Part shown: piece after piece, positions 1 through 64,000 of the stretch
Numbering within the stretch: the stretch's first letter is position 1
Layout of the letters: every line of letters begins with the position of its first letter
Source: Dehalococcoidia bacterium
GTDB lineage: Bacteria > Chloroflexota > Dehalococcoidia > SM23-28-2 > RBG-16-64-32
Assembly (NCBI GenBank): GCA_963665775.2
Contig: CAXXTF010000001.1
Coordinates: 32,001-96,000, forward strand
DNA length: 64,000 nt
Direction: 5' to 3'
Notes under the pieces: model-generated
What the model was told of the DNA's origin: nothing
The model's input: the letters and a program-made list of their open reading frames with translations, nothing else
Database searches by the model: none
Program-made: the position numbers and the translations under genes

Positions 1-25
1 CGTCTGCCGATTCCGCCACCCCGGC
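1..25 (-). tRNA. tRNA-Leu, 5' part (gene runs off the left window edge); left att junction
   Basis: Minus strand reads GCCGGGGTGGCGGAATCGGCAGACG, a Leu-type acceptor and D arm; 22 bp are identical to 7514-7535. The rest lies outside the window. Confidence 0.8.
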
Positions 26-66
26 CATATCTATATTACCGCTCTTTCTGCCCAGACTCCTTAACA

Positions 67-88
67 TTTGATCACCAAATGGTCACAA
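67..88. repeat. Putative integrase arm-type sites (left)
   Basis: TTTGATCACCAAATGGTCACAA contains tandem TG(A/G)TCAC units that match 7362-7394. Confidence 0.6.
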
Positions 89-92
89 CCGC

Positions 93-1235
93 TCAGATAC
101 TCTCTCGGACGTTGCGTAGTGAGACATCCAGCGCACGGACCGCCTCAGCCTGCAGTCCCGGGAGAACGTGGCTGTAAATGTCCATCGTGATCGCGATTCC
201 GCTATGCCCCAGACGTTCGGATACTATTTTCGGATGCACACCCTGCTGAAGCAAGAGGCTGGCGTGAACATGGCGCAGATCATGGAAGCGGAGGGGGGAT
301 AGGCCGGCCGACTTTACTGCCTTTCTGAAGGCGCGCCTGACGGCGTCTGGGTGCAGCGGCCCACCGGCGTCAGCAGCGAACACAAGGTCCCTGTCGTCGT
401 AGAGAGCACCGACCACGAGTCGACTCTCCAGCTGCTCCCTGCGATGCCGACGTAGTCGGTCAATCGTAGAGAGACCAATGGCAACGGGGCGGGCACCTCT
501 GTGGCTCTTGGGCTGGCGGAAGGTGGGGGCCTGCCTGGACAGCCACTGTAGGGCCTGCCGAACGTAGACCACACCTCCGTCCAGATCCAAGTCTTGCCAC
601 CGCAGGCCCAGCACCTCGCCCAGCCGCAGGCCAGTCATGGCAGCGGTGCGGACTAGGGGACCATGGGGCGTGGAGGCCTCTGCCGCCTCGATGAGGCTGC
701 CTACTGCCTCAAGAGTGAGCATGGGCACCTGATGGCGAGCGGGGCTTGGCGGCTCCACGGCGTCAGCGGGATTCCGTGGCAAGAGCTGCCACTTGAGGGC
801 TTGCTGGAGGGCCTCGCGCACGACCCGGTGAAGCTGGAGTACCGTCCTCGGAGCCCGGCCCCGCGCTAGAAGCTGACGGTAGCACTCTTGCATGTGCAGG
901 GGGCGTAGCTTCGCTAGGGGAAGGCTTCCCAGGTACGGGATCACGTGAATCCGCAGCAGTTCCGCATAGCGCTTCTGTGTGCTGGGCGCAAGTCTGGCCT
1001 CGCCATAATCCCGCAGCCACAGCTCAAGGTATTCCCCTAGAGTTAGCTTGCCAGGCGGGGCGTCGATGCCCTGGTCCCGCTGGTAGAGGAGCTGCGCTAA
1101 GAGGGCTTCTGCCTCTCTCTTGGTCCCTTTCACGGCGCGGCGCACTTGTCGGCGCCTTCCCGTCAGCGGGTCTTTGCCAAGGTCAATGACGACTGACCAC
1201 GACTCCTTGCCGCGCTTCTTAATGTGTCCGGCCAT
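93..1235 (-). CDS. int: Tyrosine recombinase/integrase (phage/ICE type, with N-terminal arm-binding domain)
   Basis: Catalytic motifs TGLRLGE, FHDLRH, LGHS and TMDIYSH; adjacent to the att site. Confidence 0.97.
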   Translation of the reverse strand: MAGHIKKRGKESWSVVIDLGKDPLTGRRRQVRRAVKGTKREAEALLAQLLYQRDQGIDAPPGKLTLGEYLELWLRDYGEARLAPSTQKRYAELLRIHVIPYLGSLPLAKLRPLHMQECYRQLLARGRAPRTVLQLHRVVREALQQALKWQLLPRNPADAVEPPSPARHQVPMLTLEAVGSLIEAAEASTPHGPLVRTAAMTGLRLGEVLGLRWQDLDLDGGVVYVRQALQWLSRQAPTFRQPKSHRGARPVAIGLSTIDRLRRHRREQLESRLVVGALYDDRDLVFAADAGGPLHPDAVRRAFRKAVKSAGLSPLRFHDLRHVHASLLLQQGVHPKIVSERLGHSGIAITMDIYSHVLPGLQAEAVRALDVSLRNVRESI

Positions 1236-1252
1236 GTTACCCTCCTGTCCTG

Positions 1253-2230
1253 CTATGGGGTTGTGTGCCGCTTGCGCTGTCGCCGTTGCCGGTGCCGAAG
1301 AGCGCAGCGGCTCTCACGTTCAAAATCGGCCTTAGGGCAGAATCTTTGACGCCTGTCATTGGGAAAGAAGAGCGTGCCGCAATCGAGGCACTCCCGTGTG
1401 GCACTCTCGGAAATTATGTTGGCCAGATGCCAATACGTCGCGCTAATAAGCGAATCAGAGAAGAACCGCATCCCGAATTGCGGTGATACTTGCTCGCTAA
1501 TACCCAAATAAGAATCCCCGAGGGTCCTGTTTGAACTGATTTGGCGGTAAACACCCGTTAGATTCCTATTCATTACGGACTCAATGATTTGATGAGCGAT
1601 CACCCTAGGATCGATTGTCTTGAGCTGCCAACTACACATAGCGATCGCATCGCGATCCCCGAAGACCAGGGCTGGCGACCAGTCGTTATCTGCACGTTGC
1701 TCGTATCGTTGGAGATTGACAATACGGGCATTCACTTCTGAAAATCGGCGCTTCTGAAGCAGCCTCGTGGCCACCGAATCAATTCCGAATGCTTCCACCG
1801 GCAATCGAAGACCGGTGAGATACTCTTGAATCTTCGTAGGATCACCATTCGCCAGTAATCGGCTCAGTTCCAAGACCGTTCTAATTCCATTGGCATGGGC
1901 CCAAACCCAGCCCATTGGGTCTCCACCAGAAGGCTTTATTCGGTTTCGCTGGGTGGGTTCGATGAGGTTGCTATAACCAAGAAGTCCCCACCGCCGTGCA
2001 AGCGCTGTGGCAGCTGCTTCGTCGCCCGGATGCAGCCGCCCAATTTCACCTACAGCCGGGAAGGCAGTGGCAAATAGGTATACGCGTCTCTCAATGTCGG
2101 TTGTTGGCGACATGACTCCTTCCTGAATTTGATAGTCCGCGTCCACGTACTGGAGAGAAAAGTTTCGTAGGCGACGCGCCTCGCCGACATCATCATCAGA
2201 CGGTGTTATCAGCCGATCGTTATCGGGCAT
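1253..2230 (-). CDS. Hypothetical protein with C-terminal CGNR-type zinc finger (probable element regulator)
   Basis: C-terminal CxxC...FC...C followed by an Arg-rich helix (RECLDCGTLFFPNDRRQRFCP...RCALRHRQRRQRKR); divergent from the excisionase. Confidence 0.65.
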   Translation of the reverse strand: MPDNDRLITPSDDDVGEARRLRNFSLQYVDADYQIQEGVMSPTTDIERRVYLFATAFPAVGEIGRLHPGDEAAATALARRWGLLGYSNLIEPTQRNRIKPSGGDPMGWVWAHANGIRTVLELSRLLANGDPTKIQEYLTGLRLPVEAFGIDSVATRLLQKRRFSEVNARIVNLQRYEQRADNDWSPALVFGDRDAIAMCSWQLKTIDPRVIAHQIIESVMNRNLTGVYRQISSNRTLGDSYLGISEQVSPQFGMRFFSDSLISATYWHLANIISESATRECLDCGTLFFPNDRRQRFCPKADFERESRCALRHRQRRQRKRHTTP

Positions 2231-2240
2231 GGTTTCTTCC

Positions 2241-2288
2241 TATGTAACGACAACGTAACGGTAATATATACATCTATACCGTTACATA
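2241..2288. promoter_or_regulatory. Palindromic operator in the divergent control region
   Basis: GTAACGGTA (2255-2263)/TACCGTTAC (2277-2285) and TATGTAACG (2241-2249)/CGTTACATA (2280-2288) around an AT-rich core. Confidence 0.6.
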
Positions 2289-2290
2289 TC

Positions 2291-2542
2291 ATGCCCCGAT
2301 GGTATACGATGAACGTGGAAATGTCAACATGGGAGGGGATGATAATGGAAGAAACGGGAAAAATCACCTACACAGTGGACCAATGCGCCGTTTTGCTCGG
2401 ATTGTCTCGTAATTCCACCTATGTCGCGATCGCCAGGGGCGAAATTCCTGCGCTACGCCTAGGCCGGCGCATAGTGGTGCCGAGGGCGGCGCTGGAGCAA
2501 TTGCTGGCTTCTGCGGGCAAGAAGCTGCCGGAAGAAGCGTAG
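2291..2542 (+). CDS. Excisionase/HTH_17 DNA-binding protein (true start probably 2339 or 2345)
   Basis: TYTVDQCAVLLGLSRNSTYVAIARGEIPALRLGRRIVVPR is a typical Xis-like winged HTH; GGAGGG RBS. Confidence 0.88.
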   Translation: MPRWYTMNVEMSTWEGMIMEETGKITYTVDQCAVLLGLSRNSTYVAIARGEIPALRLGRRIVVPRAALEQLLASAGKKLPEEA

Positions 2543-2546
2543 TCGA

Positions 2547-4172
2547 TTGGTCACCGAGCTTGCCGGAGTCTTATCGCGGCTTGAAGACGTCAGCAAGCCT
2601 GACGACAAAGGGTACTACCAGGCCGTGTGTCCCTTCCACAAGGAGAAGAGGACCGCCTTAGACTTGCACGCTGTGGCTGGATATAACTGCCATGGCGGAT
2701 GCGGTAGCGGATCCTTGGTGGAGCTAGAAGCACTCCTTGACCTCAGATCTCTGAGTCACAGGCTTCCAGACTGGTCGGGTATCACACCAAGGCACATCGC
2801 CGAGCTGACTGACGTGGTCCGCTTTCCTCTCACTGAATCAGGCAACGCGTCCGTGTTCGCCCACTTGTTCGGCGACGGGGTTCGGTTCCTTCACAGGCAG
2901 GGCGTAGGCGGGGCCGCAGCCGGTGACTGGTACATCTGGGATGGGGTCCGATGGGCTCGGGACGCGGTTGGCGAGGTGGTGGAGATGGCCAAGGTCGTTG
3001 GCCGGGCGAGGAGGCTAGCGGCGGACAGGATCTCCGATCCAGAGGTTGCCAAGAAGGCATGGACGGCGGCAAAGACCGCTAATGGTCGCTACGGCATCAA
3101 CGCCATGCTCGACCTTGCTCGGAGCCTGCCCGGTATCCGCCTGGCCCAAGGCTCCTTCGACCTCGACCCGTGGCCGCTGTGTGTAATCAACGGCACTGTT
3201 GACCTGAAGACAGGTCAGCTACGGGATTCCAAGCCAGAGGATCTCCTGTCCATGCAAGCCGGGGTGGCGTTTGATGCGAACGCCAAGTGTCCAACTTGGC
3301 TGAAGTTTCTTGATGAAGTGTTCTTGAGGGATCAGGAATTGATTGGGTTTGTGCAGCGGCTGGTGGGACATGCCCTAAATGGTCAACCAGCCGTTTACTT
3401 CGCTATCTTCTGGGGTCCTGGTCGAAATGGAAAGAGCACGTTTATTGGAGTGATCCAGGAGCTTCTTGGTGACTACGCTGCCCAGGCACAGATCACCACC
3501 TTCATGCCCCAACGGGCGGAGAAGGTGAGAAACGACCTGGCGCGGCTACTCGGTAAGCGCCTGGTGGGCGCAACTGAGCAGGCTCAGGGCTGGCCCCTCG
3601 ATGAGGGGGTCGTCAAGCAAGTAACCGGTGGTGATAGGGTCGTTGCCCGCTACCTGTACCATGAGCATGAGGAGAAGGTGCCCTTCTTCAAGGTGTGGCT
3701 GGCTGTCAACCATAAGCCCGAGATTGTAGATACCAGCGTAGCAATGTGGGAGCGCTTAGTTATCGTTCCGTTCCTGGCTATCTTCCTGAGGGGAGACGCT
3801 GACCTAGGAATGCGAGACAAGTTGCTGGCAGAGCGGGCGGGAATCCTGAACTGGGCCATTATAGGTTGCCTGACATGGCAGAAGGACGGCCTTAATCCGC
3901 CAAAATCTGTATTGTCTGCAACGGCTGAGTACCGGGAGGAAAGTGACCCGGTGTCTAGGTGGATCGAGGAGAGCTGTGATCTGGGCAAGGGTAAGTCGGT
4001 CAGTGCGGCCATCCTGCATGAATACTACGATCGCTGGGCGAGGGCATATGGCGAGGAGCGGATGAGCCAGAAGAAGTTCGGGACCAGACTGTCGGCCCTC
4101 GGATTTCAGCGCAGGAAAGACTCGAAGGGGTCGATCATTTACGACGGGATCGACCTGGCGATAAAGCCGTGA
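2547..4172 (+). CDS. Phage/plasmid primase-helicase, P4 family (D5_N plus SF3 helicase)
   Basis: N-terminal CPFH...C zinc motif, WDGVRW and NGTVDLKTG (D5_N), Walker A GPGRNGKST, VTGGD..ARYL. Confidence 0.92.
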   Translation: MVTELAGVLSRLEDVSKPDDKGYYQAVCPFHKEKRTALDLHAVAGYNCHGGCGSGSLVELEALLDLRSLSHRLPDWSGITPRHIAELTDVVRFPLTESGNASVFAHLFGDGVRFLHRQGVGGAAAGDWYIWDGVRWARDAVGEVVEMAKVVGRARRLAADRISDPEVAKKAWTAAKTANGRYGINAMLDLARSLPGIRLAQGSFDLDPWPLCVINGTVDLKTGQLRDSKPEDLLSMQAGVAFDANAKCPTWLKFLDEVFLRDQELIGFVQRLVGHALNGQPAVYFAIFWGPGRNGKSTFIGVIQELLGDYAAQAQITTFMPQRAEKVRNDLARLLGKRLVGATEQAQGWPLDEGVVKQVTGGDRVVARYLYHEHEEKVPFFKVWLAVNHKPEIVDTSVAMWERLVIVPFLAIFLRGDADLGMRDKLLAERAGILNWAIIGCLTWQKDGLNPPKSVLSATAEYREESDPVSRWIEESCDLGKGKSVSAAILHEYYDRWARAYGEERMSQKKFGTRLSALGFQRRKDSKGSIIYDGIDLAIKP

Positions 4173-4193
4173 GTGCCGTAGACAGCCACGGTA

Positions 4194-4283
4194 CGGAGGG
4201 TACGGATGATCGATGCGGAAAATTCCCCGGTAAAAATTGAAAATGATGGTGGGGTTTGTCGCATAAACCCTCCGTACCCTCCG
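4194..4283. repeat. Inverted repeats flanking an AT-rich spacer; putative element replication origin
   Basis: Perfect 13-bp IR CGGAGGGTACGGA (4194-4206)/TCCGTACCCTCCG (4271-4283) directly after the primase. Confidence 0.6.
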
Positions 4284-4503
4284 GCCAACGTTACCACGAC
4301 ATTTCCGTATTGGGCGGTCATTCCATCCATGGTATCTGCGAAGTCTGCTTAGCAATTGCCCAACACCACGGATCAGGATGGTCCCAGGTGGTCTTCGATG
4401 GACTGCAGCGAGCAGGTGATGGACGTGACCTTGCCCCCGAAAACGAGTCCAGGCCCAATGTTAGTAATCAGGGGTTCTGGACCAGAGAAAGGGGGCAGAA
4501 GGA

Positions 4504-4782
4504 TTGGGCAGGCAGCATCACACGGCAGAGGAGATCATCAACAAGTTGAGGGAGGCGGAGGTCGGGCTGGCTAAGGGCCTGGCTGTGCCCGAGGTCTGCA
4601 GGAAGCTGGGCGTGGCAGAGCAGACCTACTACCGCTGGCGGAAGGAGTACGGCGGCCTGAGGAGGGAGCAGGCCAAGCGGCTGCGGGAGCTGGAGCAGGA
4701 GAACCTGCGGCTGAAGAAGCTGGTAGCCGATCTCTCCCTGGACAACGCCATCCTGAAGGAGGCGGCGCAGGGAAACTTCTGA
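4504..4782 (+). CDS. IS3 transposase OrfA (HTH_Tnp_1)
   Basis: EEIINKLREAE...TYYRWRKEYGG...LEQENLRLKKLVADLSLD. Confidence 0.93.
   Translation: MGRQHHTAEEIINKLREAEVGLAKGLAVPEVCRKLGVAEQTYYRWRKEYGGLRREQAKRLRELEQENLRLKKLVADLSLDNAILKEAAQGNF
4770..4776 (+). other. -1 programmed ribosomal frameshift site G_GGA_AAC joining OrfA and OrfB
   Basis: X_XXY_YYZ heptamer in the OrfA frame, one codon before the stop; OrfB lies in the -1 frame. Confidence 0.8.
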
Positions 4783-4805
4783 GCCCGGCCAAGAGACGAC
4801 AGGCG

Positions 4806-5669
4806 GTGGTCTGGGTGCGGAATGCGTTGGGCCACGCGGTCATCTCGGAGCGCCGGGCCTGCCAGGCCCTGGGGCAGGAGCGATCGACGCAGCGACGGTG
4901 GGGTTCTCCTCCCGACGATGAAGGGAGGCTGCTGAGGCGGATGGTGGAGCTAGCGACCGAGTACGGGCGCTACGGTTACCGACGGGTGACCGCCCTGCTG
5001 CGAGAGGAGGGTTTTCGGGTGAACCACAAGCGGGTAGAGCGGCTCTGGCGGCGGGAAGGGCTGAAGGTGCCGGCGAAGCAGCCGAAGCGGAGGCGGCTAT
5101 GGCTGACCGATGGCTCCTGCGTTAGGCTCAGGCCGACTGAGCCCAACCACGTCTGGAGCTACGACTTCGTGTTTACCCGCACCAGCGACGGCCGTCCCCT
5201 GCGGCTCTTGACGGTGCTGGACGAGTTCACAAGGGAGTGCCTGGCTATCCAGGTGGCGAGGCAGATCACCAGTGATGACGTGCTGGCAGAGCTGGCCCAG
5301 CTCTTCGTCGAGCGCGGGACGCCTCGCTACCTGCGCTCGGACAACGGGCCAGAGTTCACGGCACGTGCGCTCCGGACCTGGCTAGAGCGGGTAGGCGTGC
5401 AGACTCTGTATATCGAGCCCGGGAGCCCCTGGGAGAACGGCTACATCGAGTCGTTCAATGGGAAGCTACGTGATGAACTATTGAATGGGGAGGTGTTCGA
5501 CACGGTGCTGGAAGCACAGGTCCTCTGCGAGCGGTGGCGACGGAACTACAACGAGGTGCGCCCGCATAGCGCTCTCGGCTACCGGCCGCCAGCACCGCAA
5601 GCGATCGTGCCATGGCCGGGCTCCACCGCGCCATCCCTGGAGACTACGGCGATGGCCACACTAACATAG
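4806..5669 (+). CDS. IS3 transposase OrfB (DDE/rve)
   Basis: YGYRRVTA, WSYDFV, LRSDNGPEF, ENGYIESFNG, RPHSALGY. Confidence 0.95.
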   Translation: MVWVRNALGHAVISERRACQALGQERSTQRRWGSPPDDEGRLLRRMVELATEYGRYGYRRVTALLREEGFRVNHKRVERLWRREGLKVPAKQPKRRRLWLTDGSCVRLRPTEPNHVWSYDFVFTRTSDGRPLRLLTVLDEFTRECLAIQVARQITSDDVLAELAQLFVERGTPRYLRSDNGPEFTARALRTWLERVGVQTLYIEPGSPWENGYIESFNGKLRDELLNGEVFDTVLEAQVLCERWRRNYNEVRPHSALGYRPPAPQAIVPWPGSTAPSLETTAMATLT

Positions 5670-5698
5670 CCTGTGGTAGCGTTTAGGGGGGCAGGTCA

Positions 5699-5858
5699 AC
5701 ATGACGGTTCCGGCCGCAACAGAAGCAGCACCGAATGCCCGGACGCTAGCCCTCGCACCCCTGCGATACAGGACGATGCCGCCTGCAATTCCCGCCGCAC
5801 CGGGTATGCCTATTATCGCTAGAATGACGAAGCCATTTACTTCAATGCCGAAGTCCAT
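5699..5858 (-). pseudogene. Small membrane protein truncated by the IS3 right end
   Basis: AGGAG RBS, hydrophobic ORF that runs into the IS inverted repeat. Confidence 0.5.
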
Positions 5859-6009
5859 TTGCGTTCTCCTTTGATAGGGTACGCACGGTTGAACCGCTCC
5901 TATCCCCCTAGACGGATTGCAGCGCCGAGAAGTTCCAATCCTCCGGCAACCGTTGGTCCGGTCAGGTGAACAGCCGTGACCTCAGCACATGCGCGGGTAC
6001 GGCTCACTC

Positions 6010-6080
6010 CCAGAATTCTGAAAAATCTCGAAGCGAGCCCTCTCCCCCACTCACCTCAGGAGGTCAATTGGGGACGCTTC
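6010..6080 (+). repeat. About 70-bp direct repeat, copy 1
   Basis: CCAGAATTCTGAAAAATCTCGAAGCGAGCCCTC (33 bp identical) plus TGGGGACGCTTC. Confidence 0.85.
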
Positions 6081-6084
6081 AGCC

Positions 6085-6300
6085 TCAGCGGACTAGGTCG
6101 CAGATGTCTACGCCCAGAGCCTTGGCCAGCCTCTCTAAATTGACTAGGGAGACGTTTCGCTCCCCTCGCTCAGCCGAGCTCACATAGGTCCTGTGTAGGC
6201 CAGCCCGGAAGGCCAGCTCCTCCTGGGATAGTCCACGCTCCAGCCGGAGTTACCGGAGCCGTTGTCCAAATCTCGCCTTGATATCTGTGCTCGGCGGCAT
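6085..6300 (-). pseudogene. XRE-family HTH regulator with internal TAA (not in ORF track)
   Basis: [63 protein letters not shown]; TAA at 6250-6252. Confidence 0.85.
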
Positions 6301-6402
6301 AGTAGCCCTCGTGGGGACAATGAAGGCTTGCAGCCGATGGGTCTACAGACTATAAGTAGCATACTAAGAGAAGAGCTTGATCGGACTTGGAGGTAGAGCA
6401 CT

Positions 6403-7149
6403 GTGAGGATGTTAATCTTGCCGTTGACTCTTTGGGTGGCGATGCTGGCCCTTGCGTGCGGCGAGGGGTCAGGGCCAGGACTCGAAGTCCGCGTACAGAC
6501 AGCAACTGAGACACCCATGTTGACATCAGCACCAACGCCTGCGGCCACTCCAGCTTATAACCGTTGGGGGCAAGCGGCTGTCTACGAGAATGGGTGGGAC
6601 AATGTCAAAAGCTGGTGTGACAAATCGCCTACCAGCCTCGATCCATTCCTGTTCTTGGACGATGAACGCTGTATAGAGGAGGCTATGAGATTTGACCGCG
6701 CTAGGTCGGAAGCAATTGAGTTCTTCCAAGCCACTGGGCTCTTCCTTCGCGACTTCGAAGAACTGGGGCTCGTAGATTATGGCCGGGCGAGTGCACCGTG
6801 GTCAAATCAAAACCGGGGGGAGGACTTCCTCTTGAACGGTAGTCCCGATACTCTGCCCTTGTGGAGCCTCGTACCCCCTGATTCAATATGGCAGTATGAG
6901 CCAAGCTATTCTGAGATGCTGGAGCGCTACGGCTACGGCCCTGGTCGGCCATATCCCTGGAAGGAATACGGGAGCCTGGTCGAGAGTGTGCAAGCAGATG
7001 GAGGCGGACAACGCCTGCTGTTCGACTACCCTATCAAAGAGTGTCGTGTCTGCGAGACGGTTGGCTTCTTGCGAGTGGCGTTCGTTTTCGACGCCAGGGG
7101 GCAGTTCATCGATACCCAAATTCTCCCTCTAGTTCCGCCTCGCGAGTAG
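6403..7149 (+). CDS. Putative lipoprotein, unknown function (element cargo)
   Basis: Signal peptide with lipobox LALAC, Pro/Thr linker, GGAGG RBS. Confidence 0.75.
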   Translation: MRMLILPLTLWVAMLALACGEGSGPGLEVRVQTATETPMLTSAPTPAATPAYNRWGQAAVYENGWDNVKSWCDKSPTSLDPFLFLDDERCIEEAMRFDRARSEAIEFFQATGLFLRDFEELGLVDYGRASAPWSNQNRGEDFLLNGSPDTLPLWSLVPPDSIWQYEPSYSEMLERYGYGPGRPYPWKEYGSLVESVQADGGGQRLLFDYPIKECRVCETVGFLRVAFVFDARGQFIDTQILPLVPPRE

Positions 7150-7188
7150 CCCGCGCAAGATGAAACCTGCTGGTGCCGAGGTCGATTT

Positions 7189-7258
7189 CCAGAATTCTGA
7201 AAAATCTCGAAGCGAGCCCTCCTCCCTCAAGGACCGAGTCGCCGAGTGGGGACGCTTC
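7189..7258 (+). repeat. About 70-bp direct repeat, copy 2
   Basis: Same 33-bp core and TGGGGACGCTTC box as 6010-6080. Confidence 0.85.
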
Positions 7259-7284
7259 GCGCCAGGCACCGATCCGGTTCAGGC

Positions 7285-7326
7285 TGACGACAACCTTGAC
7301 GACAACCTGGGTGGATGACGACAACC
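7285..7326 (+). repeat. Three TGACGACAACC direct repeats
   Basis: Copies at 7285, 7297 and 7316. Confidence 0.8.
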
Positions 7327-7361
7327 CGGCTGACTCTGTCAAATGCTAAGGCGTGGCGCAA

Positions 7362-7394
7362 TTGATCACAAAGTGATCACAGACTTGGTGATCA
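7362..7394. repeat. Putative integrase arm-type sites (right)
   Basis: TTGATCACAAAGTGATCACAGACTTGGTGATCA. Confidence 0.6.
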
Positions 7395-7494
7395 GCCCTG
7401 GCAGTCGGCGGTACGTGATGGTAGGCGACTCCGGCATACCAAATACAGACCGGGTCTGAGGAGGACTAGATAACATCACCTGGGACGGCTGCGA

Positions 7495-7538
7495 GCGAAT
7501 TTTAAGTCCGCCGCGTCTGCCGATTCCGCCACCCCAGC
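7495..7538 (-). pseudogene. tRNA-Leu(TAA) 5'-half fragment (right att junction)
   Basis: GCTGGGGTGGCGGAATCGGCAGACGCGGCGGACTTAAAATTCGC covers the acceptor 5' strand, D arm and anticodon arm; no T arm follows. Confidence 0.88.
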
Positions 7539-7602
7539 ACAGATACACTTCCAGCGCATTGAAGGCTATCGCGCCACAGCTACTGCCAACCCCATCCCGC
7601 GC

Positions 7603-7710
7603 CTAGATATCCTCACGGACCAACAGGCCATCTAAATCCTCAACCACCTGCGCTGGAAGTCCCGGTGCCACATACGAGTATATATCCAAGGTCACCGCCG
7701 TGATAGCAGC
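7603..7710 (-). pseudogene. C-terminal relic of a tyrosine integrase
   Basis: ITAVTLDIYSYVAPGLPAQVVEDLDGLL resembles the intact integrase tail IAITMDIYSHVLPGLQAEAVRALD, in the same position relative to a tRNA 5' end. Confidence 0.65.
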
Positions 7711-7723
7711 AGAGAGTAGGAGT

Positions 7724-7752
7724 TTGACGCGATATGGAGTCAGGGGTACGAT
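7724..7752 (+). promoter_or_regulatory. Sigma70-type promoter upstream of the transaldolase-like gene
   Basis: TTGACG-N17-TACGAT. Confidence 0.6.
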
Positions 7753-7797
7753 ACCGTCCGCCGGTGGCACAGCACACTTAGGGATCACGAGGTTGAG

Positions 7798-8922
7798 ATG
7801 GCGAAACCCGGGCTCGAAATGAAGCAGTACGGCCAGAGCGTCTGGCACGACAACCTGAATCGTGAACTCGTTGTCACCGGTGAGCTACAGCGGATGGTGC
7901 AAGAGGACGGCCTGTCCGGCGGCACCTTCAACAGCCTCGCTTTCCAGGAGGTTCTTACCGACACCGATCTGTACGTAGAGCAGCTGCAGGAACTCGGGAA
8001 GCAAGGCCAGATGTTGGGCGAAATCTATGATGGCCTGACCCTACCGGGCATCCAGCAGTCCGCGGATATCCTCCGGTCAGTGTACGAGGAGACCAACGGG
8101 GAGGATGGTTACGCCTCGCTAGAGGTGTCGCCGCTCCTGGCCCCCTTCACCGACATGACCGCAGACGCGGCGAGGAAGCTATGGGTTAGCTTGGGTAGGC
8201 CCAACGCCATGATCGGCATTCCGGGCACAGAGCTGGGCCTCCCGGCAATCGAGCGGTGCCTGCGGGAGCGGATAAACATTAACGTCACCCTCTTGTTTGG
8301 AGTCGAGAACTACGAGCAAGTGACTTGGACATACATCACGGCACTGGAGCAGTGTCTGGCAGACGGCCAGCCCATCGACCGGATCGCTTCCGTCGCCAGC
8401 TTTGGCGTGACGCCAGTTGACATCCGTATCGATAATCTCCTTCACCGGAAGATCGCGGCCGCCAAGAGCGAAGCGGAACGGGAGAAGCTGAGGTCCCTAT
8501 TGGGTAAGGCCGCGATCGCCAACGCCAAGATCGCCTACTCCAAGTTCAAGGAGATCTTTACCGGTCCTCGCTGGCGGCTCCTAAAGGCGAAAGGAGCCCA
8601 GGTTCAGCGCTGTCTGTGGGCCAGCACCACCCCGAACCCCGATTACCCAGATGTGAACTATTTGGGGCCCCTCATCGGTCCGTCCACCGTCAGCACCATG
8701 GCCCTGCGAGCCCTGGATAATGATGGCGACAGGAGACGAATAGTTCCTACGCTGGAGGACGGCCTGGATGAGGCCCATGAGACGATACTTGGCCTGGCCG
8801 AAGCTGACATTGACCTCAAGGCGGTCACAGAGCAGCTCCAAGCGAAGGCTGTGGAAGCCCTCGGCGATGCCTTTGAAGGGGCCGTCGAAGCCATTGATAG
8901 TCGCCTACAGGTGGTCTGGTGA
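7798..8922 (+). CDS. Transaldolase-like protein lacking the catalytic Lys
   Basis: GQSVWHDNL, SLEVSP, NINVTLLF, AAIANAK and LWAST motifs present; RPNAMIGIP replaces the usual RPNxxIKIP. Confidence 0.85.
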   Translation: MAKPGLEMKQYGQSVWHDNLNRELVVTGELQRMVQEDGLSGGTFNSLAFQEVLTDTDLYVEQLQELGKQGQMLGEIYDGLTLPGIQQSADILRSVYEETNGEDGYASLEVSPLLAPFTDMTADAARKLWVSLGRPNAMIGIPGTELGLPAIERCLRERININVTLLFGVENYEQVTWTYITALEQCLADGQPIDRIASVASFGVTPVDIRIDNLLHRKIAAAKSEAEREKLRSLLGKAAIANAKIAYSKFKEIFTGPRWRLLKAKGAQVQRCLWASTTPNPDYPDVNYLGPLIGPSTVSTMALRALDNDGDRRRIVPTLEDGLDEAHETILGLAEADIDLKAVTEQLQAKAVEALGDAFEGAVEAIDSRLQVVW

Positions 8923-9101
8923 CAGCGGACGCCGGAGCGGAGCATAGGTGAAGCGGTGCTGGCCGTGCTCCACCCGATCTTCAACGGGGGCTACGGCGCC
9001 ACGGCGAGCCGTATCATCAGGGTAAGATCGTCGAAGGCTAGTCTTCTTACTAGCGGGCGGTGTTCCCCGTCACCGTGAGTGTGCCAATGTGCAGGCAGTT
9101 C

Positions 9102-11159
<2,058 letters not shown>

Positions 11160-11406
11160 AGTACTCTCGCTGTCTAGAACGCCGCTTCGTCGGCAGCACT
11201 CTCTAATCGTGTAGCAGGATCGGGCGCGGCCGCGTACGCCTCCTACTTTAAACTATACACTTCGTTCGCGCCGCATCGGCCGGCGAGCGGGAGGGGATTC
11301 TGGGCGGGACGGCTAAGCGGCGGCTGCGGTTGCCTTGGTAGGCCAACGCGGACCCGAACGGTGACATAGGTAGAGTCGTTCGTTACCCAGGCTGACCTGG
11401 CCTGCT

Positions 11407-12474
11407 TCACGTGGCCACAGGCTCCGGAATCAAGTCTGTGAGGCCGTATTCATTGGCATAACCCGTTACCGCACTCCAGGCGCTGTCCGGGATATCGACC
11501 CCTTCCCGGGAGCGCTGGACCTTGGTCAGCTGGCTGCGCTCCCCTGGATAGAAGACACCCGGAGAACCTTCGGCCGGCGACGAGCTCTTGATATGCCCGA
11601 TGAACGAGCGCAGGTCGCGCTTGAAGTCGCCGAGAGGGCGGAAGGCGTCCGTGTTGAAGAGGGCCATGAAACAACCGTCGATGATGGGCCAGGGACGAGA
11701 AGTGTCCTCCTCCCACTCCATACCGGAAAGGATGTCTGCCAGAGCCTCGATCATGAAGGTAAGTACGTAGCCCTTATGGGCCTGGACGCCGCCGAGCGGT
11801 AGCACTGATCCTCCGTCAAAGAAGTCGTTTGGGTCGGTCGTAGATTGTCCGTGTCGATCGACGATCCAGCCCTCGGGCACCTTCTAGCCCAGAGTTCGCG
11901 CCCTCCCGATCTTCGCGACAGAGACAGTGCCTGCCGTCATATCAAAGGCCACCGTACCGTCCATGTCGCTGGGGAGCGCTATCGAGAATGGGTTGACTCC
12001 GAGGCGGCGATCTCGCCCGCCGGTCGGGGCCATGAACTTCGGCCCCCAGGCGCCGTCGGTCATCATGAGAGCGATCATGCCATGATCCGCGGCCAGGGAA
12101 GTGTAGTCCACCAGTCTGCCTACGTGGCACTGGTACCTGATACTCGCAGCGGCCACATTGTGGGTCCTCGCCTTTTCGATGAGACGCAGCATCGTGTGGT
12201 GGCTTACGTAGTGGCCGAAGTTGAAGTTGCCGTTAACTACAAGGGTGGTCTCTGACTCCATCTCGATAGTGATCTCGGAGCCAGGCTTCAGTATGCCTGC
12301 CTTGATCGAAGGGATGTATTGAGTACCGAGGGCTAGCCCATGGTTCTCCTCACCAGAGAGGATCGATGCCAAAGCGTGGTCAACTACGAGGCCGGCCTCT
12401 TCTTTCGTCGCCCCTGCGGCCCCAAGTATCGCTACGCCTAACGGCCTCAACTGTTCAGATCTAAAGCGTGGCAT
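11407..12474 (-). pseudogene. Ldh_2-family (malate/L-lactate/sulfolactate-type) oxidoreductase with a single in-frame TAG
   Basis: ORFs 11884-12474 and 11407-11880 are in the same frame: ...GRARTLG*KVPEGW...; HVGRL, LGVNP, FDMT, HKGY and PGE motifs. Confidence 0.85.
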
Positions 12475-12724
12475 TTGAATATCACCCCCTCGTTGCTAGT
12501 CGTTGCCGCTTTGGGTCAAGCACATGTACGGCCGGTTATGTGATCCAGGGGCCTGCCGCAAGGGTCGCCTTAGTTCTGACGCCCCCGGCGGCTGACTGCG
12601 ATGGAGCCGAGGGCAGCAATGGCGAGCAGACCGGAGGATGCGGCCGGGCACAGATGGCTTGGCAGAGCGCTGCGAGGCGCTGGCTATGACCCCCACTATC
12701 GCTGCTCTTACGGTGAGCGATGTG

Positions 12725-14458
12725 CTATGGACCGTGCCGATTCCAATTTGCCGGTAGCTGAACGGCCCGGCTAACGGGCGCGCCCTGTTCATGATTGTTC
12801 ATGTATCCCCTAGCCTGGTTTCGGGCAGGGTCACCAGCCACGACGATCTCGATCCACTCAGGTCGCATGAACACCCTGACGAGCCGATCCGGGTCGTCCG
12901 ACTCCCAGTACTGTTTGTCGATGTTGCCCTTCTGTACTTCTTCCCGGAGGCTCCATGGCGTTCCATTCCTGGAGCCACCCGCTCTGCCGGCGTATTTTTC
13001 TAGAGTGCTCGCCGGAATTCGGCAGTTGTCATAGAGATACTGACGCACATCTCTCTTGCTCCAGCCATCTTTAGCAATGATATTCGCTATTCGCGGACTG
13101 ATCACAAACAATGGGAACCATTTTCCGTATAGCAGGCCAGTGCGGGTGGACCAGTACACCGACGTGCTCTGCCCTATGAACTCGGCGAGGTAATCCAGGT
13201 GATCCAGGGCCTTATCGCCTGTGCTATACGTAGGCCCGGTTACGGAAACGACGCTTTGCACTGTGACAACGTTTTCGTCGCTCCGGAACCCGCGGGAATC
13301 CACGGAGAATGGTTCCCAGCCCATCTCGGAGCAGGCGTCCTCATTTTCAGCCAAGGCAACGTTGAAGGTGGCGCCGATAGTGCCCTTGTCGGTGAGGCCT
13401 GGGCGTAATCCGGCCACATTACGCATATAGAGGCGGAGGAAGCGGCCTATGCTGCTGTTGGCCATCCTGCCGACCCGCATCACGCCCGTCTCATAGTTGA
13501 AGTCAAGCTCCTTCAAGATGGGGCCGTTCACGATGACCAGAGGCTCCCAGCCGGGGGTGCTGCCTGCATCCTCGATGCGGAACGACGGATCCGCTATGCA
13601 CTCCACGGCCGCCAGCAGCAGCGGCATGTACTCTGGTCGGCAGCCGGCCATCACCCCATTGACCGCCACGTTCCATACCGTCACTCGGCGCTTCTCGGGG
13701 AGAAGCGTCCCTAAGGCCTCCTCTGGATCGCGGTCCGTGAACTCCAAGAAGCGCTCAATACGTTCGATTGTGGGCGGGATGACGGGCAGTCCATCGGACC
13801 AGAGGTTATCGTAAAAGAACTCTTCGACCTCGTCGAGCGTTCCCTTGAAGACTATCTCTCTGGGTCCAGGCTCGCCCGTGCGGACGGCGGCCTCTATTGG
13901 AGCGGCGAGCCCCTCAACTACGCCAGGCAGAACAGCGTTCTGCATCTTCTCCGCAAAGGCCTCTGGACCGTCAGTGGCGATCTGGCCTGGGTACTCGGCG
14001 ATGGGAAGTTGACCGACACCCAGCGACTTGGCTATCGCCTGGGCCTGCCGCATAAAGCCCGTCTCGACAATAGTTACAGTGGGGACACCCGCCTTCTCCG
14101 CGGCGATGCTGGCCCGCACAACTGCGGGCGTACAACTCCCTCAGAGGCCTACTCCCGAGATGACGGCGTCCGCTCCCACCTCCTTAAGCAACGCGGGGAG
14201 GCGATCGATCACCTCCCGCTCGTCGCGGCCATGAGTGGCCCCGAACACGGGATATTCGATGATCTTGATGTTAGGGTGCGTCCTCTTGAGATGCCCACGG
14301 AGTTGAGGGAAATACTCACCCCAGGCAAAATCGTTCAGCTCGCAGACAGTCTTGCCATCTAGATCATCTACTCGCGGGCTGAACTTCAGCGAGTCGGAGG
14401 CAGAGTTCCCCAAGGGCCACACGACTTCGTAGACTGGGCCTGCAATCGTGCCTTTCAT
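12725..14458 (-). CDS. UGSC-family selenoprotein fused to a large DGLPVIPPT domain (Sec at TGA 14141-14143)
   Basis: Read-through gives ...DAVISGVGL-U-GSCTPAVVRA...; the two ORFs are in frame; SECIS-like hairpin follows; AGGAGG RBS before ATG 14458. Confidence 0.88.
14112..14129 (-). promoter_or_regulatory. Bacterial SECIS-like hairpin
   Basis: GCCCGCA-GTTG-TGCGGGC, a perfect 7-bp stem with G-first loop, after an 11-nt spacer 3' of the UGA. Confidence 0.75.
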
Positions 14459-14599
14459 CCGATCCCTCCTGGTCTCGATCGAGATGGTTACCCTCCGCAT
14501 CTGTTATCAGCGTCGATACTTGTAGCATTAACCCCAGGCCTTGTCAATGCTTACGCGAGCAGTGGCAGAGAAGCGTTCCCCAGCCCAGATGCGGGCCGA

Positions 14600-14711
14600 G
14601 GCCGAGACGGAAGAGACCAGCCAGTTCGTTCCCCGGGTGAGGAGGGTCACCCGGCGCAAGTCCACTCCGGGTGAGAAGGTGCGGATCGTGCCGGGGGCGG
14701 CGAAATGCTGA
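14600..14711 (+). pseudogene. Transposase N-terminal relic
   Basis: Translates to VRRVTRRKSTPGEKVRIV, similar to RRxTRRKY/FSxEEKIRIV of HTH_Tnp_1 transposases. Confidence 0.45.
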
Positions 14712-14925
14712 GACCCTTCCTCTACCGTCGGATCTGCTATGGCTCGCTGCGAACAACGCGGACCAGCGCGCAGGGAGATAGTGGTAGAATCCAAGCGATC
14801 CAAACATCCCACAAGCGGAGCGTCAATCCAGAAACGTACATGACGCCAGAAACGTAAATGACGATTGAAGATGTAATCTTACGCCCGGCGGCTGTGAAGG
14901 CCCACGTCTTGCGGCAGATCGGCGA

Positions 14926-17046
14926 GTGGGACCACGAGCAGCTGATCCGCCGGAACCTCGAGCTGCCAGCCTGATGGAGGATCGCTGGTTCCAGGGACCT
15001 CCCACCGGCGCCGACGCCCTTGACGAACTGGTGTTCCTGTCGAATCTGGTGGGACTTGAGGAGAGCCTGGTGCAGCCGGGCGGTGGCAACTCCTCTGTCA
15101 AGCTCCGGCGGAACGCGGCGGACGGCGAAGAGGAGATCCTGTTCGTTAAGGGGAGCGGCACAGACCTTCGCACCATCGGGCGGGCCGGCTTCAGCCGACT
15201 CTCTATGCCACGCCTGGCCGGACTGCGCGGTCAGCCGGAACTGAGTGACGAGCAGATGATGCAGCTAATGCGCGGCTGCATGCTCGCCCCAGATGATCCG
15301 TTCCCGAGCGTCGAGACGCCGCTCCACTCGATCCTACCCCACCGGGTGATCGTGCATACCCACGACATCGCAACCATGAGCATTACGAATCTGAAAGACG
15401 AGTTGGCCGAGAACCTGGTCGGCGAGCTGTTCGGAGGCGAGATCATCTATGTCCCGTACGCGCGCCCTGGGTTTCCGCTGGCTCGATCAGTGATGGAGCT
15501 GGCTCCGCAGATCCCGTCTGGCGCTCACGGCCTCACCTTGGCGCACCACGGTTTGGTGGTGTGGGGAGACGACGCCCGCCAGTGCTACGAACGACTGCTT
15601 CAGACCGTGCGACGAATCGAGGAGTATCTCGATGAGCGCAGGCGGGACAAGCATCCGTTGGGCGCTGCAGTGCGCCCGCGCCTCGATCCAAAGCGACGCC
15701 ACGAGCGCGCGGCGGAGCTACTGCCCGTAATCCGGGGAGAGCTGGGCCGGCCCGACCGTGTGGTCCTGAACTTCGATGAGGCGCCCGAAATCCTTGAACG
15801 GCTGGGCTCCGAGCGTTTCGGTGAGCTCTCACAGCGCGGGATGGCAACGCCTGAGCACATCTTGCGTGCTGAAAGGCTGCCTGTGTGGCTCGATCTTGAC
15901 CTTGAGGCCGATAGCGAAACACTGGTGAACCGGGCCCGGGGGCAGCTTCGCGCCGCGCGCGCCCGGTACGAGGAGTACCACGCACGCCACGACGGTGGCC
16001 GGGACGAACTAATCGCTGACTGGGCCAAAGTCGTACTCATTCCTGGGCTTGGCATGGTAACGGGTTTCGGCGACAAGAAGAGCGCTGCTACCGCCAACAT
16101 CTGTTACCGGGCCGTCATGGACGCCATCGAGAATGCCGAGGCGGTCGATGCCTTCCGCTTTCTTCCCGAATCTGACGTATACGAATTCGAGCATTGGCCC
16201 CTTGAACGACGGAAGGTCGAGGAGACGATCGCCCGCGAACGCAAGGAGCTTCTGCTGCCGCGTCACGTGGCGGTGGTGATCGGCGGTGCCTCAGGAATCG
16301 GTAAGGCCGCGGCACAAAGGTACGCTGAGGAGGGCGCCCACGTAGTGGTGGCCGATCTGGACGAGACCAGCGCCCAGGAGATCGCCGGCGCCCTCTGCGA
16401 GCGGTACCCGCATCGCACGATAGGGCAGGGTGTGGACGTCCGCGACGACGCCAGTATATCCGAGCTCATCCGCCGCACGGTGCTGGAGTTCGGAGGGCTT
16501 GACTGCCTCTTCTACAGTGCCGGCCTCGCTCCGCACTTCGCGCCAATCCTGGAGATCGATCGCGCAGAGCTGCAGCGGCAGGTTGAGGTGCACTACCTCG
16601 GGGCAGTACTCGCCATTCGCGAGGCCGGGCGCGTGATGCGGCGCCAGGGCTTAGGGGGCTCGATCGTATGCTCGGTCTCCAAGGCTGCGGTTTCGCCCGG
16701 CAAGGAGGCCGTTGCCTACGGCGGTAGCAAGGCTGCCCTCCAGCAGGCGCTCCGCGTCGCCGCCCTCGAACTGGGCCAGTATGGGATCCGTGTTAACGCC
16801 ATCAACGCCGACCAGATCGACACACCACTTTTTCGGCGATTCGTCACGGAACGGGCGGCCAGTCGCGGCGTCACGGTCGAGCAGCAGCTCGAGGTCTATC
16901 GGCAGCGCACCGCCATGGGCGTGTCACTCATACCGGCTGAGGCGGTCGCGGACATCGCGGTGCTGCTCGCCAGCGATCGCTTCCGATTCACGACTGGTGA
17001 CATTGTGACTATCGACGGAGGTCTGCCCGACGCCTTCCCGCGTTAG
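14926..17046 (+). CDS. Bifunctional class II aldolase/short-chain dehydrogenase (rhamnulose-1-P aldolase/SDR family; start probably 14974)
   Basis: GGGNSSVK, VKGSG, PSVETPLH, HTH; SDR GGASGIG and YGGSK. Confidence 0.9.
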   Translation: MGPRAADPPEPRAASLMEDRWFQGPPTGADALDELVFLSNLVGLEESLVQPGGGNSSVKLRRNAADGEEEILFVKGSGTDLRTIGRAGFSRLSMPRLAGLRGQPELSDEQMMQLMRGCMLAPDDPFPSVETPLHSILPHRVIVHTHDIATMSITNLKDELAENLVGELFGGEIIYVPYARPGFPLARSVMELAPQIPSGAHGLTLAHHGLVVWGDDARQCYERLLQTVRRIEEYLDERRRDKHPLGAAVRPRLDPKRRHERAAELLPVIRGELGRPDRVVLNFDEAPEILERLGSERFGELSQRGMATPEHILRAERLPVWLDLDLEADSETLVNRARGQLRAARARYEEYHARHDGGRDELIADWAKVVLIPGLGMVTGFGDKKSAATANICYRAVMDAIENAEAVDAFRFLPESDVYEFEHWPLERRKVEETIARERKELLLPRHVAVVIGGASGIGKAAAQRYAEEGAHVVVADLDETSAQEIAGALCERYPHRTIGQGVDVRDDASISELIRRTVLEFGGLDCLFYSAGLAPHFAPILEIDRAELQRQVEVHYLGAVLAIREAGRVMRRQGLGGSIVCSVSKAAVSPGKEAVAYGGSKAALQQALRVAALELGQYGIRVNAINADQIDTPLFRRFVTERAASRGVTVEQQLEVYRQRTAMGVSLIPAEAVADIAVLLASDRFRFTTGDIVTIDGGLPDAFPR

Positions 17047-17161
17047 CCCATTGGGAGCGGCCGCCACTCAGTGAGACCGGATGGCTGGTCTCGGTCTCCG
17101 GGGACAGCGCCGCACGAGATGCTGAACCGCAGCTCCCCGAGCTCGAGGGGTAGCTCCTCTA

Positions 17162-18571
17162 TCAAGGGGGCGTCCCTGCCTCCAGGCCCAGGCTGGCCGC
17201 GGCCATCTGCCATATCTCCTCCGGACTGAAGAAGGTTGTGCGGTAGTTCAGCCAACGATCGCTCTCAGCATCATATCTGCCATCGTAAGCGGCCTGGAGG
17301 CGATCGTATATCTCCTTGACCACGCGACTAACGGTTGAAAATCGGTTATCGAGGCTGCGCGACTCAGCCTCCCGATTCAGGATAGAGACGATCCCTTCCG
17401 CGCCGGACAACGACCCTATCACAGCCCGTTCCGCGCCCTCCTGCCCCACCATCGCTGGGTCGTAGGGCAAGTATATCAGTCCGCCGGGCGCGTCCCCCTG
17501 CCTCGCCACGCCCGCTTGGTGAATGCCCGCTTGAGTGCTGAATACCCGACCGATGATGGGGGCGGCGTCCGGCACGGGCAGCAAGTGTTCCTCTATGAGC
17601 GCAGCCATCTGCGACAGGACAGGCAGATCGAAGCCGGGGTCACCGTAGAGGCGTATATAGCCGGCAATCACCTGCTCCAGGGGTGTGTTTCCCGTACGCT
17701 CGCCGAGCCCGGCGAAGGTCACGTTCACCCGCCGGCAGCCGTATCGCCAGGCGGCCAGGGCGTTGGCCGTAGCTAGACCAAAATCGTTGTGGCCATGGAA
17801 CTCCAGATCGGCCCCGGTCTCTCTGGACAGAGTGGAGATCAGCCGGGGCACACCTTGCGGCATGGCCACATGAGGATCGGGCATCCCCCAGCCGATGGTG
17901 TCACAGACCCGAAACTTCGCTCGCCCCTCGGTAGCCTTCAGCACCGTACACATGAAGGGGATCACCCAGCCCTCGATGTCAGCGCGGGTCGTGTCCTCCA
18001 GGTGCACGCGGGGCGTCATACCGTATTCACATGCGGTCAGGATCGGCTCCAGGTACTTGTCCACGGCCTCCTCTTTGCTGCCATAACGCAGCTTGTCGAA
18101 GATGTGGTGGTCCGACGACGAGGCGAGAAGACCCGTCTCCTTGATCCGTCCCTGACTCACTTCGTGCAACTGCTTGACGTCCCTGGGAGTAACCCGAATC
18201 CAGGTCGTGATCTTGGGAAAGTCGTATTCGCGTTCGAGCAGCCGATCAAGCACCCACAGATCCCGGCGCTGGTAGATGAACGTCTCGATGGAGTCGATGC
18301 GGCCGGTGCCGTTGTCCAGGTTATGGAGCAGATCAACGTATCGCAGTCGTGCCTCGTTGGGGAAGAGGGCGAACCGGGAGTCCTGGGCGCCGTCCCGAAG
18401 GGTAGTGTCGGTGATCAGCTTGGGCTCGCCATCGTCGGCAGCGGGCAGGGGGGCGGCCTCCGCTTCCAGAGCGACAGGCGGCACCCTGCCCTCGAAGTTA
18501 TAGTAGACGCGGTCCGCATTTACGGAACGCCCCGCGGCCATACCCGAGACCCCCTCTCCCGACTCACTCAT
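17162..18571 (-). CDS. DRE-TIM metallolyase, Re-citrate synthase/homocitrate synthase-like
   Basis: ITDTTLRDGAQ, HLEDTTRAD, FHGHNDFG, GLGERTGN. Confidence 0.8.
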   Translation of the reverse strand: MSESGEGVSGMAAGRSVNADRVYYNFEGRVPPVALEAEAAPLPAADDGEPKLITDTTLRDGAQDSRFALFPNEARLRYVDLLHNLDNGTGRIDSIETFIYQRRDLWVLDRLLEREYDFPKITTWIRVTPRDVKQLHEVSQGRIKETGLLASSSDHHIFDKLRYGSKEEAVDKYLEPILTACEYGMTPRVHLEDTTRADIEGWVIPFMCTVLKATEGRAKFRVCDTIGWGMPDPHVAMPQGVPRLISTLSRETGADLEFHGHNDFGLATANALAAWRYGCRRVNVTFAGLGERTGNTPLEQVIAGYIRLYGDPGFDLPVLSQMAALIEEHLLPVPDAAPIIGRVFSTQAGIHQAGVARQGDAPGGLIYLPYDPAMVGQEGAERAVIGSLSGAEGIVSILNREAESRSLDNRFSTVSRVVKEIYDRLQAAYDGRYDAESDRWLNYRTTFFSPEEIWQMAAASLGLEAGTPP

Positions 18572-18739
18572 AGGCGCGTCCTATTGGCCAGATTGATTTC
18601 GTCATAGAACTACCATAGATGATTCTAGCAATATTGAGGTGTATCGCAATACCCCAATCTTCTATGTTTCCAATAGGCGCCGTCTACCACCGGATTGGCA
18701 AGAACGCACCCTTCTGGGAAATCAGCAAGCGGCCAGGCC

Positions 18740-20460
18740 TCAGTCATCCTCGAGGGTGCTGGTGTCACCTTCAGGAAGACCCAACTCCCGGGCTTTCAAA
18801 AGACGCCGCATGATCTTGCCGCTGCGGGTCTTGGGCAGAGAGGGAACGAACTCGATCTCCCGCGGTGCCACGCTGCTACCCAGCTTATCCCGCGAGAAGC
18901 GGATCAGCTCCCTATGAAGGCCGTCGTCGGGCTGGTAGCCGTCTTTTAGAGCGACGAAAGCCTTGACGATCTCCATCGCGATCGGGTCGGGCTTGCCGAT
19001 AACGCCGGCCTCCGCCACCGCGGGGTGTTCAAGCAAGGCGCTCTCGACCTCGAACGGGCCCACTAGATGGCCGGCCGTATTGATAACATCGTCCGTCCGC
19101 CCCACGAACCAGAAGTAGCCGTCGGGGTCCATACGAGCGCGATCACCGGTGATATACCAGCCGTTGCGAAACCTGGAGTCGTACAGCTCACGGTTGTTCC
19201 AATATGTGCGAAACATGGATGGCCAGCCAGGTCGCACGGCGAGATCGCCTTCTTCGCCCGGGGGAAGAACGGTACCGCTGTCGTCGATTACAGCCGGTTC
19301 GATGCCCGGGAAGGGCAGCCCCATGCTTCCAGGCCTGATCTCCTGAGCGGCATAGTTGGCAATGAGGATGGAGCCGGTTTCGGTCTGCCACCAGTTGTCG
19401 TGTATGGGCAGCCCCAGAGCACGGCCTCCGGGTTCAGCGGCTCACCTACGGAACAGATGTGGCGCAGGCTGGAGAGGTCGTGCCTCTGCGGAAGTTGCTC
19501 GCCCGCCTTCATGAGCATCCGGATGGCCGTGGGCGCCGTGTACCAGACCGTAACTCCGTACTTCTGTATGAGCGAGTACCAAGTGCTTGCCCCAAAGCCA
19601 CCCTCATACACCAGGTTAGTGACCCCGTTGCTCCAGGGCCCGAACATACCGTATGAGGTGCCCGTCACCCAACCAGGATCTGCCGTGCACCAATAGATAT
19701 CCTCATCATGGAGGTCAAGAATATACCGGGCGGTGGCGTAGTGGCCGAGCACCGCCATATGCACGTGGGCCGCTCCCTTGGGCTTGCCGGTAGTGCCGGA
19801 TGTGTAGTGCATTATGGCGAAGTCCTCCGCGCTGGTCGCAACCGCCTCGAACTCCTGGGGCTGCGGTGTCACAAGGTCATCCCAAAGCACAACGCCGGGC
19901 TCCGGCTCAGCCTCCTGATGTCGGCACACCAGGACCACTCGCTCCAGCTGTGGCAAATCGCGCCAGATCTCCTTCACCCGGTTCCAATGCTCGGGGCTCG
20001 TCACCAATACCTTCGCACCACTATCTGCCAGCCGGTCACGAACAGCGTCCGGCCCGAAGGCACAGAACAAAGGCCCGATTATGGCGCCCAGCTTGAGGGT
20101 ACCGAAAACAGTGAAGTAGAGCTCCGGGATACGTTCAAGAAAGACGAAGACGCGGTCACCCTTCTTGACGCCGAGGCTGCGCAGGGCATGTGCCGCCTGG
20201 TTAGCCTTCCCGGACATGTCAGCGAAGGTGTACCGCTCGGTGTCGCCGTTCTTCCCCTCCCAGAGCATGGCAATCTTGTCGCGGTGCGGGCGCGACAGAT
20301 GACGGTCCAGGCACTCGTGGGCGATGTTAAGGCCACCTCCAGGCAGGCCGTCCAGATGAGAGCGTATCTCCTGCCAGGTGAGCTCGCGGCGGGCCTGCTC
20401 GTAATCGGCAAGGTTAGGCTTGACGGCCAGTTTCGGCTTTGAGATCGGTGTATACTCCAT
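18740..20460 (-). pseudogene. acsA: Acetate-CoA ligase (acsA-type), frameshifted near 19410
   Basis: YTSGTTGKPK, DPGWVTG, GEPLNPE; frame change before [13 protein letters not shown]; [11 protein letters not shown] in the downstream frame. Confidence 0.9.
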
Positions 20461-20681
20461 GACTCCGGCCTCCCTGATAGGGCAAGCAAACCCAACGGGT
20501 ATCGTTCAATTTAGCCCAGGGTTAGGGGCTCGTCAACACCAAACAGGGCGTATCCCTGGAACCCTATCATGTTTCCTACAAGCCGCTGCCTAACCTCCAG
20601 CCGGGCGTTGTGGGTCTATGATGCCACCCTAAATTGAATCCGCGTGCGGCGGAGGGAACCAGTCACTGGCCTCGATAAATT

Positions 20682-21053
20682 GTGCCGCCCGTATCCCCCC
20701 CGGTAGCCGAGCGTTATGTCTATATGGAGATAGCTATGTGGCCTAAGTGGTTTCTGATGCTCGCTATTCCTAGCGTCTTGGCAAGCGCCCGCGCTTACGC
20801 CCGATCCCGCGCCGATGCTCTCAATGAATGCCTGGAGGCCATGATACAGGGCGAGCGAGACCTTGACGCTTTGGCGTGCCGGTACTTACGGGAGAGAGAC
20901 GAGATTCGCCCTTTGCTGGACGTGGGCCTAGAACTCCTAGAGTCCGCTCCCTTTAGCCTTTCGGTCGAAGTGCCTTTGCGGCGACCCACCTGGCGTTCGG
21001 GCCAAACGAATCGGACTCGCGGGACCCTTCGGCCCGTCAGATACGCCATTTAG
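20682..21053 (+). CDS. Hypothetical protein
   Basis: ORF with GGAG RBS; LNECLE...YL.ERDEIRPLL segment resembles a recurrent Chloroflexota N-terminal motif. Confidence 0.45.
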   Translation: MPPVSPPVAERYVYMEIAMWPKWFLMLAIPSVLASARAYARSRADALNECLEAMIQGERDLDALACRYLRERDEIRPLLDVGLELLESAPFSLSVEVPLRRPTWRSGQTNRTRGTLRPVRYAI

Positions 21054-21138
21054 GCCGCCAGCGTCAATCGGTGAGGAAGCGCAGGCCCGCGCTCCTGTCA
21101 ACGTGCGAAAAGGGACAGAGCTTCCAGAACCGGCGGGA

Positions 21139-21618
21139 TCACGTATCGTTGCGCGTGCCTGTCGATACCGGCGCTCGCCGCGCAGCTCGGAGCAGTATCA
21201 CGGCAACCGCCAGTGCTGAGACAAGCCACAGTCCGAGGATAAGGGGAATCAGTGCTGCCGCCACGAAGAACGAGGAGACCGAGCATGTCTGATTTGAGAC
21301 CTGCCCACCTGAAAATACGCTGTAAATCAGGGTGCTGACTTGAGGCACCGCGTATCGGGCCGAGCCGATGAGGCCAGCGACGATGGCGGCCTTCCTTACC
21401 GTAGGCTTGCGGGAGGCCAGCCACAAGAAGGGGAACAACTCTGCCAGCGCCGGCAGCAAGGCGATTTCAAAGTACCGGAGTTCCCACCATGGTTCGTCAA
21501 CACCACAGTCGGGCAGAGACAGCAGGATGACTGTGCCGATGGGCAACGTCAGCACCGGTGACACTGCCAGCAGCAGATAGGGCAGGACAGGTCTGTCCAA
21601 CCACTGCTTGCCGGTCAT
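21139..21618 (-). CDS. Hypothetical membrane protein (about 4 TM)
   Basis: Several hydrophobic helices. Confidence 0.65.
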   Translation of the reverse strand: MTGKQWLDRPVLPYLLLAVSPVLTLPIGTVILLSLPDCGVDEPWWELRYFEIALLPALAELFPFLWLASRKPTVRKAAIVAGLIGSARYAVPQVSTLIYSVFSGGQVSNQTCSVSSFFVAAALIPLILGLWLVSALAVAVILLRAARRAPVSTGTRNDT

Positions 21619-22042
21619 TGCCTTCCCCGTGATGTCTTCCCCAAGACGTCAGCGGCTGAACGCCTCGGGCTTACCTGCCTCCTGTCGCCACCCCAAATCA
21701 TCCCGGGCCGCAGTAGGGTAATCCCGCACCGGCATCCCGAACTGAAAATCACCTCGTGTTCGGCGCTACCTTCGATTCGATCTGGCCGTGCCCGTGCCCG
21801 AGCAGCCAGCGCGAAGAACCGTCCTGCGGATCGCTGGCGCATGCGGTCACGGCAAAGTCTGGTGCGGGGCTGCGGCCACAGAACGCGCAATCGGCCATGG
21901 CTCTTTGCTAACTCAGGCCGCATCTATCGCCGATGACTCGGAGACGCTATGAGTTAATCGCGTGTCGCCAGGTCAAGAGTTCCTCAGCCGCCGAGGGGCA
22001 GTCATCGTCGGCTGGCCAATATCAGTCAGGGGCTTCGGACAC

Positions 22043-24610
22043 TTACGCCTTAGTGACCTTTATGCGCGTGCACCACTCAAGGTTACAGAGCATGGGATTG
22101 ATATGCTCCGGTTGTTGCGGTAGTAAGCTGGCGTAGTTGATCCCCTTCTTGGCGAACGGGTTGGTCGCATGGCTGCCTTGAGCCCCACCGACCGCAACCA
22201 CCCGAGGATGGACCGTTTCGCTGAGCTTTACTCGTGCCTCCACCTTGTTGACTGTAGACTCGATCCACACCTTTTCGCCATCACGCAGCCCCATCCTCTT
22301 CCCCGTCGCCTCATTCATCCAGGCCCGCAGGAAGTATGGATCAGCCTCGTACACCTCGGCTAGCCAGGGGTTGCCTGCGGTCTGGCTGTTGGTGTTGAAG
22401 GGCGTCTTGTAGTTGATCAGGTACAGATCGAAGTCAGGCGGCCACAGCTCATCGCGATGCTCGGGGCAGGGCTCCCAGCGAGGTAGCGCATCGTACCACG
22501 AGGTGTCCCAGTCCCACCCGTATTCATCTTTGACCCGGCTCTTCAGAACGTCGCCTAGCTCCTTCACCGGTTCGAAGTAGATAGGAAAGCGCCGTCCAGA
22601 TAGGGGGGCCCAATGGTAGTCTTTTTCGACAGGAAGCTGCCTGGAGAGGAGCCCCCGCTCGCTGAACCATTCGAGCCCCTTGTCCTCGCCAGACCATGAC
22701 CTCAGGCGGGCGTCGACCAGCTCCTCCAGCGTTGGCTTCCGGTTTATATCCAGGGCCACGGTACTCTCTGTCGCTGGCATCGTCCCATTGACATAGTCGA
22801 TGTAGCCACCCTCGCCATAGAGCATGCCCAGCTTATCAGCAAGTTCAAGTACCATCTCGTCCGGGTGCTTGGTATCGTATAGACGCTGAACCACGGGCTG
22901 CCTCAGCAGCATCATCTCCACCCCAATCTGGAACATGGCGGAGTACTGCCAGGCCTCCAGCCGCTCCGCCCCGCAGTCCTCGGGCAACACCACATCGGCG
23001 AAAAGTGCCGGGTCATCTATGTGAATAGACATCGTGAAGATGAACTCAATCGCCCGAAGAACCTTCTCGGTCATTTCGGGATCACCCTGGTTCCGGAACG
23101 GGTTGGTGCCACCCAGGCAGAGCGCCTTTAGGGTGTAAGGGACCTTGAACCGCTCCCGCATCTCGGGGTCAGTCTGAATATAGTTCAACCACACCACGTG
23201 CGTGTCTACGGCCAGCGGGTAGAACTGCTTCAGGTCGGGGTCCGGAGGGAACTCTATCTCAGCGCGGGGAATGAACTCTAACATGCCGTCGGGTGGCGCC
23301 GGGGTGTCATAGTCGATGAGGGGGTTTATCGCCCATCCCTTATTGCCGCCCGGAACGTCAAAGTTTCCAACCAAGGCATTGATCAGCCGCAGTGACATTG
23401 TGGTGTATGGACCATTGTAATGGCGTTGGGAGCCGTGGTAGCCGATCATCGCGGCCGGCCGGAACGGCAGCTCCACGCCATCGATCTTGAGCGTCGTCCC
23501 GATCTTCGCCGCTTTCACGAAATCGGCGGCAAAGCGTCTCATCTGGGAAGCGGGTACGGTGCTGATCTGCTCGGCCCACTCCGGGGTATAGGGGAGCATC
23601 CGCTCCTTCAGCATCTGGAACGCGGGCTTGCAGGGCTCCCCGTTTACCTCGTAGGTCCCCTCCAGGACAAAGTCCTTGATCTCCGGGGCATCGAAGGGTC
23701 TAGCGACCTGAGCGGCGGCGTCCCAGACCAAGGGCTTGTCGTTCGCATCCTTCATGTAGTAGCCGTTGTCCTGCCGGATTAAGTACGGACCGTTGGTGTG
23801 CCGCCTCACGAAATCTATGTCGAAATTGTTGAGCTCGTGAATCATGACGTTCAGTATTGCGAGGTTAAAGGCTAGGTCCGTGCCCGGCAGGATGGGAATC
23901 CATTCGTCCGCTTTATTGCTTCCCTCGCCACAGCGGGGATCGATACTCACGATCCGAGTACCACGCTCCCTCCTAGCGTCGGCTATTCGGCTCACGCCTC
24001 CCCCTGCGGCGGCTCCTATCCAGGTCCCGAATCCGGCATTGGTGCCCTGGAGGACCAACATTTCAACGTAGTCTGGATCATAGCCAGATACGTGGGCGTT
24101 GTGAGCCCAGGCTGACACGGCGTGCTCTGAGCTGCCACAGGCAGCGACCCCGCCGAACATGTGCATGGGGGCGCCACCGAAAAACGGTTGGAACGGCCAC
24201 ATTAGCAGATACGGGTTCGCCATGCCGCCGCTGGCGTGAAATTGCCTCGGGTCTTCCTCCCTCACCGCCCGTAACTTGTCGGCCACGATATCCAGGGCCT
24301 CATCCCAAGAGATCTCCACGAACTTGGGGTCCACATTGAGCCCCTTTTCCGGATTTGTCCGCTTGAGGGGCACTTTTACGCGGTAGGGGTCGTACAGCTC
24401 CATCAGGTTGGAATTGCCACGTGCGCAGAGGCGCCCCTGGTTATGCGGTGCATCGGGGTTGCCTTCCACCTTCACCGCCACGTTGTCCACTACGTGCACT
24501 AACGTGGAGCACTGGCCATAGATGCATAGGTGGCAGAAGGACGGAACGACCTTTTCTTCGCTCTTTTTCTCTGTGAGCATGATCTCAGCTATGTTGCTCT
24601 CCACGACCAT
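22043..24610 (-). CDS. Molybdopterin-dependent oxidoreductase (DMSO reductase family) catalytic subunit
   Basis: N-terminal CxxC...C...LCARG Fe-S motif, RVKVPLKR, PGTDLA, ADVVLP, C-terminal molybdopterin-binding domain; RBS before 24610; no Tat signal. Confidence 0.93.
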   Translation of the reverse strand: MVVESNIAEIMLTEKKSEEKVVPSFCHLCIYGQCSTLVHVVDNVAVKVEGNPDAPHNQGRLCARGNSNLMELYDPYRVKVPLKRTNPEKGLNVDPKFVEISWDEALDIVADKLRAVREEDPRQFHASGGMANPYLLMWPFQPFFGGAPMHMFGGVAACGSSEHAVSAWAHNAHVSGYDPDYVEMLVLQGTNAGFGTWIGAAAGGGVSRIADARRERGTRIVSIDPRCGEGSNKADEWIPILPGTDLAFNLAILNVMIHELNNFDIDFVRRHTNGPYLIRQDNGYYMKDANDKPLVWDAAAQVARPFDAPEIKDFVLEGTYEVNGEPCKPAFQMLKERMLPYTPEWAEQISTVPASQMRRFAADFVKAAKIGTTLKIDGVELPFRPAAMIGYHGSQRHYNGPYTTMSLRLINALVGNFDVPGGNKGWAINPLIDYDTPAPPDGMLEFIPRAEIEFPPDPDLKQFYPLAVDTHVVWLNYIQTDPEMRERFKVPYTLKALCLGGTNPFRNQGDPEMTEKVLRAIEFIFTMSIHIDDPALFADVVLPEDCGAERLEAWQYSAMFQIGVEMMLLRQPVVQRLYDTKHPDEMVLELADKLGMLYGEGGYIDYVNGTMPATESTVALDINRKPTLEELVDARLRSWSGEDKGLEWFSERGLLSRQLPVEKDYHWAPLSGRRFPIYFEPVKELGDVLKSRVKDEYGWDWDTSWYDALPRWEPCPEHRDELWPPDFDLYLINYKTPFNTNSQTAGNPWLAEVYEADPYFLRAWMNEATGKRMGLRDGEKVWIESTVNKVEARVKLSETVHPRVVAVGGAQGSHATNPFAKKGINYASLLPQQPEHINPMLCNLEWCTRIKVTKA

Positions 24611-25004
24611 CTCGTTCCCCTTTCTAGGGATGAAGCCGCTGGTAACGCTATACCCGGACTGCCGGAAGGCTAGGCCCGCATACCGTCGGAAAGCTACGGC
24701 CGCCCTACTAGTCGAAGGAGCCTCGCCTCTGACTATCGACCAAGTCATTACTATATGCAGTGATTATACACGAAATAGCTGAAAGCTATTTGTCTCGCTC
24801 CGACAGACAGAGGGCGCGACGTCCAAGGTCAAGTCACGGGGCATGACAACAGCCAGCAAAGGGTAACACCTACATACCAAATAGCCGCAATCACTGGGGC
24901 GATTATAGGGGCTGCGGTTTTGGCGCCCCACAGGGCCTAATCGAGAAGGCGCGGGGTACGCTACTGGCGGCGACGCCTCGCTCCGGCCAATAGGGCGGGA
25001 AGCG

Positions 25005-26201
25005 CTAGTCTCCGGAGAGACCGAGCGCCCGGCGGGCGACGATATTGCGTTGTATCTCGTTAGTACCGCCCCCGATTGTGGCTTGTACGGAGGCCAGATA
25101 GTCGCGGACTGCGTGGCCCTCAAGATAGGCGTTCGGGCCACCCCTGAGCCCGCCGTACATCCCCATGAGGGCCACGCCCGTGCGAGCGATCCGCTGAGCC
25201 AGGTCCGCGCCGTAGAGCTTGGATATCGAGGCCTCCACGTCCGGGATCTGCCCGTTCTCCTGTAGCCAGGTAATGCGGTAGGCAAGCTGGTAGCCGACCT
25301 CCATCTCCACCCAGCGGTCCATCAGTTCGTGCCGGATCGCCGGCCTGGCGCGGACAAGCTCCGGATGCTCTTTGGCGAAGTCGATATAGCGCTCGATTTC
25401 CCGGCGTGCGGCAGCATAGCCGCCGATGCCCGATCGCTCGAAGCCCAGGGCCACCGCTACCTGGTACCAGCCTCGGTTCAACTCGCCGACGAGATTCTCT
25501 TTCGGCACGCGGACGTTGTCGAAGATAACCCGGTTGAGGCCAAAGTACATCCTGTTGGACACGTAATCGCCCACGATGTTTGTGATGCGCTGGATGGTGA
25601 TGCCGGGAGATTTCATGTCGACCACCAAGACGCTGATCCCCTTGTGCTTGGGGGCGTCCGGGTCAGTGCGGGCGGCCAGCCAGCCGTAGTCGGACTTATG
25701 AGCGCCGGAGTTCCAAATCTTGGTCCCGTTGACGATGAAGTCGTCGCCGCTTCTCAGCGCAGTTACCTGCAGGCCTGCCAGATCGGAGCCGGCGCCGGGC
25801 TCCGAATACAAGGTGCACCATATATCCTCAGCGCTGGTAATCCCCGGCAAGTACTTCCTCTTCTGCTCCTCGGAGCCGTAAAGCATCAAGGCTGGCCCTA
25901 TCCAGGATGCCCCCATACTGAGGCCCGGCGCGCCATAGTATGACATCTCGTGGTTGAAGATCATCTGCCTTGTGTAGCTTGCCGCCAGCCCTCCGTACTC
26001 TACCGGCCAGGCCATCGCTAACCACTTCCGTTCGGCGAGCTTCTTGGCGAACTGGCGGGCGACCTGCCATATCTCCTCGGGGTCCCGGTCGTCCGCGCCC
26101 TCATCGAGGCCGTGCAGGAACTTGGACGGCACCTCGCTGAGAATGAGGTCTCGTACCTCTGTTCGGAAGGACTCGTCTTCCTCGCTGAAGCGGTAATCCA
26201 T
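25005..26201 (-). CDS. Acyl-CoA dehydrogenase
   Basis: YSEPGAGSDLA, NGTKIW, TIGGGTNEIQRNIV. Confidence 0.95.
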   Translation of the reverse strand: MDYRFSEEDESFRTEVRDLILSEVPSKFLHGLDEGADDRDPEEIWQVARQFAKKLAERKWLAMAWPVEYGGLAASYTRQMIFNHEMSYYGAPGLSMGASWIGPALMLYGSEEQKRKYLPGITSAEDIWCTLYSEPGAGSDLAGLQVTALRSGDDFIVNGTKIWNSGAHKSDYGWLAARTDPDAPKHKGISVLVVDMKSPGITIQRITNIVGDYVSNRMYFGLNRVIFDNVRVPKENLVGELNRGWYQVAVALGFERSGIGGYAAARREIERYIDFAKEHPELVRARPAIRHELMDRWVEMEVGYQLAYRITWLQENGQIPDVEASISKLYGADLAQRIARTGVALMGMYGGLRGGPNAYLEGHAVRDYLASVQATIGGGTNEIQRNIVARRALGLSGD

Positions 26202-26220
26202 GCTTCTCCTCGCGATACCC

Positions 26221-27402
26221 CTAATCCCTGGCCAGCACCAGGGTAACCGCGGTGTGCTCCGTCCCTATCTGTCCGCCGGTGGCATGGGTGAGCGCGATCC
26301 GGCAATCCTTGACCTGCGCATCCCCTGCTTCTCCCCGGAGCTGCTGGGTGGCCTCGATAAGGAGGAGGATTCCCCGCGCGCCATCGTTGTAGGAGAGGGC
26401 GCCGCCGTCGGTATTAGTCGGCAGCTCCCCGTCCAGCCGCAGACGGCCGCCGCTAACGAATGCCCCACCCTCCCCTGGCTTGCAGAATCCCAGCCCCTCC
26501 AGAGTGGTCAGGACGGTGATCGTGAAGGAGTCGTAGATCATCGCCATGTCGATCTCCTTGTGAGTAACCCCGGCCTCGGCCAGGGCGCGCGGACCGGAGC
26601 GGGCAGCGGCTATGCTGGTGTAGTCGCGATAGCCAGCGCCCCGATGCTCGATAGCGCTGAAGCCACCCAGGAACCACACTGGGGTACGTTTGCAGTTCCG
26701 CGCCACTTCCTCGCTCGCCACCACGATAGCGCCACCGCCATCCTGCACGACAGAGCAATCCAGGAGGTGCAGGGGAGAGCTGATCATGCGGGAGTTGAGG
26801 ACATCCTCCACAACTATTGGGTTGCGGAACTTCGCCTGGGGGTTTAAGGAGCCGTGATAGCGGGTGGAGACGGCGATCTCGGCCAGCTGTTCGCTTGTTG
26901 TGCCATACGTATACATGTGGCGCTGAGCGACCTGAGCGTAGCTGGCTATCGTATGTATGCCGAAGGGCGTATGGAAGGCGTCGGTCCACCAGGCCGCGCG
27001 GGGAGGCCCGGCCGGCCGCCGCAATCCCGAGCCGGTGCCGATGTTGGAGCTACTCCTACCCACTACCAGCCCGTAGGTGATAAGGGCAACGTTAATCAGG
27101 CCCGCATTAATGTGGGCGGCGGCCTGGAGCACGCCGTAGGAGGGCGAGGCCCCTTGGAGGTCCGAGTCCACCACCATGGCCGGGTTTATGCCCAGATAGT
27201 CGCACATGGTCACTCCCTTCATGGTGTCGACGGGGGCGGTATTGCCGAAGTAACCGTCGACGTCCTTGAAGGTCAGACCAGCGTCATCAAGGGCCTTAAT
27301 CGCGCACTCGGCCTCGAATCCCATTATCGTGTAGCCAGGCGCTTCCAGGGCTGGAAACTCGTTGATTCCGACGATCGCCGCTTTTCTCGTCAGGGAACCC
27401 AT
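26221..27402 (-). CDS. SCP2/Ltp-type thiolase-family protein
   Basis: PLHLLDCS, YDSFTI, NTDGGALS, EATQQLRGE. Confidence 0.9.
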   Translation of the reverse strand: MGSLTRKAAIVGINEFPALEAPGYTIMGFEAECAIKALDDAGLTFKDVDGYFGNTAPVDTMKGVTMCDYLGINPAMVVDSDLQGASPSYGVLQAAAHINAGLINVALITYGLVVGRSSSNIGTGSGLRRPAGPPRAAWWTDAFHTPFGIHTIASYAQVAQRHMYTYGTTSEQLAEIAVSTRYHGSLNPQAKFRNPIVVEDVLNSRMISSPLHLLDCSVVQDGGGAIVVASEEVARNCKRTPVWFLGGFSAIEHRGAGYRDYTSIAAARSGPRALAEAGVTHKEIDMAMIYDSFTITVLTTLEGLGFCKPGEGGAFVSGGRLRLDGELPTNTDGGALSYNDGARGILLLIEATQQLRGEAGDAQVKDCRIALTHATGGQIGTEHTAVTLVLARD

Positions 27403-27456
27403 GGGAGCCTCCTTCTCGATAGTATAATAAGTATAATATCGTTGCCAGCGGCGCCA

Positions 27457-28641
27457 TCAGGCGACCACCTCTCTCTCCCTCAAGCCGGCGATCTCGGCAG
27501 CGCCGTAGCCCAGGCCTTCCAGCACCGCGTCGGTCTGCTGACCGGCCAGCGGGGCCACCTGCCGCACCCGGCCAGGCGTCTCTGACAGCTTCACAGAGAT
27601 CCCTACCTGTTGGACCACCCCCAGGCCGGGGGCCTCCACGTCGACCACCATCTGTCGATGCCTGTTGTGGGGGTCCGCCAGAGCCTCATCCAGGCTGTAC
27701 ACAGGTGCCACGCACAGATCCGTCCCCCGCATCGCCTCGAACCACTCGTCCCGGGTGCGCGTCCGGAACCGCTGGGCGAAATGGGATCGCATGTCAGGGA
27801 ACCAGGCCGGGTCGTCCCTGTGTTCGATAAATTCCTCCCCGCCCAGGAAGCGGCAAAGATTGGCGAAGAAATGGGGCTCCAGACTGCCCAGGCTGATCCA
27901 CTTGCCGTCTTTGCACTCGTAAACATTGTAGTTCGGCTGCCCGCCGTTGAGCGCGCTGCTCCCCGGCGCCGGCACCGCCCCTTGGCGGAAGTAGTCGCTG
28001 ACGTGCACGGCCAGAAGCTGCAGCACTCCGTCGGACATCGCGATATCGACGTACTGGCCCTTGCCGGTGCGCTCTCGCGCTAGTAGGGCCAGCAGTATGC
28101 CGTAGGCGGCCTGAAGGCCCCCTGCTGCGAAGTCGCCGATGACGTTCGACGGTATCGCGGGAGGGGTGTCCGGCCAGCCGATCATTCCCAGCGCGCCCCC
28201 TATCGAGATGTAGTTGATATCGTGGCCGACCAACCCCGCGTAAGGGCCGTCCTGGCCGTAACCCGACAGGGAGCAATAGACGATGGCCGGATTCACCTTG
28301 CGGACAGTCTCGTAGTCTACGGCCAGCCGCCTGACTACACCGGGCCGGAACCCCTCCAGAACCACGTCCGCCGTGTCTGCCAGCCGGTAGAAGATCCGCC
28401 TGCCTTCGTCTGTCTGGAGATCCAGGATCATGCTGCGCTTGTTCCGGCCGAAGGCGTTATACGCCGCGGACCGTCGCTCCTCATCGCCTGAGGCCGCCAC
28501 TCCCATTACGGCGTGCAACCGCGAGGGGGGAGGCTCGATCAGGAGGACGTCGGCACCCATATCGCCCAGCAGCATGGTGCAGAAAGGGCCGGGAGCGAGA
28601 CGGGAAAGATCGAGCACGCGTATGCCTTCTAGAGCGAACAC
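27457..28641 (-). CDS. CaiB/BaiF CoA-transferase family III (alpha-methylacyl-CoA racemase-like)
   Basis: LDLSRLAPGP, EGFRPGV, GHDINY. Confidence 0.93.
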   Translation of the reverse strand: MFALEGIRVLDLSRLAPGPFCTMLLGDMGADVLLIEPPPSRLHAVMGVAASGDEERRSAAYNAFGRNKRSMILDLQTDEGRRIFYRLADTADVVLEGFRPGVVRRLAVDYETVRKVNPAIVYCSLSGYGQDGPYAGLVGHDINYISIGGALGMIGWPDTPPAIPSNVIGDFAAGGLQAAYGILLALLARERTGKGQYVDIAMSDGVLQLLAVHVSDYFRQGAVPAPGSSALNGGQPNYNVYECKDGKWISLGSLEPHFFANLCRFLGGEEFIEHRDDPAWFPDMRSHFAQRFRTRTRDEWFEAMRGTDLCVAPVYSLDEALADPHNRHRQMVVDVEAPGLGVVQQVGISVKLSETPGRVRQVAPLAGQQTDAVLEGLGYGAAEIAGLREREVVA

Positions 28642-28745
28642 AGGGCCTTTCCTTTCTCGGGCGAAAGGCTATCGTTCATCTTGCCATCCTGGAACCCCAC
28701 AACCCCACACGAGCTACCGCACACGTGTGGCCCCGACTTTCGCCA

Positions 28746-29882
28746 CTATATGCCCATCAATTGGGCAAGCGCTTCCCGATGATGGTCCGCGTCGCCCCAC
28801 ATCATCTCCAGCCACTTCTGGCGGCGGAAGTAAAGCTGAATCCTGTAGTCCTTTGTGAATCCGATTCCGCCGTGGATCTGCTGGCCGTGGGCCACCACCC
28901 GGCGGGAGGCCTCCGAGACCCAGGCCTTGGCTATGGAGACGAAAGCGGTAGCGTCGGGCTGCTCCTCCTGCACGCTCCAGGCCGCCCGGTACGTGATCGA
29001 TCGCGCTGAGTCCACATCCACCGAGGCATCGGCCAGCTTGTGCTGGATCGCTTGAAACGACCCTATCGGTCGCCCGAACTGGGTCCTCTCCTTCGCATAG
29101 TTCAACGTGATGTCGAAGTCCGTCTGCGACAGCCCCACCAGGTAGGCACAGGTCGCCAGGGTTGCGATCCGCTTCGTCTTCTCGATAACGGGCCAGCCGG
29201 TGTCCACCCGGCCTATTACGCTGGCCGTTGCTGCCCTCACGTTCTCGAACGTCATCTCACACTGCTTATCGCCCGCGACGGTGTTCAGCACCTGGATGCC
29301 GATGCCCTGGGAGCGGGACGGGAGCAGGAACAGCGTGATCCCATCCTCCGGCGCGCCCCCTCGTGAAGTGCGGGCCGCTACCACCAGGTTGTCCGACACC
29401 TGAGCGTCCGCGACGAAAAGCTTCTTCCCAGAGAGCGCGTACTCCGACCCTTCCCGCCTCGCCTCCATCTGGACGCCCTCGGCATCCCAGCGGGCGGACG
29501 GTTCCGTGAGGGCCAGGGCGAGCAGAAGCTCACCGGATGCCACCCGTGGCAGGATCTGCCTACGCTGATCTTCGGAGCCAGCCTCAATAAGAGGCAGCGC
29601 CCCCATGACGGAGGAAGAGAGGTAAGGGCCCATGACCAGTGCCCTCCCGAACTCCTCCATCAGCACAACGAGGTCACTGGGGCCGAGGCCGCTGCCGCCA
29701 TACTCCTGGGGGATGATGAGGCCCATCCAGCCCCGGTCCGCCATCTTCCGCCATAGCTCCAGCGAGTACCCCTTCTCGTCCTGCTCCAGAGCGCGCACCA
29801 GAGACTCCGGGTTCTCCTTCGTCAGGAAGTCCCGGGCAACGTTCTTGAGCGTATCTTGCCGTTCACTGAGCCCCATATCCAT
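28746..29882 (-). CDS. Acyl-CoA dehydrogenase (possible partner subunit of a heteromeric ACAD)
   Basis: ALTEP, RTQFGRPIGSFQAIQH, QIHGGIGFT; lacks the C-terminal GGTxE. Confidence 0.92.
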   Translation of the reverse strand: MDMGLSERQDTLKNVARDFLTKENPESLVRALEQDEKGYSLELWRKMADRGWMGLIIPQEYGGSGLGPSDLVVLMEEFGRALVMGPYLSSSVMGALPLIEAGSEDQRRQILPRVASGELLLALALTEPSARWDAEGVQMEARREGSEYALSGKKLFVADAQVSDNLVVAARTSRGGAPEDGITLFLLPSRSQGIGIQVLNTVAGDKQCEMTFENVRAATASVIGRVDTGWPVIEKTKRIATLATCAYLVGLSQTDFDITLNYAKERTQFGRPIGSFQAIQHKLADASVDVDSARSITYRAAWSVQEEQPDATAFVSIAKAWVSEASRRVVAHGQQIHGGIGFTKDYRIQLYFRRQKWLEMMWGDADHHREALAQLMGI

Positions 29883-30172
29883 CCGGCGCGCCTCCCTCTT
29901 ACCGTTACGGCGCCGTCTTGGCGTGCGATAAGTCTACTCCTCCCACCGAGCCTCTTACAATAAGGTCAGGAAGGTTAGGCGAGCTGCTGAGGGTCATGCC
30001 TTTCTTGGTAGTCCAACGCTTAGTCGGGAGAGCAGCCGTTTCTGCCGCTGAACGGTGGGTATCTCAACGCACCAGACGGCAAACGGGTCGGTTCGGGGCG
30101 GCCCTATCGTGAGGCGCTTGACCCCCTAACAATCCCCTATAGGCTAAACTAGAAGGTGAAGGAGGTGAGCCC

Positions 30173-30385
30173 ATGGCCCGCCAAGCCGTCATCCACGCCG
30201 TCCAGCCCTACGACCTCCACGGCATCCGCTACTACGCCGTCCGCTACGCCTACGCCGACGAGCCCGACGCCCTCCGCGAGGCCCGCCTCGCCCATGACTC
30301 CATCTACGCCGACCCCAAGGCCGGCGATCAGATCCTCGTCGAGGCCGTCCTCAACATCGTCACCGACATCACGAAGGCAGAGTGA
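30173..30385 (+). CDS. Small hypothetical protein
   Basis: AAGGAGGTG RBS, strong GC3 bias. Confidence 0.75.
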   Translation: MARQAVIHAVQPYDLHGIRYYAVRYAYADEPDALREARLAHDSIYADPKAGDQILVEAVLNIVTDITKAE

Positions 30386-30388
30386 TCC

Positions 30389-30670
30389 CTAGCGGGTCGG
30401 GAAGATGCCTGTCGCCTCGGCTATGGTCTGCACCGGCACTATGTCGACGCTGCCCATCTTCATCAAAGGCCGGAAGTAGCGCACCACCTGGGCGTACTCG
30501 TCCGCCTCCAGCACAAAGTAGAGGACGTGCTCCGGCGGCGCCACGTAGCTTCCCAGCACCTTCACCCCTGACTCCTTGATGTGCTCCTCGTTCACCATCT
30601 GGTGAACCTGGGTCGGGTTGTCCGCCGGACAGGCCTCCAGCGTGTGCTCGTGGGTGGCGATGAACAGCAT
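30389..30670 (-). CDS. Small ferredoxin-like-fold protein (DUF3303/GYD-like)
   Basis: MLFIATHEHT..CP...PEHVLYFVLEAD pattern; GGAGGG RBS. Confidence 0.65.
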   Translation of the reverse strand: MLFIATHEHTLEACPADNPTQVHQMVNEEHIKESGVKVLGSYVAPPEHVLYFVLEADEYAQVVRYFRPLMKMGSVDIVPVQTIAEATGIFPTR

Positions 30671-30738
30671 GGCATTCCCTCCACTCTGGCGAACGACTCG
30701 GGTCAGCTTAGCACCGGCATTCAGGGCCATCGAAAGGT

Positions 30739-31413
30739 TTACTGCCTCTGCCGGCGCAACAGCTCCTCCCGGATGAACGGGTTCGTCTCCCTCTCGATGC
30801 CGATCTTCGTCTCGTTCATGTGCCCCGGCAGCACGATAGTATCGTCCGGCAGCGCCAGCAACCGGTCAACGATGCTCGACATCTCCTGCTCCTGGCTGCC
30901 GCCGGGCATATCCGTCCGCCCGATCGAGCCCTGGAACAGGGTGTCGCCGCTGAACAGCATCCCCTCAGTGTAATAGGAGACGCTGCCCGGTGTGTGGCCC
31001 GGCGTGTGGATCACCTTCAGCTTCACCCCTGCCACGTCCACCTCGTCCCCGTCCGAGACGAAGGCATCCGGGTCCGGCGGCGGCTCCACCGTCTGCCCCA
31101 TCCACGTCGCCGCGCTGGCGGCCGCCCCCTGGGCCAGGACCAGGTCCTGGTCGTGCATCAGGAAGCGGGCCCCCGTAGCCGCCTGCACCCCTCGCACGCC
31201 CAGGATGTGGTCCAGGTGCCCGTGCGAGTTGGCGATGAGCTTGATCGCCACGCCCATATCCCGCGCCATGGCCAGGATCTCCTCCGGCTGATCGCCCGGA
31301 TCGATGGCGATCGCCTCACCCGTCCGGCGCGAGCCGATGATCCAGCAGTTCTCCGCGAACACGCCCACCACAATCCCCTTGATGATCAGCTCGCTGACCG
31401 TGGGCTCCGTCAT
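30739..31413 (-). CDS. MBL-fold metallo-hydrolase (glyoxalase II-like)
   Basis: SHGHLDH, TPGHT, SGDTLF, PGH. Confidence 0.93.
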   Translation of the reverse strand: MTEPTVSELIIKGIVVGVFAENCWIIGSRRTGEAIAIDPGDQPEEILAMARDMGVAIKLIANSHGHLDHILGVRGVQAATGARFLMHDQDLVLAQGAAASAATWMGQTVEPPPDPDAFVSDGDEVDVAGVKLKVIHTPGHTPGSVSYYTEGMLFSGDTLFQGSIGRTDMPGGSQEQEMSSIVDRLLALPDDTIVLPGHMNETKIGIERETNPFIREELLRRQRQ

Positions 31414-31470
31414 GCTAGCTCCCTACCCTCCAGATGCACGAATCGCGGCGCGGGCCACACCCACCACGCT

Positions 31471-32121
31471 TCAAGGCCACCGGCCGTCCTCGGCGCCCAG
31501 GTAGCACGTGTCGTTCAGGCCCACGACGACCACCTGCGGCGAGCCGTGCGGACCCTGGGACGTAATCTCGAGCGTAGTCAGCGAGGCGTTGTCGATGGCG
31601 AAGGGGTTGGGGTGGCGGTAGGGCCGTCCCAGCGCCGCCATCACGAACACGGCGATGGGCCCGCCGTGGGTCACTACTGCCACGGCCCCGTCCGCCTCGT
31701 GCCGGGCCGCGATCTCCCACACAGCGCTGCACACGCGCTCTCTGAACGTCTCCCGACCCTCCTCGCCGGGATAGCGGGGGAAGTCCGGCCCGCCGCTGCG
31801 GAGCGCCTCTACGATCTCCGGCTGCCTATCCCTGATCTCTTTCCAGGTCAGGCCGGAGAGCTCCGCCCCGAAGTCGTACTCTTGGACTCGCGGCTCCAAC
31901 CGGACGGTCAGGCCGGTCTGCGCTGCCAGGGGCTCGGCGGTCTCCATCGCCCTCCGCATAGGGCTGGCGTACACCGCGGCCAGGGGCATTGGCGCCAGGC
32001 GGGCCTTCAGAACCTCTGACTGACGCTCACCCCGCTCCGTTAGAGGGTACTCCCGGCGCCCCTGAAGGCGCCTCTCGCGGTTACCCAGAGACTCGGCATG
32101 TCGCACCAACAGCAGTTGCAT
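31471..32121 (-). CDS. Histidine phosphatase family protein
   Basis: LVRHAES, SPMRRA.ET, VTHGG. Confidence 0.93.
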   Translation of the reverse strand: MQLLLVRHAESLGNRERRLQGRREYPLTERGERQSEVLKARLAPMPLAAVYASPMRRAMETAEPLAAQTGLTVRLEPRVQEYDFGAELSGLTWKEIRDRQPEIVEALRSGGPDFPRYPGEEGRETFRERVCSAVWEIAARHEADGAVAVVTHGGPIAVFVMAALGRPYRHPNPFAIDNASLTTLEITSQGPHGSPQVVVVGLNDTCYLGAEDGRWP

Positions 32122-32254
32122 GAAGGGCTGTCCACTACTACGACACTCCCACCGTCAAGCGCACTCACCACAGCCTTTCACGTGCGCTCAGACGAGGTCC
32201 CACCTTACCTCTCGGCGAACGGCCCTGAGCAAACGGGGCTCCTGCACAGTCACC

Positions 32255-32827
32255 CTATCTCAAGAGCTCGATGAACTGATGCAGAATATGGGCGGTCGCT
32301 CCCCAAATGTAATGGCCTTCATAGCGGTAGGACGACGTCAGGACCTCACGGCCGGCCCGCTCTCGCACCTCCAGCTCCATATTCCGGTCGTCCATCAGGA
32401 AGGCCAGGGGAGCCTGCACCACCTGCGCTACTTCTTGCGTGTTCAGCACGAAGGGATACTCCGATGACGTGGTCAAGATGCCAACGTATGGGGTGACCCT
32501 GAAGTTGCTAGCCGTCACTATGTCATCGAGAGGGCCGATGATCTCCACCTCTTCGGGCCGCACCCCGATCTCCTCGTACGTCTCCCGCAGGGCCGTCTGC
32601 TCCAGATCGGCATCGTCGTCATCGAAGGCGCCACCCGGGAAGGAGACCTGCCCCTTGTGGTGCTCCACCTGGTCAGTCCGTTCCGTGAACAGAACGTGGG
32701 CTTCCCCATCCCGGTCGTACACGAGGATGAGGACCGCCGCCGGTATCGTGGCGTGGTCGTCATTATGACGCGGCGCGTATTCGGCCAGCGCCTGCCGGAC
32801 CTGCTCAAGCACTTCGTCGGCTGCCAT
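32255..32827 (-). CDS. CoA pyrophosphatase (Nudix)
   Basis: HKGQVSFPGG...ALRETYEEIG, IWGATA. Confidence 0.93.
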   Translation of the reverse strand: MAADEVLEQVRQALAEYAPRHNDDHATIPAAVLILVYDRDGEAHVLFTERTDQVEHHKGQVSFPGGAFDDDDADLEQTALRETYEEIGVRPEEVEIIGPLDDIVTASNFRVTPYVGILTTSSEYPFVLNTQEVAQVVQAPLAFLMDDRNMELEVRERAGREVLTSSYRYEGHYIWGATAHILHQFIELLR

Positions 32828-33001
32828 CCCAGTCCATCTTACAGCAGCATGCGGGGCCAGTCACCTTAAGCAATTCCGGCCCATGACGGTGCCATCCCTG
32901 CCCCACGCCCCGGAAGAATCAGCCCTGGCCAAGCACATGGCGCAAAGAACGCGGATGGCTTTGCGCAAGGGGGTGTACAGACGGTTAGGGGTGGCCCGAT
33001 C

Positions 33002-33076
33002 TGGTGGGCCCGGGAGGATTCGAACCTCCAACCAACCGGTTATGAGCCGGTCGCTCTGCCCTTGAGCTACGGGCCC
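33002..33076 (-). tRNA. tRNA with CAT anticodon (probably tRNA-Ile2; elongator Met not excluded)
   Basis: GGGCCCGTAGCTCAAGGGCAGAGCGACCGGCTCATAACCGG...GGTTCGAATCC...GGGCCCACCA. Confidence 0.92.
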
Positions 33077-33263
33077 GCCACCTGAATTGTATAGCGCCAC
33101 CGACGCCCCTTCAACACTTGTCACGCTCCCTTGCAGGGCGGCACAGAGCTTGGCCCCCAACAGCTCGTCATGTAACGGGCCCCCAGACCTCAACGTCTCA
33201 ACTTATGACTCACGTCCCGAGCGAACTGGGACGCGGCGATCCAGGCGAAAGGGGATATTCCGG

Positions 33264-34118
33264 ATGACCGCACCAGATGAGCTCCGTCCTTCCGACGCAA
33301 TTGCGGTCGAGGACGCAGCCGACTCCCAGAGCCTCAACCAGCGAATCTGGTCTTTGCGGCTTGCCGGCGCCGTCCTTCTAGTCGCCGTCTGGCTAACCGT
33401 TAGCGTGCGCGACATCGGCTCAACCTATTTCATTGTGGAGACGGTTGTATTCGGTATCCTGGGCACCTACGGCTTTCTGGCAGCTGCCGCCAGTCGGGGA
33501 GCGGCGGTCCGCCAAGAGGCGAAGCTGCGGCTGCGTCTCCTGGTGCGCAACATGGAACTGGAGAAGTCAGCGAAGCGCGATGACCTGACCCAGCTCTTCA
33601 ACCGCCGCTATCTATTCGAGCAGCTGGAGCGCGAGCTGCAAACGGCCAAAGAGAGCAACTGCCCATTGGCCGTCGTCATCGCCGACCTAGACTCTTTCAC
33701 GTCGATGAACAGCGCGTTCGGCCACCGCATGGGCGACAAGGCCCTGTCCCAATTCGGCCGGCTACTGCTCGACCAGGCGCGCGCCAGCGACGTGCCCGGC
33801 CGGATCGGCAGCGACGAGTTCGCGATCATCCTTCCGTACACTTCCGAGAGGGGCGCCCAGAGTGTGGTCGAGCGGCTATCCGCCGGGCTAGATAACACTG
33901 ACCTCATCGATAATGACGGTCTAGCCGTGCCGCTTACGGCCTGCTTTGGCATCTCCGGCTACCCCTGGGGCGGGGATACGGTTAACGGTATCATCCAGCA
34001 CGCGACCGCATCCCTTTACGCTTACCGGCAACCCGATGAGGGCGCTGTGCCCGCGATATTTCGGAAGTCGCTCGAATCCCTCGACGACGACTTCGAATCG
34101 GAAGAGCCCCAAGCCTGA
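33264..34118 (+). CDS. Membrane-anchored GGDEF-domain protein (GSDEF variant)
   Basis: Two TM helices, DDLTQLFNRR, DLDSF, RASD I-site, GSDEF. Confidence 0.88.
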   Translation: MTAPDELRPSDAIAVEDAADSQSLNQRIWSLRLAGAVLLVAVWLTVSVRDIGSTYFIVETVVFGILGTYGFLAAAASRGAAVRQEAKLRLRLLVRNMELEKSAKRDDLTQLFNRRYLFEQLERELQTAKESNCPLAVVIADLDSFTSMNSAFGHRMGDKALSQFGRLLLDQARASDVPGRIGSDEFAIILPYTSERGAQSVVERLSAGLDNTDLIDNDGLAVPLTACFGISGYPWGGDTVNGIIQHATASLYAYRQPDEGAVPAIFRKSLESLDDDFESEEPQA

Positions 34119-34283
34119 ACTCCTAGCCGTTGCCCCCCATCGGCTATCAGCGGCCGCGGCACCCCATCTCGCCAGACAAGGAGTATACTGCCTTTCTACC
34201 GGCCGTGACGCCGCCGTCAAGGTCTAGAGGGTCCGGAGGAGCAAGGCTACCGGCATCGGCTGGACCATCTGGAGAGTGATAAC

Positions 34284-34700
34284 ATGAGCTTCACTGTCAT
34301 TGAGCTTGAAGACATACCAGTCGCGTTCGTGAAGGTGGAAGGTGGTCCAACACACGCCGCGAAAGCCTTTGCAGAGCTAGAAGCGAGAATGGGGAGCTTT
34401 AGAGGGAAAAGGTTTTACGGGGTATTCGATGTCAACACCGGAGAATATAGGGCATGTGTGAGGCTGGACGAGAACAACCCTGATTCTATGGGACTTGATT
34501 CTGGAACCATACCAGGCAGAAAGTACGCGAGAACAAAAATAGTAGATTGGACGGGAAAGGAACATACCATAGGACCAACATTCGATGAACTAGTAAAGAA
34601 CTGCATAGAATCAGGGCACGAAATAGATATAACTCGCCCCAGCATCGAATTCTACAGAAGTCAACAAGAACTCTTTCTCTTAGTGCCAATCAGCAATTGA
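34284..34700 (+). CDS. GyrI-like small-molecule-binding protein
   Basis: RFYGVF...YRACV...PSIEFYRSQ; markedly AT-richer than its neighbours. Confidence 0.7.
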   Translation: MSFTVIELEDIPVAFVKVEGGPTHAAKAFAELEARMGSFRGKRFYGVFDVNTGEYRACVRLDENNPDSMGLDSGTIPGRKYARTKIVDWTGKEHTIGPTFDELVKNCIESGHEIDITRPSIEFYRSQQELFLLVPISN

Positions 34701-34758
34701 TTTAGCCTCGGCACCAGAATTGAATATCAGCTGACTCGTTCGCCAGTGGGGTGATGTC

Positions 34759-37311
34759 TTACTGCCGCCAGACCCGCCCGCGCTCGGCCTCATCGTCAGA
34801 AGGTCTCGCCGTGAGCCAGTCGATAATCCGCGGCCAGTAGCGGCTGAGGTAGAACTGCCCGGCAAGCGCCGCCAGCACTGCGGGCAACACTATGGCCCAC
34901 TGCCCCGGCCCCATCTCCGTGAAGTCGAAGAACCGGCGGAGCCAGGAAGTGTATAGGGTCAGCGCGAATGCCGTCAACAATAGCCCACCAAGGACAGTCG
35001 TCAGGACTGGACGGGTGAGATTTCGAACCGATACCCTCTGGAAACCCTCGAAACCCAGCACCTCCACCATGTACAGAATCCCGGTAATGCCGATGGTCAG
35101 CGAGACGAGCGTGCGCGTCTCCTCTACGGAGCGGCCCAGCAACCCCTGTGTGAAAAGGTCCACAGAGATACCCGCCGCCGCCAGCGACAGGGATGCCGGC
35201 AGGGCGAAGCGCATCACGCTGTGTGTGAAGTCACGTCCGGCATCAGGCGGCGGCACGCTCATGGAGATGAACACCGTAGGAATGCCCAGCGTGAGCAGGC
35301 TGGTGAGCGACCCCTGGCGAGGAAGGAACGGAAAGTCCAGGCCTAGCATATTGGTGGCCACGATGATCAGGTAAGCATAGAGACTCTTGGTTATGAAGAG
35401 CTTGCTCAAGCGCGTCACATTGCCCACCACCGTCTTGGCCTCTTTCGTTCCCTTGATCAGCGCCTCGAAAGAGTCGTCCAGCAGCACGATGCCGGAGACA
35501 GCGCGCGCCGTCTCCGTGCCCGAGACCATCGCTACCGCGACATCGGCGGCGTGCAGGGCCCGCACGTCGTTGGCGCCGTCTCCCACCATCGCCACGAAAT
35601 GGCCATTACCCTTGAGCCTAGCGACGATCTGCGCCTTCTGCGCCGGGGTCACCCTACCGAAGACGCTATGCCCTTCCACGGCGGCGGCGAAGGCGTCGTC
35701 CTCCAGCCTCTCAAGCTCCGTGCCGGAGATGGCGCCCCCCTTCAGCGTGATCCCGACCTGGGTAGCCAAAGCGAGGACGGTCTCCGGATTATCGCCGCTA
35801 ATCAGCTTCGGCTCGATGCCTAGGTCCGCCATCATGGCGAACGCCCCGTCCACCTCCGATCGGAGAACGTCTGTGAACGAAATCAGCGCCAGCGGACGAG
35901 GGCGGGAGAGCGCCTCCCCCACCTCGGGCAGGGACTCGATCTCGGCGAAGACGACCGCGCGGAAGCCGGACGCGACCGACTCTTCGTACGCGGTGAGCAT
36001 GGTATCGTCCACCCGGCCATCCTCGGCCAGGGACAGCAGGATCTCCGGCGCCCCCAGGAGGAAGGTGCGCCGCTCCTCCCCCAGTCGCAGTCGGAGCGCG
36101 CTCCAGCGCCTCTCCGAGCTGAACGAAACGCTCCCCTCCGGCTGGGCGCCATGAGACATCCCCGCCAGCGCCTCGGCGAGGGTGGCTGTCGTCTTGCTCT
36201 CGCCGGCCATCGCCGCGGCGAACGCCGCCAACCAGGACGCGTCCGCCTCGGCACCGGGAGCCCAGTGCATCGAGCGGAGCGTTAGCTCGTTGGCGGTGAG
36301 CGTGCCCGTCTTGTCCAGGCAGACGACATCCACGTAGTTCAGCGCCTCGACGGCGGTGATGTCCTGCACCAGCGCCCTGGCGCGCGATACCCGTACCGCC
36401 CCGATCGCGAACGCCACCGTGACCGCAAGGATGAGCCCCTCCGGGACAATGGTAGCGATCGTGGCCGTTGTCGCCTTGATCGCCTCGGCGAGGCCGCGAT
36501 CCTCAACGTTGAAGGAGATGAGAAGCATCGCCCCCAACACCGCTGTCGCGACCAGGAGTACACGCACCAGCCGCTTGAACCGGAGCTGGAGGGGTGAGAG
36601 ACGGCGCACGAGGCTCCGCGCCTCGGCTGCGAGTTGCACAGCGTAAGCCTCAGCACCCACCCTCTCGGCCACGTAGTGGCAGCTTCCAGAAGTACAGAAA
36701 CTGCCGGAAAGCAGCGCCTCACCCTGCGTCTTCGGGCTGGGGTCCGATTCGCCCGTGAGCAGCGATTCGTCGATCTCAGCGACGCCGCTGACCACCGGTC
36801 CATCGGCGACAACCTGATGGCCTCGCTCCAGGTGGATGAGGTCACCCTGGACGACCTGCTCAGCGGGAATCGCGATCTCCTGGCCATCACGCACGACGGT
36901 GGCACGCGGGGTAGCGAGGGCCGCCAGTTCCCGCAGTTTTCTTGTGGCGCGAAGCTCCTGATAGGTGGCGATAGCCACGTTCGCCACGACCACGATCCCC
37001 ACGAAAACGCCGTCCTGGAAGTGCCCGATGTCCGTGTCCACGATGGCGAGGACGAACAGGATCAGGATCAGGCTGCCTAGGCCCAGATTGAAGAACGTGA
37101 GCGCGTTGGCGCGGATGACTTCGCCATCTGTCCGTCGCCTCGTGGTATCGACGTTGGCCAGCCCTCGGTCGGCCCGGGCCAGCGCCTCAACCGTCGTAAG
37201 CCCCACCGGACGGGACTGCAACGCGTCCCTGGGCTCCTCTGTAGCTCCCTTCACCTGATAAGACCTGGTCGACGGCTCAGCGACGCATCCATGGGGGATC
37301 GATAACCTCAA
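34759..37311 (-). CDS. P-type cation-transporting ATPase (CtpE-like)
   Basis: LTGES, VPEGL, DKTGT, SGDN, GDGAND. Confidence 0.95.
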   Translation of the reverse strand: MRLSIPHGCVAEPSTRSYQVKGATEEPRDALQSRPVGLTTVEALARADRGLANVDTTRRRTDGEVIRANALTFFNLGLGSLILILFVLAIVDTDIGHFQDGVFVGIVVVANVAIATYQELRATRKLRELAALATPRATVVRDGQEIAIPAEQVVQGDLIHLERGHQVVADGPVVSGVAEIDESLLTGESDPSPKTQGEALLSGSFCTSGSCHYVAERVGAEAYAVQLAAEARSLVRRLSPLQLRFKRLVRVLLVATAVLGAMLLISFNVEDRGLAEAIKATTATIATIVPEGLILAVTVAFAIGAVRVSRARALVQDITAVEALNYVDVVCLDKTGTLTANELTLRSMHWAPGAEADASWLAAFAAAMAGESKTTATLAEALAGMSHGAQPEGSVSFSSERRWSALRLRLGEERRTFLLGAPEILLSLAEDGRVDDTMLTAYEESVASGFRAVVFAEIESLPEVGEALSRPRPLALISFTDVLRSEVDGAFAMMADLGIEPKLISGDNPETVLALATQVGITLKGGAISGTELERLEDDAFAAAVEGHSVFGRVTPAQKAQIVARLKGNGHFVAMVGDGANDVRALHAADVAVAMVSGTETARAVSGIVLLDDSFEALIKGTKEAKTVVGNVTRLSKLFITKSLYAYLIIVATNMLGLDFPFLPRQGSLTSLLTLGIPTVFISMSVPPPDAGRDFTHSVMRFALPASLSLAAAGISVDLFTQGLLGRSVEETRTLVSLTIGITGILYMVEVLGFEGFQRVSVRNLTRPVLTTVLGGLLLTAFALTLYTSWLRRFFDFTEMGPGQWAIVLPAVLAALAGQFYLSRYWPRIIDWLTARPSDDEAERGRVWRQ

Positions 37312-37445
37312 TCGCTACGACAGGCACAGACTCGCCCCCTCTCAACACTCGTCACCGGGAGTGCTATCGACACGAACTTCGTTGCCGCCCATGTTAGCAC
37401 CGGAGCGGCCCGGCAGGCGGATCATGCACAGGCCGTGGCAAAAGG

Positions 37446-38381
37446 CTAGGGAATCAGGGAGAGGAAGCCGTCCAGGGCGTCAAACCCGATATCCCCCGTG
37501 CGGGAGAACGTCACCACAACCATGTTCCTGTTCCACCATACAGACCCGTGATCGGGGAGACTGCGGCCCTCCTTGGGCTCCGGCGCCCTGCCGGAGACCA
37601 ACTCCCAGTCCCCCCTAGCCTCCTCCCGATTGCCATACACGAAGAGGGATAGCTGCATCGAAGCGTCGCCCCGGACGAGGCTCACATCGAGGGGCGCGAT
37701 CGAGAAGCCGCTGTAGCCGGCGCTGAGGTCTCCCAGAGCCACGACTATGTCCCGGGCTTCCCATTCCTCCCGCAAGTCGACGACGGAGAAGGGGTTGCCC
37801 ACCGGGAAACGTATCGGTATGGCGGTGGCGGTAGGGAGCAGAGTTGCGCCCACCGTAGGAGCGGGCGTGATCGTAGGGGTAGGCGAGGGCGAGGAGAAGC
37901 TCGCGACGTCGCCGTCCCTGTCGTCCAGAATGCCCGTACCGAACAGCACACCCGCAGCGATTGCGGTGATTGCGGCCACAGCAACGAGGCCAAGAACGGT
38001 TCTCACCATCCAGGGCCAGAGGAGACCACCTGTTGAGATTGAGGGGTGTCGCCCCCCTGAACTCCCGGATCCGCTGGCCTCAGCGCCGGAGGCCGCAGCA
38101 GGGGGCGGCGCCTCCTCTACCGACCCCTCGTCAGCCTGCCCGGCGGTGGGGGCAAGCTGCTGAGCTCGCTGTCGGTCGGCATCGGCCTGGGGCGCCATGC
38201 CCAGCCGCTCAAAGACATCCGCCCGGTTCACGTACGAGCGAGGGTAGGAGGGAGCGATCCAGATCGCATCGTTGAGATCGTTGAGGGCCTGGCGCAGTTT
38301 GCCTTTGGCGAGCAGCCTAATCGCCGCCGCATTCTTCTCCTCGGCCCTCCGAATCGCTTCGGCAGACGGTCGTGGCCGCAT
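37446..38381 (-). CDS. TPR-repeat membrane protein
   Basis: N-terminal TPR-like helices, one TM helix, Pro/Thr linker. Confidence 0.7.
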   Translation of the reverse strand: MRPRPSAEAIRRAEEKNAAAIRLLAKGKLRQALNDLNDAIWIAPSYPRSYVNRADVFERLGMAPQADADRQRAQQLAPTAGQADEGSVEEAPPPAAASGAEASGSGSSGGRHPSISTGGLLWPWMVRTVLGLVAVAAITAIAAGVLFGTGILDDRDGDVASFSSPSPTPTITPAPTVGATLLPTATAIPIRFPVGNPFSVVDLREEWEARDIVVALGDLSAGYSGFSIAPLDVSLVRGDASMQLSLFVYGNREEARGDWELVSGRAPEPKEGRSLPDHGSVWWNRNMVVVTFSRTGDIGFDALDGFLSLIP

Positions 38382-38803
38382 CGTTCGCCCTCCTGGCGGC
38401 GCTGAGCGCGTCCCAACGCCACTCGCAGCCTAACACGCTGGTCAACAGTGACCGCAATGTCAACGTTTCAGAGTCAACCAGGTTACGCCACGATAAGAGG
38501 AGGAGATGGCTACTATCGGCCGGATCGGAGCCGCCAGCCCGCCCCGACAGGAACATCGGCGCCACCGGACGATACAGAACGAGGCAGCTAATCGTGCGAT
38601 ACTCGTGATAGTGGCCGTCCTGCTCGCCTCCTCGACTACTCAGGCCGTTGCGAGCCTTGAAACTGCAGGCAGACAGCTCTTTACCTACGGATTATGGGGA
38701 CATGCCATGCACGGGGAGGGTAGAATGTACACAACAGTTTCATCACACAACGAGAACCGGAAAGTCGAGATGAACCGGACAGTCGAAGCGAAGAGATCGC
38801 GCC

Positions 38804-39538
38804 ATGAATGACGCACCCAGCATCGTTGAACTGGTCCGCAACGGCACCCTGAGTCCAGAGATGGCCGCCCTCCTGTGGGCGGCGGTAGACGAGCGGCGAT
38901 CGTTCGTCGTGGTAGCCATTCCCCGCCTGGCCGGCAAGACCACTGTGATGAACGCCATGCTGGCCCTACTCACTCCCGGGGTTCCCGTGCACCGGCTGGG
39001 CGGCGACGAAGCGGAGATGGGACGGCTGGCGGCGGCAGCAACGGGCGGCTACCTCGTCGTGGGCGAGTTTAGCCAGGCGCCGGTGCCCACGTACATCTGG
39101 GGGGCGCCCGTCCGTCGCCTGTTCGAGACTCTCGAAAACGGGTACTCCCTAGCCACCGCCCTGCACGCGCCGGGCCTACAGGAGACCTTCGACGTCATCT
39201 GCCAGGGCAATGCCGTGAGCGACGCGGCAGCATCCCGCATCAACCTTGTGCTGTATATCCGCCGGTTCGGCGATGGGCCGGAGACGTTCTGGCGACGCCT
39301 CATGGAGCTGCACGAGGTGGATGGCGTGGAGCGAGGACGTCCGCAGGGGCGGCTCCTTCATCGCTGGGTCGAGGAAGGCGATAGGTTCGAGACCGTGGAG
39401 GCACCACGCCTTCTGCGGGCCGACGCCCAAGAGCTGAAGGCCCGAGCAGAGCGGCTAGCCGAGCTGGCACGGTCGGGGCGAACCGCCGCCGCGGATGTGA
39501 CGGAGCTCGTGGCCGAGTACGAACGCCGGCAGCAGTAG
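38804..39538 (+). CDS. P-loop ATPase, secretion ATPase (VirB11/GspE)-like, stand-alone
   Basis: LVRNGTLS, Walker A PRLAGKTT, VVGEFS, ATALHA. Confidence 0.75.
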   Translation: MNDAPSIVELVRNGTLSPEMAALLWAAVDERRSFVVVAIPRLAGKTTVMNAMLALLTPGVPVHRLGGDEAEMGRLAAAATGGYLVVGEFSQAPVPTYIWGAPVRRLFETLENGYSLATALHAPGLQETFDVICQGNAVSDAAASRINLVLYIRRFGDGPETFWRRLMELHEVDGVERGRPQGRLLHRWVEEGDRFETVEAPRLLRADAQELKARAERLAELARSGRTAAADVTELVAEYERRQQ

Positions 39539-39560
39539 GGATACCCGACCGATCGATCCG

Positions 39561-40424
39561 CTAGAGGATCACCCGCCGAGGGGGACGGCCGGAAGCGCGC
39601 CGGAAGTCGAGGAAGAGGTAGCGCCCGTCCAGCTCCTCCACGCGGCAGCGACGGGGGTTCCCGACAGCGACCTCGACATCGCGGACCAGGCGCGTCAACT
39701 CGGCGGCCGCTCCCCCCTTCACGGCGAGTATGCCTGAGCCGGCGGCGGTTTGCAGTTGAGCGGCGGTCAGCGTGAGCAGCCACCCCAGGGTCAGCTCGGC
39801 CCAGCCCAAGTGAAAGCTGTTGCTGGCGAAGGCCAGGGCCAGCCTCCTGGGGCCGGAGTCCGGTCCCACCTGAAGGACGGTGACGCCAAAGTGGGGCAGG
39901 CAGAGGTCTGTCAGCAGCCGATACATGGGCCCCAGGAGCTGGTCATCCGCCAGGAGGGCGTCGGCCCGAAAGCGGCCGATGTCGATCGAGAGGGCGATGT
40001 GCTCGCGGTCCTGGACGACGGCATCGGCGAGCCATTCCAGGTACCCTGCGAACTCGTCGGCCAGGAGACCCCGCTGACCGGCGATGCAGTCGCAGGCGCT
40101 ACGCAAGAGGGGCGCGCAGCCAACGTAGGAGCCTCGATCCATGAGGGCGCAAGCTTCGGCAAGACAGGAGAATGTGCGCGACCAGAGACCTAGCAACGCC
40201 ACCCCCTGCGGGGTGCGGTTCTTGGCATTATCGGCAACAATCTGAAGCTGCTGGTTCATGGACCGCTCGAACAGCTCCATATCGGCGCCAAGGAGAAACC
40301 GAGTCTGGCGGTGGGAGTCCCTGGCCGCGGCAGGGGCCGTCGCCGAACCTGACGGCAGGTCATAGCGATCGGGGAAGGCGGTTAGGGAGCTGTGTAGCCT
40401 GCGCCGGGGCGTCTGTTCAGACAT
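39561..40424 (-). CDS. Hypothetical protein
   Basis: 287-aa ORF with host-like codon bias. Confidence 0.65.
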   Translation of the reverse strand: MSEQTPRRRLHSSLTAFPDRYDLPSGSATAPAAARDSHRQTRFLLGADMELFERSMNQQLQIVADNAKNRTPQGVALLGLWSRTFSCLAEACALMDRGSYVGCAPLLRSACDCIAGQRGLLADEFAGYLEWLADAVVQDREHIALSIDIGRFRADALLADDQLLGPMYRLLTDLCLPHFGVTVLQVGPDSGPRRLALAFASNSFHLGWAELTLGWLLTLTAAQLQTAAGSGILAVKGGAAAELTRLVRDVEVAVGNPRRCRVEELDGRYLFLDFRRASGRPPRRVIL

Positions 40425-40638
40425 CTCAAGCTAGAACCGAATGCCGGGAAGCCGTCACCACTGTCGAGTCGGTCACACACAGATCGCATCCGACTATAAC
40501 GGATGCAACGAGTTCGCTGCGCCGGTATAATGCTTGATGGCACACGCGGTGTCAAACTAGGGGGATGTCAGAGTCTCGTTCCGGAATCCCCGATATGATC
40601 GACCGAAACACGCCACGGCCAATGGAAAGGATCTTGCG

Positions 40639-41103
40639 ATGCCCCTGAAGATAGGCGACCCGGCCCCGGAGCTGTCCCTCACGGACGCCAGCCGCAACCG
40701 CCTTACGCTAGCCGACTTCAAAGGCCAGAAGAGCCTGGTCCTGGCCTTTTACGCTCTAGCCTTCACCGGCGGCTGAACCCGCGAGCTGCAGGCCTTTCGC
40801 GATGTCATGAGCGACTTCGAGGAGGCCGGCGCCCAGGTCGTGGGCGTAAGCGTAGACCCGTTCCCCTCGCAGGGCGCCTTTGCTAAGAGCCTGGAGCTGA
40901 ACTTCCCCCTGGCCTCAGACTGGCCTAACTACGACACCGCCCGGGCCTACGACGTTTGGCAGGAGGAGCGGAGGGTTACCAGCCGCGTCACCTATGTCAT
41001 CGATAAGGACGGGACCATCAGGGGCGTGATCGAGAGCGCCACAGACATGGAGATCCACTCCCGGGAAGCGCTGCGTATCGTTACGGAGATAGCGGGAAAG
41101 TGA
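40639..41103 (+). CDS. Selenocysteine-containing peroxiredoxin (AhpC/TSA, AhpE/BCP-like; Sec at TGA 40774-40776)
   Basis: MPLKIGDPAP...LVLAFYALAFTGG-U-TRELQAFRD continues in frame into ORF 40807-41103; TGA sits at the peroxidatic TxxC position. Confidence 0.9.
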
Positions 41104-41146
41104 GCCCGAGTATGGGCCCTAACAGCCGGCAAGGAGGCGGGACACG

Positions 41147-41506
41147 ATGATCAAGGGGCTGCGGCTAACCTCAATCTGGAGCCAGGATCTGAACAATTTG
41201 CTTCCGTTCTACCGAGACGTTCTCGGCCTGGAGATAGGATTACAGGCGCCAGGCTTCGTCGTCCTGGGCGATCCGAACGGCCCGGCGGTTGCCTTGGGAA
41301 CGCACAGCGAAGTGCGGGGAAACGCGTCCGACCCCGCACGCCACCTCGTAGCCTTCGACACGGACGACATCCAGGGAGACTTCGCACGGCTGAAAAGCTC
41401 GGGAGTAGAGTTCATCGAGGAGCCGAACAAGCAGGATAACGTATGGATCGCCACGTTCAAGGACCCGGAGGGGAATCTGCTACAACTCTTCCAGTTCGAG
41501 GATTGA
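41147..41506 (+). CDS. VOC/glyoxalase family protein
   Basis: FYRDVLGL, FKDPEGNLLQL. Confidence 0.9.
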   Translation: MIKGLRLTSIWSQDLNNLLPFYRDVLGLEIGLQAPGFVVLGDPNGPAVALGTHSEVRGNASDPARHLVAFDTDDIQGDFARLKSSGVEFIEEPNKQDNVWIATFKDPEGNLLQLFQFED

Positions 41507-41917
41507 GTCGTCGATCAAGAGGGCTTCTGACCCGCCAGAACCAGGGTGGCGGCGGCCATCGGGTTGACCTCCTCCACCCAGGCTGGAGGAGGCGAAATCC
41601 GGCCAAAGCAGGTTCTCCGTCCGCAGACGTGCCCCTCTGGAACACGCCGTGATCGAAGCGAACGGCAGGCCTCATTCCCGCCGCCCACGAATATAAACTT
41701 GACACCAGGCAGCCGCCGCTGGCAGGCTTATCCCGCAACTCGAGAGCCAGAGCCGCGCCGGCCCGGCGGCGGGAGACCGTAGACTCAGGCGACAATCTTC
41801 TGCCCATATAGACTTCGACACGATGGCCAATCTCATAGCGCCCCGCGATTGTTGAGACCACCCAGGCCACGAGATGGCCGCCGATTCAAGGATGCCGACC
41901 CAGAAGGGAGATGTAGT

Positions 41918-43969
41918 ATGAAATGCCTGATCCTGGCTGCGGGCGATGGTGGCCGCATGTCCGGGATATGCGCCTCCAAACCCCTGCTCGCCGTCGCTGG
42001 CCTGCCGCTCATCGAGAGAAGCATCGCGACGGCGCAGCAGGCGGGCATTACGGAGTTCTATGTAGTCACCGGGTACGAAGCTGAGCCCCTCGAGGCGTTT
42101 TTAGCGGACCTGAGCCGGCGGCGGGGCGTGAGCATCACCCCCATCCGGAATCCGGAGTGGCGACTCGGCAACGGCAGCTCGCTCCTTAAAGGGAGGGAAC
42201 ATCTCCTCGATCCCTTCGTGCTGCTCATGGGCGATCACATCTTCGACGAAACGATCCTCAGGCAGCTAGTGCAGGAGCCGCTAGGAGAGGGAGAGGTCAT
42301 CCTCACCACCGATTTTCGAGTGGACGGGAACCGGCTCGTCGAACTCAACGATGTGACGAAGGTCCTGGTAGACGACCACCACCTCATCGGAATCGGCAAG
42401 AATATCGAAACGTACAACGCCTACGATACGGGCATCTTCCTCTGCTCTCCCGCAATCTTCACCGCGGTCGAGGAGAGCATGAGAGACGGCGACGCATCCG
42501 TTACGGGCGGTGTTCGCCGCCTGGCCGGTCAGGGAAAGGCGAAGGTGTTCGACGTCCAGGAGCGCTACTGGCTCGACGTCGACACCCCGCACGACGCCAA
42601 AAAGGCGGAGACGCTCCTGTACAGAAGCCTGGCCAAGCCGAACGATGGCTTCATCTCCCGAACGATCAACCGCAGAATCTCCACCACCATCTTCACGCCG
42701 CTGTTGCTTAGGCTGTACGAGCGCGTCACAGCGAATCAGGTCTCCGCCTTGAGTTTCGCCGTCAGTTTGGGCGCCAGCCTCTCCTTCTTCCTCGCCCTCC
42801 CCATTCTAGGCGGTCTCCTCATACAGACAGCCAGCATCTTGGACGGGAGTGACGGCGAGATCGCGCGGTTGAGGAAGATGCAGTCCCCTTTCGGAAACTT
42901 CTTCGATGCCGTGTTGGACCGTTATTCGGACGGCTTCATCCTGTTTGGCATGTTCTACTATTCGTTAACGGCCACGGCGATCGCGGGCCTGTTCGGAAGC
43001 GCCACAACCACCCTCGTCGTTGGCGCCTCGATGCTGGCTCTCATCGGCACGCTGATGGTGAGCTACACATCTGCCAGGTCGGTTACCGACTTCGGCTACC
43101 ATTACGGTGGCCAGTGGAGCGCCGCCGGTAAAGGGCGGGATCTGCGGCTGTTCGCTCTGGCCATTGGCGGCGTCGCCTCGTTCATCCACCCGGTATCCGT
43201 CTTCGTGGCGATCGTGGCCGTCGCTCTCCTCACAAGCGCTATCGTGGTGCGGCGCGTCTGGATCTCCTGGAACTACTGGCGCAGACCGAATCCTCTGATG
43301 GGCATCCAGCTCAAGGCGGTGATCTTCGACTTCGATGGCACGATAGCGGACACGATGCCCTTCCTATCGGGTTTGGCCGTCAACCTGATCACGGAAAACT
43401 ACGCCATCTCCGACGCGCAGGCCCGTAGGCGATATCTGGAAACAACCGGGCTGGACTTCTCCAGCCAGGTTGAAGCGATGTTTCCGCAACATCCCAGGAA
43501 CCGCGACGTGGTGGCCACCATGGAGGCCGGCAAGAGGAAGGGTATTCTTGGGCACCCACTGTTTGAGGAAGTTGTCCCCACTCTGAGCTTCTTCAAGGAG
43601 CGGAACGTCAAGCGGTTCATCTGTAGCAGTACGCAGGAGGCGATCGTCCGACAGTACGCCGCGAATACGGGAATCGACGGCCTGCTCGATGGCTGCTACG
43701 GCTACAGGCCCGGCTTCACCAAGGGTCAGCAGATCGAATTCGTTCTGCGACACCACCGCCTCCACCCGAGTGAGGTCATCTTCGTTGGCGACTCGCTTAT
43801 GGATTGCGAGTTCGCGAGAGGCCAGGACGTTCAGTTCATCGCGATCTGCCGGCTCTTCGAGGAACAGGACTTCCGGCAGCGAGGGCTGTCCACCGTTCGC
43901 GACCTGACGGCGCTCACGCAGGAGTGGCAACAGTCGCAGGATGTTATCCGGCTCGCTGACCGGCCATAG
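41918..43969 (+). CDS. Three-domain fusion: nucleotidyltransferase (IPCT-like) + CDP-alcohol phosphotransferase (DIPPS-like) + HAD hydrolase
   Basis: ILAAGDGGRM..KPL; DGSDGEIAR...GNFFDAVLD; IFDFDGT and FVGDSLMD. Confidence 0.88.
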   Translation: MKCLILAAGDGGRMSGICASKPLLAVAGLPLIERSIATAQQAGITEFYVVTGYEAEPLEAFLADLSRRRGVSITPIRNPEWRLGNGSSLLKGREHLLDPFVLLMGDHIFDETILRQLVQEPLGEGEVILTTDFRVDGNRLVELNDVTKVLVDDHHLIGIGKNIETYNAYDTGIFLCSPAIFTAVEESMRDGDASVTGGVRRLAGQGKAKVFDVQERYWLDVDTPHDAKKAETLLYRSLAKPNDGFISRTINRRISTTIFTPLLLRLYERVTANQVSALSFAVSLGASLSFFLALPILGGLLIQTASILDGSDGEIARLRKMQSPFGNFFDAVLDRYSDGFILFGMFYYSLTATAIAGLFGSATTTLVVGASMLALIGTLMVSYTSARSVTDFGYHYGGQWSAAGKGRDLRLFALAIGGVASFIHPVSVFVAIVAVALLTSAIVVRRVWISWNYWRRPNPLMGIQLKAVIFDFDGTIADTMPFLSGLAVNLITENYAISDAQARRRYLETTGLDFSSQVEAMFPQHPRNRDVVATMEAGKRKGILGHPLFEEVVPTLSFFKERNVKRFICSSTQEAIVRQYAANTGIDGLLDGCYGYRPGFTKGQQIEFVLRHHRLHPSEVIFVGDSLMDCEFARGQDVQFIAICRLFEEQDFRQRGLSTVRDLTALTQEWQQSQDVIRLADRP

Positions 43970-44005
43970 AGAGCGGAAGGGCAGTACCCTGAGAAGGTCG
44001 GGGCG

Positions 44006-44392
44006 CTAGCTCCCCTTCGGGGGCGGTGGCGGCTCAACTCTCCCCCGCTCGATCAGCGCCTGGAGGAGATCGTCCGTCTTGGCGCTCATGATGAGGTCGT
44101 TGCGGTGGAGGTCGCGAATCTTGTGGGTCCACCAGGTGACCGTAACCTTACCCCATTCGGTGACTAGGCGAGGGTGGTGAGCCTCCTCCTCGGCGATCTC
44201 AGCGACGGCGTCCGTAAACGCTACCGCCTGAACGAAGTCGCGGAAACGGAAGGCCCGCTGAATCTTACGGATCCCATCCTCGCTGACCAGCTCCCATTCG
44301 GGCACCTGAGGATGAAGCTCGGCGATCTCCTCATCGGTGACATGCGGGGCATCAGCCCGGCAGGCGACACACTTCTCCTGGGTCAATACCAT
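44006..44392 (-). CDS. Pterin-4-alpha-carbinolamine dehydratase
   Basis: EAHHP, WWTHKI, DLIMSAKTD. Confidence 0.93.
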   Translation of the reverse strand: MVLTQEKCVACRADAPHVTDEEIAELHPQVPEWELVSEDGIRKIQRAFRFRDFVQAVAFTDAVAEIAEEEAHHPRLVTEWGKVTVTWWTHKIRDLHRNDLIMSAKTDDLLQALIERGRVEPPPPPKGS

Positions 44393-44659
44393 GACGCTCA
44401 CCCCTCCAGACACGCGCTCGGCCACGGTGCCGCAAGCGATAACCGGGACCGGCTGAGTTCCGAATTATAGGATGTGGTCTCCACCGCTAGAAGTCAACCA
44501 AGCCTATCGACTCATCCCCTCTAGACACCCAGGTACTTGGTGTACGGAAAGCCACCGACCGGGTACCCGGCCACCGCGAGTTTAAGTGTGGTCGGCGTAT
44601 AATACAATGGTCATGCCAACGGTGGCACTTTCCCATGTGACCGAATTCATCGGCCAGAG

Positions 44660-45035
44660 ATGGCCAAGATAGGCAGACGCGTCCGGGCTGTCTTTTTCGA
44701 CCTAGACGAGACGCTCCTGGACGACGACCGTGGCATGCGCGAGTCTGTAACGGGCGTGTGCGCGACCCTGGGCCAATGCTACCCAGCGATAGATGCTAGA
44801 GAGCTCGAGGCCGGCCACTTATCTCCGCGTTGCGGATGAGGCCTGGACTAGTTTCGGCAACGTGCCCCCCGTCTCTGGAAGACAGTTACGTGTGGACTTG
44901 TGGGGCACGGCGCTCGCGCACTGTGGCCTGCCCGATCGACCGCTGGCCGTGGAGGGCGCGGACCTCTACAGCCACGAGCGCAGGGTGAGCTACCGCCTGT
45001 TTCCCGACGTTCGAGAGCTCCTGAATGCACTCGGC
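44660..45035 (+). pseudogene. HAD-family hydrolase, frameshifted and truncated
   Basis: RAVFFDLDETLLD; GGCC duplication at 44809-44816 shifts the frame; ends after LFPDVRELLNAL. Confidence 0.75.
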
Positions 45036-45195
45036 CCAGGACGAACACCCCGCAGCGGTGCCGTTCGACCTCGGGCTCAACGAACTCCCTCAGGTAGACG
45101 ACCCTCCCGGGTTCAACATGGAGACCAGTGTCCTCGAAGGTCTCCCGTTTCGCGCATTCAAGAAGCGACTCTTCCCCCTCGATCCCACCACCGGC
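45036..45195 (-). pseudogene. Nudix hydrolase fragment
   Basis: GGIEGEESLLECAKRETFEDTGLHVEPGRVVYLREF is a Nudix box without an intact ORF. Confidence 0.6.
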
Positions 45196-45229
45196 TTCAC
45201 GGTGGGGTCAAGATTTCAGATACGAAAAC

Positions 45230-45305
45230 TGGGGCCCCGGGCGGGACTCGAACCCGCGACAAACGGTTTAGGAAACCGTTGCTCTATCCCCTGAGCTACC
45301 GGGGC
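45230..45305 (-). tRNA. tRNA-Arg(CCT)
   Basis: GCCCCGGTAGCTCAGGGGATAGAGCAACGGTTTCCTAAACCGT...GGTTCGAGTCC...CCGGGGCCCCA. Confidence 0.95.
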
Positions 45306-45367
45306 CTGTGGTCATTCTAGATACAAAACTTGGGCTGTGGCTAGAGCGTCCCTGCTCCCTCGACAGT

Positions 45368-45465
45368 ACGGCCTGGGCTGCCATCAGGGAGGCGCTGGCG
45401 TGGCGCAAGTCATGGTAGCGCATTCCGGGAACGCCTGCGACACCCAGCAGCTTGCGCAATCGTCG
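45368..45465 (-). pseudogene. Tyrosine integrase fragment
   Basis: RLRKLLGVAGVPGMRYHDLRHASASLMAAQ. Confidence 0.75.
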
Positions 45466-45619
45466 GCTGACGTGGAAGCCACAGAAGCCACAAAGAAGGC
45501 AGCCTCTTTCGTCGGTAACCATCAGATCTCCCCACGCGTAGCCCGCTGTGTGAGGGGGGCTACGCTCCCGCCCCGCGACCGGGGCCCCAGTGAGTCCAAG
45601 ACTCCCCGCCGTGCCTGCC

Positions 45620-46552
45620 TCAGTTAATGCAAGCCGGGTCCTTGGTCACAAACGTGTTGAACTTCCAGACGTTGTTATCGCAGTTTTCTTGAAAATCGAA
45701 CAGGTCTGTGTCGTTGTCCAACGCTGTGTTGAACTTGTAGGTGTTGTCGTTGGCACCGAAGTTGTTGACTATCCCATCGTCGGTGTTCCCGATAGCGGAG
45801 TTGAGCAGGAAAACATTGAAATCCCCTGAAATGCTGAACCCGAAAATCGTGTTTCCGTTCGCCGAGTTGTGCCAGAAGAAGTTATCGTTGCCAACTATTA
45901 AGAACCCGTCAAGGAGGTTACCATCGGCAGTGTTGTCGTATAGGTAGTTGCGATTACTGAAGAAGACCTGAATCCCGTGTAGATCGTTGCCGTCAGACCT
46001 GTTCCGCTTTAGCGTATTGTAGCTGCCGTTCACCAGGATGCCCGTGCCGTCGTTGTCATGGACGTTATTGTCTTCGATTCGATTGCGCTTGCTGTTCACC
46101 ACTATGCCGGCATCGGTGATCGCGCTGTCCGTGATCTCCAGTCCTCGCACCCTGTGGTAGCCATACCCCCCTACCACCACGCCTTCCCGGCAGTCAGTGA
46201 TGAGGCCGTTCTTAACGGTGGCGTACCAACCCTCAATCTCAATCCCGTTGTTGGACGGGTTGTTGCAGTGCACCTCATAACCGTTCAGGTTCAGGACAGC
46301 GGGGCCCACAACCGTCAGGGCCGGGTCCGTGTCGCAGTTCAAGTCGGCGTCGAGCGAAACGTACTCCCAGGGGCCGATGGTGTCACCGCAGCTGACGCCG
46401 TTTACCCCGGCGTGTGCTGATGGCGAGTCGGTAGCGAAGGCACCCCCGATGACCGCCAATCCCAGAATCGCTCCCAAGACCAAAAGAATGCGCAGTTGGC
46501 TCCCTAATAACAGAGAAAATCGCCATTGTCTGCCTCCTGCCGTAGCGGACAT
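45620..46552 (-). CDS. Secreted right-handed parallel beta-helix protein (NosD/pectin-lyase fold)
   Basis: Signal/TM segment; repeated GI.V....N....N motifs; Asn-rich. Confidence 0.85.
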   Translation of the reverse strand: MSATAGGRQWRFSLLLGSQLRILLVLGAILGLAVIGGAFATDSPSAHAGVNGVSCGDTIGPWEYVSLDADLNCDTDPALTVVGPAVLNLNGYEVHCNNPSNNGIEIEGWYATVKNGLITDCREGVVVGGYGYHRVRGLEITDSAITDAGIVVNSKRNRIEDNNVHDNDGTGILVNGSYNTLKRNRSDGNDLHGIQVFFSNRNYLYDNTADGNLLDGFLIVGNDNFFWHNSANGNTIFGFSISGDFNVFLLNSAIGNTDDGIVNNFGANDNTYKFNTALDNDTDLFDFQENCDNNVWKFNTFVTKDPACIN

Positions 46553-46689
46553 CGTGACTTGTGGTTCAGGCGAAGACTTCCGTTATGGAAACGTCACTCT
46601 CTAGCCTGAGTTACCGCAACAATAACACCGGTGGCGGAAACCCGGAAGTCGCCTTACGAAGTTGTTCGGCATTTCCTTGACCCCGTCGC

Positions 46690-46800
46690 CCCCACGCCCT
46701 CGCATAAACCCTCCGCTGCCGTCCGTCAGTGACGTGCAGGTAGATGGCTGTCGTTGAAGGGTTGGCGAGGCCCACCAGGTGTTGCAGTACGCGCGTAATT
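46690..46800 (-). pseudogene. XerC/D-like recombinase C-terminal relic
   Basis: RVLQHLVGLANPSTTAIYLHVTDGRQRRVYARAW resembles VQELLGHASISTTQIYTHV. Confidence 0.6.
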
Positions 46801-46900
46801 CTTCGCGTATGCGTCGGCCCAGGGTGTTCACTCCCTCTGATGGTAGACGTGCCCTCTACGGGGCGCTAGACTTGCATCACCAAAGACGGCTTCAACATCT

Positions 46901-47575
46901 GTGTATGGTCATGAGCGTGCTAGACAGTGCGAGGAGGCTCTTTTGAGGAGATGGACGGTTGCCGTGGGCCTGGCCCTGCTCGCCGTAATGATTACGGGTG
47001 TCGCTTGTGGCGGGGATGATGAAGAGATGCCCACAACCGGCACCCCAACGATAGGCCCCACGCCCACTGCGCAAACGACGCCTCAGACAACAGCTACACC
47101 CACGGCTAGCCCAATATCGACTCCGACACCCGAACAGACATCTTCGCCAACCGCCACGCCGACTGGAGCCGAACCCGCCGATGTCGACGCTTGCGAACTC
47201 GTCACAGACGACTTCGTCGGGCGGATCTTCGGGCGACCGGTAGAGTCCGTGGACCGGGGTCTTGGCGGCGAGGGAGGCCCGAAAGACGTCTGCTACTACC
47301 ACTTCGATGAATCCTCGGAGGTTATCCTGCGAGTCATCATCTCCGACGGTGAGGCCTACTACGATCGCGCCGCCTTCGGAGAGGAAGTCTCCGGCTTGGG
47401 CGATCGGGCGAATTGGAACGAAGGGGCTAGGACGCTGCTTGTGCTCCAAGATGGCAATGGGATAGAGGTTGCGATATCGCCATCGGTGCTTCCGGGCGCG
47501 AGCCTAGACGTGCTATTCGAGATAGCGAAGAGCATGGCCGTGGATGCTATCTTTTCCGGCCTCCTACCTAACTGA
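46901..47575 (+). CDS. Putative lipoprotein with Pro/Thr-rich linker
   Basis: Lipobox VAC, TPT repeats, DACELVT motif; its stop codon lies inside the att repeat. Confidence 0.78.
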   Translation: MYGHERARQCEEALLRRWTVAVGLALLAVMITGVACGGDDEEMPTTGTPTIGPTPTAQTTPQTTATPTASPISTPTPEQTSSPTATPTGAEPADVDACELVTDDFVGRIFGRPVESVDRGLGGEGGPKDVCYYHFDESSEVILRVIISDGEAYYDRAAFGEEVSGLGDRANWNEGARTLLVLQDGNGIEVAISPSVLPGASLDVLFEIAKSMAVDAIFSGLLPN

Positions 47576-47857
47576 GCTACCGGGGTCTAACCCTATTCTA
47601 GATACAATACCGCCTCTTTGGCCACCGATCTTCCTCACACCGACAGCCATTCGACAGCCGCGGTTACGTCCGCTCCTCGACGAAGTGCCCCGTCATCGAC
47701 TCGGAAGCGGACGCCCTGAGCCAGCATTAAGGAGGAGGGGGCCTCTCTCAAGTCGATCATCGACGCGGTTTTCCGGCGCGGCAGGCGCCTGAAGTATGAT
47801 TTCTCCTTCTCTGATCGTCTGTTATCATTAGGTGCGTCCCGCCGAGGCGGGACCGTT

Positions 47858-49555
47858 ATGGCAGGTAAATACCGGGCCGGAGAAACGATTTCGTCGCTGC
47901 GGGCACTTGTGTTCGCGGTAGCGCTAAGTCTGGCCCTGATCGCTGTACTCGTCCCCGTCCTCCCCGGCGAGGCTCCCCTTCAGGAAGGCGAGGCAGCCTA
48001 CAAGACCTTCCAGATAGACGGCCAAGTCATCGTTGAGATAGGCCGCACCGTCTTCGAGGCGGACCTGAGCGCGATCAAGAACGCCAGCCTGCTGGACAAC
48101 CGTCTGAACGCTGAAGACATAGCGGCGGCCGTGATCGTCGCCATTCTTAGCGGCGCCACCATGGGGCTCTACCTCTACCGGTTCCAGCCGAGGGAGGTGA
48201 CCACCGTGTCCCGGCTGGCGATGGTGGCGTTGTTGCTGGTGCTATGGGTAGCTGCGGCCAAGGTATTCCTGACGCTGACGCTGCCGGATCAGGACCGGCT
48301 ATTCCTGGGCTACCTACTGCCCATGGCCGCCGCCCCCATGCTCATCGCCACCCTGCTGGACGGGGGCCTGGCGATGACCATGGCCGGGCTGCTCGCCGTC
48401 CTGGGCACCTTCGCCGGCTTCTACATGCCGGACGCGCGGGCTCCCCTGGTCGGCGAGCCACTGATAGCATTTCAGATGGCGGTTGCCTTCTTCCTGGGAA
48501 GCCTCGCCGGCATCTTCGCCATCCACCGGGCAGAGCGCGTGAACCGGTATCTGGTGGCCGGCGCCGGCGTGGCCCTGGTGACATTCGCTGTGCTGATGTC
48601 GTTCTGGCTGCTGCTGCCGGAGCGAGAGGGCGTGGACGTGGTCTGGATGCTGGCCGTCTCGGTCCTGGGCGGGGTCGGCTCGGCCATCATCACGGTGGGA
48701 GCGACAGTGGTACTCGGGCTTATGTTCGGCGTCACCACTCGCATCCAGCTCATGGAGCTGGCACAGATCAGCCACCCCCTGCTGCGCGATCTGCAAGAGA
48801 AGGCACCCGGAACCTTCCATCACAGCGTCATCGTGGGGAACCTGGCCGAACGGGCGGCGGACCTGACCGGGGCGGACTCCCTTCTGGTGCGGGTCGGCTC
48901 CTACTTTCACGATATCGGCAAGATCGGCAAGCCCGGCTACTACATCGAGAACCAGCTTCAAGGCGATAATCCACACGATAGGCTGGCGCCGGGCGCCAGC
49001 GCCAAGATCGTGGCGGAGCACGTCCGGCACGGGATAGAGCTGTCCCGGCGCTACCACCTGCCGGCCGGCGTGCGCGCCTTTATCCCGGAACACCACGGGA
49101 CGCGGCTGATCACCTACTTCTACCGAAAGGCGAGCGCTGAGAACCCAACCGTGAATCCGGAGAGTTTCCGCTACCCTGGACCGAAGCCCCAGAGCAAGGA
49201 GACCGCCATCGTTATGCTGGCCGACTCGGTGGAGGCGATCATTCGCTCCAGCCATGACCGCTCGCCCGAAGTGATCGACACGCTCGTGGACGGCGTGATC
49301 AGAGAGCGAATGGCGGAAGGACAGCTTGACGCCAGCGACCTGACCCTGCGCGACCTGAGGATCATCGGCGACTCGTTCAAGGCGACCTTGAGTGGCGTCT
49401 ACCACAGCCGCATCGAGTACCCGGCGCCCACAGAGGCCGAGCGGCAGGCGACAGGCGGCCATGCGGGTCCCGAGGACGCGCCCTTTATGCGGCCGCCACC
49501 GGGCCCCATGGATGGCGCTACGCCGCCGGCGGAGGTGGAGCGGCCGACACGCTAG
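47858..49555 (+). CDS. 7TM-HD (HDIG) phosphohydrolase, PgpH-like
   Basis: Multiple TM helices, APGTFHHS, FHDIGK, EHHGT, MLADSVEA. Confidence 0.92.
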   Translation: MAGKYRAGETISSLRALVFAVALSLALIAVLVPVLPGEAPLQEGEAAYKTFQIDGQVIVEIGRTVFEADLSAIKNASLLDNRLNAEDIAAAVIVAILSGATMGLYLYRFQPREVTTVSRLAMVALLLVLWVAAAKVFLTLTLPDQDRLFLGYLLPMAAAPMLIATLLDGGLAMTMAGLLAVLGTFAGFYMPDARAPLVGEPLIAFQMAVAFFLGSLAGIFAIHRAERVNRYLVAGAGVALVTFAVLMSFWLLLPEREGVDVVWMLAVSVLGGVGSAIITVGATVVLGLMFGVTTRIQLMELAQISHPLLRDLQEKAPGTFHHSVIVGNLAERAADLTGADSLLVRVGSYFHDIGKIGKPGYYIENQLQGDNPHDRLAPGASAKIVAEHVRHGIELSRRYHLPAGVRAFIPEHHGTRLITYFYRKASAENPTVNPESFRYPGPKPQSKETAIVMLADSVEAIIRSSHDRSPEVIDTLVDGVIRERMAEGQLDASDLTLRDLRIIGDSFKATLSGVYHSRIEYPAPTEAERQATGGHAGPEDAPFMRPPPGPMDGATPPAEVERPTR

Positions 49556-49559
49556 GGGG

Positions 49560-51464
<1,905 letters not shown>

Positions 51465-51473
<9 letters not shown>

Positions 51474-51577
51474 GGGGCGTGCTCCTTCGGGTCGAGGGCC
51501 AGAATTGGGCCACAGATTGGCACAGATGGGTCACAGATTGTTTTACGAATAGTTTAGGCATGGGGCGTTACTCCTTC
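51465..51577. repeat. Duplicated dnaK RBS/start flanking a short CACAGAT-repeat insert
   Basis: TTTAGGCATGGGGCGT at 51465-51480 and 51553-51568, each followed by CTCCTTC; three CACAGAT units in between. Confidence 0.8.
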
Positions 51578-51724
51578 TTCTGGGGCGGAACAAGGAAGAG
51601 GGACGGGGAAAGAAGGCCCCCGTTTCCCTCCCTTCGCTTGTTCTGTGCTCAAACGTTATCACTTTCATCCCAGCCGCTGTAGGTATGGGTCTTGAGCCCT
51701 GCCCCACCACGGCAGCATACGTTT

Positions 51725-51790
51725 AATTCTGAGCGAAGCGAAGAATCTTTTAGGGGGTGGGCGAGATGCTTCGCTGCGCTCAGCATGACA
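51725..51790. repeat. REP-like inverted repeat pair
   Basis: ATTCTGAGCGAAGCGAAGAATCT ... AGATGCTTCGCTGCGCTCAGCATGACA. Confidence 0.75.
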
Positions 51791-51821
51791 GAGCCTGACC
51801 GGCAGGCCTAAAGGCCTGCAG

Positions 51822-52442
51822 CTATGACGGCTTGTCCTCCTTCGTCTCGCCTTCCGCCTTCTCCTCGCCCTCCGCCTTTGCCTCGCCTTCCGCGGCCTTC
51901 TCCTCGCCCTCAGGCGGCTTCTCACCCTCGGCCTCCCCCTTCCCCTTGCCCACCACCACCATCGCCGGGCGCAGGACGCGGTCTTGCAGCTTGTAGCCGC
52001 GCTGCACCTCGGCCAGCACCTTCCCCTCCTCGCCCTCGGCGTGCGTCACCGCCTCGTGCTCGCGGGGGTCGAACTGCTGACCCACCGCCTGGATGACGGT
52101 GACGCCGGCGTTCTCCAGGATCATCTGTAGCTTGCGATAGATCAGCCGCATTCCGTCGAACCAGGTGAGGCCGGCCAGGCGGTGGTCCAGGGAGCCGAAA
52201 GCGCGCTCGAAGTCGTCCAGGATGGGAAGGAGGTTGATGACGAGCGAAGCCAGGACGAAGCGGCGGCTCTCGTCGCGCTCCTGCTCGGTGCGTCGCTTGT
52301 AGTTCTGGAAGTCGGCCTGGGCCCGCTGCCAGTTGGCCAGGTACTTCTGGGCATCCTCCTTCGCCCTCCCGAGTTGGGCCTCGACGGGCTCATCCTCTGC
52401 GGAAGGCTCGACGGGCTCAGGCTGACGGATATCCTTATCCAT
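51822..52442 (-). CDS. grpE: Nucleotide exchange factor GrpE
   Basis: ADFQNYKRR, FDPREHEAV, GYKLQDRVLRPAMV. Confidence 0.97.
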   Translation of the reverse strand: MDKDIRQPEPVEPSAEDEPVEAQLGRAKEDAQKYLANWQRAQADFQNYKRRTEQERDESRRFVLASLVINLLPILDDFERAFGSLDHRLAGLTWFDGMRLIYRKLQMILENAGVTVIQAVGQQFDPREHEAVTHAEGEEGKVLAEVQRGYKLQDRVLRPAMVVVGKGKGEAEGEKPPEGEEKAAEGEAKAEGEEKAEGETKEDKPS

Positions 52443-52463
52443 CTCTCCTCCTGAAGATCGGGG

Positions 52464-53486
52464 CTAGGCGAAGTAGACGCCCAGGAGCTCCTCCATGAGG
52501 GAGCCCATGTATCGGACGAGCGGTACGGCCCTGGGGTAACGCATGCGTGTGGGGCCGACGACGCTGAGCGTGCCGCGCAGGCCGGAGGGGCCGCTGTAGC
52601 CGACGGTGACGACGCTGCACTGGCGCATGGCGTCCGTGGGATGCTCCGCACCGATGGTGATCCTGATATCGTGGGGGGGGAGGGCAGCTACCGGAATGGC
52701 CTGCGGCAGGTTGCGCCCCTCCAGCAGCTCCAGCAGGCCCAGGATACGCTCGCCGTGAGCGAACTCAGGCTGGCGCAGGAGCTCTCGCAGCCCCTCCAGG
52801 AAGGCGAGCTCGAAGCCGGAGGCGTCGGCGGCCGCCAGGAGATCAGCAGTAGCGTTAACCACGAGCGCTTCCACGGCAGGGGAGAACTCCGGCTGCCCCT
52901 GACGCATCTCGGCTGCCGTCTTGCCGGCGATCTGCGAGTTCAGACGGCGGGCGATGGTCGTGAGCTCGTCCTGGCTGACAGAATCCTCCAGAGTCAGCGT
53001 ATGCTGCAACACCCTCGCCTCCTGAAGGACGAGGACCACCAGGGCCAGGTAATCGTGCACGCTCACCAGCTCCAGCCAGCGCAGGCGGGGCTCCGGCGAG
53101 TAGGGGGCGGTGACTACGGCGGCGCTGTGAAGGCGGGCAGCGAGGACAGCGGCGGCCAGGTGGGCCCAGTCCTCAAGCCCGCGAGCCGCCTGATGGAACT
53201 GATGGCGGATCGTCTGCTCGTCCGGCTGGGGAAGGGATTCCTCCCGCATCAGCGTCTCCACGTAGTAGCGATAGCCACGGTCCGTGGGGATACGGCCGGC
53301 GGAAGTGTGAGGCTGGACGATGTATCCCTCCTCCTCCAGTGAGACCATCTCGTTCCGAACGGTGGCCGGGGAGACGGGGAGGCGGTACTTCTCGACGATG
53401 GCGCTGGAGCCCACGGGCTGGGCCGTGCTCACGTGCTCATCAACGATTAACTGGAGGAGCTTCCGGCGCCGTTCCGTTAGTGTCAT
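52464..53486 (-). CDS. hrcA: Heat-inducible transcription repressor HrcA
   Basis: SPATVRNEM, PHTSAGRIPT, GPTRM. Confidence 0.98.
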   Translation of the reverse strand: MTLTERRRKLLQLIVDEHVSTAQPVGSSAIVEKYRLPVSPATVRNEMVSLEEEGYIVQPHTSAGRIPTDRGYRYYVETLMREESLPQPDEQTIRHQFHQAARGLEDWAHLAAAVLAARLHSAAVVTAPYSPEPRLRWLELVSVHDYLALVVLVLQEARVLQHTLTLEDSVSQDELTTIARRLNSQIAGKTAAEMRQGQPEFSPAVEALVVNATADLLAAADASGFELAFLEGLRELLRQPEFAHGERILGLLELLEGRNLPQAIPVAALPPHDIRITIGAEHPTDAMRQCSVVTVGYSGPSGLRGTLSVVGPTRMRYPRAVPLVRYMGSLMEELLGVYFA

Positions 53487-53571
53487 CGCTGAGCTACCCA
53501 GAGGTGCCCTCTGCGGGAACGATCGCTCTCCGCGGACTGGCTCGTCAACATTTCCGCATTTCGTTAAACCA

Positions 53572-53598
53572 TTAGCACTCTCAACCCGCGAGTGCTAA
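53572..53598. promoter_or_regulatory. CIRCE element
   Basis: Perfect TTAGCACTC-N9-GAGTGCTAA upstream of hrcA. Confidence 0.97.
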
Positions 53599-53603
53599 TA
53601 GCG

Positions 53604-53632
53604 AGGTTAGCATTTCTGTCGGCCCCTGTCAA
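53604..53632 (-). promoter_or_regulatory. Sigma70-type promoter of hrcA-grpE-dnaK
   Basis: TTGACA-N17-TAACCT (with TGn extension) just upstream of CIRCE. Confidence 0.75.
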
Positions 53633-53737
53633 GGCTATGAATCCGGACCGATCCGGAGCACCAGCCCTTCCCCTGGACGATCTGACGGCGGGCCGCCGGA
53701 GCAGCCGGGTGGCCCCGCCCGGGGCCCGCCCGGCCTC

Positions 53738-54337
53738 CTAGGCCGGCTTCAGGCTGAACGGCGGATACTCGTCGGTCAGCGAGAAGATGTAGGCCTGTAC
53801 TCGAAGAGACCAGCGAAAGACTCCCGCAACGAAGCCGTGCAGCCCGCGCGGATAGCGACCGGTGAACAGGATGGCAAACCAGGCGATCACCACCACAACA
53901 AGCGCTGCCAGAAATAGGAAGATCAGGATGATGAAATGCGGTATCGAAGTGATGATCTTCCAGATGGCCACTTTCCAGCGACTCAACCGGTCAGGGTAAC
54001 GCACATCGAAGTTGATCGGGTACTCGCCCTCGAACGCCGGAAACTGGTCCGTTAGCAGTGCCAGATAGCCCCCGGCCCGTACCTCGAAGCGCATGAGCGC
54101 CACCTGAAAGTCGAACATCCAGTGGGGCACGTACTGACGAACGAGCACCGCAGCCCAGATCGCCAGGACAACACCTCCTCCTGCCGCGCCAGCGCCTCTT
54201 GCCTCGTCGCCCCCGAGCAGCGCAAGGAAGATAGCCACGGGGATGAAGAAAAAGATTCGAAAAGCGGTGGAGAGGCGGCTGAGCCGCTCCGGATACTCGA
54301 CCTCAAACCTGACCGGGTAGCTCGGTTCTGTTGTCAT
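53738..54337 (-). CDS. DUF4389 membrane protein
   Basis: Duplicated YPERLSR...TDEYPPF units. Confidence 0.88.
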   Translation of the reverse strand: MTTEPSYPVRFEVEYPERLSRLSTAFRIFFFIPVAIFLALLGGDEARGAGAAGGGVVLAIWAAVLVRQYVPHWMFDFQVALMRFEVRAGGYLALLTDQFPAFEGEYPINFDVRYPDRLSRWKVAIWKIITSIPHFIILIFLFLAALVVVVIAWFAILFTGRYPRGLHGFVAGVFRWSLRVQAYIFSLTDEYPPFSLKPA

Positions 54338-54464
54338 GCTTAGCCTCCTTTGGAGTGATCCCTGGTGCCATCGACAGTATGACGGTGACAGACGGCAAAA
54401 GGTTCCAATTGCCTAAACGACTCAATCGCCACCCCCAACAAATTGCGGCGAAGATTCACAGGGC

Positions 54465-55211
54465 TCACGGTCTAACCTTCGCCCAGTCCACCACCGATCG
54501 CCACAGCGGAAGGCCGTCCTCGCCCCCCATCAGCGCCTCGCAGGCCCGCTCCGGATGGGGCATCATCCCCAGTACGTTCCCCCGCTCGCTCACGATCCCC
54601 GCGATGTTGTTCAGGCTGCCGTTGGGATTAGCCGCCGCCGTCACCTCCCCCTCCGACGTGCAGTAGCGGAACGCGACCCGTCCCGCCGCCTCCAACTCCG
54701 CCAGGGCTTCCTCGTCGACAAAGAAGCGCCCTTCACCGTGAGAGATCGGGATACGCAGCACCTGCCCCTGCTGATAGGCCTGGGTGAAGGCCGTGTCCGC
54801 GTTCTCCACCCGCAGGTTCACCCACTGGCAGCGGTACTGTAGGGAATCGTTGCGCATGAGGACACCTGGCAGCAGATGCGCCTCACACAGGACCTGGAAG
54901 CCGTTGCAGATCCCGATGACCGGCTTCCCGGCCTCAGCGTGGCGAACCACCGCCTCCATGACCGGCGAGAAGCGGGCGATGGCCCCGGTGCGCAGGTAGT
55001 CCCCGTAGGAGAAGCCTCCCGGCAACACCAGGCAGTCGTACGACGAGAGGTCGCGCTCCCGGTGCCAGACGAGATCCGCCTGCTCACCGAGAACTGTTGC
55101 CAGGGCGTAGTGACAGTCGTGATCGCTCCACGTGCCGGGAAAGACGACGACAGCGAATCGCAGGACCACAACCTCCACGTCCCTTATACCACACCACCCC
55201 CTCCACCACAT
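54465..55211 (-). CDS. purQ: FGAM synthase subunit PurQ (start probably near 55170)
   Basis: [24 protein letters not shown]. Confidence 0.97.
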
Positions 55212-55307
55212 GTAACCATGCCCCTCCTCCTACTCACGTTTTACAGATGGTAGGCCACCCAGCCACTGGAAGAGCCACATGAGACCAAGCTGGCAAGTAG
55301 ACCTGAA

Positions 55308-55499
55308 ATGGCTGGGCGGCCCCTAGTCTGTCTGGTCTGTATTGCCCTGGCTCTCTCCCCAACAGCCGGCTCCGTAGTCGGAGACTTCTTGAGGCTGTTC
55401 ATCTTCGGCCTCGTCGTGATCCTGGCCGCCACATTGGGCCATCTGGGTTGGTTAGCGTGGGAGCGATATCAGCACCCCCGCCGGATCGATACCGCCTGA
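55308..55499 (+). CDS. Small membrane protein
   Basis: Two hydrophobic segments. Confidence 0.4.
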   Translation: MAGRPLVCLVCIALALSPTAGSVVGDFLRLFIFGLVVILAATLGHLGWLAWERYQHPRRIDTA

Positions 55500-55649
55500 G
55501 GCTCTCCTCCCTTTCGTTGGGCGGCGCGGCGGCGGCGAGGCCTCATGGGCGCGTCCCTGTCGGAGCGTTCCCGAATGCCATCTGCTATAATGAGCCGCGC
55601 CCGCCCCAGCGGCGGACAGGCAGCTGACCACCGTCAGGAGGTAGCGTCC

Positions 55650-55991
55650 ATGGAAATCAGCTGGATAGACACGCCAGAGGAGTGGCGCGACGTCTTTATC
55701 ATGGCCTTCATGGTGGCCGGCATCCTCCTGTTCCTGATCGCCACCGTATTCGTCGGGCTCATCGGCTGGGCGGCGCTTAGGGCTGTCAACAAGGCCAGAA
55801 GCATCCTCAAGACCAACCTGCAGCCCACTCTAGAAAACGTGCGGGAGACCAGCGAGAGCGTGCGGGGAACGGTGGCATTCATCTCCGACCACGCGGTGCG
55901 GCCGGTGGTACGTGTTTACAGCACCTACGCCGGGGCCAGGCGGTTCGTCGCCACCTTCGCGCGGCTGGTACGCCATAAACGAGGCGGTTAG
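55650..55991 (+). CDS. Hypothetical membrane protein
   Basis: AGGAGG RBS, one TM helix plus amphipathic helices. Confidence 0.75.
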   Translation: MEISWIDTPEEWRDVFIMAFMVAGILLFLIATVFVGLIGWAALRAVNKARSILKTNLQPTLENVRETSESVRGTVAFISDHAVRPVVRVYSTYAGARRFVATFARLVRHKRGG

Positions 55992-56002
55992 GGAGATAGG
56001 CG

Positions 56003-56293
56003 ATGCGCTTTATCATCGGTCTCGCCCTGGGCTGTGCGGTCGGCTTCGCCGCTTACGTCCTCATCACACCGCAACGGCGCAGAGATGGAGAGGCGGCCGG
56101 TCAAGAGTCCCCGGAGGCTACGGCCCCCGACGACCACGATCCCGCAGCCGCCGTTCGCCGGGCTATGCGCTCCCTTCAAGCGCAGGTGCAGGAAGCCTGG
56201 ACGGAGGCGCAGGAGGCGGCCAAGGAGGCGGCCAAGGAGATACGAGCCAACTACCAGCGGATGGCCCACAGGACGGCCGAGAACGAGGAGTAA
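56003..56293 (+). CDS. YtxH-like protein
   Basis: MRFIIGLALG...ITP N-terminus plus coiled coil. Confidence 0.65.
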   Translation: MRFIIGLALGCAVGFAAYVLITPQRRRDGEAAGQESPEATAPDDHDPAAAVRRAMRSLQAQVQEAWTEAQEAAKEAAKEIRANYQRMAHRTAENEE

Positions 56294-56344
56294 GGACACC
56301 GCCCATTACCGCTACTCAACCCGGCGCCGTGCTACCATCTACCT

Positions 56345-56436
56345 GGAGGGGTGCCGGAGTGGTTGAACGGGGCGGTCTCGAAAACCGTTGTACCGCTTTG
56401 GCGGTACCGTGGGTTCGAATCCCACCCCCTCCGCCA
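56345..56436 (+). tRNA. tRNA-Ser(CGA)
   Basis: Cloverleaf with long variable arm, loop CTCGAAA, GCCA end. Confidence 0.95.
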
Positions 56437-56476
56437 GCCGAACGAGAGATCTGCAACGAGTAGTCGCGCTCCCCGC

Positions 56477-56564
56477 GGAGGGGTGCCAGAGCGGACGATT
56501 GGGCACGCCTGGAGAGCGTGTGTACCTTCGGGTACCGTGGGTTCGAATCCCACCCCCTCCGCCA
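56477..56564 (+). tRNA. tRNA-Ser(GGA)
   Basis: Cloverleaf with long variable arm, loop CTGGAGA, GCCA end. Confidence 0.95.
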
Positions 56565-56649
56565 CTCTCACCGCCGTCCGCCCAGCATCCCGCTCCTCTC
56601 TCTGGCGGCTCCCCGCTCCGCATGGCATAATCTCCACTCGGAGCCTGAT

Positions 56650-57318
56650 GTGAGACGCAACCTGGAACCCCTGGACGCCCTCCGCCTCCTCGGCGGCGGG
56701 CCGGTAGCCCTGGTCACCACCAGTTGGCGGGCTGAGACCGACGTGATGCCGGCCATCTGGACCACGCCCCTTTCGCGTACGCCACCCCTGATCGGCGTCA
56801 CCGTCCACCCCTCCCGCCACACCTACGACATGATCCGCTTCTCCGAGGAGTTTGCCCTGAATTTCCCCGGCCCCGAACTGACGAACCACACCCACTACTT
56901 CGGCGTCGTCTCCGGCCAGGACGTGCACAAGCTGGAGCTGGCGAAGCTGCCTACCTTTAAGGCCTCGAAGGTGAGTGCTCCCCTCCTCGAAGGATGCCTG
57001 GCCCACGTCGAATGCGGCCTCGAGGACGCCCTGCGCATCGGCGACCACACCCTGTTCGTAGGACGGGTGCTCGCCGTGCAGGCGGAGGCGGAGGCCTTCG
57101 AGGAGACGTGGCTGGTCGGCGACCGTGACTACCGACCGCTCCACTACCTGGGGCTGGATCGCTACGCCTTCCTGAGAGAGCGGCTGCAGGCCCATCTGCG
57201 CACCACCGAGGACGGCGCTATCGAGCTGGAGGAGACGCCGGAGGAGCGGGAGCGGCGGGAGGAGGAGGATGCACTGGCCCGGGAGCAGGCCCAGCGCGAG
57301 GGTGAGGAGGAAGGATAG
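56650..57318 (+). CDS. Flavin reductase family protein
   Basis: PVALVTT, EFALN, CLAHVEC, GDHTLFVG. Confidence 0.9.
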   Translation: MRRNLEPLDALRLLGGGPVALVTTSWRAETDVMPAIWTTPLSRTPPLIGVTVHPSRHTYDMIRFSEEFALNFPGPELTNHTHYFGVVSGQDVHKLELAKLPTFKASKVSAPLLEGCLAHVECGLEDALRIGDHTLFVGRVLAVQAEAEAFEETWLVGDRDYRPLHYLGLDRYAFLRERLQAHLRTTEDGAIELEETPEERERREEEDALAREQAQREGEEEG

Positions 57319-57379
57319 GGAGGCCCACTGGTGCCCCGCCTTGCCCGGCCCAGGCCAGGTGCACTAGACTGGGACTGTC

Positions 57380-57637
57380 ATGAAGGCCACGGTGCGCCTG
57401 TTCGCCCGCCTGAGTGAGCTGGCAGGCAGCAGGGAGATCGAGTTGGAGCTGGGCGAGGGCCTCAGCGCGGGCGAGGCCTACCGCCTCCTATGCACCCGAT
57501 ACCCTGATATGGCCGCCTACGCCGGTACCGTCATGTACGCCGTGAACGCCGAGTACGTGTTGCCGGAATATCCTCTCCGGGACGGCGATGAACTGGCCCT
57601 TATCCCACCTGTGAGCGGAGGCGCCCATGCTGTTTGA
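57380..57637 (+). CDS. moaD: Molybdopterin synthase sulfur carrier MoaD
   Basis: VRLFA...AVN...LIPPVSGG with a 3-aa extension (AHAV overlap tail). Confidence 0.93.
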   Translation: MKATVRLFARLSELAGSREIELELGEGLSAGEAYRLLCTRYPDMAAYAGTVMYAVNAEYVLPEYPLRDGDELALIPPVSGGAHAV

Positions 57638-58052
57638 AGTGACCAGCGAGCGGCTGGACCCCGAGCGACTGGTCAATCACGTTCGCAAGGACGAGAGCGG
57701 CGCCGTGATCCTCTTCTTTGGGGATGTCCGCAATAACAGCGAGGGGCGTCGCGTCCTCTACTTGGAGTACGATGCCTACCCCCAGATGGCCGAGAAGGTG
57801 ATGCGGCAGCTGGCCGAGGAGGTGATGGCGCGCTGGCCCCTGACGGACGTGGCCATCCAGCACCGCACCGGACGCCTGGAGATCGGCGATACGTCACTCC
57901 TCGTCGCCGTCTCCTCGCCCCACCGCAAGGAGGCCTTCGAGTCCTGCCACCACCTGGTCGACCGCTTCAAGGAGGTCGTCCCCATTTGGAAGAAGGAGGT
58001 GTGGGAGGGCGGAGAGGTCTGGATCGAGGGCGAGCCGGTGGAGCACAGTTGA
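57627..58052 (+). CDS. moaE: Molybdopterin synthase catalytic subunit MoaE
   Basis: LEYDAY, HRTGRL, VPIWKKE. Confidence 0.96.
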   Translation: MLFEVTSERLDPERLVNHVRKDESGAVILFFGDVRNNSEGRRVLYLEYDAYPQMAEKVMRQLAEEVMARWPLTDVAIQHRTGRLEIGDTSLLVAVSSPHRKEAFESCHHLVDRFKEVVPIWKKEVWEGGEVWIEGEPVEHS

Positions 58053-58582
58053 CCACACCCCAATACCCGCCACCTGCCGACCAACTCCGATACTGCCCTT
58101 ACTGCGCCGACCCTCTCACCTTTCGCACCCTTCCCACCGAGGACCGCCCCCGCCTGGTCTGCGACCGTCATCACATCCTTTACGTTAACCCCAAAGTGGT
58201 GGTGAACATCGTCGCCGAGCGCCGCGGCCGGTTGCTCCTCATGCGGCGGGCTATCGAGCCACGCATCGGCTCCTGGACCATGCCCGGCGGCTTCATGGAG
58301 ATCGACGAATCGGTGGAAGAGTGCGCCATCCGCGAGGCCCGCGAGGAGACCGGCGTGACGGTCCGCCCCCTGGCGCTCATCGGCATCTACTCCCGGCCGG
58401 CGCCGGGGCCGGGCATCGTAACCATCGTCTTCCGCGGTCGCGTCGATAAGGGCCGCGCCAGCCCCAGTCGCGAGGCGCTGGAGGTCCACTGGTTCCGGCC
58501 CCAGGAGATCCCCTGGGACGAGCTGGCCTACGAGACCACCGGCTGGGCCCTGCGCGACTGGCTGAAGGGGCGGCGCCGCTAA
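58049..58582 (+). CDS. Nudix hydrolase with N-terminal zinc ribbon
   Basis: YCPYC...RLVC..YVNPK; PGGFMEIDESVEECAIREAREETG. Confidence 0.9.
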   Translation: MTTPQYPPPADQLRYCPYCADPLTFRTLPTEDRPRLVCDRHHILYVNPKVVVNIVAERRGRLLLMRRAIEPRIGSWTMPGGFMEIDESVEECAIREAREETGVTVRPLALIGIYSRPAPGPGIVTIVFRGRVDKGRASPSREALEVHWFRPQEIPWDELAYETTGWALRDWLKGRRR

Positions 58583-60003
58583 CGACGCGGGGGACGCCCC
58601 CGCCGCGAGGGTGGCGGCCTGACAGCCGCCTGCTCCTTCCCCCAGAAGTCGAAGCGCCCCATCAGCAGGATGGCGCTCAGCTGAGGATCCGTGATCCGGG
58701 TACCTAACCGGCGCTCCATCTCCCTGAATGTGACGCTGGTCGTAATGACCGTGGGCAGGCAGGCGTTGTACCGGTAATTAACCAGCTGAAACAGCTTCTC
58801 CTCCGCCCAGGCGGTGCCACTCTGAGAGCCCAGGTCATCCATGATGAGCAGCGGCGCGGTACGCACCTGCTCGAACAGATCGTCGAACGCCTTCGGGTTC
58901 TGCGGGTTGAAGCTGACCCGGAGCCAATCTAGCAGGTCCGGCACCACCACGAACATTACCGGTGTCCCCGCCTCCCGGCAGTAGTTGCCGATAGCCGCCG
59001 CTAGGCGGGTCTTGCCGCGGCCGGTGGCTCCGGCTATAACCAGCCAATCCTTGGGCTCCTGCGCAAACTTCATCGCCTGCCGGTAGGCGCTCTGGATATC
59101 CTTCAGCTCCTCCCGCTCATCCACCGGCACGATCATCGGATCGAAGGTCTTGAAGGTCATGTCCCGCAGGAGAGGTAAGTCCAGCGCATCCAGGTCACCG
59201 AGCCCCGATGCCGGACCCGACTCCAGGTAGTGCACCTCCGACAGGGCGACATCGCTCAGGCGGCTCTGCAGGCGCGCATCGAAGCTGTCCAGGCTCAGGT
59301 TGCTGGTAAACACGGTGGGCATCTGGGCGTTGTATCGGTGGTTGATAAGCTGAAACAGCTTCTCCTCCGCCCAGGGGGTAGAGCTCTGCACCCCCAGATC
59401 GTCCAGTACAAGCACAGGGGCGGACCGCAGCAGCTCGAACAGCTCATCGTAGCCCACCTCACTCTCCGGTCGATAGGCCGCCCGCAGGTGGTCCAGCAGG
59501 TCAGGCACGACCATGAACAGCACGGGACGCCCACTCCGGATGCAGTGATCGGCGATGGCCGCCGCCAGATGCGTCTTCCCGCAGCCGCTAGGGCCACTGA
59601 ACACCAGCCACCCGGACGACTCCTGAGCGAAACGCTGAGCCGCCTTCATCGCCTCGCTGAACCGCTCCTGGTGGCGCGAGTTGGGGCTGCGCCCGCGGGG
59701 GCTCAGGTTGCCGAATGTGAGGCGGGAGAGCGACCCCAGGTTGCTGTAACGCTGGAGCCGCGCCAGCCGGTCCTCTTCTCGCTCATCGAGCGTGCACTGG
59801 CAGGGAAACGCCTTGCCGAAATCCGGGTGGCCCAGGCGAACCGCCCTCCGGACGAAGCCGGCCCCCCCGCAACGGGGACAGACGTCCTCGTCCTCGCTGA
59901 CCAGCGCCTCAGGCTCGAGCCCGGCGAGAGGAGAGCCTGCGCTTCCCCTCCCGGTAGCGCCGCTCAAACCACTCGATTTCAGGATCTCGTCCAGCTTTTT
60001 CAT
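58579..60003 (-). CDS. DnaC/IstB-like helicase loader with two tandem AAA+ domains
   Basis: CPRC...CQC; GPSGCGKT and GATGRGKT; two DDLG Walker B motifs. Confidence 0.9.
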   Translation of the reverse strand: MKKLDEILKSSGLSGATGRGSAGSPLAGLEPEALVSEDEDVCPRCGGAGFVRRAVRLGHPDFGKAFPCQCTLDEREEDRLARLQRYSNLGSLSRLTFGNLSPRGRSPNSRHQERFSEAMKAAQRFAQESSGWLVFSGPSGCGKTHLAAAIADHCIRSGRPVLFMVVPDLLDHLRAAYRPESEVGYDELFELLRSAPVLVLDDLGVQSSTPWAEEKLFQLINHRYNAQMPTVFTSNLSLDSFDARLQSRLSDVALSEVHYLESGPASGLGDLDALDLPLLRDMTFKTFDPMIVPVDEREELKDIQSAYRQAMKFAQEPKDWLVIAGATGRGKTRLAAAIGNYCREAGTPVMFVVVPDLLDWLRVSFNPQNPKAFDDLFEQVRTAPLLIMDDLGSQSGTAWAEEKLFQLVNYRYNACLPTVITTSVTFREMERRLGTRITDPQLSAILLMGRFDFWGKEQAAVRPPPSRRGRPPRR

Positions 60004-60709
60004 AGCTTGGGCCCTCCGCCTCCCATCTCTCGAGTATGCGCTGGATGTAGCGCCAGCTCCGCTTGTTCAGGCTCACTGCCTCCCGGAACGCCTCACGAAT
60101 CCACTCGGCCGGGTAAAGCTCCTCGGCCTGCTTGAGCTCATCGGCGATCAGCGGCGTGATGCCGCCCACATTCTCCTCGTAAAGCACGAAGATGTTGGGC
60201 CTGGTTGATCCCTCCGCCGGAGGCAGCGGCTCCTCCAGTCGTAGATCCGCCCCGGCTAACCCCTCCACCGCGCGGCGGTTGGCCGGCGTGTTCACCAGGT
60301 ACAGCTCCTCCTGACCCTCTTCGATCACAACCGTAGCCCGAAAGAGGGTGCCGCGCTCCACCGCCAGGAGCAGCCCTCGCTCCAGCGCCTGCCCTGAGCC
60401 CGTCGAAGGGGCCTCACCGTTCTCGCCACCGCCCAGGGCGGCCAGCGATCGCGATAGCGCCCCATCAGCGGCCAGCTCCCGGCGGGTCAGGAATCGAGGC
60501 GAACGCCGCTTCAACGTCTGGGCGAAGAAGAAGTAGAGGCTGACCGCCAGCTCTTCCGGACGCTCGATGCGGGGCAGCACCCGCGAGAAGAAGAGGTTGG
60601 GCACGGGCGTGGCCAGCCCCGAACTGGGAAACCCCTCGAACGGGCCGCCATCGCCGCTGGCATCGGCCTGAAGCCCTACACCATCCTCGTCCAACCGGGA
60701 CGGCCTCAC
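59909..60709 (-). CDS. DnaD-domain protein
   Basis: NIFVLYEENVG.ITP, AFREAV..NKRSWRYIQRILERW. Confidence 0.9.
   Translation of the reverse strand: MRPSRLDEDGVGLQADASGDGGPFEGFPSSGLATPVPNLFFSRVLPRIERPEELAVSLYFFFAQTLKRRSPRFLTRRELAADGALSRSLAALGGGENGEAPSTGSGQALERGLLLAVERGTLFRATVVIEEGQEELYLVNTPANRRAVEGLAGADLRLEEPLPPAEGSTRPNIFVLYEENVGGITPLIADELKQAEELYPAEWIREAFREAVSLNKRSWRYIQRILERWEAEGPSYEKAGRDPEIEWFERRYREGKRRLSSRRARA
60387..60414. repeat. In-frame 24-bp miniature repeat insertion (PSTGSGQA) in the DnaD gene
   Basis: GCCT-GCCCTGAGCCCGTCGAAGGG-GCCT. Confidence 0.65.
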
Positions 60710-62136
60710 TCTTCTTCCTCCCCGCCTTCCGGCTCCCTGACCAGCAGGTCCTCGAAGCGGGCGATCTTCTGACGAAAGCGCAGATGGTAGACGCCTGTGG
60801 GACCATTGCGGTGCTTGGCGATAATGATCTGCGTGTCCTCCGCCGGGTAGGCGCTGGCGGGTTTATCGGCGTGCAGCTTCTCCCACTCGTCGCGGCGCAT
60901 GTAGGCAGCCTCCCGGTAGATAAACATCACCACGTCGGCGTCCTGCTCGATGCTGCCCGACTCCCTCAGGTCGCTGAGCTGGGGCACGTGGGCGGCCCGG
61001 GACTCGGCAGCCCGGGAGAGCTGGGAGCAGGCCACCACTGGCACGTCCAGGTCGCGGGCCAGCTGCTTGAGCGAGCGCGAGATGTAGCTCACTTCCTGCA
61101 CCCGGTTTTCCGTCCGGACGCCGCCGTGCAACAGCTGCAGGAAGTCCACGATAACCAGGTCCAAGCCATGCTCAGTTCCGCGCCTAGCTGCAACCTCAAT
61201 ATCCAGGCGCCGGGCCTTGGACCGCATCTCGGCCACCGTCAGCATTGCCGAGTCGTCGAGGTAGATGGAAAGCTCCGACAGCGACCCCAGGGCCTGGGAG
61301 ATGCGCCGCTCGTCCCGGTCCGAGTGCTGGCCGAAGGCGAGGCGGGTGGAGTCGACGCCCGACTCTATGGCCAGGAGGCGCTGCACCAGCTGCTCGGCCG
61401 CCATCTCGATGGAGAAGAAGCCGACTGTCGCCTGCTGGCGGGCGGCGGCGTTGCGGGCGAAGTTCAGGACCAGGGACGTCTTGCCCAGGCTGGGCCGCGC
61501 GGCCACTACCACCAGATCGCCTCGCTTCAGCCCACCCAGCAGGGTGTCCAGGTCCATGAAACCGGTGGTGACCGCCCGGGCCTGGGCGGCCACCCCACCT
61601 ACCCCCGCCTCGGCCGACTCCAGGTAGCCCTCCAGGAGCTCCCGGATGTGCTTGAAGTCCCGTTGGGTCTCACCCTGCCGGACGGCGGCCACCAGCGTCT
61701 CGGCGCGGGACAGCACCTCGGCCACCTCCGGGCCGCCCTGGTAGGCCATCTGCGTCATCTGGCCGGCGGCGGTGATCAGCTTGCGATAGGTGGAGTCCCG
61801 CTGGACGATCCCGGCGTAGTGCTCCGCGCCAACGGAGGTAGGCAGCTCCGTGACCAGCTGGCTGAGGTAGGCGGCGCCCCCAATCTCCTCCAGACGACCC
61901 CTGCGGGACAGCTCGTGGGCGACGGTGATCTGGTTTATCGACTCGTTCCGCTCCCAGAGGTCATGGCAGGCCTCATACACCCAGCCGTTCTTCTCGCGGA
62001 AGAAATCCTCCGGCCGTAGATTCGGGGCCACCTTGTAGATGATTTCGGGGTCGACCAGGAGGGAGGCGATTACCGCCTCTTCCGCCTCGATATCGTGGGG
62101 CGGAAGCTTCTCCGCCCGTCCGGCCTCGACAACCAT
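60706..62136 (-). CDS. dnaB: Replicative DNA helicase
   Basis: PPHDIEAE, ARPSLGKT, SQLSR, DLRESGSIEQDAD, KHRNGP. Confidence 0.98.
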   Translation of the reverse strand: MVVEAGRAEKLPPHDIEAEEAVIASLLVDPEIIYKVAPNLRPEDFFREKNGWVYEACHDLWERNESINQITVAHELSRRGRLEEIGGAAYLSQLVTELPTSVGAEHYAGIVQRDSTYRKLITAAGQMTQMAYQGGPEVAEVLSRAETLVAAVRQGETQRDFKHIRELLEGYLESAEAGVGGVAAQARAVTTGFMDLDTLLGGLKRGDLVVVAARPSLGKTSLVLNFARNAAARQQATVGFFSIEMAAEQLVQRLLAIESGVDSTRLAFGQHSDRDERRISQALGSLSELSIYLDDSAMLTVAEMRSKARRLDIEVAARRGTEHGLDLVIVDFLQLLHGGVRTENRVQEVSYISRSLKQLARDLDVPVVACSQLSRAAESRAAHVPQLSDLRESGSIEQDADVVMFIYREAAYMRRDEWEKLHADKPASAYPAEDTQIIIAKHRNGPTGVYHLRFRQKIARFEDLLVREPEGGEEEE

Positions 62137-62233
62137 CTACCTTCGCCTGCTCCCGTTCTTACCGGGCTTCCCTTTATAGGTTGTCCCGTGCCTGTGGAAA
62201 CGCCCCCTCCCCCTCTTTCTGCCTGCCGGCAGG

Positions 62234-62848
62234 TCAGCCCCCCTGGCCCTCCTCCGGTTCGCTACCGCTCTCCTCCGTCGCGGCCTCCTCGTCGCCAGCC
62301 GTAGCGGCCTCGGTTGGCTCGCTCTCGATTGCCTCCGGCTCGCCTGAAGCGGCCGCCTCGATCTCCTCAGCGGCCGGCGCCTCGGCAGCGGGCAAGCCAC
62401 CTAGCGGCTCTACGTTTACGGTGATCTGGGTACGCACGTTGCGGGTCAGCCGAACCGCCACCTCGTGGGGGCCCAACTCACGGATGGGTGCCCGCAGCTC
62501 AACCTGCCGGTGCTCTACCTCCACGCCGGTCGCCTCCTGCAGCGCCTCCACGATGTCGCGGGCGGTGATGGAGCCGAACAGCTTCGCCTGCTCGCCCACC
62601 CGGGCCTCGATGGCGAGGGCGTGCCCCTCAACCTTCGGCAGCACGTATTGGCGGGCCTCCTCGTCCAGGCGAGACTGGCGCCGGGCGTCCTTCTGTGCCT
62701 TGGCCTCGGCGATATTCAGGTAGTGCTCCGTGGCCGGCGCGGCCAAACGGCGAGGCAGCAGGTAGTTGCGGGCGAAGCCGTTCGCAACGTTCTTCACCTC
62801 GCCCGTGTGGGCGGTGCCCTCCACTTCCTCCAGGAATACGACCTTCAT
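62234..62848 (-). CDS. rplI: 50S ribosomal protein L9 with acidic C-terminal tail
   Basis: GFARNYLLP, KLFGSIT. Confidence 0.97.
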   Translation of the reverse strand: MKVVFLEEVEGTAHTGEVKNVANGFARNYLLPRRLAAPATEHYLNIAEAKAQKDARRQSRLDEEARQYVLPKVEGHALAIEARVGEQAKLFGSITARDIVEALQEATGVEVEHRQVELRAPIRELGPHEVAVRLTRNVRTQITVNVEPLGGLPAAEAPAAEEIEAAASGEPEAIESEPTEAATAGDEEAATEESGSEPEEGQGG

Positions 62849-62936
62849 GCGAATCTCCTTGCTTGTGTAGCTAACCAGACTACATGAGCTAAATGAACTC
62901 TTTGAGCGGTTTGTAGTGTTGAGAACTCCCTAGAGA

Positions 62937-62965
62937 CTTCCCACAGACTTTCCACAGTATTCACA
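62937..62965 (+). promoter_or_regulatory. Three tandem DnaA-box-like 9-mers
   Basis: CTTCCCACA, CTTTCCACA and GTATTCACA versus TTWTNCACA, in the AT-richer region upstream of rplI-dnaB. Confidence 0.55.
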
Positions 62966-63125
62966 GAACGCACGTGCTACATCCAAATACAGTCTAATAG
63001 CGCTCCCATGGTAAGGTCAAGCGCTTACGCGGTTGACGTTTCGTATCTGAGAACGCGACCACAAGCCTAGAATCAACACTGCATGTGGACTGTAGGTTAC
63101 CTGAGCACCAAAAAATGCGCCAGTC

Positions 63126-64000
63126 CTACCCCGCCAACGCCCGCTCCAGGCCACCCTCGTGAGCCGCCCGTAGCTCGGCTAAGGGCAGATCGATGGCGCT
63201 CAAACGGAAGCGGCCATCGCCCGACACCCGCCCGATATAGGCCAGAGGAACGCTCAGACCTCGGGCGATCGCCTTCAGGGCGCCACGTTGGTCCGGCCTC
63301 GCGGCGACGACGATGCGCGACTGCGCCTCCCCGAAGAGGGCGGGAGCGAGCCGCTGGCCCAGGACGGCATCGTCCGCCGCAAGGCCCATCTCCCCGGACA
63401 AGCACATCTCGGCCAGGGCCACCGCCAGACCGCCGTCCGAGCAATCGTGGCAGGCCGTCACCACCCCCTGCCGGATGGCCGCCAGGGCCGCCCGCTGCAC
63501 CCGCGCCTCCAGAGACAGGTCGATGGCAAGCCGCCCGCCCACGAAACCGTGCAGCTCTTTTAGGTACTCACTACCGGCCAGAGCGGCGACCGGCTGCTCC
63601 AGGGTCGATCCCAGGAGAAACACCTCATCCCCCTCGTTGGCGAAGACCGGCCGCGCGTGCACAGTGACATCCTCCAGGAGACCAAGCATGCCGATAACCG
63701 GCGTGGGATAGACCGCCTCCTCCCCGGTTTCGTTATACAGGCTGACGTTGCCGGAGATCACCGGCGTGCCCAGGGCAGAGCAAGCCTCGGCGATGCCCTG
63801 AATCACCGCCTTCATCTGGTAGTAGACCTCCGGCCGCTCCGGGTTGCCGAAGTTCAGGCAATCGGTGACCGCTACCGGCTGCGCCCCCACGCAAGTCACG
63901 TTGCGGGCGGCCTCCGCTACCGCTATCGCGCCACCCAGGTGGGGGTCGATGTAGCAGTAGCGACCGTTGCAGTCGGTCGTGACGGCGATCCCTTTCCCTG
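63126..64000 (-). CDS. purL: FGAM synthase subunit PurL (3' part; 5' end beyond the window)
   Basis: DCLNFGNPE, SGNVSLYNE, HDCSDGGL, LFGEAQ. Confidence 0.96.
   Translation of the reverse strand, partial: GKGIAVTTDCNGRYCYIDPHLGGAIAVAEAARNVTCVGAQPVAVTDCLNFGNPERPEVYYQMKAVIQGIAEACSALGTPVISGNVSLYNETGEEAVYPTPVIGMLGLLEDVTVHARPVFANEGDEVFLLGSTLEQPVAALAGSEYLKELHGFVGGRLAIDLSLEARVQRAALAAIRQGVVTACHDCSDGGLAVALAEMCLSGEMGLAADDAVLGQRLAPALFGEAQSRIVVAARPDQRGALKAIARGLSVPLAYIGRVSGDGRFRLSAIDLPLAELRAAHEGGLERALAG

Follow-up and report, generated by a model that had tools for sequence, protein, structure and literature searches.

A small integrative element has very probably entered the chromosomal tRNA-Leu(TAA) gene at the left edge of the sequence described here by site-specific recombination, the attP site of the element supplying the 5' half of the tRNA. 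This reading, with the anticodon loop as the pivot of the exchange, is drawn from a complete gene next to the integrase, a 5' fragment at the far end, the motifs and flanks of the element and the same layout beside homologous integrases. Replacement of a 5' half is a rare but documented arrangement and is not new; integrative elements with a reversed target-gene orientation were reportedly described by Zhao and Williams in 2002. The stretch of DNA analysed, referred to as the window, is 64,000 nucleotides long and corresponds to C1:32001-96000 in a genome assembly of 2.35 Mb in two contigs. The features of the element, in window coordinates, are the following.

-61 to 25 (C1:31939-32025), minus strand: intact tRNA-Leu(TAA) gene, complete, 87 nt, called by ARAGORN; gene positions 1-25 lie inside the window.
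26 to 92, minus strand: 67-nt spacer separating the tRNA from the integrase stop codon, element DNA that is now the upstream region of the tRNA.
69 to 86, minus strand: paired arm-type-like motif in the spacer, 43 nt before the tRNA.
93 to 1235, minus strand: tyrosine integrase, 380 aa, with an N-terminal arm-binding domain (Pfam PF00589 at 1.9e-26, PF14659, and PF14657, borderline at 22.2 bits against a cut-off of 22.3; PHROG 1, integrase, at 7.3e-81).
1253 to 2230, minus strand: open reading frame (ORF) of 325 aa directly upstream of the integrase gene and on the same strand, with the lowest G+C in the element (0.534); no match in Pfam, PHROGs, PADLOC or NCBIfam, and only hypothetical-protein clusters in the Atlas.
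2231 to 2290, plus strand: divergent intergenic region, with the second CGGTAATATA at 2259-2268.
2291 to 2542, plus strand: excisionase-like HTH protein, 83 aa (PF12728 HTH_17 at 5.6e-12; TIGR01764, 42.7 bits against a cut-off of 28.8; PHROG 66).
2547 to 4172, plus strand: P4/D5-type primase-helicase, 541 aa (PF08706 D5_N, PF19263, PF03288; TIGR01613, 273 bits against a cut-off of 108.7; PHROG 6088 at 2.8e-116).
4426 to 5698, plus strand: IS3-family insertion sequence inside the element, 1273 bp, with orfA at 4504-4782 and orfB at 4806-5669 (Pfam HTH_Tnp_1, rve, rve_3).
5966 to 7149, plus strand: two ORFs, 5966-6187 and 6403-7149, with no family in Pfam, PHROGs, PADLOC or NCBIfam.
7279 to 7332, plus strand: TGACGACAAC in three to four closely spaced direct copies; the xis promoter region and positions 2594-2608 each contain a related word.
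7363 to 7394, minus strand: paired arm-type-like motif at 7363-7380, 114 nt from the fragment end, with a single inverted copy at 7388-7394.
7366 to 7548, minus strand: open frame of 60 aa that overlaps the displaced tRNA fragment.
7446 to 7458, minus strand: terminator-like hairpin with a T-run, a consensus match only, 36 nt past the displaced fragment.
7494 to 7538, minus strand: displaced 5' fragment of tRNA-Leu(TAA), tRNA positions 1-45, ending just past the anticodon arm (BLAST and alignment to the intact gene).
7539 to 7560, minus strand: apparent original upstream flank of the tRNA gene, ending in GTATCTGT directly before fragment position 1.

The original prediction was that both ends of the element carry the 5' half of tRNA-Leu on the minus strand, the left one being truncated by the window edge. 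Leftward extension and tRNA calling showed that the left copy is a whole gene and not a fragment. It scores 57.5 bits with the Rfam tRNA model against a gathering score of 29, and of the 50 tRNA genes that the genome yielded, no other is a tRNA-Leu(TAA). It is also the integrase-proximal copy, lying on the integrase strand with its 5' end 67 nt past the integrase stop codon. The two ends do match, as direct repeats at 1-25 and 7514-7538 with one mismatch, each of which reads as the tRNA-Leu 5' end on the minus strand. Over tRNA positions 4-40 (37 nt) the gene and the right-hand fragment are identical; the gene has C and the fragment T both at position 3, which is the predicted acceptor-strand difference of GCCGGGG versus GCTGGGG, and at position 41. 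Beyond position 45 the two are unrelated, in agreement with the claim that the right copy stops past the anticodon arm, and this copy received no tRNA call from ARAGORN, nor from Rfam at E<=0.1.

A BLAST search of the whole genome with the tRNA recovered the right-hand fragment at E=2.6e-15, and all other partial copies were at most 18 nt long, save the paralogous tRNA-Leu(CAA). No 3' end fragment of tRNA-Leu(TAA), the mark of the usual 3'-displaced island, was found anywhere in the genome, and hence no farther 3'-end duplication of the kind that the original prediction had named as evidence against itself. tRNA positions 73-87 gave two 15-nt matches without extension, one lying on the second contig and one upstream of the gene, within the excisionase ORF. 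On C1 the fragment and the intact gene share the minus strand at a distance of 7513 bp, the fragment being upstream of the 5' end of the gene. This is the arrangement expected if attP carries the 5' half, as had been proposed.

From repeat to repeat the element measures 7513 bp, or about 6.2 kb without its IS3 passenger, which has at least 12 full-length copies elsewhere in the genome at 98-99.7% identity. The G+C content of the element without the insertion sequence is 0.57-0.58, below the values of the window (0.62) and the genome (0.63). The translated integrase frame shows HxxR, the R of box I and the terminal Y, the consensus motifs of such enzymes, and the Xer and integron models of NCBIfam all score far under their cut-offs. 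By sequence, the enzyme has the catalytic, SAM-like core-binding and arm-binding domains of a lambda-type arm-binding recombinase, and repeated candidate arm sites stand on both sides of the core. The larger ORF without a family (6403-7149) is flanked by a 38-nt direct repeat (6010-6047 and 7189-7226). An integrase with a P4-family primase, a small excisionase-type regulator, integration at tRNA-Leu and a size below 12 kb all recall P4-like satellites. In such satellites helper-exploitation genes (capsid-size determination, cos) are expected, whereas none was recognised by Pfam or PHROGs in this element, four ORFs of which have no family. In P4 itself, integration involves the 3' part of the tRNA-Leu target gene.

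Inside both ends of the element lie paired motifs that resemble integrase arm sites. Their pattern, GTGAYCA-N4-GTGATCA (GTGAYCANNNNGTGATCA), which was defined after its sites had been seen, matches on the minus strand at 69-86 and 7363-7380 alone, both in the window (0 expected) and in the 2.35-Mb genome. The TGACGACAAC repeats are candidate protein-binding sites, either iterons or Xis/Int sites. The AT-rich stretch that had been pointed out at 28-40 is indeed present and holds a -10-like TAATAT at 33-38 (minus), 8-13 nt upstream of the mature tRNA 5' end and inside CGGTAATATA (32-41). There are two occurrences of CGGTAATATA in the window, against 0.03 expected, one before the tRNA and one before the excisionase operon; the latter is 23 nt ahead of the excisionase start, within a 9-nt inverted repeat (GTAACGGTA / TACCGTTAC). 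Since a strict sigma-70 consensus scan returned no promoter upstream of the intact tRNA, and likewise none upstream of the fragment, the candidate promoter consists of the -10-like box only. No terminator-like site was found in the interval between the integrase gene and the tRNA.

These observations suggest the following course of events. In the attP site, about 67 nt of upstream sequence would have led into a duplicate of tRNA positions 1 to about 45, and paired arm-type integrase sites would have stood on both sides of this duplicate. Strand exchange would have taken place somewhere in the 37 identical nucleotides (4-40); its likeliest point is the 7-nt anticodon loop, the halves of the anticodon stem then acting as core sites. 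The original promoter region and the original 5' half would then have become the dead fragment at the far end, and the working tRNA would be a chimera of an element 5' half and a chromosomal 3' half, directly behind the integrase gene. Because the upstream region of such a chimeric gene derives from the element, the geometry implies that the tRNA would have to be transcribed from element DNA, either from a spacer promoter at the TAATAT box or by read-through from the integrase gene. With an IS3 insertion and two core mismatches, the element may by now have lost the ability to move.

Under this model the fragment is expected to bear the native base at position 3. Its T requires the extra assumption of a later mutation. 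Position 3 of tRNA-Leu(TAA) is C in 29 of 29 relatives, and contigs from two other runs have C at fragment position 3 beside the same right flank, which supports such a mutation only indirectly. Judged from these sequences, a change that the dead fragment underwent later is a likelier source of the difference than a mismatch between attP and attB.

The outer flanks of the element look like native chromosomal sequence, the likenesses to relatives being short motifs. The 8-mer GTATCTGT occurs at the same position before tRNA-Leu(TAA) in 2 of the 29 relatives (L040 and L047), with one difference in L057 and two in L048, and downstream of the intact gene ACATTTTGTATCTAA is similar to L038, L047, L060 and L062. 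The sequence upstream of the fragment is like the upstream motif of the relatives, whereas that upstream of the intact gene is unlike it. Among the 40 nearest genomes we found no synteny at either flank and recovered no empty site, and a 24-mer of the right flank had 0 matches in metagenome contigs. An excised attP circle was not found, the Logan contigs having no joint across the element.

The integrase of the window shows at most 45-47% identity to any sequence found. At 14 of 59 genome loci and 22 of 80 metagenome loci of homologous integrases (36-42% identity), a tRNA follows the integrase gene on its own strand at a distance of up to 400 nt. A 5' fragment was confirmed in seven other genomes with such integrases: it covers positions 1-39, 13-20 kb upstream, in 5/5 Bradyrhizobium genomes, positions 1-46 of a tRNA-Arg in G047 and positions 1-43 in G048. 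With the window included, the fragment ends at positions 39-46 in all eight cases. The relatives with the reversed layout carry GGTAGCA twice, 11-12 nt apart, as paired direct repeats in the spacer between integrase gene and tRNA, and on the fragment side of the two loci examined (G041 and G048) a GGTAGCA pair lies 116-120 nt past the fragment.

The tRNA-Ser(TGA/CGA) islands of Bradyrhizobium and other Alphaproteobacteria (L068-L084) resemble our element in that a homologous integrase gene ends about 100 nt before a same-strand tRNA, a 5' fragment (1-39 or 1-43) lies upstream, at 13-20 kb there, and the direct repeats are paired. They differ in their integrases (36-38% identity), in being two to three times longer and in their arm motif, GGTAGCA versus GTGATCA. 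Islands of the usual polarity (L146 at tRNA-Pro and L064 at tRNA-Ser) also have homologous integrases (38-42%), about 100-200 nt from the tRNA, and an identity block that begins at or near the anticodon arm (33-77 in L146, 24-90 in the genome of L064). In these islands, however, the integrase converges on the tRNA 3' end and displacement affects the 3' part, leaving the native promoter with the gene. The block in L146 is the mirror image of ours, which suggests that the integrase family pivots on the anticodon loop. In the integrase tree the reversed tRNA-Ser enzymes form a well-supported clade of 27 rows; the integrase of the window falls outside it and clusters with enzymes of the usual polarity.

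The 5'-fragment arrangement is a known minority class (PMC4383910; PMC6563490, section 7), and Table 1 of PMC4383910 gives 159 of 3919 Islander islands with a 5' tDNA fragment. As set out in PMC4383910, Islander looks for a full tDNA and a cognate end fragment on the same replicon and in the same orientation, a 5' fragment lying upstream, with a tyrosine integrase (not Xer, not integron) in the interval, a length of 2-200 kb and a fragment clear of conserved protein domains. Our element likewise has an intact tDNA with a direct-orientation 5' end fragment upstream on the same replicon, a tyrosine integrase inside that is neither Xer nor integron, a length of 7.5 kb and an anticodon-centred site. 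What differs from that class is the host, the tRNA (Leu-TAA) and the divergent integrase.

The 45-nt piece could instead be a chance or recombinational tRNA remnant, from a partial duplication or an old pseudogene, unrelated to an integrase that sits beside an undisturbed tRNA. The failure to find an empty site, the differences from the gene at 2 of 45 positions and the abundance of IS3 copies able to rearrange DNA in this region would fit such a remnant. We nevertheless hold it to be very unlikely: the piece corresponds exactly to one end of the tRNA, is in direct orientation and lies on the expected side, its stop at the anticodon arm recurs in the seven other genomes, the paired motif inside both ends is unique in the genome, and the upstream motif of the relatives resembles the sequence before the fragment and not that before the intact gene. 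Even less credit goes to the idea that the element first carried a whole tRNA-Leu, or had the usual polarity, and that a later deletion cut off the 3' part of the right copy, making its 5'-only state secondary. Mobile elements often carry whole tRNA genes, and the IS3 insertion is at least one later event in this element; yet past position 45 comes an arm-site region at the distance seen in relatives (114 nt against 116-120 nt in G041 and G048), and random deletion would not be expected to end at positions 39-46 in all eight cases. An assembly artefact, in which the 37-nt repeat was mis-joined and the element truly lies elsewhere, is scarcely credible, for although graphs built from short reads break at this repeat (at L122 2004-2006 and 9494-9506 in the Logan contigs), the genome is in two contigs only and contigs of the independent run X4 bridge both junctions, one spanning from inside the tRNA through the integrase gene to the insertion sequence (L122 1993-6453) and another joining the element end to the fragment (9192-9528).

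On the preferred reading, that of an attP site supplying the 5' half, the element belongs to the reversed-polarity islands, in which the promoter function of a host tRNA gene passes to the mobile element. The target here is the sole tRNA found for the UUA codon, which by a crude count makes up 1.4% of leucine codons and occurs in 328 of 754 long open frames. What this locus contributes is a compact island of 6 kb in which the arm sites can be read clearly, a promoter candidate is visible and the target is Leu(TAA); in other respects it is typical of a class already on record. A bolder reading, which we regard as improbable, is that the polarity of the attP tRNA copy has flipped more than once in one integrase family pivoting on the anticodon loop, the window holding a separate reversal, and that the only UUA-decoding tRNA has been put behind a copy of the -10 box of the excision/replication operon (CGGTAATATA), tying rare-codon decoding to the regulatory state of the element. 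Both polarities around the anticodon loop occur within the same integrase family, which makes the family well suited to studying what determines polarity.

The window opens on the start of a tRNA-Leu gene, and the same sequence returns 7.5 kb to the right: positions 1-25 and 7514-7538, both on the minus strand, form a direct repeat with one mismatch. The original prediction was that these copies bound an integrative element that duplicates the 5' half of the tRNA rather than its 3' end. When the contig is extended leftward, the left copy proves to be a complete 87-nt tRNA-Leu(TAA) (ARAGORN; C1:31939-32025, window -61 to 25), with a score of 57.5 bits against the Rfam tRNA model. The right copy ends just after the anticodon arm: it matches tRNA positions 1-45, beyond which the sequences are unrelated, and neither ARAGORN nor Rfam calls a tRNA there. 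Gene and fragment are identical over positions 4-40. The predicted acceptor-strand difference is real: the gene has C at position 3 where the fragment has T, and the same C/T difference recurs at position 41. The fragment and its tail have no special structure (fold z = 0.39).

A 3' duplication could have set the element boundaries elsewhere. Whole-genome BLAST of the tRNA found no 3' fragment in the 2.35-Mb genome; the best 3' candidates were a 15-nt word matching positions 73-87 at window 2475-2489, inside the excisionase-like ORF, and its identical twin at an unrelated site on contig 2. In both, the match stops at those 15 nt, and we took them as chance. With the left copy complete and no 3' fragment in the genome, neither of the two objections that had been foreseen stands. 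The duplicated 5' half is confirmed, and its reading as an element with a 5'-half attP is supported.

The assembly has independent support from sequencing run X4, searched through Logan contigs and placed on L122, a stretch covering the element and its flanks. One contig (L122 1993-6453) runs from within the tRNA across the integrase to the insertion sequence, and another (L122 9192-9528) runs from the element end into the fragment. Depth in X4 is 64.5 over the element and 76-81 over the flanks, figures that do not translate into a proportion of cells. Contigs of runs X8 and X10 extend over both flanks (L122 1001-2004/2006 and 9494/9499-10900), while the unique part of the element (L122 2321-6280) has little or no coverage; none of their listed Logan contigs joins the two flanks, and an uncovered element is by itself no evidence of an empty site.

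The element carries the following features.

Features of the element between the intact tRNA-Leu(TAA) and its fragment
93-1235, minus: tyrosine integrase (Phage_integrase, SAM-like and arm-binding domains; PHROG 1)
1253-2230, minus: ORF325, 325 aa, no family
2291-2542, plus: excisionase-family HTH protein (TIGR01764)
2547-4172, plus: P4-family primase/D5-type helicase (TIGR01613, 273 bits)
4426-5698: IS3-family insertion sequence, 1273 bp
Two further element ORFs: no family
7494-7538, minus: displaced 5' fragment of tRNA-Leu

The integrase has an open reading frame whose translation shows the usual catalytic motifs, judged by their general consensus. Without the insertion sequence, the element has a G+C content of 0.57-0.58, compared with 0.62 across the window and 0.63 genome-wide. 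A PADLOC search for cargo gave no match in the element. Atlas matches for the element ORFs are hypothetical clusters only, with scores up to 0.83 for the 248-aa ORF248 and with DUF6076 on 16% of one cluster for ORF325. The IS3 sequence at 4426-5698 is placed at 22 other sites in the genome, which holds at least 12 further full-length copies (98-99.7% identity) plus many fragments; one copy sits 3.9 kb to the left of the tRNA and another opens contig 1, and judged by depth the sequence is highly abundant in the metagenome runs as well. A 38-nt direct repeat (6010-6047 and 7189-7226, 95% identical), each copy of which contains the palindrome CAGAATTCTG, brackets ORF248 and may mark the borders of a small cassette within the element. 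The word (T)GACGACAAC occurs three to four times near the right end (7279-7332), and further copies lie where the primase gene begins (2594-2608) and beside the excisionase promoter (2245-2254); these repeats are candidate iterons or regulator sites.

The integrase stop codon lies 67 nt from the first tRNA base, on the same strand. Within this spacer, 43 nt before the tRNA, two 7-mers lie on the minus strand with a spacing of 11 nt (69-86), and the same pair recurs at 7363-7380 (minus), 114 nt past the fragment end, with one extra inverted copy adjoining. The pattern GTGAYCANNNNGTGATCA has two matches in the window (0 expected, 100 shuffles), which are also the only two in the whole genome; it was defined after the sites had been seen, and the statistic is descriptive. 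Judged by sequence, these genome-unique, same-strand pairs inside both ends look like arm-type sites and would give an attP of about 250 bp.

The nearest integrase homologues are 36-47% identical, and their loci show both arrangements: a tRNA on the same strand after the integrase (the reversed layout, with the 5' part displaced) and a convergent tRNA (the usual layout, with the 3' part displaced).

Layout of integrase loci, by tRNA within 400 nt after the integrase; many loci counted without a tRNA lie on contigs too short to hold one
Genome contigs, 59 loci: same strand (reversed) 14; convergent (usual) 4; none 41
Metagenome contigs, 80 loci: same strand (reversed) 22; convergent (usual) 17; none 41

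Among 19 loci tested, the 10-kb flanks contained no 5' fragment, and the sole repeat was the 3' fragment of L092, a locus of usual layout. Whole-genome searches recovered 5' fragments farther out. All five Bradyrhizobium genomes carry positions 1-39, 100% identical, 13-20 kb upstream, and G047 carries positions 1-46 of tRNA-Arg(CCT) 12 kb upstream; G048 has positions 1-43, the same query giving no match in G049, G050 or G051 (one of four genomes). The gene-fragment alignments of these relatives part right after the anticodon loop. Reversed relatives have a GGTAGCA repeat pair in the integrase-tRNA spacer, which in G041 and G048 is found again 116-120 nt past the fragment, the same paired-repeat geometry as in our genome. 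The usual-polarity locus L146 is the mirror image, with positions 33-77, as is L064 with positions 24-90 in its genome, though on another contig. Taken together, 5' fragments that end at the anticodon arm and mirror-image 3' blocks point to an integrase family that pivots on the anticodon loop in both polarities.

Two further loci deserve mention. In G015, a same-family relative, this tRNA is arranged in the usual way: the whole tRNA-Leu(TAA) gene is at C91:100464-100549, and a 3' fragment of positions 29-87 is at C91:138769-138827, 38 kb downstream. In G047, an element-type spacer precedes the displaced tRNA-Arg(CCT) 5' fragment (L204, G047:C5:434250-434800), with GGCAACCG twice as a paired repeat and a TAAAAT box resembling that before the full gene; this sequence suggests that L204 is part of a tandem array of reversed-polarity elements.

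The integrase tree has 42 rows; 15 labelled loci were left out because their longest frame fell short of 250 aa or they had fewer than 300 matched residues. Integrases of the reversed tRNA-Ser loci group in a single clade (27 rows, SH-aLRT 100). The integrase of the window falls outside it, among usual-polarity enzymes, most of whose labels on the tree rest on layout, and its placement there is approximate. Polarity may have flipped once or more than once: with the window's integrase united with the reversed clade and L166 outside the constrained group, the AU test does not reject one clade of all reversed integrases (p = 0.262).

The native site was sought in the 40 nearest genomes, all of other genera, and none showed synteny at either flank. 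The transaldolase adjoining the fragment is present in 33 of 41 genomes (our own counted), with a tRNA beside it in none of 29 loci. At the tRNA-Leu(TAA) loci of 29 relatives, no flanking protein is common with either flank, and the one weak tblastn match there has nothing to do with the junction; in the metagenomes, where an empty site was also sought, a 24-mer from the right flank had 0 matches. Our genome has three transaldolase-family paralogues (C1:39798-40919, C2:393950-395044 and C2:1469009-1470085), the one beside the fragment being 58% and 43% identical to the other two.

Relatives' tRNA-Leu(TAA) genes do have short conserved flank motifs, in many cases a TAnAAT box and then CGTATCTGT immediately 5' of position 1. 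The eight bases before our fragment are GTATCTGT, identical and in the same position in L040 and L047, and differ from those before the intact gene (GGTAATATAGATATG). The sequence 3' of the intact gene is ACATTTTGTATCTAA, with similar sequence in L038, L047, L060 and L062. Since the motifs before the fragment and after the gene are native-like, the original gene is best reconstructed from sequence as right flank, tRNA and left flank, with the element inside it.

In this model, position 3 of the fragment would be chromosomal and position 41 element-derived. Relatives have C at position 3 in 29 of 29 cases and at position 41 in 28 of 29. Logan contigs of X8 and X10 over the right flank, with 5-6 differences per 1400 bases, read C at L122 9536 (fragment position 3), and X4, which holds the element, reads T, as does our genome; the T is therefore most simply a mutation in a dead fragment. 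The fragment in G047 likewise has an imperfect copy of the anticodon stem's 3' strand.

As the native upstream region lies at a distance of 7.5 kb and the fragment is followed by a terminator-like hairpin (7458-7446), we infer that transcription of the intact gene would have to come from element DNA. Within the spacer, TAATAT stands 8-13 nt before the mature tRNA 5' end. The 10-mer around it, CGGTAATATA, has one other occurrence in the window (0.03 expected), within a 9-nt inverted repeat and 23 nt upstream of the start codon of the excisionase gene; in the relative L051, the tRNA-Leu(TAA) gene is preceded by GGTAATATAGAGATG. A strict sigma-70 scan gave no full promoter upstream of the intact gene or of the fragment. 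No terminator-like site was found between the integrase and the tRNA, so read-through would be equally possible. tRNA-Leu(TAA) has one copy among the 50 tRNA genes found in a genome rated 91% complete. By a crude count over open frames of 400 codons or more, TTA accounts for 1.4% of leucine codons and is present in 328 of 754 frames. The strand of the tRNA also carries, about 470 nt downstream of it, a c-di-GMP-I-GGC riboswitch aptamer (RF03167, C1:31387-31472, minus, some 530-610 bases beyond the left edge of the window; 72.1 bits against a gathering score of 59, E 6.8e-16).

The class with a displaced 5' fragment is already known. Table 1 of Islander gives a 3' fragment in 3760 and a 5' fragment in 159 of 3919 islands, and its configuration filter explicitly permits an upstream 5' fragment (PMC4383910); for the 5'-site arrangement, Zhao and Williams (2002) and four archaeal studies are cited in PMC6563490. 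The element described here adds one more case, compact and well delimited, at tRNA-Leu(TAA), with readable candidate arm sites and a candidate promoter. It further contributes one integrase family with both polarities around the same anticodon-loop pivot.
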